Assembly: GCA_965215265.1 (NCBI GenBank) | Contig: OZ244048.1 | Location: forward strand, 3,584,001 to 3,648,000 | From: Candidatus Poribacteria bacterium | GTDB lineage: Bacteria > Poribacteria > WGA-4E > WGA-3G | Length of the DNA stretch: 64,000 nt | Direction: 5' to 3' | In this document: in pieces, positions 1 through 64,000 of the stretch | Position numbering within the stretch: the first letter of the stretch is position 1 | Layout: each line of letters opens with the position of its first letter | Made by a program: the position numbers and the translations under genes | Notes under the pieces: model-generated | The model's database searches: none | What the model was told of the DNA's origin: nothing | What the model saw: the letters and a program-made list of their open reading frames with translations, nothing else

Positions 1-55
1 TCAACCTGATTTAACAGTAAACGATTTTACGGAATTGGCAGCAGCATTGCTGTAA
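1..55 (+). CDS. 3' end of a truncated CDS, probably a HAD-family hydrolase
   Basis: Frame 2 reads QPDLTVNDFTELAAALL-TAA (stop 53-55), which resembles the PD.xV.DF.EL C-terminus of HAD hydrolases. Confidence 0.4.
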   Translation, partial: QPDLTVNDFTELAAALL

Positions 56-101
56 ATGAAAGTAGCTCGTTCAAGGACTGCCCGGAAAGGTGACGGTAGT
101 T

Positions 102-2702
102 TCAATTATTTTCTAATGCTTTAGCAACTAGCACAAGGTCAAGAATGTTGACAATGCCATCTCTATTTAGATCTGCTAGGTTTTCCTCTCCGGGTTCTCC
201 AAACTGCGACGAAACCAGCATCAAATCCTGAAGAGTGACAACACCGTCGCCATTGATATCTTCGGGCCGTTGTAGAGTTGGCGGTGCCTTGCGTTCCGGG
301 TAACTAAAGTATTCTTTAATGCGGGGCGCATCTTTGAAAAACATCAGATTTTCCTCAGAGATGCTATCGATCTTCTGAATAAGCCATCTATCATTTTTTT
401 TCACTAAGTAAATGTACGTCTCTCCAGGGTAGGCACCTTTGAAGCAATTGGGGCCCTTCGCGCTGGCCTCTGTTGGAAGTATCCAGAAATTTGTGAGTGC
501 ATCATCTGGTCCCCACTTATCGTCTCTAGTCCCGAAACCGTTCCATAAGCCTTTAAATGCTACTGTGACATCGTCCCAACCTCTTGCGATAGGGATCCAT
601 GCACTGCGCGAAAACACAGTACCAAATTGGGGTTCTGAGGTATCAAATGTTGCTGCGACCTTATCGATATCTTTATCGTTAAAGGCACGATAAAAGTCAC
701 TATAAACTTTCTGGATTTCAATTTTCGCTGCCTCAAATTCAATCGGCGGTAGTGCTGCTGTAGCTGCTGGTTCAAAAGACGAGGCTTCCTGCATCATGTT
801 GTTTGCAAGTGTATGTTGCGAAATTATATTGCCTAAATCCCAGAATAACACCGTACCATCTTCATTTCCGGAGGCGAGTGTTTGCCCGTCAGGGCTAAAA
901 AAGAGGGATACGATACCGGCAGGTCCGGCGAATGAGCCTTTGAGTGCACCAGAATGGGTATCCCACAATAGCACTGTCCCTATTCTACTTCCACTTGCGA
1001 GTACGTTCCCATCTAGACTGAAGGTAACACTCCAGACATCATCTGTATGCCCAAGGAGCGTCGTTTTGAGTTTAGCGGTGCTTATATCCCATAGGAGAAC
1101 AGTTTTCCGGCTTCCACTTGCAAGCGTGCGGCCGTCAGGGCTGAAGGCAAGGCTTCGAATCCTGTCTCTATGTCCGGTGAGTGTAACTTTGTGATGTCCA
1201 CTTGGAACATCCCATAGACGTACCGCTCCTCGACTTCCACTTGCAAGCGTCTGTCCATCCGGACTGAAAACAACACTCGGGGTGCCATCTATATGCGCAA
1301 GGAGCGTTCTTTTATGGTGCCCACTGATAGTATCCCACAAGCAGACCTTAGTATCTGCACTCCCACTGGCAAGAATGCGCCCATCTGGACTGAATGCAAG
1401 GCTTCGGACACCCCGCGTATGTCCAACGAAGGTATTTTTATGTTTTCCTGTTTCTACATCCCATAACCGGATCGTGTGGTCTCTAGAGCCCCCAGCACTT
1501 GCAAGCGTCTGCCCATCCGGACTGAAGACGACAGCTTGAATATAACTTGTATGGCCAGTGAGAACGGCTTTTTGCCGTCCCGTGCCAACATCCCACAACC
1601 GCACTGTCTTATCATCACTTGCCGCGGCCAGTGTGCGCCAATTAGGCGTGAAGGTAAAAGTTTCGCCACTCATTGCATGGCCCGTAATCGTAGTTTCACG
1701 CGTACCAGTGATACTATCCCACAGATACACCGTGCCATCCCAACCTACACTCGCAAGCGTGCGTCCATCTGGTGCGAACGCAACGCTTGAGACGCTATCT
1801 GTATGAGATAACGTGTTTCTATAGGTGGCACTAGGGAAGTCCCACAAACACACCGTGCCGTCCGAGCTCGCACTAGCAAGCGTCCGTTCATCGGTACTGA
1901 AGTCGAGACTATAGACTTGGGCTGTATGCCCCGTGAGAGTGGCTTTGTGTTTACCTGTGACAACATCCCAGAGACGCACTGTCGTGTCAAAACTTGCACT
2001 GGCAAGCGTTTTCCCATCCGGACTGAAAGCGATTGAAGTGAGCTCATTCGTATGGCCTGTTAGTCTTAATTTGACACGTCCCGTGACAGTATCCCGGAGT
2101 TGTATCGTGTCATTTTCCCAACCATCAGTTGCAAATGTGCGACCGTCCGGACTAAAGACAAGGTTCTTTACTGAATCCGTATTCCCGCGAAACGTCGCTT
2201 TATGTTCGCCCGTGACAGCATCCCAGAATCGCACTGTGTTGTCGTGCCCTCCCGTACTAGCAAGGGTCCGCCCATCAGGACTGAAAGTGACACTTGCAAT
2301 CCGGGATTTATGCTCCGTGCGTATGGTTTTATGTTCACTTGTGATAGTATCCCAGAGCCGTAACGTCTTATCAGACGCAGCTGCACTTGCAAGTACATGC
2401 CCATCGGGACTGAAAGCAATGCTCATAATACCGCCTATCTGCCCGGTAAGCAAGTTTAGTTCTTCATACGTGTGTGTATCGTAGAGCCAGATACCGATGG
2501 TCGTTGCAACTGCAAGCCGAGTGCCATCCGGAGAGAAGATGACATTCCCAAATATCCAGCCTTTCCCAATGCGCTGTTTGGCTCCTTGTGGTAATTTCCA
2601 CTGTGTATAATCTGCAACAGAGGCGAACGTAAAAAATACAAAAAAGGTAAGTAGCGTTAATATAGCGGTTTGCAGGCTTCGTGTGAGTCGCCGCATTTCC
2701 AT
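102..2702 (-). CDS. Secreted WD40-repeat protein with an NTF2/SnoaL-like domain and a C-terminal dockerin-like domain
   Basis: Signal peptide; about 14 GH...FSPDG.TLAS...D.TV.LWD repeats; C-terminal EDINGDGVV...ADLNRDGIVNILDL dockerin-like pair. Confidence 0.9.
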   Translation of the reverse strand: MEMRRLTRSLQTAILTLLTFFVFFTFASVADYTQWKLPQGAKQRIGKGWIFGNVIFSPDGTRLAVATTIGIWLYDTHTYEELNLLTGQIGGIMSIAFSPDGHVLASAAASDKTLRLWDTITSEHKTIRTEHKSRIASVTFSPDGRTLASTGGHDNTVRFWDAVTGEHKATFRGNTDSVKNLVFSPDGRTFATDGWENDTIQLRDTVTGRVKLRLTGHTNELTSIAFSPDGKTLASASFDTTVRLWDVVTGKHKATLTGHTAQVYSLDFSTDERTLASASSDGTVCLWDFPSATYRNTLSHTDSVSSVAFAPDGRTLASVGWDGTVYLWDSITGTRETTITGHAMSGETFTFTPNWRTLAAASDDKTVRLWDVGTGRQKAVLTGHTSYIQAVVFSPDGQTLASAGGSRDHTIRLWDVETGKHKNTFVGHTRGVRSLAFSPDGRILASGSADTKVCLWDTISGHHKRTLLAHIDGTPSVVFSPDGQTLASGSRGAVRLWDVPSGHHKVTLTGHRDRIRSLAFSPDGRTLASGSRKTVLLWDISTAKLKTTLLGHTDDVWSVTFSLDGNVLASGSRIGTVLLWDTHSGALKGSFAGPAGIVSLFFSPDGQTLASGNEDGTVLFWDLGNIISQHTLANNMMQEASSFEPAATAALPPIEFEAAKIEIQKVYSDFYRAFNDKDIDKVAATFDTSEPQFGTVFSRSAWIPIARGWDDVTVAFKGLWNGFGTRDDKWGPDDALTNFWILPTEASAKGPNCFKGAYPGETYIYLVKKNDRWLIQKIDSISEENLMFFKDAPRIKEYFSYPERKAPPTLQRPEDINGDGVVTLQDLMLVSSQFGEPGEENLADLNRDGIVNILDLVLVAKALENN

Positions 2703-2723
2703 GGATTCGGTCTCCTGTTTGAT

Positions 2724-4790
2724 TTAATTTTGTGATTTTTGTATTACTGCAGCGATCAGCACAAGATCTGCAATATTGATAACTCCGTCCTCATTGACAT
2801 CCGCGAGGTTATCTGTACTCGGCTGCCCGAATAGTTCAGCAACAACAGTCAGATCCAGTAGATCTACAACACCGTCACGGTTGACATCTTCACGGAATTG
2901 CCGAATTTCTTCTTCACCATCCACTGTTTGCGGAATGTCCCAGAGTAGCACCGCTGCTCCACTACTTGCCAGGGTGTTGCCATCCGGACTAAACATGATA
3001 CTATAAATTGAACCTGCATTCGGGCTGAGCGTTGCTTTAATCTCACCCATGGTAGCATCCCAGAAGTGTACCTTCTGGTCTCCGCGAGCACCGCCGGCAC
3101 TCGCGAGGATCCGGCCGCCCGGACGATAGGTAACGCTATTGACTGGACCTGTATGTCCGATGAGAGAGATTTTGAGCATACCACTCCGAGTATCCCAGAG
3201 TCGGACGGTGTTATCGTCACTTCCACTCGCAATAGTACGACTATCTGGACTAAAAGCGACGCTATTGACTCGTTCTGTATGTCCGATGAGGACGACTTTT
3301 TGCGTACCAGCAGCGACATCCCAGAGTCGGACGGTGTTATCGTCACTTCCACTCGCAATAGTACGACTATCTGGACTGAAAACGACTGAAGTAACACCCC
3401 TTATATGCCCACGCAGTGTGCTTTTGTGTGTGCGAGCGGCATAGTACAACTGCACTGTACTCTGGCTACTGCCACTAGCGAAGAGTAGACCGTCCGGACT
3501 AAAGGCGATTGAGGCAATCCCTGAACCACTGGCCCTATTGCCGGTATAACCTTTGATGGTTGCTCTGTGAGTACTGTTAGAAACATCCCACAGACGTATA
3601 TGCCATCCAATACCACTTGCCAGTGTCTTGCCATCCGGACTGAAAGTCAAAGAGTTACCTGACTCCTCAGTGAGTGTTGCTTTGTGGACACCTATGGTGG
3701 GATGCCACAAGTTTATCTCCCTCCAACCTCTAGCGGCAAGTATGTTACCCTCAGGATTGAAAGCGACTGAAGAAACACCCGGTGTATGCCCCATAATTGC
3801 CCCTATTTGTGCCCCATTCCCAGCATCCCACAGATACAGCTCACCCGTTCCACCACTTGCTAAAGTCTTACCGTCCGGACTAAAGGCAATTGCATAAACG
3901 CTAATGCTTGACAGATGGCCGGTGAGCGTAGCTTTATGTGCACCTGTAGTTGCTTCCCATAGATTCAATTCGCCCCAGCCGCTGCTAGCAAGGGTCCTAC
4001 CATCCGGACTGAACAAAACGTACGACATACGTTTAGGGAGAGTTGCCTTGTGTTCGCCAGTTGCAACGTCCCAGATCCCACCATTTCCGTTCCAACTCCC
4101 AGTTGCAAGTGTTTTGCTATCCGGACTGAAATCGATCCCCCAAACATCTTCCGTATCTACCGTGAGTACCGTTCTAAGCTGCCAATTCGTGATATCCCAC
4201 AAACGTACTGTGTTGTCCTTGTAGCCCCCACCGGTTGCAAGCATCTGGCCATCCGAACTAAAGACAACAGAGTGTACACTCCCCTCATGTCCTGTGAGCG
4301 TGGTTTTGTGTTGTTCACTCACAACATCCCATACACGCACGGTACGGTCTCCACTTCCACTGGCTAGGGTGCGGCTGTCCGGACTAAAGTCCAAACTATA
4401 GACATCGCGCTCATGCCCTATAAGTGTGGTTTTGAGTTGTCCGCTGACAGTAGCCCACACCCGCACTGTACCATCATAACCCCCACTTGCGAGCCTCTGG
4501 CCGTCTGGACTGTATGCGATACAGCTAACACCGCCCGTATGTCCGGTGAGTAGATCGAGTTCTTCACCGGTGGATGTATCGTAACTCCAAATTCCGATGG
4601 TAGTGGCTACGGCGAGGCGGTTTCCATCAGAGGTATAGGCTAAGTCACTGATACTCCCCTTGCCTAACCGCGCTTTAGCACCCTCAGGTAAGCCCCATTC
4701 GGTGTAATTTTGAGAAAAAACAGTTGGAGTAGAGATTGTTAAAGTTAATATCGTCTGCAGTAAGATGTGCACTAATTGCCTTATTTTCAT
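2724..4790 (-). CDS. Secreted WD40-repeat protein with a C-terminal dockerin-like domain
   Basis: Signal peptide; N-terminal YTEWGLPEGAKARLGKG motif shared with the neighbour; WD40 repeats; EDVNRDGVVD...ADVNEDGVINIADL. Confidence 0.9.
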   Translation of the reverse strand: MKIRQLVHILLQTILTLTISTPTVFSQNYTEWGLPEGAKARLGKGSISDLAYTSDGNRLAVATTIGIWSYDTSTGEELDLLTGHTGGVSCIAYSPDGQRLASGGYDGTVRVWATVSGQLKTTLIGHERDVYSLDFSPDSRTLASGSGDRTVRVWDVVSEQHKTTLTGHEGSVHSVVFSSDGQMLATGGGYKDNTVRLWDITNWQLRTVLTVDTEDVWGIDFSPDSKTLATGSWNGNGGIWDVATGEHKATLPKRMSYVLFSPDGRTLASSGWGELNLWEATTGAHKATLTGHLSSISVYAIAFSPDGKTLASGGTGELYLWDAGNGAQIGAIMGHTPGVSSVAFNPEGNILAARGWREINLWHPTIGVHKATLTEESGNSLTFSPDGKTLASGIGWHIRLWDVSNSTHRATIKGYTGNRASGSGIASIAFSPDGLLFASGSSQSTVQLYYAARTHKSTLRGHIRGVTSVVFSPDSRTIASGSDDNTVRLWDVAAGTQKVVLIGHTERVNSVAFSPDSRTIASGSDDNTVRLWDTRSGMLKISLIGHTGPVNSVTYRPGGRILASAGGARGDQKVHFWDATMGEIKATLSPNAGSIYSIMFSPDGNTLASSGAAVLLWDIPQTVDGEEEIRQFREDVNRDGVVDLLDLTVVAELFGQPSTDNLADVNEDGVINIADLVLIAAVIQKSQN
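3192..3377. repeat. Exact 60-nt direct repeat with a 126-nt period (one WD40 unit) inside the CDS
   Basis: ATCCCAGAGTCGG...CTATCTGGACT is identical at 3192-3251 and 3318-3377. Confidence 0.9.
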
Positions 4791-4833
4791 AGTACCGGTC
4801 TCCAGTTAGCAAGATATTGTGTGCTGTGATTAT

Positions 4834-4849
4834 TGCAAATATTATGCCA
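4834..4849 (-). promoter_or_regulatory. Sigma54 (-24/-12) promoter of the WD40 gene pair
   Basis: Minus strand TGGCAT-AATAT-TTGCA, 44 nt upstream of the ATG. Confidence 0.7.
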
Positions 4850-5227
4850 ATAGTTTCTTGTATATTTAAGCCCCATCAACGCTTAGGTATTGACAGCCCG
4901 TGTGTAAATCTCGTCGGAGCCTCTTGATGTATAGTAAAACAGCACTGCTATCTTTCTATCTTATCAGGAAGCACATGATTGTCCAGAATTTGAACATTTC
5001 ATGCTAATAATCTGTAAACCGAGGGTGGACGTGGGGCGAATAACGGGATGGTGGGAGTTGATCTCTATAAGTAGGGAAAGATATTTATCAAATCAGTTTT
5101 TTTTGTATATCTCCGTACCATCAACGTCTAGGTAATGATAGCTCGTGTATAAATCTCATCGGAGACTCTTGATGTTTTGTCTCTAAGATGCAACTTTTTT
5201 GTATATCTCCGTACCATCATCTGCAGT

Positions 5228-5272
5228 TGCCCTATATTGTGCAAAGACATCAGGATTGCCCGTTTTTGTGCA
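5228..5272. promoter_or_regulatory. Paired NtrC-like enhancer sites (TGCCC-N6-GTGCA x2)
   Basis: Sites at 5228-5243 and 5257-5272; the same motif pair occurs in reverse orientation at 61189-61234, near a second sigma54 promoter. Confidence 0.55.
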
Positions 5273-5405
5273 AATTATTTTTGATGTTTTTTTCGTATAT
5301 CTCCGTACCATCACTGCTTATGCATTGTTTAATCGTGTGTAAATCTCGTCGGAGACTCCTTAGGTATAGTCTTTTAAAATCAAAACCTAAAATCGCTCAG
5401 AAGTT

Positions 5406-5427
5406 CGGGCGGAGTACACTCCGCCCG
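5406..5427. repeat. GC-rich palindrome (REP-like hairpin)
   Basis: CGGGCGGAGT-AC-ACTCCGCCCG with perfect 10-bp arms. Confidence 0.6.
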
Positions 5428-5680
5428 TATGTGAGAAAGGTTTTCGTATATCTCCGTACCGTCAACGTCTATGCTTTTGAGGGCTCGTGTGTAAATCTCG
5501 TCGGAGATATCTTAGGCATAGCGTAGCATAAAGCGGCTCTGGCGAGATTTGTATAGGCCTTATCAAAGCAGCAACCTTTATGGTACTGCAGTAGACGAAA
5601 GGATATAGGAATATGGGTACAGATGCCGTTAAAACCTAATGGATACAGGTCATCAATACAACTGAAGAGAGAAAACGGTG

Positions 5681-6517
5681 TTAAGACCAGACGAACACTT
5701 CGTCATCGTCAGCGGAATAGCCGATGAAAACTGCCAAGACAATCCGTGCGCGATTTCCTGCAACGGGTGGCACCTCGTGGATACATCGCGTGTTGAAAAA
5801 GTAGAGATCGCCCTGCTCTAAATCGACTTGGTAATTCTCTACGCCGTTTTCTGCTGCGTACTTGTCAAAGGTTTCCTCTGCAATGTGGGGCTGAATGTCT
5901 TCTGACCAGAGGCATCGATGCAAAATGGCCTGGGTGCCTGTTCCGCGTTCGTCAGCGTTTTGGACGCACAAAACCCCTGCAAACTGATGCTCAAAACGGT
6001 AGACGGCATAATCTGTGCGATGTTCCCGATATTTAACGTGATCTATATGTGGCTTGTAACTATGCGTCTCATAATGCACTCGGAAAATGGCAGGTCCGTA
6101 GAGTGCGCCGTCGGGTTCGCGTGCTACTTTAACCTTCTTCCCGGGTGCGAGGGCTGAAAGGGATTCATAGATGAGGTTAACGGGATTATCAAATCCGTTA
6201 AATAGAAATTTGAAGAGGTGGTGCGTCTCTTTTGCGTGTGTTAAAAAACGGGTTTTATCGTTGCCACGGTTGCCAAGACTCGTGCCGATGTCGATTCGGG
6301 TTCGTTTGTCGTGGGAGTTGATGTCTGCTTCATCGCGCATTAATCCCATGTTGGTGAACCGGCGGATAAGCTTATCACATTGTTCCGGTGGATATGCTTG
6401 CCGCAAAATAATCGCCGGTACTTCCGCTTGAGAAAGTGCATAAATCGGATCAGGGTAAGTTTCACAGACTGTTTTAAGGTCAGGTTGAGCCGGAAGCCAA
6501 TTGGTTGAAGCGTGCAT
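5681..6517 (-). CDS. 2OG-Fe(II) oxygenase superfamily protein
   Basis: HID (HxD) motif; GDLYFFNTRCIHEV distal His followed by RIV. Confidence 0.7.
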   Translation of the reverse strand: MHASTNWLPAQPDLKTVCETYPDPIYALSQAEVPAIILRQAYPPEQCDKLIRRFTNMGLMRDEADINSHDKRTRIDIGTSLGNRGNDKTRFLTHAKETHHLFKFLFNGFDNPVNLIYESLSALAPGKKVKVAREPDGALYGPAIFRVHYETHSYKPHIDHVKYREHRTDYAVYRFEHQFAGVLCVQNADERGTGTQAILHRCLWSEDIQPHIAEETFDKYAAENGVENYQVDLEQGDLYFFNTRCIHEVPPVAGNRARIVLAVFIGYSADDDEVFVWS

Positions 6518-6601
6518 ATTAACCTCATTGTGTAGAAAGTCCTGATATAGTTAGGAATCAGTTTGAAACCAACAGGAAGAAAAATAACTGTTGCATCAAA
6601 T

Positions 6602-7426
6602 TTAGAAACTGGGATAAAAAAGATAATCCTCCAGTTTTTCGTCAACAAATTCTGCATTTGGGTCAAGGTCACTGTTTTCAAAGGCTGCTTCGCATCCGTT
6701 TCTATATTTTAGGCGGCGGTTAGAGCGGAGCCATCGGACGCGGTGAATCATCGCAATCATGTGCCGTGGTTCGTCGGACAGGTTGGGTACCCCTCGGTGC
6801 CAAAGCCGTATGTCTCGAATCAGGGCGCTGCCCTTCTTTGCATTTCCGCGGATAGGTGGCACGATTTTGCGGCGTGCTTCTTCTGCTTCTGCCTCTATCC
6901 GTCGGCTACTGACATCAAAGTGCGAGCCGGGCCAGAGCTCTACACTGCCATTCTCCTCGGTGGTATCCTGCGGGGAAATATTAACGACGACTTCTGCTGG
7001 CGGATGTGCTACCTCTTGTTGAAGCCACAGCTGATCGCCGTCCCTATGCAGCGGTTGTGTTGTGCTACCGGGGCAGTTGGTGTTGCCGTTGTAAAAGTTG
7101 TTGTAAACGCCAGCGCCGAGTAGCGCCTTCGTTACCTGCACGATGTAAGGGTTTGCAACGATGTCGTTGAAGATATAGGGGGCGAATGGCGGAGGGCCCT
7201 GTTGTAGGTGTCCTTTAAGCCGTCCGGCCCCGCCCCATTTCTCGGCTTTAATTAGGCGTTGTGAATCGGCATCCATCCGTTCACGCAAAATGTCCAAATG
7301 TTGATGAGAGATAACGTTCTCCAAGACAACATAACCATCAACACGAATGGCATTAACGGCTTGGATGACATGGGATTCTGTTAGTTCACCAGCTGCCAAT
7401 TCTTCAGGTTGTACTGTTATTTCCAT
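6602..7426 (-). CDS. Phytanoyl-CoA dioxygenase (PhyH) family protein
   Basis: DGYVVLENVI, QPLHRD, ENGSVELWPGSH, WHRG; start taken at ATG 7426, just after the upstream stop. Confidence 0.85.
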   Translation of the reverse strand: MEITVQPEELAAGELTESHVIQAVNAIRVDGYVVLENVISHQHLDILRERMDADSQRLIKAEKWGGAGRLKGHLQQGPPPFAPYIFNDIVANPYIVQVTKALLGAGVYNNFYNGNTNCPGSTTQPLHRDGDQLWLQQEVAHPPAEVVVNISPQDTTEENGSVELWPGSHFDVSSRRIEAEAEEARRKIVPPIRGNAKKGSALIRDIRLWHRGVPNLSDEPRHMIAMIHRVRWLRSNRRLKYRNGCEAAFENSDLDPNAEFVDEKLEDYLFYPSF

Positions 7427-7427
7427 G

Positions 7428-8795
7428 TTAATTTTCCTCGGTGCTATCAAAAAATTCATCGTAGAGGGCTTGCACCGCTGTCTCCATATTCTCCGATTTT
7501 ATACCGAACATCATACTGACTTCATTAGAACCTTGGTTAATCATCTCAATATTGACGTTTGCTCCTGCTAATGCGTGCGTGGCTCGTGCAGCAATTCCGA
7601 CAGTATGTTGCATTCCTTCACCAACGACCATGATTAGCGAACGTCCACGTGCTACTGAGACATCTTCAGGCGCGAGTTTCTGTCGAATCTGTTCAACGAC
7701 GTTTTTCTCTTTCGCTGCAGGTAAGTTGTCTTCACGAATGATGATCGACATATTATCTATGCCTGAGGGGACATGCTCAAAAGAGATGTCCTCGGCTTCC
7801 AATACTTGCAATAACCTCCGCCCGAACCCGATTTGACGGTTCATGAGATACTTACTGAGATAAACGCAGCAGACATTATCCATAGCAGCGATACCGACAA
7901 CCGGAAAGCTCTTCAAGGGGCGTTCCGGGACAATCCGCGTACCAAATGCTTTTGGGTTATTGGTATTTCGGATATGCACCGGTACTTGCGCGCGATACAC
8001 AGGTTCCAATGCTTCATCATGGAAGACAGAAAACCCGGCGTAAGAGAGTTCGCGCATTTCACGATAGGTCAACTCCATAATTGCAGCAGGATTATTAATG
8101 ATTGACGGGTTCGCCGCGAAGACGGAATCTACATCCGTAAAATTTTCATAAACATGTGCACGAACGGCGCTGGCGAGAATTGCCCCCGTGATGTCCGAGC
8201 CGCCGCGCGAAAACGTAACAATATTGCCCGCTTTGGAATAACCGAAGAATCCGGGGAATACCGTGATGCCTGGGCGTTCGCGAAGTTCTCGCAAATAGGT
8301 ATATGCTTCCGGGAGAACTTGAGCGTTTCCGGGTTCATCTGATAGCAGCAACCCGGCATCTTTCGGATTAACGTAGTGCGCTTCTACACCATGCGCCCGT
8401 AAAATTTCTGCTATGAGTTTGGCACAGTTATCTTCACCGCCGGCCTTCATCGTATCCATGTATAAATCAGCATCGGCAGTACTGTTTTCCAGCCGTTCAG
8501 TGAAGTCTTGCGCTACAACATCGACACTTTCTGGCGGCAAGCCTAATTCAGAGGCGATGCTTCTGTAACGTTCAATGGCTTCTGCACATTCTGATGCTCC
8601 AATTTTGCCCATTAACCTCTCTGAGGCCGCCGAAATGAGCAGATCGGTGACTTTGATGTCTTGGCTATGTCGTTTTCCAGGTGCCGAGACAACGATTAAT
8701 CGTCGTGCCGGGTCAGCAGTGATGATGTCACAGACCTGGCGGACTTGCTCTGCTGATGCGAGGGAGCTCCCGCCAAATTTCGATACTTTTAACAA
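7428..8795 (-). CDS. lysC: Aspartate kinase
   Basis: KFGGSSLA, VVSAPGKR, FSRGGSDITG, TDVD, YREMRELSY; C-terminal ACT domains. Confidence 0.9.
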   Translation of the reverse strand: MLKVSKFGGSSLASAEQVRQVCDIITADPARRLIVVSAPGKRHSQDIKVTDLLISAASERLMGKIGASECAEAIERYRSIASELGLPPESVDVVAQDFTERLENSTADADLYMDTMKAGGEDNCAKLIAEILRAHGVEAHYVNPKDAGLLLSDEPGNAQVLPEAYTYLRELRERPGITVFPGFFGYSKAGNIVTFSRGGSDITGAILASAVRAHVYENFTDVDSVFAANPSIINNPAAIMELTYREMRELSYAGFSVFHDEALEPVYRAQVPVHIRNTNNPKAFGTRIVPERPLKSFPVVGIAAMDNVCCVYLSKYLMNRQIGFGRRLLQVLEAEDISFEHVPSGIDNMSIIIREDNLPAAKEKNVVEQIRQKLAPEDVSVARGRSLIMVVGEGMQHTVGIAARATHALAGANVNIEMINQGSNEVSMMFGIKSENMETAVQALYDEFFDSTEEN

Positions 8796-8839
8796 TCCGG
8801 TTCCTCCAATTCTTCCGTGGTTACAGTAGTAAAACCCAT

Positions 8840-8977
8840 CTATTCAAAAAGTTGCACAACCTGATAAGAGAGGCCTTCGATGACGTTCGCGCTGTCAAGA
8901 AATTCTTCCAACGTCATCTTCATAGATTCAAGAGGCAGTTTCCGTGCTTGCGCGAATTGGTACTTTTCCAGATGCAT
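8840..8977 (-). pseudogene. Internally deleted Uma2 (DUF820) endonuclease-like remnant
   Basis: 45-aa ORF joining the Uma2-like N-terminus KMTLEEFL directly to the Uma2-like C-terminus VIEGLSYQVVQLFE. Confidence 0.55.
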
Positions 8978-9260
8978 TATCTTCTCTCTCTGCGATGGAA
9001 CACTGCCTGCTTGCCTACAGCGTTGTGCCGGAGTTCTCTTACCCACGAGGTTCACTCAAGTTTAACACAAATTGGTTGTACGTGTCAAGGATTTTTCGCA
9101 TTCGCATTTACCGTGACTTTGGGCAACTAATGTGGTATACTACTAGCAATTGTCTCATCGCTTCGGTATGGGCTCGCAGCGCGACAAGCAGTTTGCCCGC
9201 GCTCTCGGTTCTGATGAGATGCCTTTTACATACAAAATTTTAGTCTATGGAGTTTAATTT

Positions 9261-10199
9261 TTGATGAAAAACGAATGGGTTGTTTATGAAGGAAACGAGG
9301 GACCCGGAAAAGGGAAGCATATTGTGCTTGTCAGCGGCGATGAGGAGTATCGCTCTGAAGAGGCCCTGCCGATGCTCGGCAAGGTGTTAGCAATTCACCA
9401 TGGATTTCGATGCACGGTGTTATTCGCCATTAATCCGGAAACCGGTGAAATTGATCCAGAGACGCAGACGAATATCCCAGGACTACATCATCTGGAATCC
9501 GCTGATATGATGGTGTTGTTTACACGGTTCCGCGAGTTACCGGATGAACAGATGAAATATATCGTGGATTATACCAACGCTGGCAAACCGGTAATGGGTT
9601 TGCGCACCGCTACGCACGCTTTTAGTTATTCACGGAACTTGGAGAGTCCGTACGCTAAATATAGCCATAATAACAAAGCGTTTGAAGGCGGTTACGGCCG
9701 CCAAGTGCTTGGTGAGACATGGGTTAACCACCACGGACACCACGGCAAAGAGAGTGCACGCGGTGTAATTGATGCAGCCATGAAAACCCATCCTATCCTC
9801 AAAGGTGTGGAGGATATCTGGGGACCGTCGGATGTCTACGGTATTACGGAATTGACAGGCGATGCACAGGTGCTCGTCCACGGCCAAGTCCTCGTCGGAA
9901 TGGAGCCGACGGATGCTCCGAAACCGGATACACCAACGATGCCGATGGCATGGATTAAAACTTATACCGGCGAAGAAGGCAACACATCACGTGTGTTTTG
10001 CACTACGATGGGAGCTTCGGTAGATTTGGAGAGCGAAGGTCTTCGCCGGCTCCTCATCAACGGTTGTTACTGGTGTATGGAGATGGAGGACGAAATTCCT
10101 GAAAAAAGTGTTGTTGATTATGTCCAAGATTACACACCGATGTTCTTTGGCTTCGGGACCTTTAAGCGCGGGATCCGCCCGGCGGACTATCAACTTTAG
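9261..10199 (+). CDS. ThuA-like (class I glutamine amidotransferase fold) protein
   Basis: GKHIVLVSGDEEYRSEE, GLRTATHAF and RVFCTTMGA motifs. Confidence 0.75.
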   Translation: MMKNEWVVYEGNEGPGKGKHIVLVSGDEEYRSEEALPMLGKVLAIHHGFRCTVLFAINPETGEIDPETQTNIPGLHHLESADMMVLFTRFRELPDEQMKYIVDYTNAGKPVMGLRTATHAFSYSRNLESPYAKYSHNNKAFEGGYGRQVLGETWVNHHGHHGKESARGVIDAAMKTHPILKGVEDIWGPSDVYGITELTGDAQVLVHGQVLVGMEPTDAPKPDTPTMPMAWIKTYTGEEGNTSRVFCTTMGASVDLESEGLRRLLINGCYWCMEMEDEIPEKSVVDYVQDYTPMFFGFGTFKRGIRPADYQL

Positions 10200-10296
10200 G
10201 TTTCCAATCAAAAGATAACTTGTAACTATTGTCGTGTAAACTACTCCTTTGCACATATTGTCAGGACAGGAAAGGTTTCCCCTGATTCAAACTTGC

Positions 10297-10320
10297 GGCG
10301 GATCTTCGTATCCGCCTACC
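10297..10320 (-). repeat. GTAG-type REP-like palindrome
   Basis: Minus strand GGTAGGCGGAT-ACGAAG-ATCCGCC. Confidence 0.55.
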
Positions 10321-10328
10321 AACTTACG

Positions 10329-10481
10329 TTATAGCAAATTTTAGAATGGCTTATACATTCGACAACGCAGACTGAACCGATAGGCAGCAAGTACAGCGAG
10401 GTTGCAAACCGTGTCTATTGGGTAAGGATTGTCCGCGGTGCCATGATGTCAGTGTATAAATAATTGTAGATTTTACTATAA
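10329..10481. mobile_element. MITE-like element (~150 bp) with TATAG termini
   Basis: 31-bp imperfect terminal inverted repeats, TTATAGCAAATTTTAGAATGGCTTATACATT versus the reverse complement of the right end TTATAGTAAAATCTACAATTATTTATACACT; TA at both ends. Confidence 0.6.
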
Positions 10482-10503
10482 AAGACAATTGGAGTTGAAA
10501 ATC

Positions 10504-11613
10504 ATGCTAAATAAAAAAAGACTTCAAGCCGCGCAGCTACTTATGCAACAACAAGGAATTGATGCCTATCTGATTCTAACCCACGATGACTACATCTACT
10601 TTTTCGGCGAGGACCGGTACCAACCGCGGGCAATTGTACCAGCAAGAGGCATGCCTATTATTGTCACCTTTACCGGAGAAGAAGATGAGGTCAGGGAATC
10701 TCTGGGTGTGGAAGATGTGCGCATTTTTGGTTCTGTCGGGCAGCAAATCAAAGATGTCGTTCAAGTGATGCGTCAGATGAAAGGTCAAAAAGAGACATTG
10801 ACTATTGGTGTGCAGATGTGGTTTTCGACACCTGCCTTCCTTTTAAATCTGTTTCAAAAAGCGAACCCTTACGTTGAAGTTGTTGACATCGCTCCAGTGA
10901 TGGACGAGCTCCGGATGGTGAAGGATGCCGGTGAAGTTGCTCTGATGCAGCGTGCTGCCGAAATTGCTGGCATCGGCATGGAAGCAGCAGTGAAGAACCT
11001 CAAGGCCGGTGTAACAGAAAACGAGGTTGCGGCCGAAGTGGAATACGCGATGCGAAAATCAGGCGGACACGGTGTAGCAACCCCGGTGTTCGTTAACTCA
11101 GGGATTCGTTCCGGATGGTTACACGGTACCGCGACAGATAAACGAATAGAACCCGGAGATTTAATCGTTCTCGACTTAGTCCCGCGTTACAAAGGCTATT
11201 GTGCGAATCTGTGCCGCACCTTTGTTGTTGGGACTCCAACCGCAAAGCAGCAGGAGATGTTCGACACCTACAAACGCGCGCAAGCAGCAGGACGAGAGGC
11301 ACTAAAACCGGGCGCGCGGGTACGGGACATGGATGCAGCAGCGAAGAAAGTTTATGAAGAAGCAGGCTATGGTGAATTCTATGTTGCAGGAATTGGCCAC
11401 AGTATTGGGTTAATGTTTGAAGAGGCACCGGCTCCAACGATTCACCCCGGCGACTCCGGGATTCAGATTCGTGAGGGCATGACAGTGACGGTGGGGCATC
11501 CGGTGCTTTCTGTACCTGGAGTCGGTGGGGTTCGATTAGAGGACACCTTCCACATTTCAGAAGGTGCCGCTCAACCACTCACGAATTTCCGAACAGATTT
11601 CCAGGTTGGCTGA
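10504..11613 (+). CDS. M24 (Xaa-Pro peptidase/creatinase) family protein
   Basis: Creatinase-like N-terminal domain; LRMVKD..E, GHSIG, GGVRLED; GGAG ribosome-binding site before ATG 10504. Confidence 0.8.
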   Translation: MLNKKRLQAAQLLMQQQGIDAYLILTHDDYIYFFGEDRYQPRAIVPARGMPIIVTFTGEEDEVRESLGVEDVRIFGSVGQQIKDVVQVMRQMKGQKETLTIGVQMWFSTPAFLLNLFQKANPYVEVVDIAPVMDELRMVKDAGEVALMQRAAEIAGIGMEAAVKNLKAGVTENEVAAEVEYAMRKSGGHGVATPVFVNSGIRSGWLHGTATDKRIEPGDLIVLDLVPRYKGYCANLCRTFVVGTPTAKQQEMFDTYKRAQAAGREALKPGARVRDMDAAAKKVYEEAGYGEFYVAGIGHSIGLMFEEAPAPTIHPGDSGIQIREGMTVTVGHPVLSVPGVGGVRLEDTFHISEGAAQPLTNFRTDFQVG

Positions 11614-11645
11614 TGGTTCTTCTACAAAGCGACAGGACGCGCCGG

Positions 11646-12410
11646 TTATAGTGAAAGGATCCCACCTTCAATCAGCATCGGCGCGCCTGTCATATATTTG
11701 GATTCATCAGAGGCTAAATAAACAGCTGCCCAAGCGATGTCTTCGGGTTCTCCAATGCCTAAAGGATGCATCTCTTCAATCTCTCTATTTACCGCGTCCG
11801 GATCTGGCTGCTGCGCTAAGAATTCTTGATAGAGCTCGGTGTTAATAGTGCCGGGGCAGAGACTGTTGACACGGATATTATCTTCAGCATATCGAACGGC
11901 CATGCTCCGAGTGAGATGTACAACAGCTGCTTTGGAAGAAGTGTAGGCTGGATGCATAGGGAATCCGACGTAGGCAGACTCACTCCCCATATTAATAATA
12001 GTACCACCGCCTGCTTCGCGCATCAACGGAATGATGGCACGCGAGACAAGGTAGATACTCTTAACGTTGACGGCGTATTGACGTTCCCAGTCGTCTTCAG
12101 AAATCTGCTCTAGTTCTCCTACCACAGCAATGCCCGCGTTATTAAAAAGGACGTTGGGCATCCCCAATTCTGATTGGACGTGGGCAGCGGCACGTTCAAT
12201 CTGTACTGCATCGGTTACATCGCAGTGGCAAAAAATCGCTTTGCCGCCTTGGGCTTGAATCTGCTGTGTGGTTTCTTGCCCGCGTTCTGCGTGAAGATCC
12301 CAGAGAGCTACAGCGGCCCCTTCTTGTGCGAAAAACTGCGCGCTCTTCGCACCGATGCCACGGGCGGCTCCGGTAATAATAGCAATTTTATTTTTTAATC
12401 GATTCGGCAT
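11646..12410 (-). CDS. SDR family oxidoreductase
   Basis: TGAARGIG, NNAG, YTSSK. Confidence 0.9.
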   Translation of the reverse strand: MPNRLKNKIAIITGAARGIGAKSAQFFAQEGAAVALWDLHAERGQETTQQIQAQGGKAIFCHCDVTDAVQIERAAAHVQSELGMPNVLFNNAGIAVVGELEQISEDDWERQYAVNVKSIYLVSRAIIPLMREAGGGTIINMGSESAYVGFPMHPAYTSSKAAVVHLTRSMAVRYAEDNIRVNSLCPGTINTELYQEFLAQQPDPDAVNREIEEMHPLGIGEPEDIAWAAVYLASDESKYMTGAPMLIEGGILSL

Positions 12411-12424
12411 GTTTCGTCGGTTCT

Positions 12425-13252
12425 CTAAAGGCTTTGCAACAAGGTGACCCACCGTTTCCATGCTGCTTTCGTGGCGGTTTTCTGCGTTTCGCTCGCATCC
12501 TCAGCCATACCGCGTCTCAAGAAAGCATGCCCAACGTTTTCGTAAATGACAGGTTCATAGGTAACTTCTGCTGCATCGGCTGCTGCTTTAGTGGCATCAA
12601 TTGTTGCGTTGATACGGTTATCACTTTCGCCATAAAACCCGTAGACGGGAGCGGAGAGCTTCGGAATGTCCGCCTCTGGCGGTGCCGAACCGTAAAAGAC
12701 AAAGGCCCCGGCGATCTCATCAGAATGAACAGCGAAACGGAAGGTCTGGGCGCCTCCCCAACAGAACCCGGAAACTGCGACCTTTTGGTTCGTTGCAGGC
12801 AAGCCGCGGACATAGGTTAGCACGGCATCCAGATCTGATTTAACTTGAGCTGCAGGGAGTTCTCGGATAGTTCGCCGGACATCGTCTCCGGAGTTGAAAC
12901 TTTCTGTTCCGCCGCCGTCCGGGCCCATACCAGAAAGCAGATCAGGACAAATCGCGACGTATCCTTCAGCAGCAAGCCTATCTGCAACCAGACGGATCCA
13001 ATCTGTAAGGCCGAAGATCTCATGAATTACAATGACAGAAGTGGCAGCTTCCTTAACCTCTGGATAAACAACAAAGGCGTTGACATTGCGTGCATCGGAT
13101 GCCGTTATTTTCACCCATTCTCCGTGCCGCGGCGATTTTTCGAGCTCTGTCTTTACGTTATCAGCTGCTACGTTGGTTGGGTGCAAGATACTGATTCCAA
13201 CAATACCGACCAGAATAATGTTTAACATTGTGGTTTCTAACTCCTTAAACAC
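12425..13252 (-). CDS. Dienelactone hydrolase family protein (secreted)
   Basis: HEIFGL, GFCWGG, GHAF; N-terminal hydrophobic segment. Confidence 0.85.
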   Translation of the reverse strand: MFKELETTMLNIILVGIVGISILHPTNVAADNVKTELEKSPRHGEWVKITASDARNVNAFVVYPEVKEAATSVIVIHEIFGLTDWIRLVADRLAAEGYVAICPDLLSGMGPDGGGTESFNSGDDVRRTIRELPAAQVKSDLDAVLTYVRGLPATNQKVAVSGFCWGGAQTFRFAVHSDEIAGAFVFYGSAPPEADIPKLSAPVYGFYGESDNRINATIDATKAAADAAEVTYEPVIYENVGHAFLRRGMAEDASETQKTATKAAWKRWVTLLQSL

Positions 13253-13264
13253 AGTTTTCTCCTT

Positions 13265-14380
13265 TTACTTCTTTTTTGTGATGTGAATGATAGATTCTAT
13301 TACCTTCAGCATTTCATGAGCAGGCATCTCACTGAGTAGGAAGAAGTCAATATCTCCGCTAGCCCAACCGAAGGCGTGTGTCAAACCCCGCTCGTGTTTA
13401 TACACAGTCGTCCCGCTCAGTTCAAGCGTCCGCCAGCCTTTCCGCGGTTCACCACTCCAGCGAGTTGGGGGCTGTGTCGTTTCAAACAGTGAAAACCCCA
13501 ACAATCCATCTGTATAGATAAGATAGACTGTCGCTTTCCGGTCTTTGATGACCTGCACATCTTGAAGTTGGAACCCCATCGGTAAATAGTCCGGCTGAAC
13601 GAGTTCGCACTTGAGTCGTGATTCCGCTTCGTCAAGTGAAATTGATTGGTTCCGTCTTGGCTCGGGTTTTATCTCTTGTTCATGTGCCTCCCACTTATGT
13701 TTCATCGTTTCAGGTTCGAAACTAATCCAGGTGTAGACAAACATTTCTCGAAGTGTATCTTCAGAGTCCAGATCCTTCACCTGTAATATAATCCCGTTTT
13801 CACGTGCAAAGGAGATATATTTGGTAGGTCTGCCGGGGAGTTTTGGCGTAATAATTAAAAGGTCAGTTTCATAGTCTGCAATTTTTTCGTCAGAGGTTCG
13901 CGTTTCTAAGTGGTAGTTTTTCGCAATGAGTTCAATCTCTTTTGTAGAAAATTGGCTCCTGTCGCGTCTCCATCTATGGAATTCTCGGTTTCTATTTCTT
14001 CTCGAGCTTTCATTATCGGATTCGTCACCTCTCCGGTTCCTACTTCTTCTACGGTTATTTTCAGCGTTTCCCTCTCGTTGCTGTTTACGAGTACGCTCAG
14101 GTTTGCCGGACTTCCGTTCTCCAACGACATCCAGGACTTTTTTGTAGGAAGATTCTGCAGATTTATGGATGACGAATTCAGTCATTGTGAGTGCTCCGCG
14201 CGATGTACTGGTTGTCTTGAGGCGGACACCTACATAACCGATTTCGCGTTCGGCTTTAGCAATACGGTCCAGTGTAGCAATATCAGCAAACAGACTAAAC
14301 GGAAAAGTTAAAATAAAAAAACAGCTGAGATGTAAATACTTAAGCATTTTGTGTTGCCTGTTAGAAAGATTTTGGAACAC
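13265..14380 (-). CDS. MucB/RseB-like periplasmic regulator (DUF4367-like C-terminus)
   Basis: Signal peptide; PDYLPMGF and YTDGLLGFSLFE motifs; third gene after the sigma and anti-sigma. Confidence 0.65.
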   Translation of the reverse strand: MFQNLSNRQHKMLKYLHLSCFFILTFPFSLFADIATLDRIAKAEREIGYVGVRLKTTSTSRGALTMTEFVIHKSAESSYKKVLDVVGERKSGKPERTRKQQREGNAENNRRRSRNRRGDESDNESSRRNRNREFHRWRRDRSQFSTKEIELIAKNYHLETRTSDEKIADYETDLLIITPKLPGRPTKYISFARENGIILQVKDLDSEDTLREMFVYTWISFEPETMKHKWEAHEQEIKPEPRRNQSISLDEAESRLKCELVQPDYLPMGFQLQDVQVIKDRKATVYLIYTDGLLGFSLFETTQPPTRWSGEPRKGWRTLELSGTTVYKHERGLTHAFGWASGDIDFFLLSEMPAHEMLKVIESIIHITKKK

Positions 14381-14962
14381 TTAATCGCCTAAATAGAGAT
14401 CAAGAAATAATTCGGTATCGTCTACGGTGTCCAGAGTAGAGACTGGGGTACTAATCAAGGGCATGCCAACGTTTGACTTAAGTGGATTTCCTGAGATCTG
14501 CTCGGTATGAATCCCGAAGTAAACATCAAGCGCGTCTTCATAGTGTGGAGTAGTCGGATAAAAGTAGAGGAATCCTAAAAGCAGTGCAAGTGTCAAAACC
14601 CCAGTCGCGCCTGCCGTTAGGGGGCGGAAGTACCAGGGCCTTGTGCCGCATGCTGCCTTTGTACAATCTATCAAGTAGCGGGCAGTTCGCCTCAGTGAGC
14701 CGGTTAACCATTCAAAACGTGAAAAACCGTCAGTAGCGGCTGGTGCCGTTTGTGCGCGAATGTGTGCCATCACTGCGTCCTTAATCGGTGGAGCTGGATG
14801 GACGAGCGATGCGAACTGTCGACGGTTCTTCTGAAACGCCGATAACATATCTCGACACTCGCTACAAACAAGGAGGTGTTCTTCAACATGCGCCTGCATA
14901 ACGGGCGTTAATTCATCATCTAAATAGGCTGATAATTGGTTCTGAATCCGTTTATGGTTCAT
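14381..14962 (-). CDS. Zinc-finger (zf-HC2) transmembrane anti-sigma factor
   Basis: LSAYLDDEL...HLLVCSEC plus a TM helix; follows the ECF sigma gene. Confidence 0.85.
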   Translation of the reverse strand: MNHKRIQNQLSAYLDDELTPVMQAHVEEHLLVCSECRDMLSAFQKNRRQFASLVHPAPPIKDAVMAHIRAQTAPAATDGFSRFEWLTGSLRRTARYLIDCTKAACGTRPWYFRPLTAGATGVLTLALLLGFLYFYPTTPHYEDALDVYFGIHTEQISGNPLKSNVGMPLISTPVSTLDTVDDTELFLDLYLGD

Positions 14963-14978
14963 ATCTTTGTACCATTCG

Positions 14979-15617
14979 TTACCAATCAACTTTTTCCAAT
15001 TCTGCTTTTAGTGCTTTTCGGGCTTCGTGCAGTCGAGATTTGACCCGTCCCAACGTACATCCGAGGATTTCGGAGATTTCTTGATAGGAAAGTTCGCGAA
15101 GTTCCCTCAAAACCAAGATGGTTCTATGGCTCTCCTTCAGTTTTGCCAGGGCGGCGTGAACGATTTCCCGGGCTTCTGCACGGAGTACCAAGTCCTCCGG
15201 AGTCTCCCTGTGAAGTGGTACCCATGGCTGGGTATCGTCAATTTCCATAGGGTCCGTTTTTCGGCGCTGGTACTGATCGGTTAGATTAAGTGCCTTATTT
15301 TTTACAATTCGGTAGAGCCATGTAGAAAAGCGGGAGCGGAACTTAAACCGCCCAATGTTTTCCCACACAGAGAGGAACGCATCCTGTGTGACATCTTGCG
15401 CGTCCTCGTGATGCCCGAGAATCCCGTAAGCGATATTGTAAGCCCAATGTTGATATCGAATCACAAGGATTTCCATCGCGTTTGCATCGCCATCTTGGCA
15501 CCGCAAAACGAGCTCACGTTCCTGTTCAAGGTCAAGATTATCTTGGGCATCCTGTTTAGAGATTGCTCCTACCTCTGAGTAAGTATCCATATCCGCTGTT
15601 AGGATTGCAATAGACAT
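14979..15617 (-). CDS. rpoE: ECF sigma factor (RpoE-like)
   Basis: DAQDVTQDAF, FSTWLYRI, LSYQEISEILGCTLGRVKSRLHEAR. Confidence 0.85.
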   Translation of the reverse strand: MSIAILTADMDTYSEVGAISKQDAQDNLDLEQERELVLRCQDGDANAMEILVIRYQHWAYNIAYGILGHHEDAQDVTQDAFLSVWENIGRFKFRSRFSTWLYRIVKNKALNLTDQYQRRKTDPMEIDDTQPWVPLHRETPEDLVLRAEAREIVHAALAKLKESHRTILVLRELRELSYQEISEILGCTLGRVKSRLHEARKALKAELEKVDW

Positions 15618-15667
15618 TTTCCCTCCGGAAGCGGTAGTGCTTCATCTGAAATTTGCTTTTAGTGCAG

Positions 15668-15694
15668 TTAGACAGCAGTAAAAATAAAAGGTTC
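15668..15694 (-). promoter_or_regulatory. SigmaE-type autoregulatory promoter
   Basis: Minus strand GAACCT-N16-TCTAA, about 50 nt upstream of the ECF sigma gene. Confidence 0.75.
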
Positions 15695-15707
15695 GTTTTT
15701 TAGTACA

Positions 15708-17279
15708 CTACCATCGATGTGTCCGAAAAGGTGATGCTGGCAATCCTGCGTTGTTTATCAAATTCGGTTCTGCAGTATGATGCCAACCGAACCTCACAGC
15801 AACCGGATGCAGAACAGTGTCACTTGAAACAACGATTGTATTTCCATCAATCGTTGCGACGGCTTCAACGAAATGTTTGTCCTGACCGGCAATCTCGAAA
15901 CGTGTGAGTGGTTCTCCATCACGGCTCATTAAGCCGCCGGTAGCATAGTCGAAAAGAATCCGGATAGTGTTGTTTTCGACCTTCATCGACTTATAAAGTG
16001 GTCCGGAATAGGTAATATCCGTTCGATTGTACGTTTTAGCAAGTGCGAACAGTGCGAGCCTCCTGCCGACCGCCTGCTTATTTCTTGGATGAATATCTTT
16101 GGGATTTCCGATATCTGTTGTCACTGCCATGCCTGTATGTGGGACAGTGGCCCATGTCGCTGTTTGTGCCTCCCAAATTTCTGGAAGCAGAAACGGACTG
16201 ACATCCCATCCGCTATAATCGTACGGGGCTAGCTGCACAAAATAGAAAGGGAATTCACCTTGTCGCCAGACTTTCCGCCACCCGGTAATGAGTGCCTTCA
16301 TCTTCTCATGGTACATCATGCTGTCTCTGAGATTCGATTCTCCTTGATACCAAATTGCACCGCGTATTGCAAAAGGCACCAATGGATGCACCATGCCGTT
16401 GTAGAGCCCCGTCGGCCGTGCGTGATGTGCTAGCGGATGTCTGTTTTCAGGCATCGGAACAGTGACATCTCCTGCTGCTAACGCCTCACGGGTTTCTGCT
16501 ATCCATGCTTCGATAGCCTTAATTTTCCTTGGAAGTTCCTTCCGGTACGTATACGTAGCATTATTTGTCTGAACCTCCTTAGCGACGGATTCAAGTGCGG
16601 GTACCGTCTGAAAACCGATAAGCGGTGTCCACGGTTCGATACGCGTACCGCCCCAAGATGTGTTAATTAAGCCGATTGGTACATTGAGATTTTCGTAGAG
16701 TTTTCTGCCAAAATAGTAGGCAACAGCAGAGAAATTTTCTATTGTCTCAGGTGTCGTGAGGTGCCATTTAGCGTTGACATCGTACATAGCGAGTCCAGAC
16801 GGTTTGTGCGGTACATCAAAGAGTCGAATCATCGGGTAGATTGCAGCGGCAATTTCTGTGTCACTGTCCTTTGAGGCTCTGACTGGCCATTCCATGTTTG
16901 ATTGTCCAGAGCACACCCATACTTCACCGAAAAGGACATTCTCATACACAAGCGCATTCGTCGCAGCGACATGAAGGGTGTAAGGTCCGCCCGCGGGTGT
17001 AACTGGAAGCGTAACTTGCCATTTGCCCTTCGCGTCAGCAGTGGTTGTGGTGTTATAAGTCGCTTCTGCATCACTACCTTGTAATGTTACGGTAACCTCT
17101 TCACCGGCAGCAGCCCAGCCCCAAATAGGGACGGGGACATCACGTTGTAGTACCATGTTATCGCTGATAACGTTTGGTAGTGTCACCTCGGCGTGTACTA
17201 AGGTTTGCAAGGATAGGAATACGCAACCGAGCAGCAATATTATGGATATCTGTCCCGGAATAATTATTCGTCGTTTCAT
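15708..17279 (-). CDS. Sialate O-acetylesterase (SGNH family)
   Basis: GEVWVCSGQSNM, WGGT, WYQGESN, DIHPRNK; start taken at MKRRIII (signal peptide). Confidence 0.9.
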   Translation of the reverse strand: MKRRIIIPGQISIILLLGCVFLSLQTLVHAEVTLPNVISDNMVLQRDVPVPIWGWAAAGEEVTVTLQGSDAEATYNTTTTADAKGKWQVTLPVTPAGGPYTLHVAATNALVYENVLFGEVWVCSGQSNMEWPVRASKDSDTEIAAAIYPMIRLFDVPHKPSGLAMYDVNAKWHLTTPETIENFSAVAYYFGRKLYENLNVPIGLINTSWGGTRIEPWTPLIGFQTVPALESVAKEVQTNNATYTYRKELPRKIKAIEAWIAETREALAAGDVTVPMPENRHPLAHHARPTGLYNGMVHPLVPFAIRGAIWYQGESNLRDSMMYHEKMKALITGWRKVWRQGEFPFYFVQLAPYDYSGWDVSPFLLPEIWEAQTATWATVPHTGMAVTTDIGNPKDIHPRNKQAVGRRLALFALAKTYNRTDITYSGPLYKSMKVENNTIRILFDYATGGLMSRDGEPLTRFEIAGQDKHFVEAVATIDGNTIVVSSDTVLHPVAVRFGWHHTAEPNLINNAGLPASPFRTHRW

Positions 17280-17310
17280 TTTCTTCTCCTTAGATTGCAA
17301 AAAAATCGAG

Positions 17311-19617
17311 TTAAATGGACATGAGTGGTTCTGATTTAATCTGTCCGGCCTGTAGTCGTTCCGCAAGGTACGTATTCCGTTCCATGACTTGATTATTCCT
17401 GATACAGATACCAATTGCGCGTTTCGTTCCAACAAGCACGACCCGTTCCTTAGCACGGGTGATGCCTGTGTAAAGTAAGTTGCGTTGTAACATCAGGTAA
17501 TGTTGCGTGTGCAAAGGGATAACAACCGCCGGGTATTCGCTGCCTTGTGCCTTGTGGATAGTTGTGGCGTATGCTAATACAAGTTCGTTCAAATCTGCCA
17601 TATCGTAATCTACGACTTTATCCGGAAACTGGATCCTTACCTTCTTGTCAACCGCGTTGATACCAATAATCCGCCCAATATCACCGTTAAAGACATCATA
17701 GTCGTAGTTATTGCGTACCTGCATGACCTTATCCCCGACGCGAAATGCCTGCCATCCACGGACGGCTTGTTCAGCATTTGGGTTTAACAGTGCTTGGAGC
17801 CGTTTGTTGAGGTTTTCAGAACCGAGCGTCCCGCGTCGCATCGGACATAAAAGTTGAATATCATCTATGGGATGGTAATTGAAGTGCCGTGGTAAACGCT
17901 CCGCAATTAAAGTGCCTATCAATTCTGCCGCTGCCTCCGGTTCCTCTTCTTCAATAAAGAAAAAATTTCTATTTGTGGCACCCGTGAGTTTTGGAAATTC
18001 TCCGGCGTTAATTTGGTGTGCGTTGGTGACAATCAGGCTCTGCTGTGCCTGCCGAAAAATCTCTGTCAATTTAATCACGGGTATTTTTTCGGAATCGATC
18101 AGGCATCTCAGCACATTTCCGGCACCGACGGAAGGGAGTTGGTCTATATCTCCAATGAGAATGACGGTGGTACCTGGACGAATCGCCTGCATGAAACGAT
18201 TCATCAACACAAGTTCTACCATCGACATTTCGTCTACAATCACCACGTCTGCCTCTAAAGGGTTTTGCCGATTACGTTTAAACGCGTTCCCCTGCGGTGA
18301 AAATTCGAGCAAACGATGTATCGTTTTTGCCTCACGTCCCGTCGTTTCGCTGAGCCGTTTAGCGGCACGTCCGGTTGGCGCTGTCAAAGCAATTCGCCTA
18401 CCTTCTAGTTCAAATAGTCGAATCATTCCAACGGTGGTGGTGGTTTTTCCGGTGCCGGGACCGCCGGTGAGTATCATAGCTTGCTCAGAAAGTGCTGTGT
18501 GAATTGCCTCCCGCTGCTGAAGCGCGAACCGGATGTCCATCTCAGATTCCAATTGGGCCAAGGAGGTGTCAATGTCTGTGCGAGTGTCTGAACCTTGGCT
18601 GTTATTGCTTAACAGCCTCAAAAATTGGTTTGCTACCCCCAACTCAGCATAGTAAAAAGGGGCGAGGTAAACAGCCGTATCTCTCGCTTGGTATTCCTCT
18701 ATAGATTCAACTTCGTATTCTAACGTTTCTTCGTCTAAATCTGGTTCCTCCGGAATTTCTACGACTCCCTTAACGTCTGGCATAGGTACGGCCTTATCAA
18801 TTAAAGGCTGTTCTTCTGGTAGGATAATCTCTTCTTTTTCAGCAAGTGCGGCGATGCCAGCATCAATGGCGATCGGAGCCAGTTCGAGCATTGTTTGACA
18901 TGCCGTAATCAGTTCTGTCTGATGTTGAAAGACATGTCCTTCATCAGCCTTTTGACTGAGTACGTATTTGATACCAGCCTGCACGCGGTGGGGGGAGTCC
19001 TTATCTACACCGAGTTTTTGTGCGATTGTATCGGCGGTTACGAAACCGATGCCATAAATGTCATCAGCGAGACGGTACGGATTCTCACGAACCAGCGCAA
19101 TCGCCTCATTTTGGTAGGTCTTGTAAATTTTTGCAGCATGTGCCGTGCTGACATCGTGCGATTGCAAAAAGAGCATAACATTTTTAATTTCGCGTTGTGC
19201 CTCCCACGCTTGCTGAATACTCTTCACCCGTTTTCTGCCGATACCGGGCACGCGTGCTAAGTTGCCGGGTGCTTGCTCAATGACATCCATCGTATCCATC
19301 CCGAATGTGTTGACAATCCGGGTAGCCATTTTTGGGCCAATACCTTTAATCAGGCCGGAACCGAGATATTTTCTCAAACCGACGACATTAGCAGGGAGAA
19401 TGGTTTCGTACTTTTCAATTTTGAACTGCCTGCCATACCTCGGACTTTCTACCCAATTGCCTTGTAGGAGTAAACTTTCGCCTGGATTGACAGAGGCCAA
19501 GTTCCCGACAATCGTGACAAGTTCAGGGTACTCACGCGAGGAAAGCCTGCCCACAGTGTAGCCGTTATCAGGATTTTCAAAAACAATACGTTCAAGAATG
19601 CCGCGAAGCGTTTCCAT
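17311..19617 (-). CDS. recD2: ATP-dependent RecD-like DNA helicase
   Basis: IKGIGP HhH repeats, GGPGTGKT, DEMSM, GDIDQLPSVG, HKAQGSE. Confidence 0.92.
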   Translation of the reverse strand: METLRGILERIVFENPDNGYTVGRLSSREYPELVTIVGNLASVNPGESLLLQGNWVESPRYGRQFKIEKYETILPANVVGLRKYLGSGLIKGIGPKMATRIVNTFGMDTMDVIEQAPGNLARVPGIGRKRVKSIQQAWEAQREIKNVMLFLQSHDVSTAHAAKIYKTYQNEAIALVRENPYRLADDIYGIGFVTADTIAQKLGVDKDSPHRVQAGIKYVLSQKADEGHVFQHQTELITACQTMLELAPIAIDAGIAALAEKEEIILPEEQPLIDKAVPMPDVKGVVEIPEEPDLDEETLEYEVESIEEYQARDTAVYLAPFYYAELGVANQFLRLLSNNSQGSDTRTDIDTSLAQLESEMDIRFALQQREAIHTALSEQAMILTGGPGTGKTTTTVGMIRLFELEGRRIALTAPTGRAAKRLSETTGREAKTIHRLLEFSPQGNAFKRNRQNPLEADVVIVDEMSMVELVLMNRFMQAIRPGTTVILIGDIDQLPSVGAGNVLRCLIDSEKIPVIKLTEIFRQAQQSLIVTNAHQINAGEFPKLTGATNRNFFFIEEEEPEAAAELIGTLIAERLPRHFNYHPIDDIQLLCPMRRGTLGSENLNKRLQALLNPNAEQAVRGWQAFRVGDKVMQVRNNYDYDVFNGDIGRIIGINAVDKKVRIQFPDKVVDYDMADLNELVLAYATTIHKAQGSEYPAVVIPLHTQHYLMLQRNLLYTGITRAKERVVLVGTKRAIGICIRNNQVMERNTYLAERLQAGQIKSEPLMSI

Positions 19618-19624
19618 GAGGCAC

Positions 19625-20857
19625 CTATTCAAGTTTAGACATAAGCTTCCGAAAAGCGTTCAATTGTGGTAGAATGACGTGTGGTTCATCCGTTTGCTTC
19701 TCAAGTGCTTCCACAGTTTTGAGTCCGTTCCCTGTAATAGCGACAACGATCCGTTCATCACGTCCGATGCACCCAGTCTCAATAAGTTTTTTCGCTGCAG
19801 CGAGCGTTACACCGCCTGCGGTCTCTGTGAAAATCCCCTCTGTAGAGGCGAGGAGTTTTATCGCTTCAATAATCTCGTCATCAGTGGCATGTTCACCGGC
19901 ACCGCCCGATTTACGGACTGTATCCGCTGCATAGATACCATCGGCAGGATTACCAATTGCTAACGACTTAGCAATGGTATTCGGTTTAACCGGTTTGACA
20001 AAATCACTTTCTTCTTTAAGTGTGTTGACAATTGGGCCACAACCTTCCGCTTGCGCGACGTGAATCTGGGTTGTGGGTTTATCTATTAAACCCAACAAGT
20101 GGAATTCCTTCAGTGCCTTGCCAATTTTTGTGATAAGTGAGCCGCCAGCTGCAGGTGCGATGATGTGGTCCGGTGCCGCCCAACCGAGCTGCTCGATTAA
20201 TTCAAAACAGAGGGTTTTAGAACCTTCTGCGTAGAAGGGCCGGATATTAATGTTTACAAACGCCCAAGGATAGACACCGGCAATCTCACTGCACAGACGG
20301 TTGACTTCATCGTAGGAACCCATGATGCCAACTACGGTAGGCGCGTAAACCAGCGAAGCAACAACTTTCCCTAGTTCCAAGTCTGCAGGGATAAAAATAT
20401 AACAATTTAAATTAGCAATTGCAGCATGCGCAGCGACTGAATTCGCCAAGTTGCCTGTAGATGCACACGATACCGTATCAAAATCAAATTCCTTTGCTTT
20501 GCTTAGGGCAATCGCCACAACCCGGTCCTTGAAAGAGAGCGTCGGATGGCAGACCGAATCGTCTTTTATATAAAGGTGTTTCACACCCAGCGCGTCACCG
20601 AGATTTTTTGCATGAATGAACGGAGTAAAGCCTGAGTTCAAACCATCTGTCGGTTCTCCATCAATGGGCAGCAAATCAATGTAGCGCCACAAACTTGCAG
20701 GTCCTCGCTCAATTGAACGTCTTGAGATTTTTTTTTGAATTACTTCATAATTATAGTCCACTTCTAGTGGACCGAAACAGAACTCGCAAACGTGAAACGG
20801 TGCTTTTGGGTACTTCCGTTCACATTCACGGCATTTTAAGCCCAATACTTTTTCCAT
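19625..20857 (-). CDS. thrC: Threonine synthase
   Basis: PTLSFKDR (PLP lysine), ASTGNLANS, N-terminal CxxC zinc ribbon. Confidence 0.88.
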   Translation of the reverse strand: MEKVLGLKCRECERKYPKAPFHVCEFCFGPLEVDYNYEVIQKKISRRSIERGPASLWRYIDLLPIDGEPTDGLNSGFTPFIHAKNLGDALGVKHLYIKDDSVCHPTLSFKDRVVAIALSKAKEFDFDTVSCASTGNLANSVAAHAAIANLNCYIFIPADLELGKVVASLVYAPTVVGIMGSYDEVNRLCSEIAGVYPWAFVNINIRPFYAEGSKTLCFELIEQLGWAAPDHIIAPAAGGSLITKIGKALKEFHLLGLIDKPTTQIHVAQAEGCGPIVNTLKEESDFVKPVKPNTIAKSLAIGNPADGIYAADTVRKSGGAGEHATDDEIIEAIKLLASTEGIFTETAGGVTLAAAKKLIETGCIGRDERIVVAITGNGLKTVEALEKQTDEPHVILPQLNAFRKLMSKLE

Positions 20858-20980
20858 TTTTAATATATGCCTCGTACTATCAAAGTGCTTTTTTCGCGAT
20901 TTTGCCAGGTAGAATTTTCATCACCAGAGGTCTTGATTTATCGCACAGGACATCACCATTTTAATGTAGAATGCAGGAAA

Positions 20981-22285
20981 CTAAATGGTTAAGATAATTT
21001 CGAAATCGTTGTTTCCGGGCTGCAATGCGATGCGCGCAAACAGTAGATGTGCACCTATCCAAGTGACATCCTCCACGTTAGACTCTGCTAACTGTAAACC
21101 GACGTGGTCTCCCCAGAGTGCTACACCGTAGGGCATCGGCTTCGTAGATTCAATATTAAAGGCGATGTGCAATCGAGACCTGTTTCTGCGGGTCATAAAC
21201 TGTGCCATCTTCGGCAAATGATACTCACTTCCGTGGGATACAACAGTCGTCTCAGAGACAGGCGGTGAAATGTAGTTTTTCATCTCAATCGGCTCCATCG
21301 CATCCTCGGTAAATGTGAACTGACATTCTGCATCATAATAAAAAAACGTTGTTTTCTCTGTTTCAGGTACAGGGGCTCCGTTGTACATACATGGATGTGC
21401 GAGTACACAAGTTGGCTCGGTCTGCTGGCAATTTTTCTGGTAATCGTTAACCATTTTCGAGACGGGTAGGAGCGTTGTGTTTTCTCCGCGGGACACATGT
21501 GCCAAATACGAATCCAATCGTTCTAACATCTCCGTTCCTAACTCAATAACTTCAAGGGCATTGAGATGTTGAACGTAGCTTAACCATCGATTCCAGTCCG
21601 TATTCTGCAGGTAGACATCGTAACTTTTCATACCCTTTAAGAGAGATGCCCGGAGATTACCCTCACCATTATCGATAGAAGCGGATGATAGATACGGAAT
21701 GCCCACTATTCCTGGTGCTGACGGTGCGCTGAAATTATGCTGTTCGGCAGACGGATAAAAACAGCCGAACGGGCATCCTGCATCGGTTTCTGTATCGGCG
21801 TGATTGTACCCCCATAAACCCTTAAACTGTGCTGTTTCCAAAGCGTGCAACAGAACATGGTGTTTCCAAGTCGCGCCTGCAACAATCGGTGTCGTGCAAG
21901 GAATTGCGCGTTTAAGTTTATCGCATTCGTTACTAACAAATTGCGGCAGTTTTTCGCGCATTCTGACGAGATGTTCTGCAGCTGCCGTGGTGGTAACTGG
22001 CGTGTTGATTAGACTCTCGAAATCGTCGACACCTTCCGCTGCCAGGTCCGCGTCCCATAAAGGTTTAACATCTAGCATAAGCAACGGTTCGTCGCCATAT
22101 TCGGTATGCCACGTGTTAATATCATTCGCTAAAAATCTGGCGGATTCAGCTGTGCATGCCCATGTTATCGGGATGCCGTATTTGTGTGCCATTTTTGCTA
22201 ACAGACGTGTACCATCACGCAGCTTCCGCCGGTTGTTCTCGTCTGAAGCGGCTGCGATAGCAGTGCTTACGAGTGCGTAGTTCAT
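20981..22285 (-). CDS. Hypothetical protein, possibly a glycoside hydrolase/deacetylase barrel
   Basis: 434-aa ORF in an operon; GIPITWA resembles the first strands of NodB-like folds. Confidence 0.55.
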   Translation of the reverse strand: MNYALVSTAIAAASDENNRRKLRDGTRLLAKMAHKYGIPITWACTAESARFLANDINTWHTEYGDEPLLMLDVKPLWDADLAAEGVDDFESLINTPVTTTAAAEHLVRMREKLPQFVSNECDKLKRAIPCTTPIVAGATWKHHVLLHALETAQFKGLWGYNHADTETDAGCPFGCFYPSAEQHNFSAPSAPGIVGIPYLSSASIDNGEGNLRASLLKGMKSYDVYLQNTDWNRWLSYVQHLNALEVIELGTEMLERLDSYLAHVSRGENTTLLPVSKMVNDYQKNCQQTEPTCVLAHPCMYNGAPVPETEKTTFFYYDAECQFTFTEDAMEPIEMKNYISPPVSETTVVSHGSEYHLPKMAQFMTRRNRSRLHIAFNIESTKPMPYGVALWGDHVGLQLAESNVEDVTWIGAHLLFARIALQPGNNDFEIILTI

Positions 22286-22290
22286 CTTTT

Positions 22291-22998
22291 CTATTCTAAA
22301 AACACGGTAACACCCATCTCTGCATACTTTTCGCGTGTGCTCGGGTTGCCGTTTCTAAAGCAGACAGCGGTAGGACTGCCGTCTAACGCTTTGACAACGT
22401 ACTCAACACAAGCATCCACGGTTTGGAGCGCGTGATGTGGATGACTTTCAATGCTAAACGTCAAATCCGCCGGCCCGAAGGAGAGACAATCAACGCCTGC
22501 TTTTGCGAGTCTACTAGCATGTGTTACCGCCTCAATTGATTCTATTTGCATCCAGAGAATGCCGTAATTATTCCACCAGTCTGCATATTCAAGCCGTTCC
22601 TGACCGGCTGAATTTTTTCTCGCCGCGCCCCCCCAACTGCGGAGGCCCTGCTGCGGATAGTAAAATGCCTCCACGGCCTCATCCACCGTCGACTCTAATT
22701 CCACCTGCGGCACCTCAATCCCAGAGGGCCCCAAGTCGAGATAGTTCCCGATGAGATAGGCATTTCGGGTGTGTTTAATCCGAAAGTTGACCTGGATATC
22801 CAGTTCATCTGCCAGATCACAGAAAGCAACGAGCCGATCTTCACTGTAGGCAGAATGTTGGCTATCCACTGCAACAAAGTCGTACCCACCCTCTTCAACT
22901 CTTTTGGCTAGACTGTCGCGGGGTGTCATCATTGAGACAGAAGCACCGTACACATGCTCGCCATCGCGAATCCGCTGTTTCAAATTTTTTGTTGACAT
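22291..22998 (-). CDS. HpcH/HpaI aldolase family protein
   Basis: DFVAVDSQH, YYPQQGLRSWG, MQIES, FGPADL. Confidence 0.85.
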   Translation of the reverse strand: MSTKNLKQRIRDGEHVYGASVSMMTPRDSLAKRVEEGGYDFVAVDSQHSAYSEDRLVAFCDLADELDIQVNFRIKHTRNAYLIGNYLDLGPSGIEVPQVELESTVDEAVEAFYYPQQGLRSWGGAARKNSAGQERLEYADWWNNYGILWMQIESIEAVTHASRLAKAGVDCLSFGPADLTFSIESHPHHALQTVDACVEYVVKALDGSPTAVCFRNGNPSTREKYAEMGVTVFLE

Positions 22999-23115
22999 AG
23001 GTTGGTCTCCCTTACTAACCTGTTCCCATTTAACTTCGTTTGATAAATCCGTTGGATAGTTTCCCTATAATTATACCCTAAAAAACGGTGTTACGTCAAC
23101 TGATTTATAGAGTGC

Positions 23116-23279
23116 TCCCAAATTTTCACTTCCCCACCATTTTTTGTAGAACGCTTCCGAGAAAGCGGTTGAGCAGATACCGCTTTTGGGATGACTTGAC
23201 ACGGTACCTCACACAGACACCCCGCCATCGCACCTACTGTCAACTCACAAAAAAATGGGGTAAATGAAGTTCCCAAATT
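23116..23279. mobile_element. MITE-like element with inverted ends and a flanking 9-bp direct repeat
   Basis: TCCCAAATT at 23116-23124 and 23271-23279 flanks TTCACTTCCCCACCATTTTTTGT ... ACAAAAAAATGGGGTAAATGAA. Confidence 0.5.
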
Positions 23280-23282
23280 CGC

Positions 23283-23312
23283 TTGACAAATTCCCATTTT
23301 TTATCCTATACT
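23283..23312 (+). promoter_or_regulatory. Sigma70 promoter
   Basis: TTGACA-N18-TATACT, 37 nt before ATG 23349. Confidence 0.6.
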
Positions 23313-23348
23313 TTAAGACACGACCTGAAATAAGAAGGAGCTGTCCCA

Positions 23349-24374
23349 ATGTATCGTGTCGGTATTATAGGTTTAGGCAACATTGCTTCGCGCTATTCAA
23401 ATCCTGATAATCCTTATCCGTATTGCCACGTCGGTGGTATCCGTTTTTGTGAAACGACCGAATTGACAGCCGTCGCAGACATGTCCCATGAACGTCAGAC
23501 AGAGTTCCGACAGACGTGGGGCCCCGCATTTCCAGAGCACACTATCAACTACTACGAAACAGACGTAGAGATGCTCGAAAACGAAAGTTTAGATATCGTG
23601 GCTGTCTGTGTCCGCGGACCTCATCATTACAAAGTGATGCAAAACGTATTGAAGGCGGATATCAAGGCAATCTTTCTTGAAAAACCGGCAGGCTGTTCGC
23701 TTGAAGAAGTGGATGCGATGACATCCGGTGCTGACGCAAAAGGAATTCCTATTATTGTGGATTATACGCGGCATTGGGGCCCGTATCTCATTCACCTGCA
23801 ATCACTTATCCGAGATGGCCTTATCGGTGAGGTCCAAAGCGTTATCGGCTACTGTGGAGGTGGTGTCCTATCATTCGCCATCCATACAACAGACATGATC
23901 TGCCAATTCGCGGGCTATGACCCAATTTCAGTAACCGGATTTGTGGAAGGCGGCGGAAACGTTCCTGAACCTTACGAACCGGAACCCGCGATTGTCGGTT
24001 CAACGATTCGCTTTGCAACGGGTGTTGTCGCTCACCACTTAGGAAACCATGGTGCACGAGTCCCTTTTTCCGTTGATATCTTCGGCAGTAAAGGAACCGT
24101 GAGCACGGGTTTTTATACGAACACGGTTATACATGCAGAAGGAGAATTGGTTGACACGAGCAGGCTCGGTTTTCCTGAAAACGCGAGTCCTTTCAAAGTC
24201 GCTTACAAACAGATTACGGATTACCTGGATGGCGGACCACTCCCGGATTGTGCACGTGATGATTATACGGCCGTTAACGAGCTCGGTTTCGCTACAATTG
24301 AGAGTGGGTTAACAGCTCAAACGATACAGCTGCCGTGCCGAAACAGGAAACGGCTCATCTTCGCGAACGGCTGA
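23349..24374 (+). CDS. Gfo/Idh/MocA oxidoreductase
   Basis: GIIGLGNIA, EKP. Confidence 0.85.
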   Translation: MYRVGIIGLGNIASRYSNPDNPYPYCHVGGIRFCETTELTAVADMSHERQTEFRQTWGPAFPEHTINYYETDVEMLENESLDIVAVCVRGPHHYKVMQNVLKADIKAIFLEKPAGCSLEEVDAMTSGADAKGIPIIVDYTRHWGPYLIHLQSLIRDGLIGEVQSVIGYCGGGVLSFAIHTTDMICQFAGYDPISVTGFVEGGGNVPEPYEPEPAIVGSTIRFATGVVAHHLGNHGARVPFSVDIFGSKGTVSTGFYTNTVIHAEGELVDTSRLGFPENASPFKVAYKQITDYLDGGPLPDCARDDYTAVNELGFATIESGLTAQTIQLPCRNRKRLIFANG

Positions 24375-24430
24375 TACGATGAAGTCCGGACGAGCCTCGC
24401 TACCAAATCAGGAAGTGATAAGGTACACAC

Positions 24431-25165
24431 ATGGCATCTTTCAAGGAACTGAATCTCACATCCCGTCTCTTTATGATGAGTTACGGTTACAAACGTTACC
24501 ACACAACCCCGTGTGCGCCGCTGCAGCTGCCGCTGAGCCGATGCCGGGTCGCGCTGATTACGACTGCCGGTTTCTATCTCCCTGAGCAACAGCCTTTTGA
24601 TAAAGCGGTGAGGAGCGGTGATTTTTCATATCGTGAGATTCCGAATACCGTTGCAACCCAAACGCTCTATCACGCGCATAAGACAGAAATCTACCATGAA
24701 AGTGCGAAGCTATTCGATCCAAACCTCGTCTTTCCGCTAGATCGATTTCGTGAATTGGAGGACAGCAGCACAATCGGGGGACTCAACCACAGACACTTCA
24801 GTTTTATGGGTTCCATCCTGCAACCGCGGCAGCTAATTGTAGAAACTGCCCCAGAAGTTGCACGGCACCTTGTAGCAGATAACGTGGACATAGTGTTTCT
24901 GACCCCCTTCTGACCGATGTGCAATCAATCTGTAGGATTGATACAACGTGCTATTGAAGAGAACGGTATCTCCACGGTCTCAATCGCGCTTGTTAAGAGT
25001 ATTGCAAGGAAGGTCAAACCTCCACGTGCACTGTTAGTGCCTTATCAATTCGGGCATCCGCTTGGAGAACCGGACAACCCTAAGTTACAACACGAGATTA
25101 TCGCTGAAGCGCTCGCGCTGCTACAGGATGAATCCCCAGTGCCGATTCTACGAGAAAAAACGTGA
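24431..25165 (+). CDS. Glycine/betaine/sarcosine/D-proline reductase selenoprotein B family protein (Sec at TGA 24911-24913, UxxC motif)
   Basis: ORFs 24431-24913 and 24917-25165 are in the same frame, joined as LTPF-TGA-PMC; RVALITTAG and FPLDR motifs; SECIS-like hairpin ATCAATC-TGTAG-GATTGAT after the UGA. Confidence 0.85.
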
Positions 25166-25193
25166 TCGGTGAAAAAAAAAGGAGCCGATTCAA

Positions 25194-26255
25194 ATGGATA
25201 AACTCAGAGTTGGTATTATTGGATGCGGTGGCATATTCCGAAGTCTACACGCGCCGTATTATGAAGAACCGACGCGACACGGTGATATCGTTGCCGTCGC
25301 TGACCTCAACGAAGCCGCTGCGACAGAACAAGCCGCCCGCTTCGGGGCAGAGGCGTATACCGATTATCGTGCACTGCTTGACAACTCGGATATAGATGCC
25401 GTCGATGTGTGTGTGCACCCGCGGCCGCATTGTGAGATAACGCACGCTGCTGCCGCCGCAGGCAAACACATTCTGATGGAAAAGCCGATGTGTTGCAACG
25501 TCACCGAGGGCGATGAAATGATTAGCGCCGCTGAAAATGCCGGAGTCCTTTTGATGGTGGCATACATGATGCGGTTCGATCCGGGACATAAGAAGTTAAA
25601 GGCGTTACTGGATGATGGGACACTTGGCACTTTGGAGATGGCGTATTCTAATCAGGTGAGCTGGTTTTCACCGGAGCGGCACCCTTGGCTTTTTGTCAAG
25701 GCGGAATCCGGAGGCATGCTCGTTGAACAAGCCATCCACCATCTGGATATCTGGTTGTGGTTATACGGGGCCGCAGAATCTGTCTACGGTGTCACAAGCC
25801 ATGTACCGTTAGGGGGAACTTACCCGGAACCAGACGAAGCAGTCGAGAACAACGCAGTGCTAACCATCCGTTTCAAAAACGGGGGCGTTGGTATGATGAT
25901 TAAGAGTTGGGCAGCGCAAATTGGGAATAGCGGGAACGGGCTCGTTGCTAGCAACGGCTCCGCAACCCTCATCCGACATGGGCTGCGGTGGCAAACACAC
26001 GAGATGCCGGCAGCAGAAGAATTCACTGCTTCGGTACCCGATGATGCTACATACCGCAATATCCCGCCAGCACAACGGGAACAACGGTATTGGAGCGTAG
26101 CGGCGAAAGGGGCAAGTATTGCACATTGGCTGGAGTGCATTGCCGGCGAAGCAGAGCCGACAACCCATGGCAGTATCGGGCGCGCCGGCATTGAGTTGGC
26201 AGAGGCGGTGTATCGCTCCGCGGATACCGGCACACCTATCGTACTCCCGCTGTAG
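25194..26255 (+). CDS. Gfo/Idh/MocA oxidoreductase
   Basis: GIIGCGGI, GKHILMEKP, EQAIHHLD. Confidence 0.9.
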   Translation: MDKLRVGIIGCGGIFRSLHAPYYEEPTRHGDIVAVADLNEAAATEQAARFGAEAYTDYRALLDNSDIDAVDVCVHPRPHCEITHAAAAAGKHILMEKPMCCNVTEGDEMISAAENAGVLLMVAYMMRFDPGHKKLKALLDDGTLGTLEMAYSNQVSWFSPERHPWLFVKAESGGMLVEQAIHHLDIWLWLYGAAESVYGVTSHVPLGGTYPEPDEAVENNAVLTIRFKNGGVGMMIKSWAAQIGNSGNGLVASNGSATLIRHGLRWQTHEMPAAEEFTASVPDDATYRNIPPAQREQRYWSVAAKGASIAHWLECIAGEAEPTTHGSIGRAGIELAEAVYRSADTGTPIVLPL

Positions 26256-26263
26256 TACCGCCA

Positions 26264-27349
26264 TTAGACCTCAGGCACCCTCACTGCGACCTCTTTCCCA
26301 GCTTCATGCGAACGGAAAATCCCGTCCATGATGACATTCGTGAGCAGCACGCCGTCCGGTGGTATCAGTGAGGGGCGCTCCGCTTTTACCGCTTCACGGA
26401 ACGCGGTCATCTGCGCTTCCCAGACATCAACCTCTGGAAATCCACTAAAGCGGATTGTCGTCATGCCCTCCGGCGGATTCGCTTCAGCCGTGAGTCCCTC
26501 TGCTGCGACGAGTTTCTTGAGCTCATCGGTGTACGCATCAGCATACACAACAGGTCCGTCTAAAGAGATGCCTGCCTCTCTGCCCAAGCAGAAACTACCG
26601 CCGAGCGAATCTTGATGGACCGCCCAAGAGATTTTAAACACCATTACACCACCGTTCTCAAACCGGACCCAGGCGGCACCGAACTCTTCGACATCCATAA
26701 TCCCACGCCATCTCGGATCTTGCTGGGAGATATAATCCTCTGTGATAGCAGAGACACGCACCGGTTTTGGATACCCCATTGCATATAAGGAGTTATGCAT
26801 GTTGTATACCCCGATATCAACCGTTGCCCCCGCGCCGGCTGTTTCTTTATAAATGAATGTACGCCCCGGGTTCCCACGCCGCCGGCATCCTGCCGATTCA
26901 GAATAATAGATGTCACCGAGTAATCCGGCATCAACGACTTTTTTAGCAAATTGGAGCCTCGGATTAAACGTACTATGGATGCCGATCTGTAAGATTTTAC
27001 CCGAGGCCTTCGCCGCACGTACCATAGCTGCTGCGTCCGATAGCCTTGCCGCCATCGGTTTCTCACAGAAAACGTGCTTACCTGCATTCAACGCTGCAAC
27101 TGTGGGCCGGCGATGCCCCTGATTGTAAGTACAAACGCTGACCGTGTCAATCTCGTCCATTTCAAGCATCTTGTTGTAACTTCTGAAGACATGTTTCTTC
27201 GGGACACCCCACTCTTCGGCTGCCTTTCGTGCCTTACCTTGAAAAATATCACACACAGCGACAATCTCAAAACCGCCGGCTTTCTGATAGGCTCTCTGGT
27301 GTGCACGTGAAATTCCACCCGTACCAACGATACCTACTCGAATAGTCAT
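26264..27349 (-). CDS. Gfo/Idh/MocA oxidoreductase
   Basis: GIVGTGGI, GKHVFCEKP, DIGVY. Confidence 0.9.
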   Translation of the reverse strand: MTIRVGIVGTGGISRAHQRAYQKAGGFEIVAVCDIFQGKARKAAEEWGVPKKHVFRSYNKMLEMDEIDTVSVCTYNQGHRRPTVAALNAGKHVFCEKPMAARLSDAAAMVRAAKASGKILQIGIHSTFNPRLQFAKKVVDAGLLGDIYYSESAGCRRRGNPGRTFIYKETAGAGATVDIGVYNMHNSLYAMGYPKPVRVSAITEDYISQQDPRWRGIMDVEEFGAAWVRFENGGVMVFKISWAVHQDSLGGSFCLGREAGISLDGPVVYADAYTDELKKLVAAEGLTAEANPPEGMTTIRFSGFPEVDVWEAQMTAFREAVKAERPSLIPPDGVLLTNVIMDGIFRSHEAGKEVAVRVPEV

Positions 27350-27510
27350 GTTGTCATTTCCTTATCGGTTATCTGCCTTCGCAAGAGGCACCGCTCTCTC
27401 TTTCTATGATGATGTGATTGTCAGAGAACGTTATCTCCAGCGCTACAAAAAATTGAATTGATGCCTAATTATAAATGAGACTCGGGTAGAATGCAAGAGA
27501 AAAATAGACC

Positions 27511-27556
27511 TCACTTCCCCCGATTTTTGTAGCAGGCTGTTGAGAAACGGGTTGAG
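27511..27556 (+). repeat. Copy of the left end of the 23125 element
   Basis: TCACTTCCCC.CGATTTTTGTAG...GAGAAA..GGTTGAG, about 38/48 identical to 23126-23173 by manual alignment. Confidence 0.55.
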
Positions 27557-27629
27557 ACGAAAAAAGAGAGACAATCCCCTAATACCCGTTATTAGGGGGC
27601 CGATACGGTTCCCTCTGCCGACCTTATTT

Positions 27630-27989
27630 TCACTTGAGCTTGTAACGATTTGTCTCGGGTTGCCACTCGCGAATGAGTTGCGTTTCTAAGGCGAGCGTCT
27701 GCTCCCGATCTTCGGTGAATGTCACAGAAAAGTGAACCCACTCACCGAACATGCGGAGTTGGTTACGAAGCTCAGGATTCTTCTCATCGGAAAGATGCTG
27801 TAGCAGCCGCCGCCGAACACAAGTGGTAGACACACCCGCGTAGAGACGTTCATAGGCTGTTTCTTCACCGTCATTGGTGAGGAGCCATAGTGCGTAGAGT
27901 CCACACCGCCCTTTTGGCAGCTGCAACACTGCCTCGCGGGTAAACGACTCACGCTTCTGCTCAAGCTGATATTTGATATTAAAAAGCAT
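27630..27989 (-). CDS. GIY-YIG nuclease-like protein
   Basis: GLY...YAG, VRRRLLQH, ALE..LI...P..N. Confidence 0.65.
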   Translation of the reverse strand: MLFNIKYQLEQKRESFTREAVLQLPKGRCGLYALWLLTNDGEETAYERLYAGVSTTCVRRRLLQHLSDEKNPELRNQLRMFGEWVHFSVTFTEDREQTLALETQLIREWQPETNRYKLK

Positions 27990-28016
27990 CGTATATGAGA
28001 TTCCGGATTGGTTCGT

Positions 28017-30851
28017 CTATTCAGTTGGAAGACTCAATTGTTCGTCCTGTTCCATTCCTCCCTCAATTGAGTCCCACGATGTCACGAGACTATTGAAAAG
28101 CACGGCATTATCAGAATCACCTATCCTGTCGTAATGGCTATAGAGAAGGCGCGCGAGTTGCTCTACTGACATAACAGAATCAGATATCGCGTTGTTCTTC
28201 ATGGCAAGCCCAACCTCCACAGCACCCGGCACATCTCTGCCCGCCTCATTCTTAGGGTTGAGATGGTACGCCATCAAGTGACACGCTTCCCATGTAGTCA
28301 TTTGTAACAGGGACAGCCCCGAGTTCGGATGGTTATCATCGTAAGCATCCGGGGATAGTAATCGGACCTTGCCTCTTTCTGCAATTAGCACACGCCCTTG
28401 CATTGAGGCTATTCCTATGTCGTTTGCCTTGGCCAATGTCTCCGCATCGCCATACTCACCCTCTGCGAAGCCGTGTTGCTTAAACCAGGTGAGACAAAAG
28501 CGGGTATACAGATCAAATGCCCCCTCCTGTTCTGCGTGGTATCTGTCAATTTCGTTGTTTATTTCAACCAACGCCTCACGTACCGAGACATCTACAAGAT
28601 TTCCATCTCGTGTTGTTTTGACACTTTTGTATCTGGAATAAATCTCCATGCCGGGTCCGATGGCGGCTTGTGCGAGGTCTACGGGGGCGATATGTGCCTC
28701 GTGCGTGAGTCTGTCAAGTGCAGCAGGCATCTCGTTCCTGAGTGCAGTCAGGAATCCACCGAGGCTGATGTTCTGTGCTAAGTCGGGGCGCGGGCGGCAG
28801 ACGAGAACGATAGATGAGGCTAATGCGTTTTTATGTGTCTTGAGTGCTCTTGATTGTTCCGTGCGCATCGGCCATGTAGCGACTATCTGAAAACCTACAT
28901 TGACGATTGCAGTGAGTATTGTTTCCCACCCCGTAGAGGTTCTGCCATCCTGTTCCTCCTCCAATTGTTTGTATGCGTAGAAGATGGATGCAGGAAACTC
29001 TTGAGGACAGTGTTGCCGCAGCCGGCGAAGTACTTTTTCCATCAATTTTTCAAAACGAATATGAGAGTTTTCAAAGCGAGATTTATTCACAACCATTTCT
29101 TCATCTTTGGGAGTACTCATACTCCAGAACAGTTCCGGATAGATATCCCGAAGCAGAGGTCTTAGCCAAATGTAGAAAAAATCTGATAAGTCAGCATAGC
29201 CTATATTATCGTAGTAGGGCGGGTCTGTAACGATAACAAATCCATCACAAGCATGCCTTGTGGTAGTTGCATCTGCTTGGTACACCGTGGAAGCATTCGC
29301 TGAAACCGGTAGATTCGCAACGGCCTTTGCAACTAACTCAATCTGGGACATCCAATTTTGTCTGGAATCCGAGAACGGATTTGCTTCAGGGAAATTCCAC
29401 ATCATCGGAATAAATTGGCGAGCGAAGAGTCCTACAACTCGATCACTAGAGTTGTACCAGAACGTGAAACTAGAATGTCCGTCAGCAGTCCGATCAATAG
29501 CAAAAGCAAGGTAAGTACAAACAGCATCAGCATATTTGGATTCTGCTCCGGCCTGTAAGACACGGTGACGAACTTCCGTAAGGAGATCTCCAAAAGTTGT
29601 GAGAGCGGTTAACTGTCTTTCCGTAAAAAGTTGATGCCAATCGGTGATTCCATAACCGAGGACGGCCAAATTCGCTGCTTGTCTAGACAATTTACCTCTA
29701 GGTCTTCGCGTGGGTTCGGCCGACAAGGCCATTTGGATGTGTTCTTCGGTCGGAGATAGGAATAATTTTTTGAGGCTACTCTCAGCAACTATCGCTGTCA
29801 GTATTTCTTCCATCTTGCCGATCTCCGCTTGCTGGCGAATACGTTCTAACTTGACAGGCTGTCTGCAGGCGACACAGACTGCACCATTACGGTTCACAGT
29901 ACCGTTTTCAGGAATGCCTGTATTGTGATTTTGTACCATGAAAGAGAGCGCCTTTGTCTCTTGATTCACAATTGGGCGGGTCCAGTGCTCGTTCCCTATT
30001 CTCGTGGATAATTGAAACGTTTTTATTAGCGGCATAGGGATGCGGCAAGCAGGATTGGCGCATGGCACTGTACGCGCCCAGAGCCACGCAATAACGGTGG
30101 CTTCCGTGCCGTCTGGCAACTTTGCCTTCGGGTAGAGGTGGCCGATGCGTTTGTATGCTTCCTCGCGCATCCAGCGGCCGTAGTAGCGGATGTCGGCTGC
30201 TAACCCCGCGGTGCCGCGCCACGGCACTTGTGCTCTGTTTTTGCCGCTTCCGACGAATATCCCCATCGGATCTGCGTCCGGATTAACGGGCGGTTTATCG
30301 CGGAAGGGGTGTGGCAAGTCTACCATCGCCTTGTTGATAAGCACGGCGACAGGGTTGAGATCGGAAGCAACAGCGCGGAGTCCAAGCCGTTGTGCCTCAA
30401 GCGGGATAGAACCGCCTCCACAGAAGGGATCGTAGACGGGTGGTACCTTTTCGCTTAGGTAGTGCAAGATTTCATCCGCATTCGTAGGAGCGATTTCACG
30501 GTGGGAACGCGCCACCGAACGTGCGATCTCGTGGCGTGCCTCAGCGAGGAGAACTTCGTTGTTGCTATTTTTCCATGCTACGAGTTGCTTAATAAGCTTA
30601 TGGAGCCTTTCCCGTTCCGCTTCCTGTTCTGATTCAGTTGGAAATTCCTCTGGGCATGCCGAGGGATCGTCTACCATGCTGGCGAAGATGACAGCGCGGC
30701 AGGTTGCAAGGGGCCGACGTGCCCAATACCTATGGAGAGTAGAAGGGTGTCCCTGGGTAATAGAAGCATCACGCGCAGATTCACGGTTGATGGCATCTAG
30801 TGGCAAATCGACTTCAATGAGTTTTTTTCGGTATGGAGTTGGGCTATTCAT
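28017..30851 (-). CDS. DUF1156-containing adenine-specific DNA methyltransferase
   Basis: TLHRYWARRPLA, DPFCGGGSIPLEA (motif I), TDPPYYD (motif IV), CxxxxC...CxxC zinc ribbon. Confidence 0.88.
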   Translation of the reverse strand: MNSPTPYRKKLIEVDLPLDAINRESARDASITQGHPSTLHRYWARRPLATCRAVIFASMVDDPSACPEEFPTESEQEAERERLHKLIKQLVAWKNSNNEVLLAEARHEIARSVARSHREIAPTNADEILHYLSEKVPPVYDPFCGGGSIPLEAQRLGLRAVASDLNPVAVLINKAMVDLPHPFRDKPPVNPDADPMGIFVGSGKNRAQVPWRGTAGLAADIRYYGRWMREEAYKRIGHLYPKAKLPDGTEATVIAWLWARTVPCANPACRIPMPLIKTFQLSTRIGNEHWTRPIVNQETKALSFMVQNHNTGIPENGTVNRNGAVCVACRQPVKLERIRQQAEIGKMEEILTAIVAESSLKKLFLSPTEEHIQMALSAEPTRRPRGKLSRQAANLAVLGYGITDWHQLFTERQLTALTTFGDLLTEVRHRVLQAGAESKYADAVCTYLAFAIDRTADGHSSFTFWYNSSDRVVGLFARQFIPMMWNFPEANPFSDSRQNWMSQIELVAKAVANLPVSANASTVYQADATTTRHACDGFVIVTDPPYYDNIGYADLSDFFYIWLRPLLRDIYPELFWSMSTPKDEEMVVNKSRFENSHIRFEKLMEKVLRRLRQHCPQEFPASIFYAYKQLEEEQDGRTSTGWETILTAIVNVGFQIVATWPMRTEQSRALKTHKNALASSIVLVCRPRPDLAQNISLGGFLTALRNEMPAALDRLTHEAHIAPVDLAQAAIGPGMEIYSRYKSVKTTRDGNLVDVSVREALVEINNEIDRYHAEQEGAFDLYTRFCLTWFKQHGFAEGEYGDAETLAKANDIGIASMQGRVLIAERGKVRLLSPDAYDDNHPNSGLSLLQMTTWEACHLMAYHLNPKNEAGRDVPGAVEVGLAMKNNAISDSVMSVEQLARLLYSHYDRIGDSDNAVLFNSLVTSWDSIEGGMEQDEQLSLPTE

Positions 30852-30866
30852 TCAGGTGAGTCACCT

Positions 30867-33800
30867 CTATTCACTGCTAGTTTTCACTTCAACGTCGAGC
30901 TCAACGCTGTTCTCTTTTACAGAACGTTCAATGTTTTGAGAGAAGCCATCCGCCTTATAGGCGGTAATGGTAATTTCCACGGTGACTTCGCCGCCGTCGG
31001 TGTTGAGGGGTTCAATAATTTCTTGTCGGAGGTCGTTCATGTCGTCAAGGGAAAGCTCACCTTGGACAGTTTTCCGTGCGATAATCCGTCTGGAGCCAAC
31101 TCTCGACTTATCTTTTTCAAGGGCTGCTACTTTGGGATCCACAAGCAATCCTTCAGGTATTACGGTCTCTGGTGCTAGCGAATCCAGGGAGAGGGGTGGC
31201 TTGTGCTTTGCAATTTCAGGTTTAACGAGTAGGCCGTTCATCTCTACAGAAGGCACAGCTTGAGCGAAGCACATACCTCGGTAGGCTCGTTGTTCGCCAT
31301 CATAATCCTCCGCGTATCCGAACGTTCCGTTCTTCACCCCTTCCTTGATGCAAGTGATGAGGACAGACCTGTTTAGGAGTCTTGGCATATAGACGTAGCA
31401 CGTCATCATGTTCCACAAATCGCTAATGCTGATGTGGTTTTGGTTATCCCAGACGTATTCTTTCAAGCGTGCATCGAGTGCTTCCGGAGTTTCGTATTCA
31501 ATGAGTGCTTCTCTCGCCTTGAACGTCTTAAACGCGCTCTCAACGATGTCCCCGTTCTCCAAAATACGGGTTTGCTCAGGGGACAGAGAGAATTTGTTGC
31601 ACTGCGGGTCCTGTTGTGCTGGTGCAATTGCCCATCTGTATGTCTTGGGTATCGTCCGTCGGATTGCCTCGTCTGCCTTTCGGACTTCGGCTTGTGCCTG
31701 TTTCAATCGTTCGCCGGTGAGATTTTGGATGCGGCGTTCTCCGTGGATGATAGATTTCCATGAAAGAGAGTTGCGTACAATATTTTTCAGAGCTCGGATA
31801 CCGTCAGTTTTTGCGGTCAAAAAGAGTAACACATTTCTATGGGTGCGTTCGACATCTGCACGATGTGTGAGAATTTGTAAAGCGGTTGGTGTTGCCTCAT
31901 CGGTTTCAGAGGCTCGACTCGGTAGCGATTTATCCGGCGGCAGGATAATCAACCGGAGTTCATCTGTCTCCTGAATTGAATATAGCTCTTTGGAACAGAT
32001 AATAACGTCTCTTCGCTTGCCCACAGCGTCTTGAATTTCAAGGATGATCTGCTCGGTAAGTTCACTGTTGCTGAATTCATTGGCACGATCGATGGCAACC
32101 TTATTGAGATTCTCCTCGGTGTGGAAATAATAACGTTTGTCGTCATTGTATAAATAGTGGAGATTGCCGCTCATCTTGCTGAGTGCCTCGGTGTAAGTGG
32201 CAATTCCGTGTCGAGGTTGTGCGACACCAAGATGAATATGACGGGCATCGATGCCTTTGATGGCTCCACTGGGACAACTGCCGAGGAACACCGTCCGGGC
32301 GATGCGGCGTGCAGCTCCGCCGAGCTCGCCAAATCTACGTTCTCCCTGATCTATTAAGTCGACGCGAGAACCGTCCTTGTCGACCTCTGCAAGCACAGGT
32401 TCCCATCGCCCTGGAAGCCACTTTTCAAATTCGCTGGAGAGGTTCTCATCATCAAGGGGTAACGTGGCAGGCATGATGAGTGGGGCTGCATCACTGCGTT
32501 GGTAGAGCCGGTTAATGGTGATTGCCATGAGTCGTAGGACACCACGCGTGCGCTGAAATCCATGAATGGTAGACCAATCGGAATGCAACCGGTCAAATAT
32601 CTCTGGGTGAATCGGGTAGCATGCTTTCATCCGTTCCAGATAACGTTGCTCATGAACCCCTTTCGGAAACTGCTTTCTGTTGTTATTGTAAAGATTTATA
32701 AAGGCTTCACAGGTGTGGTCTCGTGCTGCTTCGTCGATTTTATTTCCGAAGAGTCGACGCCGCACGACTTCGAAAGCTTCGTTAATTTCCAGGGGTTTCC
32801 ATATAGATTCGATGCGCCCCACACGTGCTTCAAGTATTGAAAGAATCTCTTCGCCCTCTACCCCGCCGGCCTCTCCCTGACTCTCGGGAAGTGTGACGAC
32901 AAGTATAACGTTCTTGGCTCTACGGACGGATTCGGTGAGGGCTTGTATAAAGGTATAGTTAACCCCACGTACCTTCTCCGCAACGTTGTGCATATAGGCG
33001 ACGAGTTCGTCCATGAGGATGACACAGGACCCGACGGACGCAAAGAGCCGGTCAAGCTGAGCACCGAGAGGAGCGGAACTTTGTTGTATTGCCGCCTCGC
33101 GTATCAGGTTGTACGCCTCCTGTCCACCGAGTTGATAGGCCATCACCCCCCATAACGTATTCAACGGATCTCCGTTTTCCTTCGTTAATTCAGTATCGGT
33201 GGGTGATAGGTAGGTGCCGACAAGCACGGCGACTTTCGGTTGTGCACCGGATTCTGTGTCCCACCCGGCTTCGTGCAGAATGCCGTGAATCTCCGTGTGC
33301 GTCTGTGTAGATTCACCATCAGCCGGTCTATTAGTGAACGCATCAATGCTGTTGACAAGGTGATAGAGTGCGATGAGACTGTGCGTTTTACCACCTCCGA
33401 ACCCTGTCTTGGTTTGAATGACTGGGTCACCGCCTTTACCACTGAGTTTCTTGACGGCATTAACCAACAATGCCCGGATGCCGCCCGTTACGTAAGTCTG
33501 ATTGAAAAAGCTAACCGGATTGCCGTAGCTAGTCGCGCTAGCTCGGCCATCATAGACCTGCTGAAGGTCGGCTGCCAACTCCGCCTCTTCAAAAGTCCCC
33601 TGGGTGAGCTCAAAGTTTGGTGGGATGACCTCGCGCCACGGTTTAAGGGAGGTTTTAGTCAGCTGGGATTTCTCATCAGGTTCTCTCTTCAGAATTATGG
33701 CCGTTGGTTGCGTCTTTCTATCAACTGGCATCGGAGGCTTGTTCTTATCGTTGAAAAGTGCGTCGCGGAGTTCCTCAACAGCCGCTTTTTCGTCAGGACT

Positions 33801-34220
33801 GTTGATTTTGTTTAACACCTCAACAATGTGAAACAGACAGGTTCTGGTGTATTCATTCTCCAAATCCGCTGTGCCTGGGTGCGCGACATGATTTCGGGCT
33901 TTCGTGATAATGCGGAGCATGTCTAGCACGGTCATATCTTCGGTAAACCGCCGTCCGAAAACCTCCTGTTTCCAGTTTTTACTGATGAGATAAGGGAAAT
34001 ATCCGATGTCGATTGCGGCTTCAACGTCGCCGCCGTTCCTTTCCAATTGGTTCTGAAATTCGTACGCCTGCTTACTCGGCAAGACATCATAAATCGCTTC
34101 GTCGAGGGTCTTGCCTCTGACTCGTTTTAAGGAACGAACAACGAAGGGACGCATTGCATCGCGGTAGATGTCAAGTGCTTTGTTGAGGGTGTCACGGTTA
34201 GGGCGTTCTATTGTGCTCAT
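30867..34220 (-). CDS. DUF499 AAA+ ATPase with an N-terminal Swt1-like HEPN domain
   Basis: RNHVAH (RxxxxH); LKPWREVI; TGFGGGKTH Walker A; ILMDEL Walker B; YPIHPE; FQRTRGVLRL. Confidence 0.85.
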   Translation of the reverse strand: MSTIERPNRDTLNKALDIYRDAMRPFVVRSLKRVRGKTLDEAIYDVLPSKQAYEFQNQLERNGGDVEAAIDIGYFPYLISKNWKQEVFGRRFTEDMTVLDMLRIITKARNHVAHPGTADLENEYTRTCLFHIVEVLNKINSPDEKAAVEELRDALFNDKNKPPMPVDRKTQPTAIILKREPDEKSQLTKTSLKPWREVIPPNFELTQGTFEEAELAADLQQVYDGRASATSYGNPVSFFNQTYVTGGIRALLVNAVKKLSGKGGDPVIQTKTGFGGGKTHSLIALYHLVNSIDAFTNRPADGESTQTHTEIHGILHEAGWDTESGAQPKVAVLVGTYLSPTDTELTKENGDPLNTLWGVMAYQLGGQEAYNLIREAAIQQSSAPLGAQLDRLFASVGSCVILMDELVAYMHNVAEKVRGVNYTFIQALTESVRRAKNVILVVTLPESQGEAGGVEGEEILSILEARVGRIESIWKPLEINEAFEVVRRRLFGNKIDEAARDHTCEAFINLYNNNRKQFPKGVHEQRYLERMKACYPIHPEIFDRLHSDWSTIHGFQRTRGVLRLMAITINRLYQRSDAAPLIMPATLPLDDENLSSEFEKWLPGRWEPVLAEVDKDGSRVDLIDQGERRFGELGGAARRIARTVFLGSCPSGAIKGIDARHIHLGVAQPRHGIATYTEALSKMSGNLHYLYNDDKRYYFHTEENLNKVAIDRANEFSNSELTEQIILEIQDAVGKRRDVIICSKELYSIQETDELRLIILPPDKSLPSRASETDEATPTALQILTHRADVERTHRNVLLFLTAKTDGIRALKNIVRNSLSWKSIIHGERRIQNLTGERLKQAQAEVRKADEAIRRTIPKTYRWAIAPAQQDPQCNKFSLSPEQTRILENGDIVESAFKTFKAREALIEYETPEALDARLKEYVWDNQNHISISDLWNMMTCYVYMPRLLNRSVLITCIKEGVKNGTFGYAEDYDGEQRAYRGMCFAQAVPSVEMNGLLVKPEIAKHKPPLSLDSLAPETVIPEGLLVDPKVAALEKDKSRVGSRRIIARKTVQGELSLDDMNDLRQEIIEPLNTDGGEVTVEITITAYKADGFSQNIERSVKENSVELDVEVKTSSE

Positions 34221-34796
34221 AGAGGTTCACTCCTTGGGTACTTGTACTTTTTTTTGACGATTAAAGCGGGGAAAAACTACCACCAAACAGAGATAGCCCC
34301 ATGGAGGTGTCTCACAGCGGAGGTCCAAGGAGCTACGATAGCGTTTGTCTATTTTGCATGGCGCAAAGAGATAAGCCGACGCAAGACAGGAAAAGCGAAA
34401 AGGTTGCGGATATAAAAATATACTGGATGTTAATTCTAAATTAACAAGGGGGGGGTATAATGAGTTTAATCTGCTGATTGCCCTTACGTGGCAAGGAAGA
34501 GACTAAGTCGTCGGTGCTGATAGGCCATAGAGACGCGAAACGTGGATATGCGTCGTGCGTGCTGAGGTCGTCGTGAAGTTTGGCAGCTGCGCTGCACGTC
34601 TCTTTTATTGAAAAGTCGATGTTAAGGTTTAGGTTGTTCACTTGTAAGTAACCTGCAAGTCGCGTTCTGCAATTATTAGCGTCTTAAGTGTGTACTTTAT
34701 GGAATTAGTTCAGTTCGTGTTGCTTCTTTCAACTCAACAGAATCTGTTTTCGGAGAGTTCTACAACATTCAATATAAATAGTATCACAATTTCCAT

Positions 34797-34825
34797 TTGC
34801 ATTTCAAGACAAATTCTGTTATATT
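34797..34825 (+). promoter_or_regulatory. Sigma70 promoter (extended -10), probably giving a leaderless mRNA
   Basis: TTGCAT-N17-TATATT with TG; the ATG at 34832 lies 7 nt after the -10 box and has no Shine-Dalgarno. Confidence 0.5.
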
Positions 34826-34831
34826 TATGAT

Positions 34832-35593
34832 ATGCTCATATTTTATTTAGCATTGGCGGTATTGGCGGTTCCCCTTGGCGCGGGAATTGCGTTCACTTCG
34901 CGGGCACAGCAGAAACATTTTAGCATTATTTTCGGGTTTACTGCTGGGGCAGTGCTTGGGATTGTTTTAATGCTGATGCTGCATCTTTACACAGAGTACG
35001 GCTATGCAACAATTTTAATAATGTGGGGTGGCTTCCTGTTAATTTCGGTTTTGGAGTACATGACACCATGGTTAGGCATTGAAAAGCGAGGTGCTTCCGG
35101 TGGCGCTGCGCGTTTCGACAAACGACATTTCTGGGGTGTCAATATAGCACTGATAGGTTTATCTATTCACTCGCTAACTGATGGTTTCAACCTGGTTATC
35201 GCAGCCAAGGAAGGGACGTGGGGCGGTCCCTTGGCCTTGGCCATATTGGTCCATCGATTGCCGATCGCTATTCTGATTTCTGTTGCGCTTTTGCGAGATT
35301 CCGCTTCGGTGAGTCGGGGTGCGCAGCTCATCCCACTTATGTTTGGGCCGTTGCTGGGAGCGTTATTAGGCGAACAGTTGCTCCGTGGCCCGTTCAAGGA
35401 ATTAACAGAGTATCTCACGGCTTTCGCGGCTGGTACCTTGCTGCACATTGTAGTGGACGGTTTTCGAGGGAGTTACCTGCCCCAAAGTGGAGGCTTGAGC
35501 AAAGTCGCTAAAGTCATGTTTATCATCGGATTTATCCTGACGTTTTGTGTTATCCGTTTTTTTCCGGGGTTTGAACCTATACACTATCACTAA
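34832..35593 (+). CDS. ZIP family metal transporter-like membrane protein
   Basis: Multiple TM helices; GLSIHSLTDG, ILVHRLP, AAGTLLHI. Confidence 0.7.
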   Translation: MLIFYLALAVLAVPLGAGIAFTSRAQQKHFSIIFGFTAGAVLGIVLMLMLHLYTEYGYATILIMWGGFLLISVLEYMTPWLGIEKRGASGGAARFDKRHFWGVNIALIGLSIHSLTDGFNLVIAAKEGTWGGPLALAILVHRLPIAILISVALLRDSASVSRGAQLIPLMFGPLLGALLGEQLLRGPFKELTEYLTAFAAGTLLHIVVDGFRGSYLPQSGGLSKVAKVMFIIGFILTFCVIRFFPGFEPIHYH

Positions 35594-35629
35594 CATTGCA
35601 ATCAGCCGAGGAGCTGCCAAGGAACGTAG

Positions 35630-38134
35630 ATGCAAAAACACGCTGACCGTAGAACCGTCGTAAAAATTGTTATTGTCGGCTTATGTTTCTTCACTTTAAC
35701 GGTACTGACAGGCAGAACCGAGGTGCCGATAGCAGTCTCCGGTGAACCGAGGGCAGCGTTGCAAATCGCAGCGAATGCATCTGAACAGGAAGAGTTCGCT
35801 GCATCAGAGATCCAGACGTTTATTCGGCAATTCACGGGTGCAGAACTGGAGCTCGTCACAAACCGCGAACAGACAACAACGCCAACGGTCATCCTGTTAG
35901 GTACACCGGATTCACATCCGACGATTGCAAAATTCTTAACGAATCAAACGTTGGCGTTAGCAGAGACGCTCGGGGAGGAAGGGTACCGTATAAAAACAGT
36001 TGAATTTGAGGATGAAATTCTCATTATCGTCACGGCTCACACCCCCCGGGGTGTGATTTATGGGGCATACGGTTTCATTGAGGCGTGCATTACAGCCCTA
36101 ACAGGACTGTCGCCGGTGCATCCGGAGTTGGCTGTCGCGCAAACTCCGGCATTGCTTGTGCCGTTCATAGACGAGTCATCGAGTCCTTTCTATCCAGTGC
36201 GTGCTGTCCTTGAAATAGCCGAACCGGACGTGCTTGTACGGCACCGCGTTAATATGAGCGGCGGCGAGGGGGTTTGGACTGGTACAGGCATTGAAGACGG
36301 CTTCGGCACTGCGTTTAAATATGTAGATGCACTGGCTTTTGAAACGTTGCAAGATGAACCGCGTGCCGAACGGTTAGAACGGATTCAGGAGCTGCAGTAT
36401 CGGTTCGACGCACTGAAGCGGCGGGGCATCGACCCGTATCTTTTCATGTATGTCACTGGAGAACCGACAGAGGCCTTGATTCGACAGCGTCCGGACGTAT
36501 TAGGTCCTGCTGTGCTTTACGGATCCTCTCGGAACGAGGTTTCATATCGTCCGTTCTGCTGGACGAAGCCGGAATTCCATGCACTCGCGCGGCAGTTAAT
36601 TCAGGAGATTGTGAGAACTTACCCGGCACTGGCAGGTTTTCACCTCCGTTCTTGGGGACATGAGACACGTGCATGCGATTGCCCAGATTGCGGAGACAGG
36701 ACCGAACAAGGACAAGCCAAGCTCTGGCAGGTTTACTTTACGATTATCAACGCCGCACGGGAGGTGCGACCGGATTTTAAATTTTACATCTCCGGTTATG
36801 ACAGCAGCTGGCTAAAGGATGCCTCTGGAGACTATGCCCGGCAGCTGCCAAAAGGTACTATTTTTTCTCGAAAGTGGGGGGCAGACGGTGAGCCTATCGT
36901 CCATCCCGGCTTGCCGATTCCGCAGATTAATCTACTTGGCGAGATGGGGCATCGCTTTATTGTGCTTTCCCATGAAGTAGAAGAGGTAATGCCGTTGTGG
37001 ATGTTGGAAAGCGACCTGTTTATGCAAGGGGTTCGCCAGTTCTCCAACAATCCGGAGGTTGTGGGACTCAGCGGTTTTACCGTGCAAGGTGCAACACAAG
37101 GGTTAGGTTACCTAGATAGGCTTGTCAGCGCGCGCTTGAATTGGGATATTGAACTTGATGGGTTTCAATTACTTCACAACGAGTTGGTGGCCCGATACGG
37201 GACAGCAGCAGGCCCGCTAATTCTGAATGCGCTCCGGATTAACGGCTGGAATTTGGCGAGTTATTTTTCAGATTACGCAGGTTCTATTTCCGTAGGAGGT
37301 GCGTATGGAAGTGGTTCTGCCGGATTGGCAACGCGGTTGTGGGCAATTATCGGGCCCCGGGCCGTGGAGGATACACTAGCGATTCCCGAACTTGAAACCG
37401 CAAAAGTCGCAGTGAACCGGTTCACAGAGCTCTTGGCACCCCAACAACAGGCCGCAAATGAGATGCGCCAAGCCCGTGAAGTAGCAGAACCGTTCGATTT
37501 GGAAGCAGGTGAAGATATGCAAGATGCAGTTCATATCATGGAATTGTGGGTTTTGCTTTTCGAGAGTCGCGCGAAACTCGTAGAAGCCATCGTACTCGGC
37601 TATGAGTCAGGTGCCGAGAACGTTCTCCGCGCTAAATTGACAAGTGCGATAGAGTTTTCAAAATCGATACAGCCGCACATTAAAGGGATTGAGGAGTTTG
37701 TCCCGCTATTTGGATACTCGCATCAGACAATTGAAGCCGAGCTGCTGAGTACATTAAACGCAGAAGTCGCTTGGCTTACCAGTTTTGATTATCAAAACCT
37801 CCGAAAGTACGAAGACGATTTTTCACCGGAGGAGACACCCTTCAGAATCTGGGCAGTGCACAATTACCCGAACCCTTTGAAACGCCAAACGACCTTCACT
37901 TATCAATTAACGCTTGATGCAGATGAGGGGAGCATAACAATTTATACGACTTCGGGGCGCAGCGTGCAAATTTTGACAGATATTCCTGTAGACGAAGGCT
38001 ACAACGAATTTTTCTGGGATGCCCGTGATTCAGAGGGAGTACGCCTCGCCAACGGAATCTATTTTTATAGAATTCGAGTTGTTGCAGGTGACGAGAAGGT
38101 AGAGACCATCGGACGGTTAGCCGTGTTAAGATAA
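35630..38134 (+). CDS. Secreted glycoside-hydrolase-like protein with a FlgD/T9SS-like C-terminal domain
   Basis: N-terminal beta-hexosaminidase/GH67-like domain (LGEEGYRI...RGVIYG); CDCPDC; C-terminal NYPNP...WDARD..G..LANGIYFY. Confidence 0.7.
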   Translation: MQKHADRRTVVKIVIVGLCFFTLTVLTGRTEVPIAVSGEPRAALQIAANASEQEEFAASEIQTFIRQFTGAELELVTNREQTTTPTVILLGTPDSHPTIAKFLTNQTLALAETLGEEGYRIKTVEFEDEILIIVTAHTPRGVIYGAYGFIEACITALTGLSPVHPELAVAQTPALLVPFIDESSSPFYPVRAVLEIAEPDVLVRHRVNMSGGEGVWTGTGIEDGFGTAFKYVDALAFETLQDEPRAERLERIQELQYRFDALKRRGIDPYLFMYVTGEPTEALIRQRPDVLGPAVLYGSSRNEVSYRPFCWTKPEFHALARQLIQEIVRTYPALAGFHLRSWGHETRACDCPDCGDRTEQGQAKLWQVYFTIINAAREVRPDFKFYISGYDSSWLKDASGDYARQLPKGTIFSRKWGADGEPIVHPGLPIPQINLLGEMGHRFIVLSHEVEEVMPLWMLESDLFMQGVRQFSNNPEVVGLSGFTVQGATQGLGYLDRLVSARLNWDIELDGFQLLHNELVARYGTAAGPLILNALRINGWNLASYFSDYAGSISVGGAYGSGSAGLATRLWAIIGPRAVEDTLAIPELETAKVAVNRFTELLAPQQQAANEMRQAREVAEPFDLEAGEDMQDAVHIMELWVLLFESRAKLVEAIVLGYESGAENVLRAKLTSAIEFSKSIQPHIKGIEEFVPLFGYSHQTIEAELLSTLNAEVAWLTSFDYQNLRKYEDDFSPEETPFRIWAVHNYPNPLKRQTTFTYQLTLDADEGSITIYTTSGRSVQILTDIPVDEGYNEFFWDARDSEGVRLANGIYFYRIRVVAGDEKVETIGRLAVLR

Positions 38135-38233
38135 TAAGCCAAAAATAGTGGCAGGATAGGTATGGCACCCACCCACTGGGAGGAATGGAAAGACCTGGGC
38201 ATGAGTCGTAAAAAAAATAACGTAGCGTTTTAG

Positions 38234-39352
38234 ATGAAAAGGAGGCTAATGATGTCCCGTGTATATGTATGTTTAACGCTTTTAATGTCGATCATCGGTT
38301 GTAAATCGGAGACTTTACAAGAACATCTGCTTGAACCGCCGCCGCCGCTTATTAATTTCGCCCTCAGCCGGAACGGAGCAACTGCGACAGCCTCACAGTC
38401 AGTCGAGAACCATCTGCCGAGAGAAGTGATTGATGGGGACACAACCTCTGAAACATGGGATGAAGGCAGTGGTTGGGGGTGTAGTTTAGAACACCTCCGC
38501 ACCTCAGATTTGAACAAACGCCCTTATGTGCTCGTTGAGCTCGCGCGCGCCGTTGACATTCGCCGGATTGTTGTATGGACGATTGACGCTGCGCAGTACC
38601 CAGCAAACGAATTCGGACTGAAAGACTATCGGATTGAGTACTGGCATGGTACCGGATGGGGTTTAGTTCCGTCAGGAGATACCAAAGATAAGCAGTACAC
38701 TGCCCGGAATAACACCAAAGGCAGAAGGACTCATCAAATCAGGCAACGCCTAATTGCGAGTAAAGTCCGGCTTGTTCCGGTCTCGTCGAATGATACCGTG
38801 CGCAATTACCAACACATGGCAGGAAAACGGCCCGTCTACGACGTAAAAGGCATCGCACGTGTCATGGAATTGGAGATCTGGGGTTATGCAGCACCGGAAG
38901 TACACACACTCAAACAGATTGCGCAAGGGGTACCGCCTGAGTCGATTAGCCACACCGTGCCGATGGAGACACCAACCGAACAAGAAACCGCTGAACCGAC
39001 ATCCGAGAAAACTATCCGGCATGTCTTAAATCTGTACGAATTGGGTTATGATATGGCGAAGCTGGAGCAGGTGATGTCCTGTTTCTCAACGGCGTACTTG
39101 TCTAATGGACGCACGTATCAAGACGTTCAAACTAAGGCAGCGCGATTTTTTGAAATGTACCATCAGATTGACATGACGCTCACAAACATCGACATTCATC
39201 CGAACATCGCTGATGATACAGCGATTGTAACCGGCGGTTATACGCTGCAGTATCGTTCAAAAGCAGACGGGACGGTTCGGCAGACATCCGGAAAATTGAC
39301 CTTGGTTTTAGCAAGCGAAGATGAGACGTGGCGCATCATCCGGGCAGAATAG
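38234..39352 (+). CDS. Lipoprotein with a discoidin (F5/8 type C)-like domain and an NTF2-like domain
   Basis: Lipobox IIGC; NFALSRNGATATAS...IDGD; C-terminal WRII. Confidence 0.7.
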   Translation: MKRRLMMSRVYVCLTLLMSIIGCKSETLQEHLLEPPPPLINFALSRNGATATASQSVENHLPREVIDGDTTSETWDEGSGWGCSLEHLRTSDLNKRPYVLVELARAVDIRRIVVWTIDAAQYPANEFGLKDYRIEYWHGTGWGLVPSGDTKDKQYTARNNTKGRRTHQIRQRLIASKVRLVPVSSNDTVRNYQHMAGKRPVYDVKGIARVMELEIWGYAAPEVHTLKQIAQGVPPESISHTVPMETPTEQETAEPTSEKTIRHVLNLYELGYDMAKLEQVMSCFSTAYLSNGRTYQDVQTKAARFFEMYHQIDMTLTNIDIHPNIADDTAIVTGGYTLQYRSKADGTVRQTSGKLTLVLASEDETWRIIRAE

Positions 39353-39443
39353 TCCCACCGTTTATTAGCGATGTCTATTGGTACCGCAAAATAGACCTAT
39401 CATCTGTTTTGACAATATCTCTTTGATGCTATGCCTAAGAAAT

Positions 39444-39508
39444 CTCCGACGAGATTTACACCGGATTTCACATAACATAACCCTTGATGGTACGGAGATA
39501 TACGAAAA
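39444..39508 (-). repeat. Two-box dispersed repeat copy upstream of phyH
   Basis: Reverse complement TTTTCGTATATCTCCGTACCATCA-N20-CCGGTGTAAATCTCGTCGGAG; the tail CTTAGGCATAGC is shared with the copy at 5441. Confidence 0.85.
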
Positions 39509-39562
39509 ATTGTGTCTCATAATTCCACGGGTGAACCGTGCACGTGATGAAAGGAGTTGAAA

Positions 39563-40390
39563 ATGGAAGGCAACGAACCCTCTCATGTTTGGGTAAAATC
39601 ATACATCAACGATGGATATCTGATGCTGCCGAACCTGATTACACCAGAAGAATGTGAGGAATTAAAGGCAGAGATGCTGAAAATCTTTCGTGGTGATTAT
39701 GGGTGCGAATCGATTCCACCGATGGCGGCGACAGCCAGCGAGACGGAGGTTTTAGATAGAATTATGTGCGTTGGCGAGCCGCATGTCTTTAGCCCGCTCG
39801 TGCGTCATTACGTTGAACATCCCAAAATTTGTGAGGTGCTTCAAGCGATTGTCGGTGCGCATATCCCGTTTTGGGATGGCGGTGTAAAGTGCATGCAGTC
39901 CATGATGTTAGGAAAGGCACCAGGGCATAACGGTAACCCGTGGCATCAGGATGAACACCCAATTCCGACACGCGACCGTTCTCTTATCGGTGTCTGGATA
40001 ACGTTAGATGATGCCACCGTTGAAAATGGCTGTCTATGGATATTGCCTAATAGCCATCGTCTTGGTGTAATTTACGACAGGCATCCACACAATAAACAGC
40101 ACGAATTTGACAGTTGTCACGAAGCCGTCGGTTTCGATGACAGCGACGAAATTCCGGTTGAGATGACAGCTGGGAGCGTTCTCTTTTTCAACGGTTACCT
40201 GTTACACCGTTCGAAAAAGAATAGGAGCAACGGTTTTCGCCGCATTTTAGTGAGTCACTACTGCACAACTGCCTCATGGTTAGGTTGGAAGGGGGAGCGT
40301 AACTATCGCGGAGTTGTGGTTGTTGCTGGTGCGGATCCGTATGCCGCCGAGGGCTATGTTACGCCAAACGCCTGGGCGCGCTGGGAATAA
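39563..40390 (+). CDS. Phytanoyl-CoA dioxygenase (PhyH) family protein
   Basis: DGYL, PWHQD, ENGCLWILPNSH, LLHRS. Confidence 0.9.
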   Translation: MEGNEPSHVWVKSYINDGYLMLPNLITPEECEELKAEMLKIFRGDYGCESIPPMAATASETEVLDRIMCVGEPHVFSPLVRHYVEHPKICEVLQAIVGAHIPFWDGGVKCMQSMMLGKAPGHNGNPWHQDEHPIPTRDRSLIGVWITLDDATVENGCLWILPNSHRLGVIYDRHPHNKQHEFDSCHEAVGFDDSDEIPVEMTAGSVLFFNGYLLHRSKKNRSNGFRRILVSHYCTTASWLGWKGERNYRGVVVVAGADPYAAEGYVTPNAWARWE

Positions 40391-40470
40391 TTATTGAAGA
40401 GCTTGCGAAAAAGGTTATCAATGATGAAGAGGATGAATGATGTTTAGAGTCAATACATCACATCGAACGG

Positions 40471-40562
40471 CTCCGACGAGATTTACACAGTCATTGACAC
40501 AACATCAGGCGTTGTAGAGCTCCTGTATACGAAAAAGCGTTGATGGTATGGAGATATACGAA
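40471..40562 (-). repeat. Two-box dispersed repeat: one full unit (40471-40535) plus a half unit (40537-40562)
   Basis: CTCCGACGAGATTTACACA...TATACGAAAA followed by TTGATGGTATGGAGATATACGAA. Confidence 0.8.
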
Positions 40563-40567
40563 TAGGC

Positions 40568-43369
40568 TTACTTCATAATCACCATGCGGCGCGTCGTTTG
40601 AAACTCGCCGGTGCTTGCATCGACAGGTTGGACTGTAAATGTATAGAAATAGATGCCGCTCGCAGCGTAAGCGCCAAATTCATCTCTCCCGTTCCAATAT
40701 GCCGCTTTTTCTTGGCTTTGATAACTGCCTCGGTCTTGTATTCCAATATTCAATCGTCGGACAAGCCGGCCCTGTACATCGTAGATGTCCACTGTAACAG
40801 CAGCCTTCTGTGCTAAATTGTAAGGGAGCCAGGTCTCGGGGTTAAAAGGATTCGGATAGTTTTGGAACACGGTTGTCTGTTTAATATGCCCAAGGGTTGT
40901 CAGTGTCCGCGATGCCGGGTCAATGGAAAACGGAACGTCCTCAGAGAGGAATCCAAGGTCGATCGGATTATAGATAAATGCGGAACCGGAATTATCACCG
41001 GCAGTATCATTACCGGCGGCTCCGACAATTGCAAAGGCCCCTTGGATAGCCACGGATGCGCCAAACAGATCTGCGCGATTCGCTTGTCCTGCGACAATCC
41101 GTCGTTTCTGTACCCACGAGAGATCTTCTCGTAAAAAGGTGTATGCAGATCCTTTGTCAATTTCCAATGTTAGGTCAATCCCTGCCCCGAGGGGATGATC
41201 GTCTTTCCACGCGCCAACAAGTGCAGTATTTTGATGAATAGCGACATCGGAGCCGAATTCATCCCCTGCTTCGCCGTCAGTTGCTATCAATTTCGCCTGT
41301 TGAACCCATGTGTCTTTAGTTTCGACGTAAATGTAGGCGGCACCCATGTCTTCTCCGCTGCGATCTTCTTTGGGTGCCCCAATAATCGCTGCATCTTCGC
41401 TCAGAGCCACGGCGTATCCGAATGCATCCCCGACACCTGTATCGTTGGGTATAAGTTTGAGGGAAAAGTGATTCCAAGAATCACCATTGCGGGTAAAGAG
41501 GTACGCCGCGCCGGAGTCAGGTCCCGTAGTATTACTCAATGGGGTACCAACAAGGACGCTATCGCCGTTAACTGCTACAGAGAAGCCAAACAGGTCGCCC
41601 GGTACCGCGTCTGGATGTGTGAGTTTTGCTTGTTGTGCCCAATTCGTGCCGTTTCGGATAAAAATATAGGCTGCACCGGAATCTTCTCCGACTTCATCTT
41701 TTCCGGCTGCTCCAACTACAGCAGTGTTTTCATGGATAGCAACGGTCGTGCCGAATCTATCGAACATTCCGACATCTGCGCCGATGAGTTTTGCTTGTTG
41801 AAACCATTCATCTGCAACCCGTAGAAAAACGTAGACCGAACCTGCTTCAGGTCCGGCATCATCCACCCCTACTGCCCCAATAACAGCAGTGTCCCCGCTG
41901 AGGGCGACAGTACTTCCAAATAGGTCTCCGGCTTTTGCATCGTCAGCCACCAGCTTTGTGCGTTGTAACCAGAGTGTGCCGCTCCGTTCGAAAACGTAGA
42001 CCGCGCCGGCATTTGGCGCGGCACTATCATCTTGCTGCGCACCTGAAATGGCGAAATTTCCACTAATCGAGACAGATATCCCGAACTGTTCCTCGGATGC
42101 AGTGTCCCCGTCGCTCAATTGGACAGTTTCGACCCAGCCGCCTTCTTCTCTTTTTTCAAAAATAGAAGCGGCACCGGAGGCGAGTCCACCGGCACTATGC
42201 TTCGGGGCCCCTGCAATCACCTCATCTCCATGAATGGCGACAGAGAATCCGAGCTGATCTCCGGCACTCCGTTCGCTTGCAGCGAGTTTCGTGTCTTGGT
42301 TCCAGAACGGTGGATAGGTATGTGCAAAAATATAGACGGCCCCGACCGGCTCATCTCCGATAATACCCCCAGCTGCCCCAATGACAGCAATGTCTCCTTG
42401 GATAGCGACAGAAACGCCGAAAGCAGTTGCGCCTTCTGGATCTATGGGTATCATTCGTTGACGGATACGGTTTCTTTTCTGTTTCCACTCGGTGCCTTCA
42501 CGTTTATAGATATAAACCGCGCCACTACCGCTGTTTCGAGGAGAACTTGCGATTGCAAAGTCACCATCAACATCCACAGCATATCCAAAATTATCCTCTG
42601 CTTTGGTGTTATTCCCAATGAGTTTCGCCTGAAAGCTCCATCCGAATTGATTTCGTATAAAAATGTAGGCGGCTCCTGCATCGTTCCCGGCTCCATCGTC
42701 TCGGGTGGCCCCGATGATGGCGGTATCTGCATCTATACCGACAGAGAAACCGAAATATGCGAATTTGTCTGCATCCGGTGCATTGAGCCGCGCGGTTTGA
42801 CTCCAGTTTGTGCCGGTGCGCTCAAAAACGTAGACGGTCCCTGCATCGGCATCGGGTTCATTTGAACGGTGTGCACCGACTAAAACGGTATTACCATCAA
42901 TGGCAACAGAAATACCAAAATAGTCGCCTCTATTCTCATCAGATGCGACCAATTTCGCTTGCTCAACCCATTCGAGCCCTTGCCTCGTAAAAACGTAAGC
43001 TGCACCTGAGCGTCTCCCGGCACCAGTTTTCCTAGGTGCGCCAACGACGACGTAGTCACCATCGATTGCCAGGGTTGTGCCGAATTCGTCTCCTTGTGCG
43101 GCATCATTGGCGTGCAGTTTTTGATGCTGCACCCATCCGGTTTCACTTCGAAAAAAGACCTGGATGGAGCCAGCATTTCTGCCATTATCGGTATCATCTT
43201 TCGGTACCCCGATAATCGCGTAATCGCCGCTGATGCCAACGCTTGCTCCAAGGTTATCACTTACCACCGCGGCACTCGTAGTAAGTTGGACCCTATCAGC
43301 GTTACCGCCTTTTATCAAACCGATCGCCAGGAATAAGGTGATGATTAAAACGACTTGTAGTCTATTCAC
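40568..43369 (-). CDS. Secreted FG-GAP (integrin-alpha-like) repeat protein with a T9SS/FlgD-like C-terminal domain
   Basis: About 14 D.FG.SVAI.GD.AIVGA...GAAYIF repeats; QNYPNPFNPETWLPY tail. Confidence 0.9.
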   Translation of the reverse strand: MNRLQVVLIITLFLAIGLIKGGNADRVQLTTSAAVVSDNLGASVGISGDYAIIGVPKDDTDNGRNAGSIQVFFRSETGWVQHQKLHANDAAQGDEFGTTLAIDGDYVVVGAPRKTGAGRRSGAAYVFTRQGLEWVEQAKLVASDENRGDYFGISVAIDGNTVLVGAHRSNEPDADAGTVYVFERTGTNWSQTARLNAPDADKFAYFGFSVGIDADTAIIGATRDDGAGNDAGAAYIFIRNQFGWSFQAKLIGNNTKAEDNFGYAVDVDGDFAIASSPRNSGSGAVYIYKREGTEWKQKRNRIRQRMIPIDPEGATAFGVSVAIQGDIAVIGAAGGIIGDEPVGAVYIFAHTYPPFWNQDTKLAASERSAGDQLGFSVAIHGDEVIAGAPKHSAGGLASGAASIFEKREEGGWVETVQLSDGDTASEEQFGISVSISGNFAISGAQQDDSAAPNAGAVYVFERSGTLWLQRTKLVADDAKAGDLFGSTVALSGDTAVIGAVGVDDAGPEAGSVYVFLRVADEWFQQAKLIGADVGMFDRFGTTVAIHENTAVVGAAGKDEVGEDSGAAYIFIRNGTNWAQQAKLTHPDAVPGDLFGFSVAVNGDSVLVGTPLSNTTGPDSGAAYLFTRNGDSWNHFSLKLIPNDTGVGDAFGYAVALSEDAAIIGAPKEDRSGEDMGAAYIYVETKDTWVQQAKLIATDGEAGDEFGSDVAIHQNTALVGAWKDDHPLGAGIDLTLEIDKGSAYTFLREDLSWVQKRRIVAGQANRADLFGASVAIQGAFAIVGAAGNDTAGDNSGSAFIYNPIDLGFLSEDVPFSIDPASRTLTTLGHIKQTTVFQNYPNPFNPETWLPYNLAQKAAVTVDIYDVQGRLVRRLNIGIQDRGSYQSQEKAAYWNGRDEFGAYAASGIYFYTFTVQPVDASTGEFQTTRRMVIMK

Positions 43370-43383
43370 GGGTGCCTCCTACA

Positions 43384-44004
43384 CTATGTGCGAAACGTTA
43401 GCCGAGAGAGCAGCAGACCTTTGTCATCTCCATACCACAAATGGGTGCCATCCCACGTCAGACCATGGGGTTCACTGGGACAAGTAACGGCATCAAGAAT
43501 TTCGCCGGATTCTGGATGAATGCGGTAAAGAACATGTTCATTTGTGTCTGCATTCCAAAGTGCTTCGCCATCCCATGCGAGCCCGTGTGCTCGTCCCCCG
43601 GGTGTTTGAAGTTCAGCAAGCATCTCGCCGGTTTCTGGACATTGCTTTACAAAGCGCTGAGTGTTCATGTCGACACTCCACAAGTGTGCACCGTCCCATG
43701 CCAATCCATGGGGGCCCTCTCCGGGGGCTCGGAAGCGGGTAACAACTTTTAATTCCGGGACTGTGAGTTTATAAAAGGTTTGCTGCCAGATGCTGTTGTA
43801 CCAGAGATGTTCGCCATCCCATTCTAAGCCGGCTCCACCTGGGTAGGGCGGCGATAAAGTGCTTTGCACCTCTCCGGTTTGGGCATCAATTTTATGGAGG
43901 GGGCCACCGCCTTCAACACTCCAGATAGCCCGTCCTTGCCATGCGAGTCCGTTCGTGCCGGCTCCGGGAGCCGGAAATTGTTGTGCAATTATTCCTTCAC
44001 GCAT
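43384..44004 (-). CDS. Glutamine cyclotransferase-like beta-propeller protein
   Basis: Five PG..xHGLAWDG..LW repeats; GGAGG ribosome-binding site before ATG 44004. Confidence 0.65.
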   Translation of the reverse strand: MREGIIAQQFPAPGAGTNGLAWQGRAIWSVEGGGPLHKIDAQTGEVQSTLSPPYPGGAGLEWDGEHLWYNSIWQQTFYKLTVPELKVVTRFRAPGEGPHGLAWDGAHLWSVDMNTQRFVKQCPETGEMLAELQTPGGRAHGLAWDGEALWNADTNEHVLYRIHPESGEILDAVTCPSEPHGLTWDGTHLWYGDDKGLLLSRLTFRT

Positions 44005-45250
44005 TTCTACCTCCACGGTAAGAAGTTCTCCCTGCTTTGCAGAGTGAATTCTTTTTTACCGATGTCAACTTCATTTCTCCGCCTCTTGCGGTTGATATCT
44101 CAAGTGCCTGTTTGAGTTCAGTAATAACCTCCGGTTCATCCTCGACTGCCAAACGAGTTTGTAATATCTGCTTGGCGGTGTCGCCGCCGATTTTCCCAAT
44201 CGCCCAGGCAGCATGTCCGCGAATTAGGGCTTCATCATCGTTTAGCGCAATTTTGAGTGCAGGTAACGCAGCCGGTGCCCCCCAATTGCCGATGGCAACA
44301 AGGACGTTCCGTAGGAATCCTCGGCGTTTAGCGCGCTTGATAGGGCTCCCCTTAAACCTTCTACTAAACTCGGTTTGCGTCATATTGATAAGCGACAGCA
44401 GCTTGGGTGCGAGGTTTCCATCGCGTGGTTGGAAGCCAGGTTCCGTTGTGGGTGTCGCTTTGCTGTTCCATGGACAAACTTCTTGACAGATATCGCATCC
44501 AAAGATAAGATTGCCCATTTTCGAACGAAGTTCCTTGGGGATACTCTCCTTAAGTTCAATTGTTAGATAAGAGATACATAGTCGCGAATCAAGCAGATTC
44601 GGTTCAATAATTGCATCAGTTGGGCAAGCCTCAATACACCGCGTGCAAGTACCGCAGCTGCCTTTCGCTGGTTGTTCTGTCGCTTCTAACTCGACATTGA
44701 TAAGGATCTCAGCGAGAAAATACCATGAACCGGAACGCCAATGAATGAGGTTAGTATTTTTGCCTATCCAACCGAGGCCGGCTTTTTGTGCGTACGCCCG
44801 TTCCAGCATTGGGGCGGTATCGACACAAATTCGGGTCTGGATTTCAGCTTCTGCGGCACGTTTAATAAAAACGACGAGATGTAAAAGACGTTCGCGAATC
44901 ACATCGTGGTAGTCATTCCCCCGGGCATATCGTGATATTTGCCCACGTCCGGGGTCGCGTGCTACCGTGTCAGGTAAATGTGGCGTGTAATAGTTTATGG
45001 CCAGGCTAATAATAGACTTCGCCTCTGTTAAAAGCAGGCGTGGATCTTCCTTGAGCAGCAAATGCTTTTCAAGATAGCCCATTTTTCCGGCGTACCCATT
45101 TTCAAGCCAGCACCGGTACCGGTTAATTGTTTCACTCCGTTCTGCAGGTGTAATTCCAACCAGTGCAAACCCCAATTCGTGTGCGCGGGACTGAATTTTT
45201 TGTGTTAAGGAATTATCCCCGCAAGCGGGGAGAAAGTTCTTAAACGTCAT
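43997..45250 (-). CDS. queG: Epoxyqueuosine reductase
   Basis: ISRYARGNDYH, VDTAP, GKNT, CGTCTRCIEACPT, GCDICQEVCPWN, HEAT repeat. Confidence 0.92.
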   Translation of the reverse strand: MTFKNFLPACGDNSLTQKIQSRAHELGFALVGITPAERSETINRYRCWLENGYAGKMGYLEKHLLLKEDPRLLLTEAKSIISLAINYYTPHLPDTVARDPGRGQISRYARGNDYHDVIRERLLHLVVFIKRAAEAEIQTRICVDTAPMLERAYAQKAGLGWIGKNTNLIHWRSGSWYFLAEILINVELEATEQPAKGSCGTCTRCIEACPTDAIIEPNLLDSRLCISYLTIELKESIPKELRSKMGNLIFGCDICQEVCPWNSKATPTTEPGFQPRDGNLAPKLLSLINMTQTEFSRRFKGSPIKRAKRRGFLRNVLVAIGNWGAPAALPALKIALNDDEALIRGHAAWAIGKIGGDTAKQILQTRLAVEDEPEVITELKQALEISTARGGEMKLTSVKKNSLCKAGRTSYRGGRNA

Positions 45251-45256
45251 AATTAC

Positions 45257-46327
45257 TTATGGGAAGGTACCACGTGGATACGAACCGAGGATTTTGACAC
45301 TTTGACACAAAGTTTCAAGTTGTTCAAGTGCAGATTGGAGGTTTTCATCGGCAACGTGGCCATCCATCTCAACGAAGAAAATGTACTCCCACGGTTGAGT
45401 TCGAGAAGGTAAAGACTCCAAGTAGCTCATATTCAGCCGATGTGTCTCTAAAATTCCGAGCACCTCAAACAGGGCCCCGACCTTATCGCGAATTGTAAAG
45501 AAGAGCGAGGTCCGATCTTCGCCGTTCGGTTTCGCTTTATCATTACCGATAACAAAGAAACGAGTGGTATTATTCGGTTCATCCATGATGGAATCGGCAA
45601 CTATCGGCACTTGATAAATGTCACTGGCAAGTTTGCTTGCAATGGCGGCCGTTGCAGGTTCATTGGCGGCACGTTGTGCAGCAACAGAGGTGCTGACTAC
45701 CTCAATTTGTTCAACCGATTTCATAAACTGATTTAACCAGACTCGGCACTGTGCAAAGGGTTGTCGATGCGAGTAAATACAACGAATTTCAGCAAGAGGT
45801 GATTTTGAAAGCAGATGCTGTTTAACGGGTTGGAAAACCTCGGCACAAATCTGCAGGGGTGTTTTTTGGAACTGTTCTAACACGTCTCGGACGGTCCCTT
45901 GTACAGAGTTTTCAATTGCAACAACACCATAGTCGGCTCGTTCCGTCTCCACCTCGGTAAAGATAGCGGTTTGCGGTTGAACAGGAACGAGTTGAACAGA
46001 GGCACCAAAATGGCATAAAGCTGCAAGATGCCCAAAACTCCCAATAGGGCCAAGGAAGGCGACGCGCTCGCGTGCTTGTAATGCGCGCGATGCTGACAAA
46101 ATTTCAGTCCAGATCGCCTCTAGGGCGGCATCTGGGAACACGCCATGGTTTTTGGATTTGAGGCGTTGTATGATTTCCCGGTGCCGATGCGGGACATAAA
46201 CCTTCGTTGTACCAGTTTCTGCTTTTACAGCCCCGACCTGTTTAGAAATTCCTGCCCGTTTTTGTAACAGGGATAAAATCTTGTCGTCAATTTCGTCAAT
46301 CTGCTTGCGGTATTCTTTCAGTTCCAT
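45257..46327 (-). CDS. pheA: Chorismate mutase/prephenate dehydratase (P-protein)
   Basis: RKQIDEID chorismate mutase domain; ENS, NTTRF; ACT domain ESLP...YIFFVE. Confidence 0.9.
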   Translation of the reverse strand: MELKEYRKQIDEIDDKILSLLQKRAGISKQVGAVKAETGTTKVYVPHRHREIIQRLKSKNHGVFPDAALEAIWTEILSASRALQARERVAFLGPIGSFGHLAALCHFGASVQLVPVQPQTAIFTEVETERADYGVVAIENSVQGTVRDVLEQFQKTPLQICAEVFQPVKQHLLSKSPLAEIRCIYSHRQPFAQCRVWLNQFMKSVEQIEVVSTSVAAQRAANEPATAAIASKLASDIYQVPIVADSIMDEPNNTTRFFVIGNDKAKPNGEDRTSLFFTIRDKVGALFEVLGILETHRLNMSYLESLPSRTQPWEYIFFVEMDGHVADENLQSALEQLETLCQSVKILGSYPRGTFP

Positions 46328-46351
46328 CTTCACAGTATTCAGTTGCAAGTA

Positions 46352-46419
46352 AGGCGGCGGGGCGGGTTTACAAACCGCGCCTAGGCGCTCAAGCGTATTA
46401 AAAAGCCAACCCCGCCTGG
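46352..46419. repeat. REP-like imperfect palindromes between the DUF5069-like gene and pheA
   Basis: GGCGGGTTTACAAACCGCGCCTAG, plus GGCGGGG...CCCCGCC complementarity. Confidence 0.4.
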
Positions 46420-46431
46420 CCGTCTATTCCA

Positions 46432-46677
46432 TTAACCGTTGAGTTTCCTCATGGCGGCAATCATTTCCTTGTCCGATGGGTTGTTTTTGACTATTTCAAC
46501 AAACTCTTCAGCAGTGATCTTATGTTCCTCCAGGAACATTTTATCTTGTGGTCACGGATAGATATAATCCCCGATGATGCCTTGTAATTTGGCATTGGCT
46601 TTATCGGTAATCCGAGCGAGCCACGGGAAATCGCCGATAATCATATCTCTGTGCCGTGGTTTCCAATCTAGAGCCAT
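46432..46677 (-). CDS. DUF5069-like putative selenoprotein (81 aa, Sec at codon 42)
   Basis: AAGGAGGT ribosome-binding site; MALDWKPRHRDMIIGDFPWLARITDKANAKLQGIIGDYIYP-TGA-PQDKMFLEEHKITAEEFVEIVKNNPSDKEMIAAMRKLNG; hairpin ATGTTCC-TGGA-GGAACAT after the UGA. Confidence 0.8.
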
Positions 46678-46694
46678 GGCTTTCACCTCCTTTT

Positions 46695-49600
46695 CTATTG
46701 CGCGTTTTCCTCAAGTTGCCTCAAGGTTTGCTCTAAAAGTTCAACGTAGTGGCCATATTCAGCCCATTCGCCTGCCCGCTGCGCGGTTTGTGCTTGGTTA
46801 AAATAGCGATTTGCTCGTTCGATGAGTAGAGAAAGCGATGTCCCTGGCTTTAGTTCCACCAATGATGTCGCCGTAGAATCCAAAGCCTCATCGGTTGTAC
46901 TTGCTACGCGCGTGCTCCGTCCGAACATATTCACAAGTGCTTCGTCAAGCGTTGCCCCCCACACAACATTCTCTTTGTACCCGACAACAACTCGTCGCAA
47001 TTCTGGAATTGCAGTCTTTTCATCTTCGGATTGGATATAGATAGGCTCAACGTAGAGCAGCGAATTGTTCATAGGTAGAATCAACAGATTACCACGGAGG
47101 ACACGTGAGCCTTGCGTATTCCAGAGACTGATTTGCTGTGAGATATCAGGTTCTTGGCTTATGAAGTTTTCAACCTGCATCGGCCCAGAAACTAGCTCTG
47201 CTTTGGGAAAACGGTAGACAAGGAGCTGCCCGTATTGCGGTCCATCGCATCGAGCGGCTAACCATGCTGTCAGGTTCGGTTTATTTCGCGGGGTAAACGG
47301 TAGCATGAGCATAAATTCTGCCCGTTCTTCCCCCGGCAGCCGGATAACAACGTAATAAGGTTCTACAGGTTGATCATTTGATTGTGCGAATTGAACAACG
47401 GGCCGTTGGGGTGCGAACGGGCTCGCCTGCGGTGGTGGTGCCGCCTGTCTCTGTTGTGCATCAGTGTGGTCATATAATTCCCGTCCAATTTCCCACTGAT
47501 CCTCACCTGCGTAAAACGTTACCGGGTCTTTCATGTGGTAATCCCGGTATACTTGCGCTTGGATAAGGAACATTCCGAGCGGATAACGGATATGTGTCTT
47601 CAATTCAGCAGGCATCTCCTCAAAAGATTTGAAAAGGTTTGGGAAGATTTTGGCATAGCACGCAACAATTGGATCCTGCTCACGCTCCATCATGTAAAAA
47701 ACAACGGTGCCGTCGTAAGCGTCAACAACAACTTTGACTGAATTTCGGATGTAGTTTCCCCAGGGTTCGGCATCTCTCCGTGTTCTCGCGACTTGTCGTA
47801 CGGGGGATTCGGTAATTTTCTGCATTGAAACAGAATACGGATACCGGTGCGTGGCGGTGTAAGCATCAACCATCCAGACGAGTCTTCCATTATGGATGAT
47901 AATGTAAGGATCACCATCATAATGCAAGAAGGGGGCAATTTTATGAATGCGCTTTTTTATATTCCGTTCATAAAGGACCCGGCTCGTAGGTGTAATTTCG
48001 CCCGGCAAGATGAAGTTAATCTGGTTATCAAACTTCAACATGTAAACAAGTTTCCGCCAGAAAGAGTTGAGTGGTACACCGCCTTTACCCTGGTAAGCGT
48101 ACTCGGCGTATTGTTGCCCTTCTTGCGGATAATCAAATTCCAATGCCTGCGGCCGGTCTGGATGCACGATGACGTACCGGTCTGTCCGTTCCCCGTAGTA
48201 GATGCGAGGCCCTGGATTTTCGTTAAATCTGTGCGGCCATTGGGATTCATAACTAATTGGTGGTAAACCGCGGATGTACATGTTCGGTTTACCGTTATCA
48301 ATTTCATTCACTGGACTGAGAACTGCCCCGTAGCCGTGTGTGTAGGTGTACGTTTGCTTATACCAATCATTTCTGATTTCTGCTGGGAGTTCATCGATAT
48401 TGAGTTCACGTGCGGACAACATCACTTGCCGGATCTCATCGTCAACGGTGTATCGATCGATATCAACATCAAAGAAGTCGTATTGCGAGCGTAATTCTTG
48501 TAACTGCCGGAACGTTCTACGCAAGGGGCGCCAATCCCAGAGGCGGATGCTGTTGAGAACTGGTTCGTTTTCGGAGCTCGTTATCTCTTCATAAACGAGT
48601 TCTTCTGTGAGTGGGTATTCCTCTTCTGTCACCGTGTCATCCTCTAACCCATACGCTTGGAGCGTTGCCTTAATGTTATAGTTAATAAATTTCGCCTCTA
48701 AATCCTGTTTCCTTGGTTCAACACGCCACTTCTGTATTAGTATTGGGTAGAACTGGCCGAGGAGGGCCGCAACGAGAAATACCGCGAGTCCGCCGAACGC
48801 GAATCTGCTGCGGCGCAAGAAGATGCTAATAACAAAAACCAGGGCACAGAGAACCGTAAGAACTTGTAGAATTTGCAATACAGGCAAGCGTGCATGAATT
48901 GCAGCGTACCCGCCCCCACCGCGTACTACTTCGTTTGAGGTATACAACAGGTCAAACATGGCAAATCGATAATTCCATGCTCGAAACAGGAGTGTCAAGG
49001 CAACTAAAGCAAACAGGTGTGCTTTGACCGGAAACGGAGGTTGGAACCGTAATTGATTCGTATCGCCGGTGATTAACCCATGGAAAAAGTAGATGGCAGT
49101 GGAAAATACGGTTATCAACAAGAAAAGACCGAAGAAGGTTCCGACAACGTAACGTTCTAAGGGCATTTTGAAGACATAGTAAGTGACAGGCTTACTGAAA
49201 ATTGGGTCGCGAGCGGAAACAGTGAAAACGGTTTTTTGCCCAGTGTCTACCTGAATAGGTGTATTGAGACGGATACCGTTTTCAAGGACCGATTCAACAC
49301 GTGCTGTCTGATCGGTTCCATCTACTTGGACGATGATTTCATCGCCGACTTTGATGTTCTTCCCTTCTAACTCAGATGCAGACACGGGAATTTCAGTCGA
49401 GTTAAGTTCTCCTTCTACAAGAAGCGGTGTGGCAGTGCGGAAATCCAGCCCCTCCGTATGCCGATAGCGTAGATAAACCTCCCACCGGTCACTCGCTGTA
49501 TACCCCATTAGGATACTGAAGAGGACAGCAAGAACCAGTAGTCCCCCGTAAATTAACTTACGAGTGTTGCCACCGGCACCTATCAATTCTGTTCCGCCCA

Positions 49601-49856
49601 TAAAAGTGGGGCTCAGTTGTGCTGGCGTGAGCCGATAGACTAAGATAAGATTTACGATGAGGATGCCCAAATAGACAATGCCAACAACCGTCCCAATAAA
49701 AATTTTGGTGAAGAGAATTTTAGTGTAAACCTCGAGGTGATCTATCATCTTAAACCATAGATAATCAGGATAAATATTAATCCAGACGGTGGAAAGCCCC
49801 CCGAGGATTGCTAGAACTACAACTGTGATAAAAAAGCGCTTAATGCGTGAATCCAT
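46695..49856 (-). CDS. UPF0182 family membrane protein
   Basis: DYLWF, IRLWDWRP, YTHGYG, YIRNSVKVVVDAYDG, VLRGNLL. Confidence 0.9.
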   Translation of the reverse strand: MDSRIKRFFITVVVLAILGGLSTVWINIYPDYLWFKMIDHLEVYTKILFTKIFIGTVVGIVYLGILIVNLILVYRLTPAQLSPTFMGGTELIGAGGNTRKLIYGGLLVLAVLFSILMGYTASDRWEVYLRYRHTEGLDFRTATPLLVEGELNSTEIPVSASELEGKNIKVGDEIIVQVDGTDQTARVESVLENGIRLNTPIQVDTGQKTVFTVSARDPIFSKPVTYYVFKMPLERYVVGTFFGLFLLITVFSTAIYFFHGLITGDTNQLRFQPPFPVKAHLFALVALTLLFRAWNYRFAMFDLLYTSNEVVRGGGGYAAIHARLPVLQILQVLTVLCALVFVISIFLRRSRFAFGGLAVFLVAALLGQFYPILIQKWRVEPRKQDLEAKFINYNIKATLQAYGLEDDTVTEEEYPLTEELVYEEITSSENEPVLNSIRLWDWRPLRRTFRQLQELRSQYDFFDVDIDRYTVDDEIRQVMLSARELNIDELPAEIRNDWYKQTYTYTHGYGAVLSPVNEIDNGKPNMYIRGLPPISYESQWPHRFNENPGPRIYYGERTDRYVIVHPDRPQALEFDYPQEGQQYAEYAYQGKGGVPLNSFWRKLVYMLKFDNQINFILPGEITPTSRVLYERNIKKRIHKIAPFLHYDGDPYIIIHNGRLVWMVDAYTATHRYPYSVSMQKITESPVRQVARTRRDAEPWGNYIRNSVKVVVDAYDGTVVFYMMEREQDPIVACYAKIFPNLFKSFEEMPAELKTHIRYPLGMFLIQAQVYRDYHMKDPVTFYAGEDQWEIGRELYDHTDAQQRQAAPPPQASPFAPQRPVVQFAQSNDQPVEPYYVVIRLPGEERAEFMLMLPFTPRNKPNLTAWLAARCDGPQYGQLLVYRFPKAELVSGPMQVENFISQEPDISQQISLWNTQGSRVLRGNLLILPMNNSLLYVEPIYIQSEDEKTAIPELRRVVVGYKENVVWGATLDEALVNMFGRSTRVASTTDEALDSTATSLVELKPGTSLSLLIERANRYFNQAQTAQRAGEWAEYGHYVELLEQTLRQLEENAQ

Positions 49857-49883
49857 TTTTCCCTCTATAGGTATAGTATTTTT

Positions 49884-52800
49884 TTAAAATGCTTGGCCGA
49901 GTCCTAAGTGGTACTTAAAACCGGGCTCTAATTCAATTAAATCTGTGTTTCGGGCTGCGGCAAAATCGATAGAAAACAGTCCTATTTGGAGGCGAAGTCC
50001 AAGCCCGATTGATGCTTTGACATCATCCAACCGAAACCGATATGTGTTCCCAGTTTTTCGTGCGAAGATGCGGAACGGATTTTCAGGTCCGTATTCCCAA
50101 TCCGACCAGGCCCCGCCAATATCTGCAAAGAGAATGCCGCGGATGCCACCAAGCGTCCACTGAACCGGCCAGCCGAAATGGAGAATATCTATGAAGGGTA
50201 TCCGCACTTCGGCATTCAACAACCCGATGCGTGAACCTATCAATTCCTCGTAGTTATAACCTCGCAGTGTATCAATTCCACCGAGATAAAAGAGGTCTTT
50301 ATCCGTGCCAAAACTACCGCCGAGTAATAACCGGAGTGCGACAGTGGAACGGCGTCCAAGACTGAAGTAACGACGTGCGTCGAGAACAACGTTGGTAAAC
50401 GATAATTCGCTCCCGACAGATGTGAACGCCCGTTCTACCTCAAACCGGTAGCGTGAACCGGTATAAGGATAGAACTCTCTCCACATTGTTGTATCACCAA
50501 TAAAGGCGATTGACCCGAGCGACAGCAAGCCTCTGTTATCGTATGGATCTAATGGGCGACTCGTCTGGAAGTTGAACAAAAACGGCATAGTCTGCATTGA
50601 AACACCGATGTCAAGCCGGTGATATCTATCATAAGGATAACTCAGATAACCGCCGATGCCGGTAATCCGTTGTAAAACGCCGCGCCGACTTTGGATCCTA
50701 CCCAAAATATGGTATTCATGGTAATTGTAAACGCTGATTCCAATATCTGGCCGGTGCGTTAAAAGACCGTACTGTGCAATGAAGTCCGGCGCGAGATAGG
50801 AGGATTGGTTCATCACAGTTACCCCGAATCGATGGTTGCCTAACATATCGCTACCGATAATTTGCACTGTGCTGCGCAGTAGCCCATCTGCCCCCATGCT
50901 AAAATTAGGAAAGATTGCATCCAACACAAACGACGATTTTGTACTGTACTTCCGTTTTGCAATCCGATAATTCCGCTCATCTGCTGTTTTTTCGTACCAG
51001 TGTAAGGGAGATGGCTCAACCTCCTCCGATTGTAACACTGCATCAGGTCGCAAGTCAACCTCTTCTTCAACTATCTTTGCAGTCTCCATGAGATAGACAT
51101 CGTACTTTCCATTCTGATATGCACTAAACAAGAGCATCCTGCCATCAGGTGACAAACTCGCGTTGAAACAGCCCGTCATCATGTTAGTCAAACGGGTTAG
51201 CCGCCAACCCGTTTTTCCGTTTTGCGGCGCATTTTCTGAATTTGCTAGCGGTTGGATTTTGTGTACGTCGTAAACACCTTGGATGTCGGCACAAAAGATG
51301 ATTGATTCACCATCAGGGGTCCAGGTTGGGCTCATTGCATTGAAGGTCCCGTCTGTTAAAAGCCGCGGTGAAGTAGCAATCGGCATCAATTTATCTGCTA
51401 CCGTCTCAATCTGAACCAGCCGGTTTCTACCGCCGCGTTCGGAGGCGTAAACAATTTCATCCCGCGTTGGGTGCCATGAAGGATGTGTATCGTGAAACAC
51501 GTCTGATGTCAGAGGCGTAACATCTCCAGTACTTAATTCAATAATATAAAGATCTGTACGTGCTTCTGATAAACCGGAGAAAACTATCCGTTTGCCTTGC
51601 CCGTCGTAATCGGGACTTGTGACATTATCAAAATCGAGTTTATAATAATGCGTGAGTTCAGTTGTCAAAATGTTGATTTCAAGCAAATAATTTGCATCGT
51701 GATGCTTCGCGATAAACGCGATCCTGTCTCCATCAGGTGCCCATGCAATGCTTCTACCAAACCCGTTAAAATCTGTTCGGATGTCCTCGTATTTACTACG
51801 GAAAAACCGTTTCGTGAGTCGTTCAATCCGTTCGCCAGTCTTCGCCGAGACTAGCACAATCTCCAGAAAGCCGTCATTCCCCGTTACGTATGCAATAATA
51901 TCGCCGCTCGGTGCCCACACAGGCTTTATGTTATGCGAATATCTAGATTTTTCAGTAAGGTTCTTCGCCAAGAGTTCAGGCAGTTCGAGATCTTGGATGA
52001 GCGGCCAGTAGCGTTTTCGCACTTTTTGTCGCCAAGCTTTATCAAAGTCTGCAAGCGTAACCCCGAGTACTTCTTTGAAGACACGGTCTAAGTCCTTTGT
52101 GCGGCTCTCGCGCAGCCCGTGCATAATTTCAGCGACTTTCTCACGGCCGTATGTTTCACATAGATAGGCGACAGCGAGCTGTCCCATCTTATATCCAACG
52201 TAAGGTGAGCGGAGCCGGTTGAAATTCTGCAATTGTGGTAACGGAACGATAGCGTTATTGATACTGGCATCCCGAAGGACCATCTCACCTATCGCATCAT
52301 TATCTTCAGCGAAGTAGTCTGCCATTCCTTCTATAAACCAGACAGGCGGAGAGTAAAGAAATTCACCGCTATAGATGCGCATGTGTGGCTTTTGATAGAT
52401 AATATCGTACTGAAAAACATGGATCAGTTCGTGGAAGATTACCTCACGGAACGCTTCAAGTGACCCGGTAAACGGTATAACGACGCGATGTTTAAAGAGC
52501 TCGGCGAACCCGCCAATTCCTTCGTGGAGTTCTTGGAGGATAATGTTCGTTTCCTGAAAATCTTTATGCGATTTGTAAAGAATGAGCGGTGTCCTATTCT
52601 CCAATTCATGCTCAAAATCTTCGCTGTGTTTTTCGTAGGCTTCCTCAGCAATATCTGCCATAATCGGCACCAGTTTCGCCTCGCTCGGATAGTAGTGAAT
52701 GTCAAAATGTTCTGTGCGATGGATGTGCCAATCAAAACGTTGTCCTGTAATCTTATTTTTGCCGAATCCTTGTGCCCAACACAGATTTGCCTGAATCAGT

Positions 52801-53000
52801 AAGACTAAGATGAGTAAGATTCTTTGTCGGCAGAAGCGATAAGCCCTATTTGGCACGAACGACCCTATACCTATCTCGGAATCAGAATCAACGCTACGAA
52901 TGCTGCGTGGTATCCGGTGAGTATTCGTTCGTTGTTCCTTCACCAACCGGCGGCATACGCTTTTGTTGATACGGTGAGAAGGGAATTTTGTCATTATCAT
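49884..53000 (-). CDS. Outer-membrane protein with peptidase MA-like, PD40/TolB propeller and BamA/TamA-like barrel domains (start uncertain)
   Basis: QGFGKNK, HELIH, WFIEGMADY, PD40 repeats, LRGY, terminal Phe. Confidence 0.8.
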   Translation of the reverse strand: MIMTKFPSHRINKSVCRRLVKEQRTNTHRIPRSIRSVDSDSEIGIGSFVPNRAYRFCRQRILLILVLLIQANLCWAQGFGKNKITGQRFDWHIHRTEHFDIHYYPSEAKLVPIMADIAEEAYEKHSEDFEHELENRTPLILYKSHKDFQETNIILQELHEGIGGFAELFKHRVVIPFTGSLEAFREVIFHELIHVFQYDIIYQKPHMRIYSGEFLYSPPVWFIEGMADYFAEDNDAIGEMVLRDASINNAIVPLPQLQNFNRLRSPYVGYKMGQLAVAYLCETYGREKVAEIMHGLRESRTKDLDRVFKEVLGVTLADFDKAWRQKVRKRYWPLIQDLELPELLAKNLTEKSRYSHNIKPVWAPSGDIIAYVTGNDGFLEIVLVSAKTGERIERLTKRFFRSKYEDIRTDFNGFGRSIAWAPDGDRIAFIAKHHDANYLLEINILTTELTHYYKLDFDNVTSPDYDGQGKRIVFSGLSEARTDLYIIELSTGDVTPLTSDVFHDTHPSWHPTRDEIVYASERGGRNRLVQIETVADKLMPIATSPRLLTDGTFNAMSPTWTPDGESIIFCADIQGVYDVHKIQPLANSENAPQNGKTGWRLTRLTNMMTGCFNASLSPDGRMLLFSAYQNGKYDVYLMETAKIVEEEVDLRPDAVLQSEEVEPSPLHWYEKTADERNYRIAKRKYSTKSSFVLDAIFPNFSMGADGLLRSTVQIIGSDMLGNHRFGVTVMNQSSYLAPDFIAQYGLLTHRPDIGISVYNYHEYHILGRIQSRRGVLQRITGIGGYLSYPYDRYHRLDIGVSMQTMPFLFNFQTSRPLDPYDNRGLLSLGSIAFIGDTTMWREFYPYTGSRYRFEVERAFTSVGSELSFTNVVLDARRYFSLGRRSTVALRLLLGGSFGTDKDLFYLGGIDTLRGYNYEELIGSRIGLLNAEVRIPFIDILHFGWPVQWTLGGIRGILFADIGGAWSDWEYGPENPFRIFARKTGNTYRFRLDDVKASIGLGLRLQIGLFSIDFAAARNTDLIELEPGFKYHLGLGQAF

Positions 53001-53111
53001 GTTAAACTCCGAAATACAGACTTGTGCCCGGGCAATTCAGCAATACCTGATATGCAAGTCTGAAGATATTTAGGAAACACTCGTGTGATGCAGGCAATTT
53101 TTTAGAGAAGT

Positions 53112-53897
53112 TCACTTAAGTAGGTACCTATCTTCACGTTCGTAGTGCGGTGAAATTCTACGTGTAAATTCGGCAATAGCACGTCTGCTAAGTTCTCTGG
53201 CAGTGTTCTCTTGTGGTCCTGCTTGTGAAAAGATGAAGGACCCGAGGGTATGGGCTTCGGCAGTGCTTCCGCGATACGCTTCATCCCAAACGACAAGAGC
53301 CTCCGCCTTGTCCGTTTCGACATCAATAATCAAAATGCGGAGTGTGAGAAAATAGGTTTTCTGCATATAGTCTTGGTAATTCAAGACATATCTTTGCCGT
53401 TGCACGGAATAGCGTTCGCCGTAATACCGCCTCGGGCGGCTATCCGAATCAAACTTGTATGTTCCAATAATGATGGCTTTGACTTCAAAATAACGACCTA
53501 GCTCCCGCAAACGTTCCGTATCAGATAGCCATTCTTTGGTGACTTTTTCTCCAGTCAGCAGGCGGGCGGTTTCCTGAGTACTAACAACATCAAAATGGTG
53601 TAAGTGAGAGCCCGCTTTATCGGAAACTTGGAAGTTTCGCTTGAGCCCACGCCGGAGAATCGCGGCAATATCTTCCCCGAGTTGTGAAGAAGCAGCCTCT
53701 TGGTGGTCATCGACAAACGGCAGGACAGCGAAGTTAGAGTACCGAGTAATATCAATTTCTGACTGCACCTTGACCGGGATAGAAACACGCGTGACAGCTG
53801 GGCTACATCCGCAAAAGGTTATGGCTACCAATATTGCAGCATAACTTGTGAGTTTGCGAATGCTTCTAACTGTGAGACTCTGCGTTATCTTCCACAT
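53112..53897 (-). CDS. Putative lipoprotein (CsgG/LpoB-like fold)
   Basis: Lipobox FCGC; AVLPF; RILIIDVET. Confidence 0.6.
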   Translation of the reverse strand: MWKITQSLTVRSIRKLTSYAAILVAITFCGCSPAVTRVSIPVKVQSEIDITRYSNFAVLPFVDDHQEAASSQLGEDIAAILRRGLKRNFQVSDKAGSHLHHFDVVSTQETARLLTGEKVTKEWLSDTERLRELGRYFEVKAIIIGTYKFDSDSRPRRYYGERYSVQRQRYVLNYQDYMQKTYFLTLRILIIDVETDKAEALVVWDEAYRGSTAEAHTLGSFIFSQAGPQENTARELSRRAIAEFTRRISPHYEREDRYLLK

Positions 53898-53931
53898 TTT
53901 CTGTATTAACTTCTTTGGCCTCCTACGTCAA

Positions 53932-54327
53932 TTATTCGTTCGGGCGGGTGCCAACATCTTCATCAGAACCAACCGTTCCGCTCCGACGTATATTTATACG
54001 GCATCGGCGATGGTTAAGTCTGTAGTATTGATTGTCTGGTGCAATTTCGGTTGCGCGCTGATAGCAGGCAAGTGCCTCCTCAGTTTTCCCCAATGCCTCG
54101 TAAGCAACCCCGAGGTTGTTGTATGCTTTGGAATTCTCTGTGTCAAGGGCTATCACCTGCTCCCACCGGAAGATGGCTTCGTTCCACAACTCCGCCTGCG
54201 CTGCTTTTATGGCAAATCTATTGTAGGCAGATGCTTGTGTAGCATCACGCGAAGTTGCACACCCTAACAGTGTACAAAAAACAATCATGCAAATAGCACT
54301 ATGCACGGACGGGTTATGTTGTAGCAT
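53932..54327 (-). CDS. TPR lipoprotein
   Basis: Lipobox LLGC; AYNNLGVAYEALG..EEA. Confidence 0.8.
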   Translation of the reverse strand: MLQHNPSVHSAICMIVFCTLLGCATSRDATQASAYNRFAIKAAQAELWNEAIFRWEQVIALDTENSKAYNNLGVAYEALGKTEEALACYQRATEIAPDNQYYRLNHRRCRINIRRSGTVGSDEDVGTRPNE

Positions 54328-54483
54328 ATCTATTTACCTCAGAACATTTCAATTATGCCTTAAGTATTGTACGCTGAATTGATTTTTTTGTCAAGTTTTT
54401 CGTAATTAGAACACTTAGTTCCATAAGAGTATTCTATTTACGTAGGCTCACCTAATAGTATAGCCTTTTTTTGCCAATATGTC

Positions 54484-54508
54484 AATGTGTAATGTGTAAT
54501 GTGTAATG
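54484..54508. repeat. 7-bp tandem repeat (AATGTGT) x3.5
   Basis: AATGTGTAATGTGTAATGTGTAATG in a divergent intergenic region. Confidence 0.75.
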
Positions 54509-54619
54509 AAAAGCAAATGAAATTTTGTGATTGGCGATCGAGTTCATTTTCTATATACCGAGGAGATGCTTTTGTGTTATACTTTTAGCAAACCTGATAT
54601 ATTAGAAGAGGGACGTACA

Positions 54620-55720
54620 ATGTCCAACACAACTCCACTTCGTACTGTTATTGTCGGCTGTGGCATGATTGCAGCTGGGGGCTATCAGCCCCGCTGTGCA
54701 GCATACCCACATCAGATTGAATTGGTTGGCTACTACGACCAGGACGAAGCGCGAGCAGCAGCTTTAGCAGAGAAAAATGGTGGCCGTGTCTATAAATCAC
54801 TTGATGAAGTCCTCAATGATTCAAACGTAGAAGCGATTATTAATTTAACTATCCACATCGCTCACTATTCCGTTTCTTTAGCAGCACTCAAAGCAGGCAA
54901 ACATGTCTACTCTGAAAAACCTATTTCCATCCGCACGGACGAAGCGAACGAACTGGTGGAAACAGCCGAGGCAATGGATTTAAAATTGGCATGTGCACCA
55001 TCAGCGATTTTGGGCTATGTCCAACAGAACGTATGGAAACGCATCCGTGCTGGAGAGATTGGCGATGTCATTTCCGCAGTCGGCAATTTTGGAGGCCCCT
55101 TAGAGCATTGGCATCCTAATGCCGATGCATTTTTAATGCATGCTGGGCCGTTTCGAGATGTTGCGCCGTATCCTTTAACGGCCATGACAACAATGATTGC
55201 GCCTGTCAAAACGGTCCATGGATTCGCCAGAGTTGCTGTCCCTAAGCGGTTGTTACACCAAGGCCCCCGGAAAGGTACTGAATTCGAGATTACCGAGAAG
55301 GACCATGGGTTCGCCGTGCTCGAATTTGAGAACGGGGCACACGGGCTAATCTATCACAGTTTTACGATCTCTTCTGGAATTCCTCCTTATGAAATCCATG
55401 GGACAAAAGGTGGGTTCTCGCTTCAAGCACACGATGATGGACGAGGCATCCAAAAATTCACCCCTAAAAATGGATGGACAGATGAAGATTCACCCCCGAA
55501 AGCATACATAGGTTTAGATTGGGGGAAAGGTGTGGCAGACTTCGCAAGCGCGATTCGGAACAACCGGCTGCCACGATGTAACGGGGCGCAAGCTCGTCAC
55601 GCCCTGGAAGTGTGCGAACGCGTGATTGAATCCTCCGACTTAGGTAAAGCTGTTGATGTCGTTAGCCGCTTTCCTGCACCACAGCCGGTTGGCGCAATAG
55701 CTCCATGGGATATAAGTTAA
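54620..55720 (+). CDS. Gfo/Idh/MocA oxidoreductase
   Basis: IVGCGMIA, GKHVYSEKP, WHPN; start taken at ATG 54620 after GAGG. Confidence 0.88.
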   Translation: MSNTTPLRTVIVGCGMIAAGGYQPRCAAYPHQIELVGYYDQDEARAAALAEKNGGRVYKSLDEVLNDSNVEAIINLTIHIAHYSVSLAALKAGKHVYSEKPISIRTDEANELVETAEAMDLKLACAPSAILGYVQQNVWKRIRAGEIGDVISAVGNFGGPLEHWHPNADAFLMHAGPFRDVAPYPLTAMTTMIAPVKTVHGFARVAVPKRLLHQGPRKGTEFEITEKDHGFAVLEFENGAHGLIYHSFTISSGIPPYEIHGTKGGFSLQAHDDGRGIQKFTPKNGWTDEDSPPKAYIGLDWGKGVADFASAIRNNRLPRCNGAQARHALEVCERVIESSDLGKAVDVVSRFPAPQPVGAIAPWDIS

Positions 55721-55733
55721 ATGGCGGAACCGG

Positions 55734-58403
55734 TTATTTGCCTAGGCTAATCATATTAGCAAAAAGACGGTACGCGCCCTCCACACCAGCGGGTAGTTGA
55801 CGATAAAAGGCATAAGCGGCATAGATATACGTGCCTTCCCCATACTCTGCGTAAAGGAAGCCTCCATGTTGCGGTTCTTGTTCCCGATCGTTGCACGACA
55901 GTAGTGCCAGATAGTTTGCATCCCATTCGGTTAGGAATTTTGAACCGCGTTCCTCAACCCAATCCTCAAAATCTGCTGTCGTAATTTGATTAGGGAAATG
56001 GAAAATCCGATTATGGGGTTGCAAGATGCTGACCGAGGCATCTTCCTCTGAAACTTCTTCTGGCCTCCTACCCATTGTATAAGGATAGGGCCCGAACGGA
56101 GCAGCATCAAACTCCGGAGTCTGATATTGCACGATGAGATTACCGCCATTATGCACGTAATCAAGAAGGCGACTGTTATAGGCGATGAGGTCACGGCGAA
56201 CAGCATAAGCACGAATTCCGACGAGAATCGTATCATACTGTTTCAAATCGCCTGTACGCAGCTCCTCACGGTTAAGCATTTGCACCTCGACACCTAATTG
56301 CTGCAAAGCCTCTGCAACCTTATCGCCTACGCCCATGATGTATCCGACTCGCAAATTTTGCGGGCGTTTGACTTTAATAGCGTTGAGTAGCATTGTAGCA
56401 GGACGATATAGGTGACGAGGCTCCAGATCTGGATGCTCAATTGCTTGATAACCGGTACTGTATTCTTTACCGTTGTAAGTCGCAATTGCCTGAATTGTGT
56501 AATTTTTGCGGGCTTCGATGTTCTGTGCCGATACAAGGAAGTTAAACGTCCGACTCGCCCCTTGGTGTGTAAAAGAAAAAGGAATCGATTCTGGAGCAGC
56601 AGTCCAACCGTGAGGGAGTTGAAGCACAACCCCTCCTTCAGCCTGTCCTCTGACGTTATTTAGCACCTCCACCGTTGTAGAAAAAAGTTGTTCACTATCG
56701 TCTTCCTGGACCGGAATAACGCCGATGCGTGGCGAAATTGTTAGACTGAGTGCTGGCGCGACGGTTAGTAAACGCCTTTTTTCGCCCCAGGGCCGGTTAA
56801 TAGATACCGTCTCTACCGGTTGTTTCAGTCTAAAAGCCACACCATTAACGCGATAGGTTAAAATACCGTGAACTTCCGGAGGGGCAAAAGGCTCAAAACG
56901 GAATTCCGGTTGGTTAAGTGTGTAAACAGCATCATGGTATTCGGACGCACGTGTCCAATACGGTTGTGTATAGCCTGCATCGGGCGGAACCTCTACTTCA
57001 AACTCAAGAGTGACAGGCGCATTTTTTTGCAGACGTGTTATTTGCCCTGCTGCTTCTCCAGATTGAATTTTGCGGACATTCCAACCTTCCGGAGTGTGGA
57101 GGAATGCATCAACAAGGACAGTTTCAATATCAGTCGGATTCACCATTCGCATCGTAATGGAAAACTTTTGCCCTGGAATTGCGACAGTGAAGGTTTCAGA
57201 CGAGCCGGATGTAGCTTGTGCACGTACTTCTAGCGACAGTCCAAGTGCTGCGTTTGCTGCTATCATAAACTCCTGTTCCTTATTCCGGAGTAAGAAAAGC
57301 AGATGGGAGCGTGTGGTATCACCAAGTTCTGCCTGCTTTATCTTTTCGATTAAATCGCGTGTCGTTTTTAAACCGATGGCAAGGTACTCTATCACTTCCC
57401 AAGGTTTCCGGGCATCAAAAATACGCAGTGCCGCCTCAACGTTTTTATCAAGTTGTACAAAATCCGCATCTAACGTTGACACGTTAGCAAATGTCGACAT
57501 ACTGCTAATTGTGGTATCCACCCCATCAAAAATACTTGTCTCAGCACCTGTTTTGGGCAATGTTGAATCGACTAACCTCAATTCAGCAAACAAAGCGCCT
57601 TTGGATGCGCGCGTCTGCCCTACCCCTTGCGATCGTTGGTAGCTAAGCCCCTTGCGTGCAATTTGATGGTAAGAGAGCCCGAGCAAAGGATTGTACTCAC
57701 CTATATCAATTTTTAGGGGCTGCGGATCCGTGATATCCGTCTCGCTCTCGCTGCGTCTCCATCGTGAACGTGTAATATAGAGTTTCTTCGGTTGCCAGGG
57801 TTGGATTCCTTCCTGACTATGTTCAGGAAAACGTGTTGCATCCGCTGCGGCACGGAACGCTTCTAACGTGACAACCCCTGAAGCCTGATGGTGTCCATGT
57901 CCATCTTGACGGTTTCCTTGAAAACGCGAGATGATGACATCGGGGCGGTACTGGCGAATCAACCGGACCATATCCTCCAATAACATCTGATAGTCCCATT
58001 TCTCCAGCGTTTCGTCCAACCTTTTAGAATAGCCGAAGTCTACTGCCCTGCTAAAAAACAGATCAACTCCGTAGTGGTATGCTGCGGCCAGATGCTCCTC
58101 TGTCCGGACAATTCCTAATGCATCAAACAGTTCCGGGCCGATGAGGTTCGCACCGCCTTCTCCGCGTGTTGTTGAGTATAATCCCGTTCTAACTCCTTGC
58201 CCTCGGCTGAGCCAGGTTAACAACGAACCATTTTCATCGTCAGGATGAGCGACAGTATGTAGAACGGTAGCAGTTGTCTGTAAACGTTGCAAAGCACGCC
58301 AAACTTCTGCTGCATGAGTCGCGTTAAAGATTTCACTAGTCCCTGCCATTGCTACGGACCCCCCTATTATGAACGTGAATATAAAGATAGTGAAGCTCTT
58401 CAT
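55734..58403 (-). CDS. PIG-L family deacetylase with a NEW3-like domain (secreted)
   Basis: AHPDDE, TRGEGG, DFGYSK, HGHH, C-terminal YRQLPAGV.GAYRL. Confidence 0.88.
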   Translation of the reverse strand: MKSFTIFIFTFIIGGSVAMAGTSEIFNATHAAEVWRALQRLQTTATVLHTVAHPDDENGSLLTWLSRGQGVRTGLYSTTRGEGGANLIGPELFDALGIVRTEEHLAAAYHYGVDLFFSRAVDFGYSKRLDETLEKWDYQMLLEDMVRLIRQYRPDVIISRFQGNRQDGHGHHQASGVVTLEAFRAAADATRFPEHSQEGIQPWQPKKLYITRSRWRRSESETDITDPQPLKIDIGEYNPLLGLSYHQIARKGLSYQRSQGVGQTRASKGALFAELRLVDSTLPKTGAETSIFDGVDTTISSMSTFANVSTLDADFVQLDKNVEAALRIFDARKPWEVIEYLAIGLKTTRDLIEKIKQAELGDTTRSHLLFLLRNKEQEFMIAANAALGLSLEVRAQATSGSSETFTVAIPGQKFSITMRMVNPTDIETVLVDAFLHTPEGWNVRKIQSGEAAGQITRLQKNAPVTLEFEVEVPPDAGYTQPYWTRASEYHDAVYTLNQPEFRFEPFAPPEVHGILTYRVNGVAFRLKQPVETVSINRPWGEKRRLLTVAPALSLTISPRIGVIPVQEDDSEQLFSTTVEVLNNVRGQAEGGVVLQLPHGWTAAPESIPFSFTHQGASRTFNFLVSAQNIEARKNYTIQAIATYNGKEYSTGYQAIEHPDLEPRHLYRPATMLLNAIKVKRPQNLRVGYIMGVGDKVAEALQQLGVEVQMLNREELRTGDLKQYDTILVGIRAYAVRRDLIAYNSRLLDYVHNGGNLIVQYQTPEFDAAPFGPYPYTMGRRPEEVSEEDASVSILQPHNRIFHFPNQITTADFEDWVEERGSKFLTEWDANYLALLSCNDREQEPQHGGFLYAEYGEGTYIYAAYAFYRQLPAGVEGAYRLFANMISLGK

Positions 58404-59239
58404 GAGTCATGACTCCTTTCAGCCAATGCGTGCCGGAGCATCTCCACGGTTTGTGGGACACCATTCTGCGCATCTGCTTTCCCTTCAAATTCAATAGATA
58501 CATATCCGTGAAACCCGACAGAATTCAGAATTTCCGCTATTTTAGCATAATCCAATTCTAATGTATACCACTCGCCTCCGCCGTAATAGCTTTTGGCATG
58601 AACAAGTACGGTTTCATCGGCAATCTGCCTGAGTTTTTCGTACGGGTCGGAAAGAAAATTCCCGCAATCCATTGTCACCTTCAACCAATCTGAGTTAATA
58701 GCGGAAACGATATGATTCACGCCATGGGGCGTACATGTTAACCCCCAATGATTTTCAAGCGCAAGGACGACTCCGTACCTCTCAGCATCCGGGAGGCACT
58801 GTTCAATGGCAGCAATAACCCAAGCGAATGCCTCATCCTCAGTGTGCCCGGGGAGTGTTGGTTCTTGTCCCTCTAATTTCATCAATTCATTAAAAGACCC
58901 GGCGGTACCCCATCGTCCAGAGTTAAGTCGAATCGCGGGGATACCGAGCTCATGCGCCAACCGGATGCAATGAATCGTATGATTAATGTTTTTTTGTCGC
59001 GTTTCGATATTTGGTGAAACGAAGCCCTGATGAATAGAGAGGGCATACAGATCGAGTCCATGAAGAAAGGCATGCCGCTTCAGTTTTTGAAGATAAGAAT
59101 TTGCTTCGGATACCATTTGTTGATGAAGAATCTCAACGCCATCAAGTTCAAGACGCGCGGCTGCCTCAATGACATGCTCAATGGGCACGCGCTCAGGTGT
59201 GAAATGCCAATAGGAATAAGTAGATACGCCAAGTTTCAT
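58400..59239 (-). CDS. Sugar phosphate isomerase/epimerase (xylose isomerase-like TIM barrel)
   Basis: LENHWG, DCGNF, HAK, SIEFEG. Confidence 0.85.
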   Translation of the reverse strand: MKLGVSTYSYWHFTPERVPIEHVIEAAARLELDGVEILHQQMVSEANSYLQKLKRHAFLHGLDLYALSIHQGFVSPNIETRQKNINHTIHCIRLAHELGIPAIRLNSGRWGTAGSFNELMKLEGQEPTLPGHTEDEAFAWVIAAIEQCLPDAERYGVVLALENHWGLTCTPHGVNHIVSAINSDWLKVTMDCGNFLSDPYEKLRQIADETVLVHAKSYYGGGEWYTLELDYAKIAEILNSVGFHGYVSIEFEGKADAQNGVPQTVEMLRHALAERSHDS

Positions 59240-59381
59240 AGATCATAATCCTTCTAAATGATAATGCACTTTCCGTTTTAATAAATTTGTGGTATTTATT
59301 GATTTAACTTCCAGTATGTCTGCAGCATATTTCACGGTAATTACGTCTACATCTGTGTGTATTCTGTTGATTTTTTTAAAG

Positions 59382-59448
59382 TAAAACCGGCCGATACTCT
59401 CTATAGGAGGTGACGGCCGGTTTTATTGGATGGGTTGAAAAACCCATC
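59382..59448 (-). terminator. Hairpins downstream of the DUF4159 gene (probable intrinsic terminator)
   Basis: TAAAACCGGCCG...CGGCCGGTTTTA (59382-59425) and GATGGGTT..AACCCATC. Confidence 0.6.
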
Positions 59449-59499
59449 TCACATATCCAAAAACTGCGTTATCCCAAAATACCTACTAAAACGGCGGGA

Positions 59500-60978
59500 C
59501 TATTCAAACCCACCAACTTTCGCGGCTTCAGGCGCACGCGTCGGAAGCTCCTTCTTCGCTAAGGTGTCTTCTGGCACATAACCCGAGTAATCCGAAATCG
59601 AACCATGCGTCAACGCATACACCACTACGTTCGTCATAAAACGATATACACCCGGCGAATAGTGGACACTCCGCGTTGGAAGACTTACAGACTCCATCGC
59701 GCACATATAGTCACGCCGCACAACGATAACCGACAACTTTTCACCCACGGAGATACCTTCAAGGTAATTCCGTTTCGGTGGACGGGTGCCCCACCAGAAA
59801 ATGTCAAAACCGACCGGCGGACCGCCCATTTCGTAGAAGTTATTGTAGACCTCATGATCGTTGTCAATCCGCTCAATTTGATATTCTGGCATGACATATC
59901 GCATTTGTGCGAGGAAGAGTCGAATCATCGCCTGCGCGGGTGCGTTCACACCGCAGTCATCAAAGACGAGGAAGCCGCCTTTTTCGACCAGGTACCGCCT
60001 CATACCGGCGGCTTCGGTTTCGCTGAGTCGGCTATCCATCTTACCGCCGCCATATTGCCGTCCGAGTAGGTTCCGCGAACGAACGAGTGACGGATCATGT
60101 CCTGTCATAAACACAAAGGGTGTTTTCAACAAGTTTGCATCAGTCAGTTTCAAGGCACCGCCTTCAACGTTCATGTCTGTCTTAATTTTAGTACGTTCGT
60201 TGAGCCACTTTGTCAATGCATTCAGTGAGGATGCATCTGCCCACCAGTCAGAGAGACTGTGACGGATACGTGTAAAACGGAAGACACCGCGGATGTCGCG
60301 GCCTTTACCAATCACACGGCCACCGGGTTCGCCTCTGGGGAGGGGCGGCACTTCAACGTTCCCGAGTGTAATATTCTCAACGACATCACCGAGTGCGTCG
60401 CGTGCGGCACCCACATGTTCAACCATCGCGAGCCCGGGTGGACGTTCAAATGCGACTTTTACCTGCACTGCCCCGCCTGCCACACCGCGTGCGATGTTCG
60501 CAGGACCCGCAGACGGCGCGGTTGCAACAGGCGCTGAGAACGCTAACGCACCCGGTGCATCTGAAACCGGCAGGTCTGTGTGCGTCACCACTTGCGGCAC
60601 CGGCGCGTTCGGTGTCACCACTTTCGGGACATTCGGGTTAATCGGTGCGTCAACTTTAACGGCTTGATTGGAAAATTCTAGCACCGTCTGCGGTTGGAAG
60701 TTTGACTTCGCAACAAACGCGGTGGTGACACGCGGTTGGACTTGAACTTGTTCCACAACCACAGTATTCTGAGTTGGAACGGTTGGCTTAATAACTGGTT
60801 TGACGACAGGTTTACGAACCTTCGGTTTCGGGGGTTCCTTCGGTTGAAGAACTTCAGCACCTACGAGATCTTTGAACTGTTCTGTTTGGCTGACCAGGTA
60901 GAATCCGGCGATCAGGATAACGATTCCGTGAATCACCACTGAAGTCATCAACGCTCCTGAGGTTCTTTTTGCGCTCAT
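59500..60978 (-). CDS. DUF4159 domain membrane-anchored protein with a Pro-rich linker
   Basis: SVVIHG TM anchor; PFVFMTGH, GGFLVFDDCG, NVVVYALT; start taken at ATG 60978 after GGAGG. Confidence 0.8.
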   Translation of the reverse strand: MSAKRTSGALMTSVVIHGIVILIAGFYLVSQTEQFKDLVGAEVLQPKEPPKPKVRKPVVKPVIKPTVPTQNTVVVEQVQVQPRVTTAFVAKSNFQPQTVLEFSNQAVKVDAPINPNVPKVVTPNAPVPQVVTHTDLPVSDAPGALAFSAPVATAPSAGPANIARGVAGGAVQVKVAFERPPGLAMVEHVGAARDALGDVVENITLGNVEVPPLPRGEPGGRVIGKGRDIRGVFRFTRIRHSLSDWWADASSLNALTKWLNERTKIKTDMNVEGGALKLTDANLLKTPFVFMTGHDPSLVRSRNLLGRQYGGGKMDSRLSETEAAGMRRYLVEKGGFLVFDDCGVNAPAQAMIRLFLAQMRYVMPEYQIERIDNDHEVYNNFYEMGGPPVGFDIFWWGTRPPKRNYLEGISVGEKLSVIVVRRDYMCAMESVSLPTRSVHYSPGVYRFMTNVVVYALTHGSISDYSGYVPEDTLAKKELPTRAPEAAKVGGFE

Positions 60979-61050
60979 TATTTTACCTCCAAGGGGTTTT
61001 GCAAAAATAAACTTAGAATCCAAAAATAAGATGTTGATGCTAAAGATATG

Positions 61051-61066
61051 TGCAAGTTATATGCCA
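61051..61066 (-). promoter_or_regulatory. Sigma54 (-24/-12) promoter
   Basis: Minus strand TGGCAT-ATAAC-TTGCA upstream of the DUF4159 gene. Confidence 0.7.
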
Positions 61067-61188
61067 ATTGCTCCTATTCAACATGAATAAGGCAAGTTTA
61101 GTCTGAACGTTCCTGTGTCTATCTGTTCAGAGCCGCTTTCCATGATACGTTGAAGTTGACATATCTCCATGCATCAACAAGGTTACGC

Positions 61189-61234
61189 TGCACGAAAAGG
61201 GGCAGCTATTTTTTACGCTGCACAAAAAGGGGCA
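61189..61234. promoter_or_regulatory. Paired NtrC-like enhancer sites (TGCAC-N6-GGGCA x2)
   Basis: Direct repeat TTACGCTGCACRAAAAGGGGCA with a 30-bp period, about 125 bp upstream of the sigma54 promoter. Confidence 0.6.
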
Positions 61235-61276
61235 ATTTTGGTAAATAGAACACCCTTTGTGTTGCGATATTGTCCG

Positions 61277-61924
61277 TTAGGGTGCTTTATCTTCTGATGT
61301 GGTGAAAAACTTCGTGAGTCGCCAACTCCCTCTATCTGTCCAAGTAAAGATATTCGTATTGTTCTGTGTGATACTATCCAACTGTTGAATCATCCATTCA
61401 TCCTTTTTCTTTACGAGATAGAGTTGTGTCTCACCGGGAAACGCTCCTTTAAAGCAGTTAAACCCGACGGCACTCGCTTCGTTCCGACGAATCCAAAAGT
61501 GTGACAACTGATCGTTCTGTCCCCACTTGCTTCCCTTTGTACCGATACCTCCCCATAATCCGAGTATGCCAATTCTCACATCGTTCCACCCATCTGCGAT
61601 GGGAACCGGTTCGTTACCGGCAAAGACAGTGCCGAATGAAATAGAGCCTGTATCAAACGTTGCGGCAACCGCTTTAATATCGTTATCGTTAAAGGCTTTA
61701 TAGAAGGCACTGTAGACTTCTTGAATAGCCTGTTTCTCAACTTCAAAATCGACGGGTCTACTCGCCACAATAGGTCCTTCGTCAGCAGGACTCGTAGGCG
61801 AGGAACTTGTTTCCGGTTTTTCAGCGGTTTCTTCTGCATCGTCGCCGCCGCAGCCAACAATGCTAACGCTCGCGATGCCCATAACGAATAGGACAATTAC
61901 GAGCCACCTTAATCTCAATTGCAT
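61277..61924 (-). CDS. Lipoprotein with an NTF2/SnoaL-like domain
   Basis: Lipobox IVGC; domain paralogous to the region of about aa 655-790 of the 102-2702 protein. Confidence 0.75.
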   Translation of the reverse strand: MQLRLRWLVIVLFVMGIASVSIVGCGGDDAEETAEKPETSSSPTSPADEGPIVASRPVDFEVEKQAIQEVYSAFYKAFNDNDIKAVAATFDTGSISFGTVFAGNEPVPIADGWNDVRIGILGLWGGIGTKGSKWGQNDQLSHFWIRRNEASAVGFNCFKGAFPGETQLYLVKKKDEWMIQQLDSITQNNTNIFTWTDRGSWRLTKFFTTSEDKAP

Positions 61925-62180
61925 TTTCTAAATTCCTCCTTTGGGCTTTTCAATAGCATCAAGGAATCGTCTTGTGATTAAGACGAATTTTTCTTAAGAT
62001 ACTGTTCAAGTTAAAATATTATAGTTTATAAAAAAAAATATGTCAAGTTAATTTTATCAGAAAAAATTAAGGACGTTATACTCACTTTTTTTCAAGAAAT
62101 ATTCTCACAAGGTTTCTTAACAAGATTACTCTGGCGAAGCCGAAATTGATTGAGAGTAGATATTCATTCCGAAGGTAAAC

Positions 62181-63347
62181 TTATTTAAGAAGCGTACAAA
62201 AGGCTTGGATCACATCGGAGACTTGGATTTCGGGCATGCATCCGTCTATTCCAAATCGACACGAAGTTCCGAGGCATGGTGGGCACTCCTGCTCCCTCCG
62301 AATCGTCTGACACTGCGCGCCTACAGGACCAAAACGGGCGGGGTCGCCGGGGCCGTACAGTCCGATGGTCGGTATACCGACTGCTGCTGCGAGATGCATC
62401 GGGCCGCTATCGTTGCCTATAAATATATGAGATATATACAAAATTGATGCCAATTGCTGAAAGGTTGTTTTGCCGGCAAGATTCGTTGATTGCTCCCGCA
62501 TGTAACCTTGAATTTGCGTGACGATCGGAATTTCATCCTGTACGCCGACAAAGAGAATTTCTGCACGTTTTTGTGCAATTAGCCAATCGGCGAGTTTGGC
62601 ATAACGTTCCGGTTTCCACCGTTTAAGCGCAATCGGGGAGCCCGGATGGATAGCAACTAACGGATATACTGTTGAGCCTATCGTAGTATTTGGCAAGACA
62701 GTTGAATTAATTCCGTTCGCCTTTAGGAAATTAAATGCCCATCTTTTATCCTCTTCTGTCACTTGAAATTTAGGAATTTTCACCGGCGTTGGAATACCTG
62801 CACGCGCTAAGACATCAAGATTGCGCGTGGTTTCATGTGTACCGGAGAATCGAAAGAATCCTTTAACACACAACTTTTGATGCAAAAAGTTAGCAATCTG
62901 TAAGGTTGCCCGGTCAAGCCGTTTTGGTGCAACTCGAAAGAGTGCGCAGCAGACAATACGCCAATCGCTACGTAATTCTACTAACGCATCATATTTTTGC
63001 TGACGTAACTGGTGGTAGAGTTTAATTGTCTCCCAGAGCCCTGTCGGCGAGTCGTCTACACGACAAAAAAACGGTGAATTGTATTCAATTATCTTATTAA
63101 CATCCGGATGGTTTTCCATAACCATGCGACTCCAGGCACCGGTAAGTGCGTGCAGCTCGGCATCCGGGTACGCACGACGCAAATTGGAAAACACCGGTGT
63201 CGCTAACAACACATCTCCGAGATGATCGAGTTTGACAACGAGGATGCGTTGTGGCATCCAATCGCTCGGTAACCTGCTGTGATAAAAGAGGCACTGGAGA
63301 GCCGCAGACACGATTAACGTGAAAATTTCCTTTAAATTCCGAAGCAT
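62181..63347 (-). CDS. Glycosyltransferase family 9 (LPS heptosyltransferase-like)
   Basis: LGDVLL, HPGS...KRW, GNDSGPMHLAAA. Confidence 0.9.
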   Translation of the reverse strand: MLRNLKEIFTLIVSAALQCLFYHSRLPSDWMPQRILVVKLDHLGDVLLATPVFSNLRRAYPDAELHALTGAWSRMVMENHPDVNKIIEYNSPFFCRVDDSPTGLWETIKLYHQLRQQKYDALVELRSDWRIVCCALFRVAPKRLDRATLQIANFLHQKLCVKGFFRFSGTHETTRNLDVLARAGIPTPVKIPKFQVTEEDKRWAFNFLKANGINSTVLPNTTIGSTVYPLVAIHPGSPIALKRWKPERYAKLADWLIAQKRAEILFVGVQDEIPIVTQIQGYMREQSTNLAGKTTFQQLASILYISHIFIGNDSGPMHLAAAVGIPTIGLYGPGDPARFGPVGAQCQTIRREQECPPCLGTSCRFGIDGCMPEIQVSDVIQAFCTLLK

Positions 63348-63435
63348 GGTTCTACAGTATAACAGATTTATAGGATAACTGTCAAATATTTGCTTGTGTA
63401 GAGGTAACGTTAGGAACGCGGCACCAAAAACTAAC

Positions 63436-63464
63436 TTGCATTCGCAAGTAGATTCTGCTATACT
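63436..63464 (+). promoter_or_regulatory. Sigma70 promoter (extended -10)
   Basis: TTGCAT-N17-TATACT with TG. Confidence 0.55.
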
Positions 63465-63507
63465 ACTTTCAAGTGTTTTTTTTAGAGTTGGAGTCGGACG
63501 CGGGTGT

Positions 63508-64000
63508 ATGCAGTTTATTAAACACTTCTCAGAGATTGATGATGCAGATCTTTCGAGCGTCGGCGGTAAAACGTTGAACCTCGGAAAACTGATGCGAGGC
63601 GGGTTCCCTGTCCCTAAAGGTTTCTGTGTAACAACAGCTGCCTATCGATTCGTAATGGGCATAGGTACTGTGGAATCAGATGCCGTTAAAAGTATTGCGT
63701 TAGCCCCAGAACTTATCGCGGAAATTGAAGAGGCATATAAGACTTTGCAGACTGGCACGGTGGCTGTTCGTTCCAGTGCAACTGCTGAAGATTTACCGGA
63801 TGCAAGCTTCGCTGGACAACAAGATACGTTTTTAAACGTAAATCCGGAGACGCTTTTAGACGCACTGAAAGCATGTTGGGCTTCTCTCTGGTCCGAACGT
63901 GCTATCGCCTATCGGCAAATCCAAGGCATTCCCGAAGAAGGATTAGCTATGGCAGTTATCATCCAAGAGATGTGCACAGCGGATGTCTCCGGTGTCATGT
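63508..64000 (+). CDS. PEP/pyruvate-binding domain protein (PEP synthase or rifampin-phosphotransferase-like), truncated by the window edge
   Basis: MQFIKHFSEID...VGGK..NLG...FPVPKGFCVTT, VAVRSSATAEDLPDASFAGQQDT. Confidence 0.85.
   Translation, partial: MQFIKHFSEIDDADLSSVGGKTLNLGKLMRGGFPVPKGFCVTTAAYRFVMGIGTVESDAVKSIALAPELIAEIEEAYKTLQTGTVAVRSSATAEDLPDASFAGQQDTFLNVNPETLLDALKACWASLWSERAIAYRQIQGIPEEGLAMAVIIQEMCTADVSGVM

Follow-up and report, generated by a model that had tools for sequence, protein, structure and literature searches.

An intergenic two-box array in a Candidatus Poribacteria genome is very probably one cluster of a genome-wide, lineage-specific repeat family

Several kinds of short, non-coding intergenic repeats are known from bacteria. 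In enterobacteria and pseudomonads, REP clusters, BIMEs and REPINs comprise hundreds of short intergenic units that are specific to a species or a genus; the units occur singly, in tandem or as inverted hairpin doublets, and make up mosaic clusters with recurrent junctions. The REP unit itself is a short imperfect palindrome of ~20-40 nt. The BOX elements of pneumococci are built of modules (boxA-boxB(n)-boxC), the internal module varying in number and the outer modules being able to pair, and we know of no transposase for them. MITEs with long inverted ends, among them the Correia/NEMIS elements of Neisseria and foldback-type elements, are non-coding, shorter than 300 bp and present in high copy number; their inverted ends form a long hairpin, and they insert beside genes, to which they can supply expression signals. 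Single-strand HUH transposons insert beside a short target without duplicating it. Judged by analogy, BIMEs and REPINs, the Correia-type MITEs and pneumococcal BOX appear to be the closest relatives in kind of the array described here.

The array lies in a 64,000-nt stretch of DNA, referred to below as the window. An earlier note, made from the letters of this stretch, had pointed to an 890-bp intergenic region containing a repeat of two conserved boxes (A and B), in four full direct copies, one half copy and one degenerate inverted copy. The gap was confirmed, running from ORF 2724-4790 (-) to ORF 5681-6517 (-), and the array was found as described at window positions 4854-5600. The features of the locus, and two further units of the same repeat elsewhere in the window, are as follows.

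2724..4790, minus strand: gene for a WD40-repeat protein, downstream flank (domain scan)
4854..4936, plus strand: repeat unit 1, with a variant box A (TATATTTAAGCCCC), box B at 4899-4919 and a GGAGCC end (nhmmer E 7e-22, model positions 2-84)
5099..5181, plus strand: repeat unit 2, box A at 5105-5123 and box B at 5144-5164 (nhmmer E 6e-22)
5196..5220, plus strand: half unit consisting of a T-run and box A only, with an exact box A at 5201-5219 (nhmmer E 0.03, model positions 3-27)
5289..5371, plus strand: repeat unit 3, box A at 5295-5313 and box B at 5334-5354 (nhmmer E 1e-22)
5440..5524, plus strand: repeat unit 4, box A at 5446-5464 and box B at 5486-5506, left arm of a foldback (nhmmer E 2e-22)
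5525..5600, minus strand: degenerate inverted unit, right arm of the foldback and partner of unit 4 (nhmmer E 6e-6, model positions 4-79)
5681..6517, minus strand: gene for a WelO5-like 2OG/Fe(II) oxygenase, upstream flank (domain scan)
39426..39509, minus strand: single unit, its box-A end 47 nt before the start of a PhyH gene at 39557 (nhmmer E 1.5e-22)
40456..40562, minus strand: unit carrying an extra box A, nested after CATCAACGCTT; it lies between convergent genes (nhmmer E 1.4e-9)

Allowing up to 3 mismatches, box A and box B were each matched six times in the window, as compared to 0.01 and 0.00 matches expected from shuffled sequences. The start-to-start distances of the local copies are irregular (245, 96, 94 and 151 nt), and the box-A end of unit 1 is directed at the start of the WD40 gene (2724-4790), 65 nt away. 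Eight flanking ORFs were scanned for domains; they encode WD40 proteins, the WelO5-like and two PhyH-type oxygenases, an amino-acid kinase, an FG-GAP protein and, in one case, a protein combining DUF4440/SnoaL-like and F5/8 type C domains. In line with the earlier note, these eight held no domain of a cas protein, a transposase or an integrase; in integrons, attC sites bound gene cassettes beside an intI integrase. A scan of positions 4700-5750 returned a single promoter-like site, located in unique spacer sequence (3.0 expected), and no terminator-like sites. Between units 3 and 4 (window 5389-5444) there is a GC-rich hairpin (TTCGGGCGGAGT AC ACTCCGCCCG), a 12-mer of which had 20 matches in the genome versus 7 in the control and is not clearly repeated. 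Positions 102-4790 of the window encode two adjoining large WD40-repeat proteins (866 and 688 aa) that belong to a large paralogous family; each of two related genomes contains more than 100 stretches that match it.

To place the array in its genomic context, a profile HMM made from five of the window copies was run on the whole genome from which the window was taken, a single contig of 4,833,177 bp that is 95% complete (G000). The profile yielded 841 matches at E<=10, 606 at E<=1e-3 and 479 at E<=1e-5. The 606 units of the middle threshold, 397 of them full length, are divided between the two strands (321 on plus, 285 on minus) and, with a joining distance of 400 nt, fall into 355 clusters: 196 single units, 101 pairs, 40 triples and 18 larger groups. 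The window array is one of five clusters in the genome that contain five units. When the units were compared to a crude gene map, composed of ORFs of at least 100 aa and covering 84.6% of the genome, 470 of the 606 had no ORF overlap at all and 79 were situated mostly inside an ORF; spacers containing units had a median length of 328 nt, as compared to 126 nt for those without. A separate count of lone box B sequences, which gave 279 matches to a 16-mer with 3 errors, was dropped, as these were mostly chance matches inside genes.

Such a high-copy, dispersed and intergenic distribution indicates a family of repeats and not a local device. The view of the earlier note, that this is a special local array held under spacing constraint, did not survive the genome-wide comparison, in which it is one of 355 clusters located beside unrelated genes. 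We conclude that the array is very probably a compound cluster belonging to a family of short intergenic repeats that are non-coding and non-autonomous and occur throughout the genome. By itself the array is ordinary, being one cluster of species-specific intergenic repeats of a type known from many bacteria. Public runs from 10 studies contain the stretch in whole or in part, eight of the runs at least half of it, and no RNA run was listed among them. An indication from independent samples is given by short-read contigs of four runs from four studies, in which the summed depth over the repeat was ~30-100x that of the flanks and the contigs broke at the repeat. Their joints at repeats were short-sided, and one run had no cover over positions 4940-5067. 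The excess depth is consistent with a high copy number in these samples and is silent on strain polymorphism. About 1% of the closed genome of an uncultured bacterium is made up of a single repeat family at which short-read assemblies break.

The basic unit is ~85 nt in length and consists of a T-run, box A, a moderately conserved core, box B and a looser tail. In the consensus of the 397 full-length units box A reads GTATATCTCCGTACCATCA, the core AACGCTTATGTTTTGTTAACTCC and box B TGTGTAAATCTCGTCGGAG; approximately half of the full units carry a variant box A, GTATATTTCAGC-CCATCA, in which TTTCAGC replaces CTCCGTA while box B remains CGTCGGAG. Mean pairwise identity is 0.69 over the T-run and box A, 0.57 over the core, 0.84 over box B and 0.44 over the tail, making box B the best-conserved part of the unit. 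The core, which had been described as variable, has a consensus of its own; at 57% pairwise identity it belongs to the conserved repeat and is no spacer. The fixed distance between the boxes, in turn, holds across the genome. For 302 box A sites a box B is found no more than 200 nt away; it follows at 22 nt in 196 of them and within 1 nt of this value (21-23 nt) in 231, as measured to a box B motif that begins 2 nt before the one defined in the earlier note. Common descent accounts for this constancy, the units being copies of one master sequence with few indels, and no extra spacing constraint is needed. A division into two subfamilies, one combining the altered box A with a changed end of box B, was found to be a statistical tendency (p = 7e-6) and not a rule: where box A is altered (position 17 = A), GGAG is followed by C in 118 of 197 units, as compared to 64 of the 177 others.

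In having direct repeats whose two conserved blocks are set apart by a more variable stretch of constant length, the array has some likeness to a CRISPR; it differs from one, in which identical repeats alternate at regular distances with unique spacers, in its conserved core (57%), its irregular spacing and its 355 dispersed loci on both strands. It is likewise distinct from REP, the unit of ~85 nt not being a palindrome but a pair of directly repeated subunits, and no gene for a RAYT (Y1 transposase), as would be found in a REPIN-RAYT system, is present in the genome. The earlier note was correct in setting both of these systems aside.

The symmetry of the family was revealed by the arrangement of neighbouring units, of which 138 pairs are tandem, 100 convergent and 13 divergent. 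Compact spacing is the rule among the two-unit convergent clusters (43 of 57 span no more than 175 nt), and most full units have, after box B, a short loop and then an inverted box B. The convergent neighbours and their compact clusters show that the real symmetry lies between a unit and its inverted copy, and not between box A and box B. The resulting foldback, mostly 130-175 bp in length with arms of ~75 nt, can make a long hairpin.

In these properties the family resembles each of the known systems in part. Its behaviour is closest to that of BIMEs and REPINs: single, tandem and inverted units are assembled into mosaic clusters, and REPIN-like inverted doublets are present (100 convergent pairs, with a foldback of -56.4 kcal/mol in the window). 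With BOX it shares modular intergenic boxes without a known transposase; it has, however, no sequence relation to BOX, a unit pairs with its own inverted copy instead of with a separate boxC, and the copy number is several times that of the pneumococcal elements. Its 606 small non-coding units, with a foldback form that is mostly 130-175 bp long and has inverted arms, are reminiscent of a MITE, but single and tandem arms are commoner here than complete elements, no target-site duplication was visible by eye at 43 elements, and no parent IS with matching ends was found among the transposase families searched. In the portions of the literature that our search could reach, nothing was found on repeats of this kind in Poribacteria.

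The distribution of the repeat among related genomes was also determined. When 30 relatives were searched by blastn with a 90-nt query, the unit was detected in none, in agreement with the earlier proposal of a lineage-specific element. A sequence-only covariance model constructed from 23 units (R1) and run on genomes of the same taxonomic family was able to detect diverged copies in a genome of the same genus (G001, 31 matches) and in one of another genus (G004, 50 matches); among the other 58 genomes of the family, eight had one or two matches each and the rest none. Overall, diverged relatives of the repeat were seen in just two other genomes of 151. The part kept exactly in these diverged copies is a 14-mer, AAATCTCGTCGGAG, which occurs 209 times in the window's genome, 61 times in G004, five times in G001 and between zero and two times in each of 148 other genomes of the phylum. 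An 18-mer of box B (GTGTAAATCTCGTCGGAG) gave 10 single matches among species representatives, in unrelated organisms, and nine single matches in JGI metagenomes, in both cases at chance level. A unique 22-mer from beside the array had no match in the metagenomes scanned, and the array had none in collections of phages and plasmids.

The history of individual sites could be followed in the conserved cdsA-dxr-rseP gene cluster. In the window's genome the two spacers of this cluster are 129 and 191 nt in length and are made of repeat sequence. The orthologous sites are empty in G001, of the same genus, and in G002, the spacers without the repeat being 23 and 68 nt in the former and 8 and 27 nt in the latter. 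Longer spacers were found in G012 (140 nt before dxr and 133 nt after it), G003 (150 and 90 nt) and G004 (559 and 114 nt), and these are not visibly made of this repeat. In G004 (L063, C1 2308475-2312710) the cdsA-dxr and dxr-rseP spacers were seen by eye to hold other repeated sequences, e.g. GGTATTAGCCCTGCAAGCAGGGATAAATACC; such different repeats of its own suggest that these sites were filled independently by other families. The spacers in the window's genome give the impression of a replacement more than of a simple interruption. Both cdsA and dxr take their last codons and stop from the repeat, which has also taken the place of the native ribosome-binding regions of dxr and rseP up to the ATG. 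At this locus (L058, C1 1678001-1687000) the last few residues and stop of CdsA and approximately the last 14 residues and stop of Dxr are encoded by the repeat, in place of the C-terminal tails seen in G001. This cluster offers the clearest evidence that, in this lineage, the family expanded into short spacers that already existed. In conserved operons the ends of genes and their ribosome-binding regions have been rewritten by the repeats, and annotation and expression models for this organism must allow for them.

Taken together, these results suggest that the family is lineage-specific, selfish or semi-domesticated intergenic DNA of a known kind, spreading in the manner of MITE, BIME or BOX elements. 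The units occur singly, head to tail or as a unit joined to an inverted unit (the foldback). According to this scenario, they would spread by mobilisation in trans or by recombination at fixed junctions; and as the family multiplied in the lineage, the spacers between genes would have been filled or replaced. Against it speak the failure to identify a mobilising enzyme among the families searched, the lack of a target-site duplication visible by eye at 43 foldbacks with intact ends, and the replaced look of the spacers in the cdsA-dxr-rseP cluster.

The units are not oriented at random with respect to their neighbouring genes. Out of 131 single units located between co-directional genes, 102 point against transcription and 29 along it (binomial p = 1e-10), and the bias is observed in both contexts (46 vs 14 between two plus-strand genes, 56 vs 15 between two minus-strand genes). 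It extends to clusters: in the frame of transcription, the pattern '--' was found 18 times and '++' five times, and the recurrent patterns include '+--' (17 loci), '+---' (3) and '+----' (2). The window array itself reads '+----', one foldback followed by extra units against transcription. The orientation bias is real in this genome. As to its cause, selection may have favoured a leader that can be used or have acted against units in the other orientation, or the mechanism itself may be directional. The strong bias of the single units, together with the exact conservation of AAATCTCGTCGGAG across genera, suggests that selection or a directional mechanism has acted beyond simple selfish spread.

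One possible explanation is that the units act in cis as expression cassettes, or have come to do so. On the transcript the box-A end reads ...GGAGAUAUACAAAAA, which could act as a portable Shine-Dalgarno sequence with an A-rich leader, and the family would then persist because many genes now depend on the units. The orientation bias fits this explanation in both gene contexts, as does the replacement of the native ribosome-binding regions of dxr and rseP. In addition, the box-A end is intact in 509 units, 304 of which face a co-oriented gene no more than 300 nt away; in 102 of the 304 the first in-frame start is found no more than 15 nt from the end of the unit, 85 of these starts being ATG. 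The genome does use Shine-Dalgarno sequences; in most cases, however, their GGAG begins at -13 to -10, while with an ATG straight after the A-run the GGAG of the repeat would begin at approximately -15 to -17, outside this peak. Moreover, the altered box A, carried by about half of the units, reads GGGCTGAAAT on the transcript and has no GGAG. In intact foldbacks the start-proximal arm was the better conserved in 18 of 44 (p = 0.44), which does not support selective retention of that arm. No bias was evident in G004, in which 18 hand-read loci (17 and L049) gave eight units in the opposite and seven in the same orientation, in a small sample of diverged matches. The window array, finally, ends 65 nt from the WD40 start and does not adjoin it. 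Gene starts were called crudely, as the longest ORF. In view of these points we consider a role as expression cassettes unlikely as the main explanation of the family.

Also pertinent to the way in which the family spreads are the junctions within its mosaic clusters. The junction AAATCTCG|TTTTTTCGTATA, in which box B is cut after CTCG and a new unit begins, occurs 119 times in the genome with up to 3 mismatches, and not once in a reversed-genome control; its recurrence indicates that the tandem arrays are built of units of ~62 nt. A second dispersed family (TGGCAGGATAGGTATTCTT..., ~169 copies with up to 3 mismatches, none in the control) joins box B at a fixed point after GTGTGT in 20 instances. 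Copies of this second family were also seen nested in units, e.g. near positions 241100 and 1641300 of the genome (G000:C1). At 43 foldbacks with intact ends no target-site duplication was found by eye, the exact ends of the element not having been established. A two-gene cassette, composed of a small ORF (120-146 aa, no Pfam match) and an N6_N4 DNA methylase, was noted at four loci of the same contig (818061-819488, 1395792-1397090, 223381-224670 and 1197404-1198849) with 91-97% nucleotide identity; in three of the four a repeat foldback is situated ~5 nt or less past the methylase stop, within the shared sequence.

These fixed junctions would be expected if the units were inserted site-specifically by an unrecognised enzyme, with box B as its recognition site and preferred target, cut after CTCG. 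The two recurrent joints at box B agree with this, as do the strand bias, the lack of a visible target-site duplication, the conservation of box B, which is the highest in the unit and includes the 14-mer kept exactly in another genus, and the lack of an intact transposase among the families searched. On the other hand, box A and box B subunits are homologous, and slippage during replication or unequal recombination between them could produce identical junctions; the orientation of the units follows gene direction, while the cumulative GC skew of the genome gives no clean replichores against which it could be set. The genome has no HUH/Y1 gene, and we regard site-specific insertion by an unrecognised enzyme as improbable.

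The search for a mobilising enzyme covered several families. The Y1_Tnp/RAYT domain (PF01797) had no match in the window's genome, and was found in 6 of 14 control genomes; the TnpB nuclease domain, rve and IS110 transposases were similarly absent, with positive control genomes in each search. DDE_Tnp_1 gave four marginal matches of ~24 bits and DDE_3 only fragments, one with an internal stop. A Y2 search was silent, but so it was in the control genomes. No parent IS with ends matching those of the repeat was found among the Y1, TnpB, rve, IS110, DDE_Tnp_1 and DDE_3 searches. An autonomous copy was also sought between inverted box A ends; owing to the density of the units this produced 191 candidate intervals, and no recurrent cargo was found in them. 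The one abundant transposase-like family in the genome is that of the YhgA/Rpn-like nucleases (Transposase_31), with 24 genes (e.g. C1 1264791-1265867), the highest count among 41 genomes sampled in the taxonomic family (0-10 in the others). These were rejected as mobilisers, having neither a spatial nor a phyletic association with the repeat: their median distance to the nearest unit is 10.6 kb, as compared to 9.6 kb for all genes, and they occur in 32 of the 41 genomes irrespective of the repeat and are absent from G001.

In the absence of an intact match among the classical transposases searched, and given fixed junctions without visible duplication, the strand bias and the retention of AAATCTCGTCGGAG across genera, it may also be proposed that the family is driven by an undescribed mobilisation machinery, with box B as the recognition or target site of its site-specific enzyme. 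We view this as a long shot. If true, on the order of a hundred genes would have had their translation-initiation regions, and even their final codons, captured by the element. What merits following in the present data is the bias in orientation, the joining of units at fixed points, the 14-mer shared across genera and the transposase that was not found; the bias, the junctions and the lack of a recognisable transposase make this family a reasonable case in which to study how transposase-less repeats of the BOX/ERIC type spread.

A pairing of box A with box B had also been proposed. The sequences are indeed capable of it: in 23 aligned units, 74.5% of the cells in the proposed 7-bp helix pair. 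Shuffled controls, however, do equally well (74.8%, with 350 of 500 shuffles reaching the observed pairing), and there is a single compensatory cell. Furthermore, among the 397 full-length units the change of position 17 from C to A is uncompensated at position 64 (A-G 95, A-A 64, A-T 35), and the mutual information of all column pairs contained only signals of alignment gaps and of the subfamilies. The helix was rejected on these grounds of absent covariation, shuffle-level pairing and an uncompensated change. The RNAalifold consensus of the single unit has an energy of just -2 kcal/mol with three invariant pairs, and Rfam gave no matches in the whole window at the gathering score and none in 4700-5750 at E<=1, leaving the suggestion of a guide-like or structured RNA unsupported. 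The earlier note had proposed to judge its own reading by covariation and by matches to a known IS, MITE or Rfam family; by these standards the reading is refuted in part, since the copies show no covariation and the unit, in its foldback form, behaves like the long inverted end of a MITE-like element, and neither a known IS nor an Rfam family was matched.

The reading of the array as phased sites for protein binding or recombination that are peculiar to this locus, or as a non-coding RNA of a guide-like or structured type, drew on the fixed box-to-box distance and the strongly conserved boxes, and is largely refuted by the genome-wide distribution of the units beside unrelated genes; with the irregular local spacing, the lack of A:B covariation, the weak consensus fold, cores that are conserved and not unique, no match of the array in phages or plasmids, no Rfam match, and eight flanking ORFs in which neither recombinase nor cas domains were found, it is hardly tenable. 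Structure is instead a property of the doubled element: the fold of a single unit is unremarkable (z -1.8), whereas unit 4 together with the degenerate inverted unit (5436-5606) folds at -56.4 kcal/mol with a z of -3.4.
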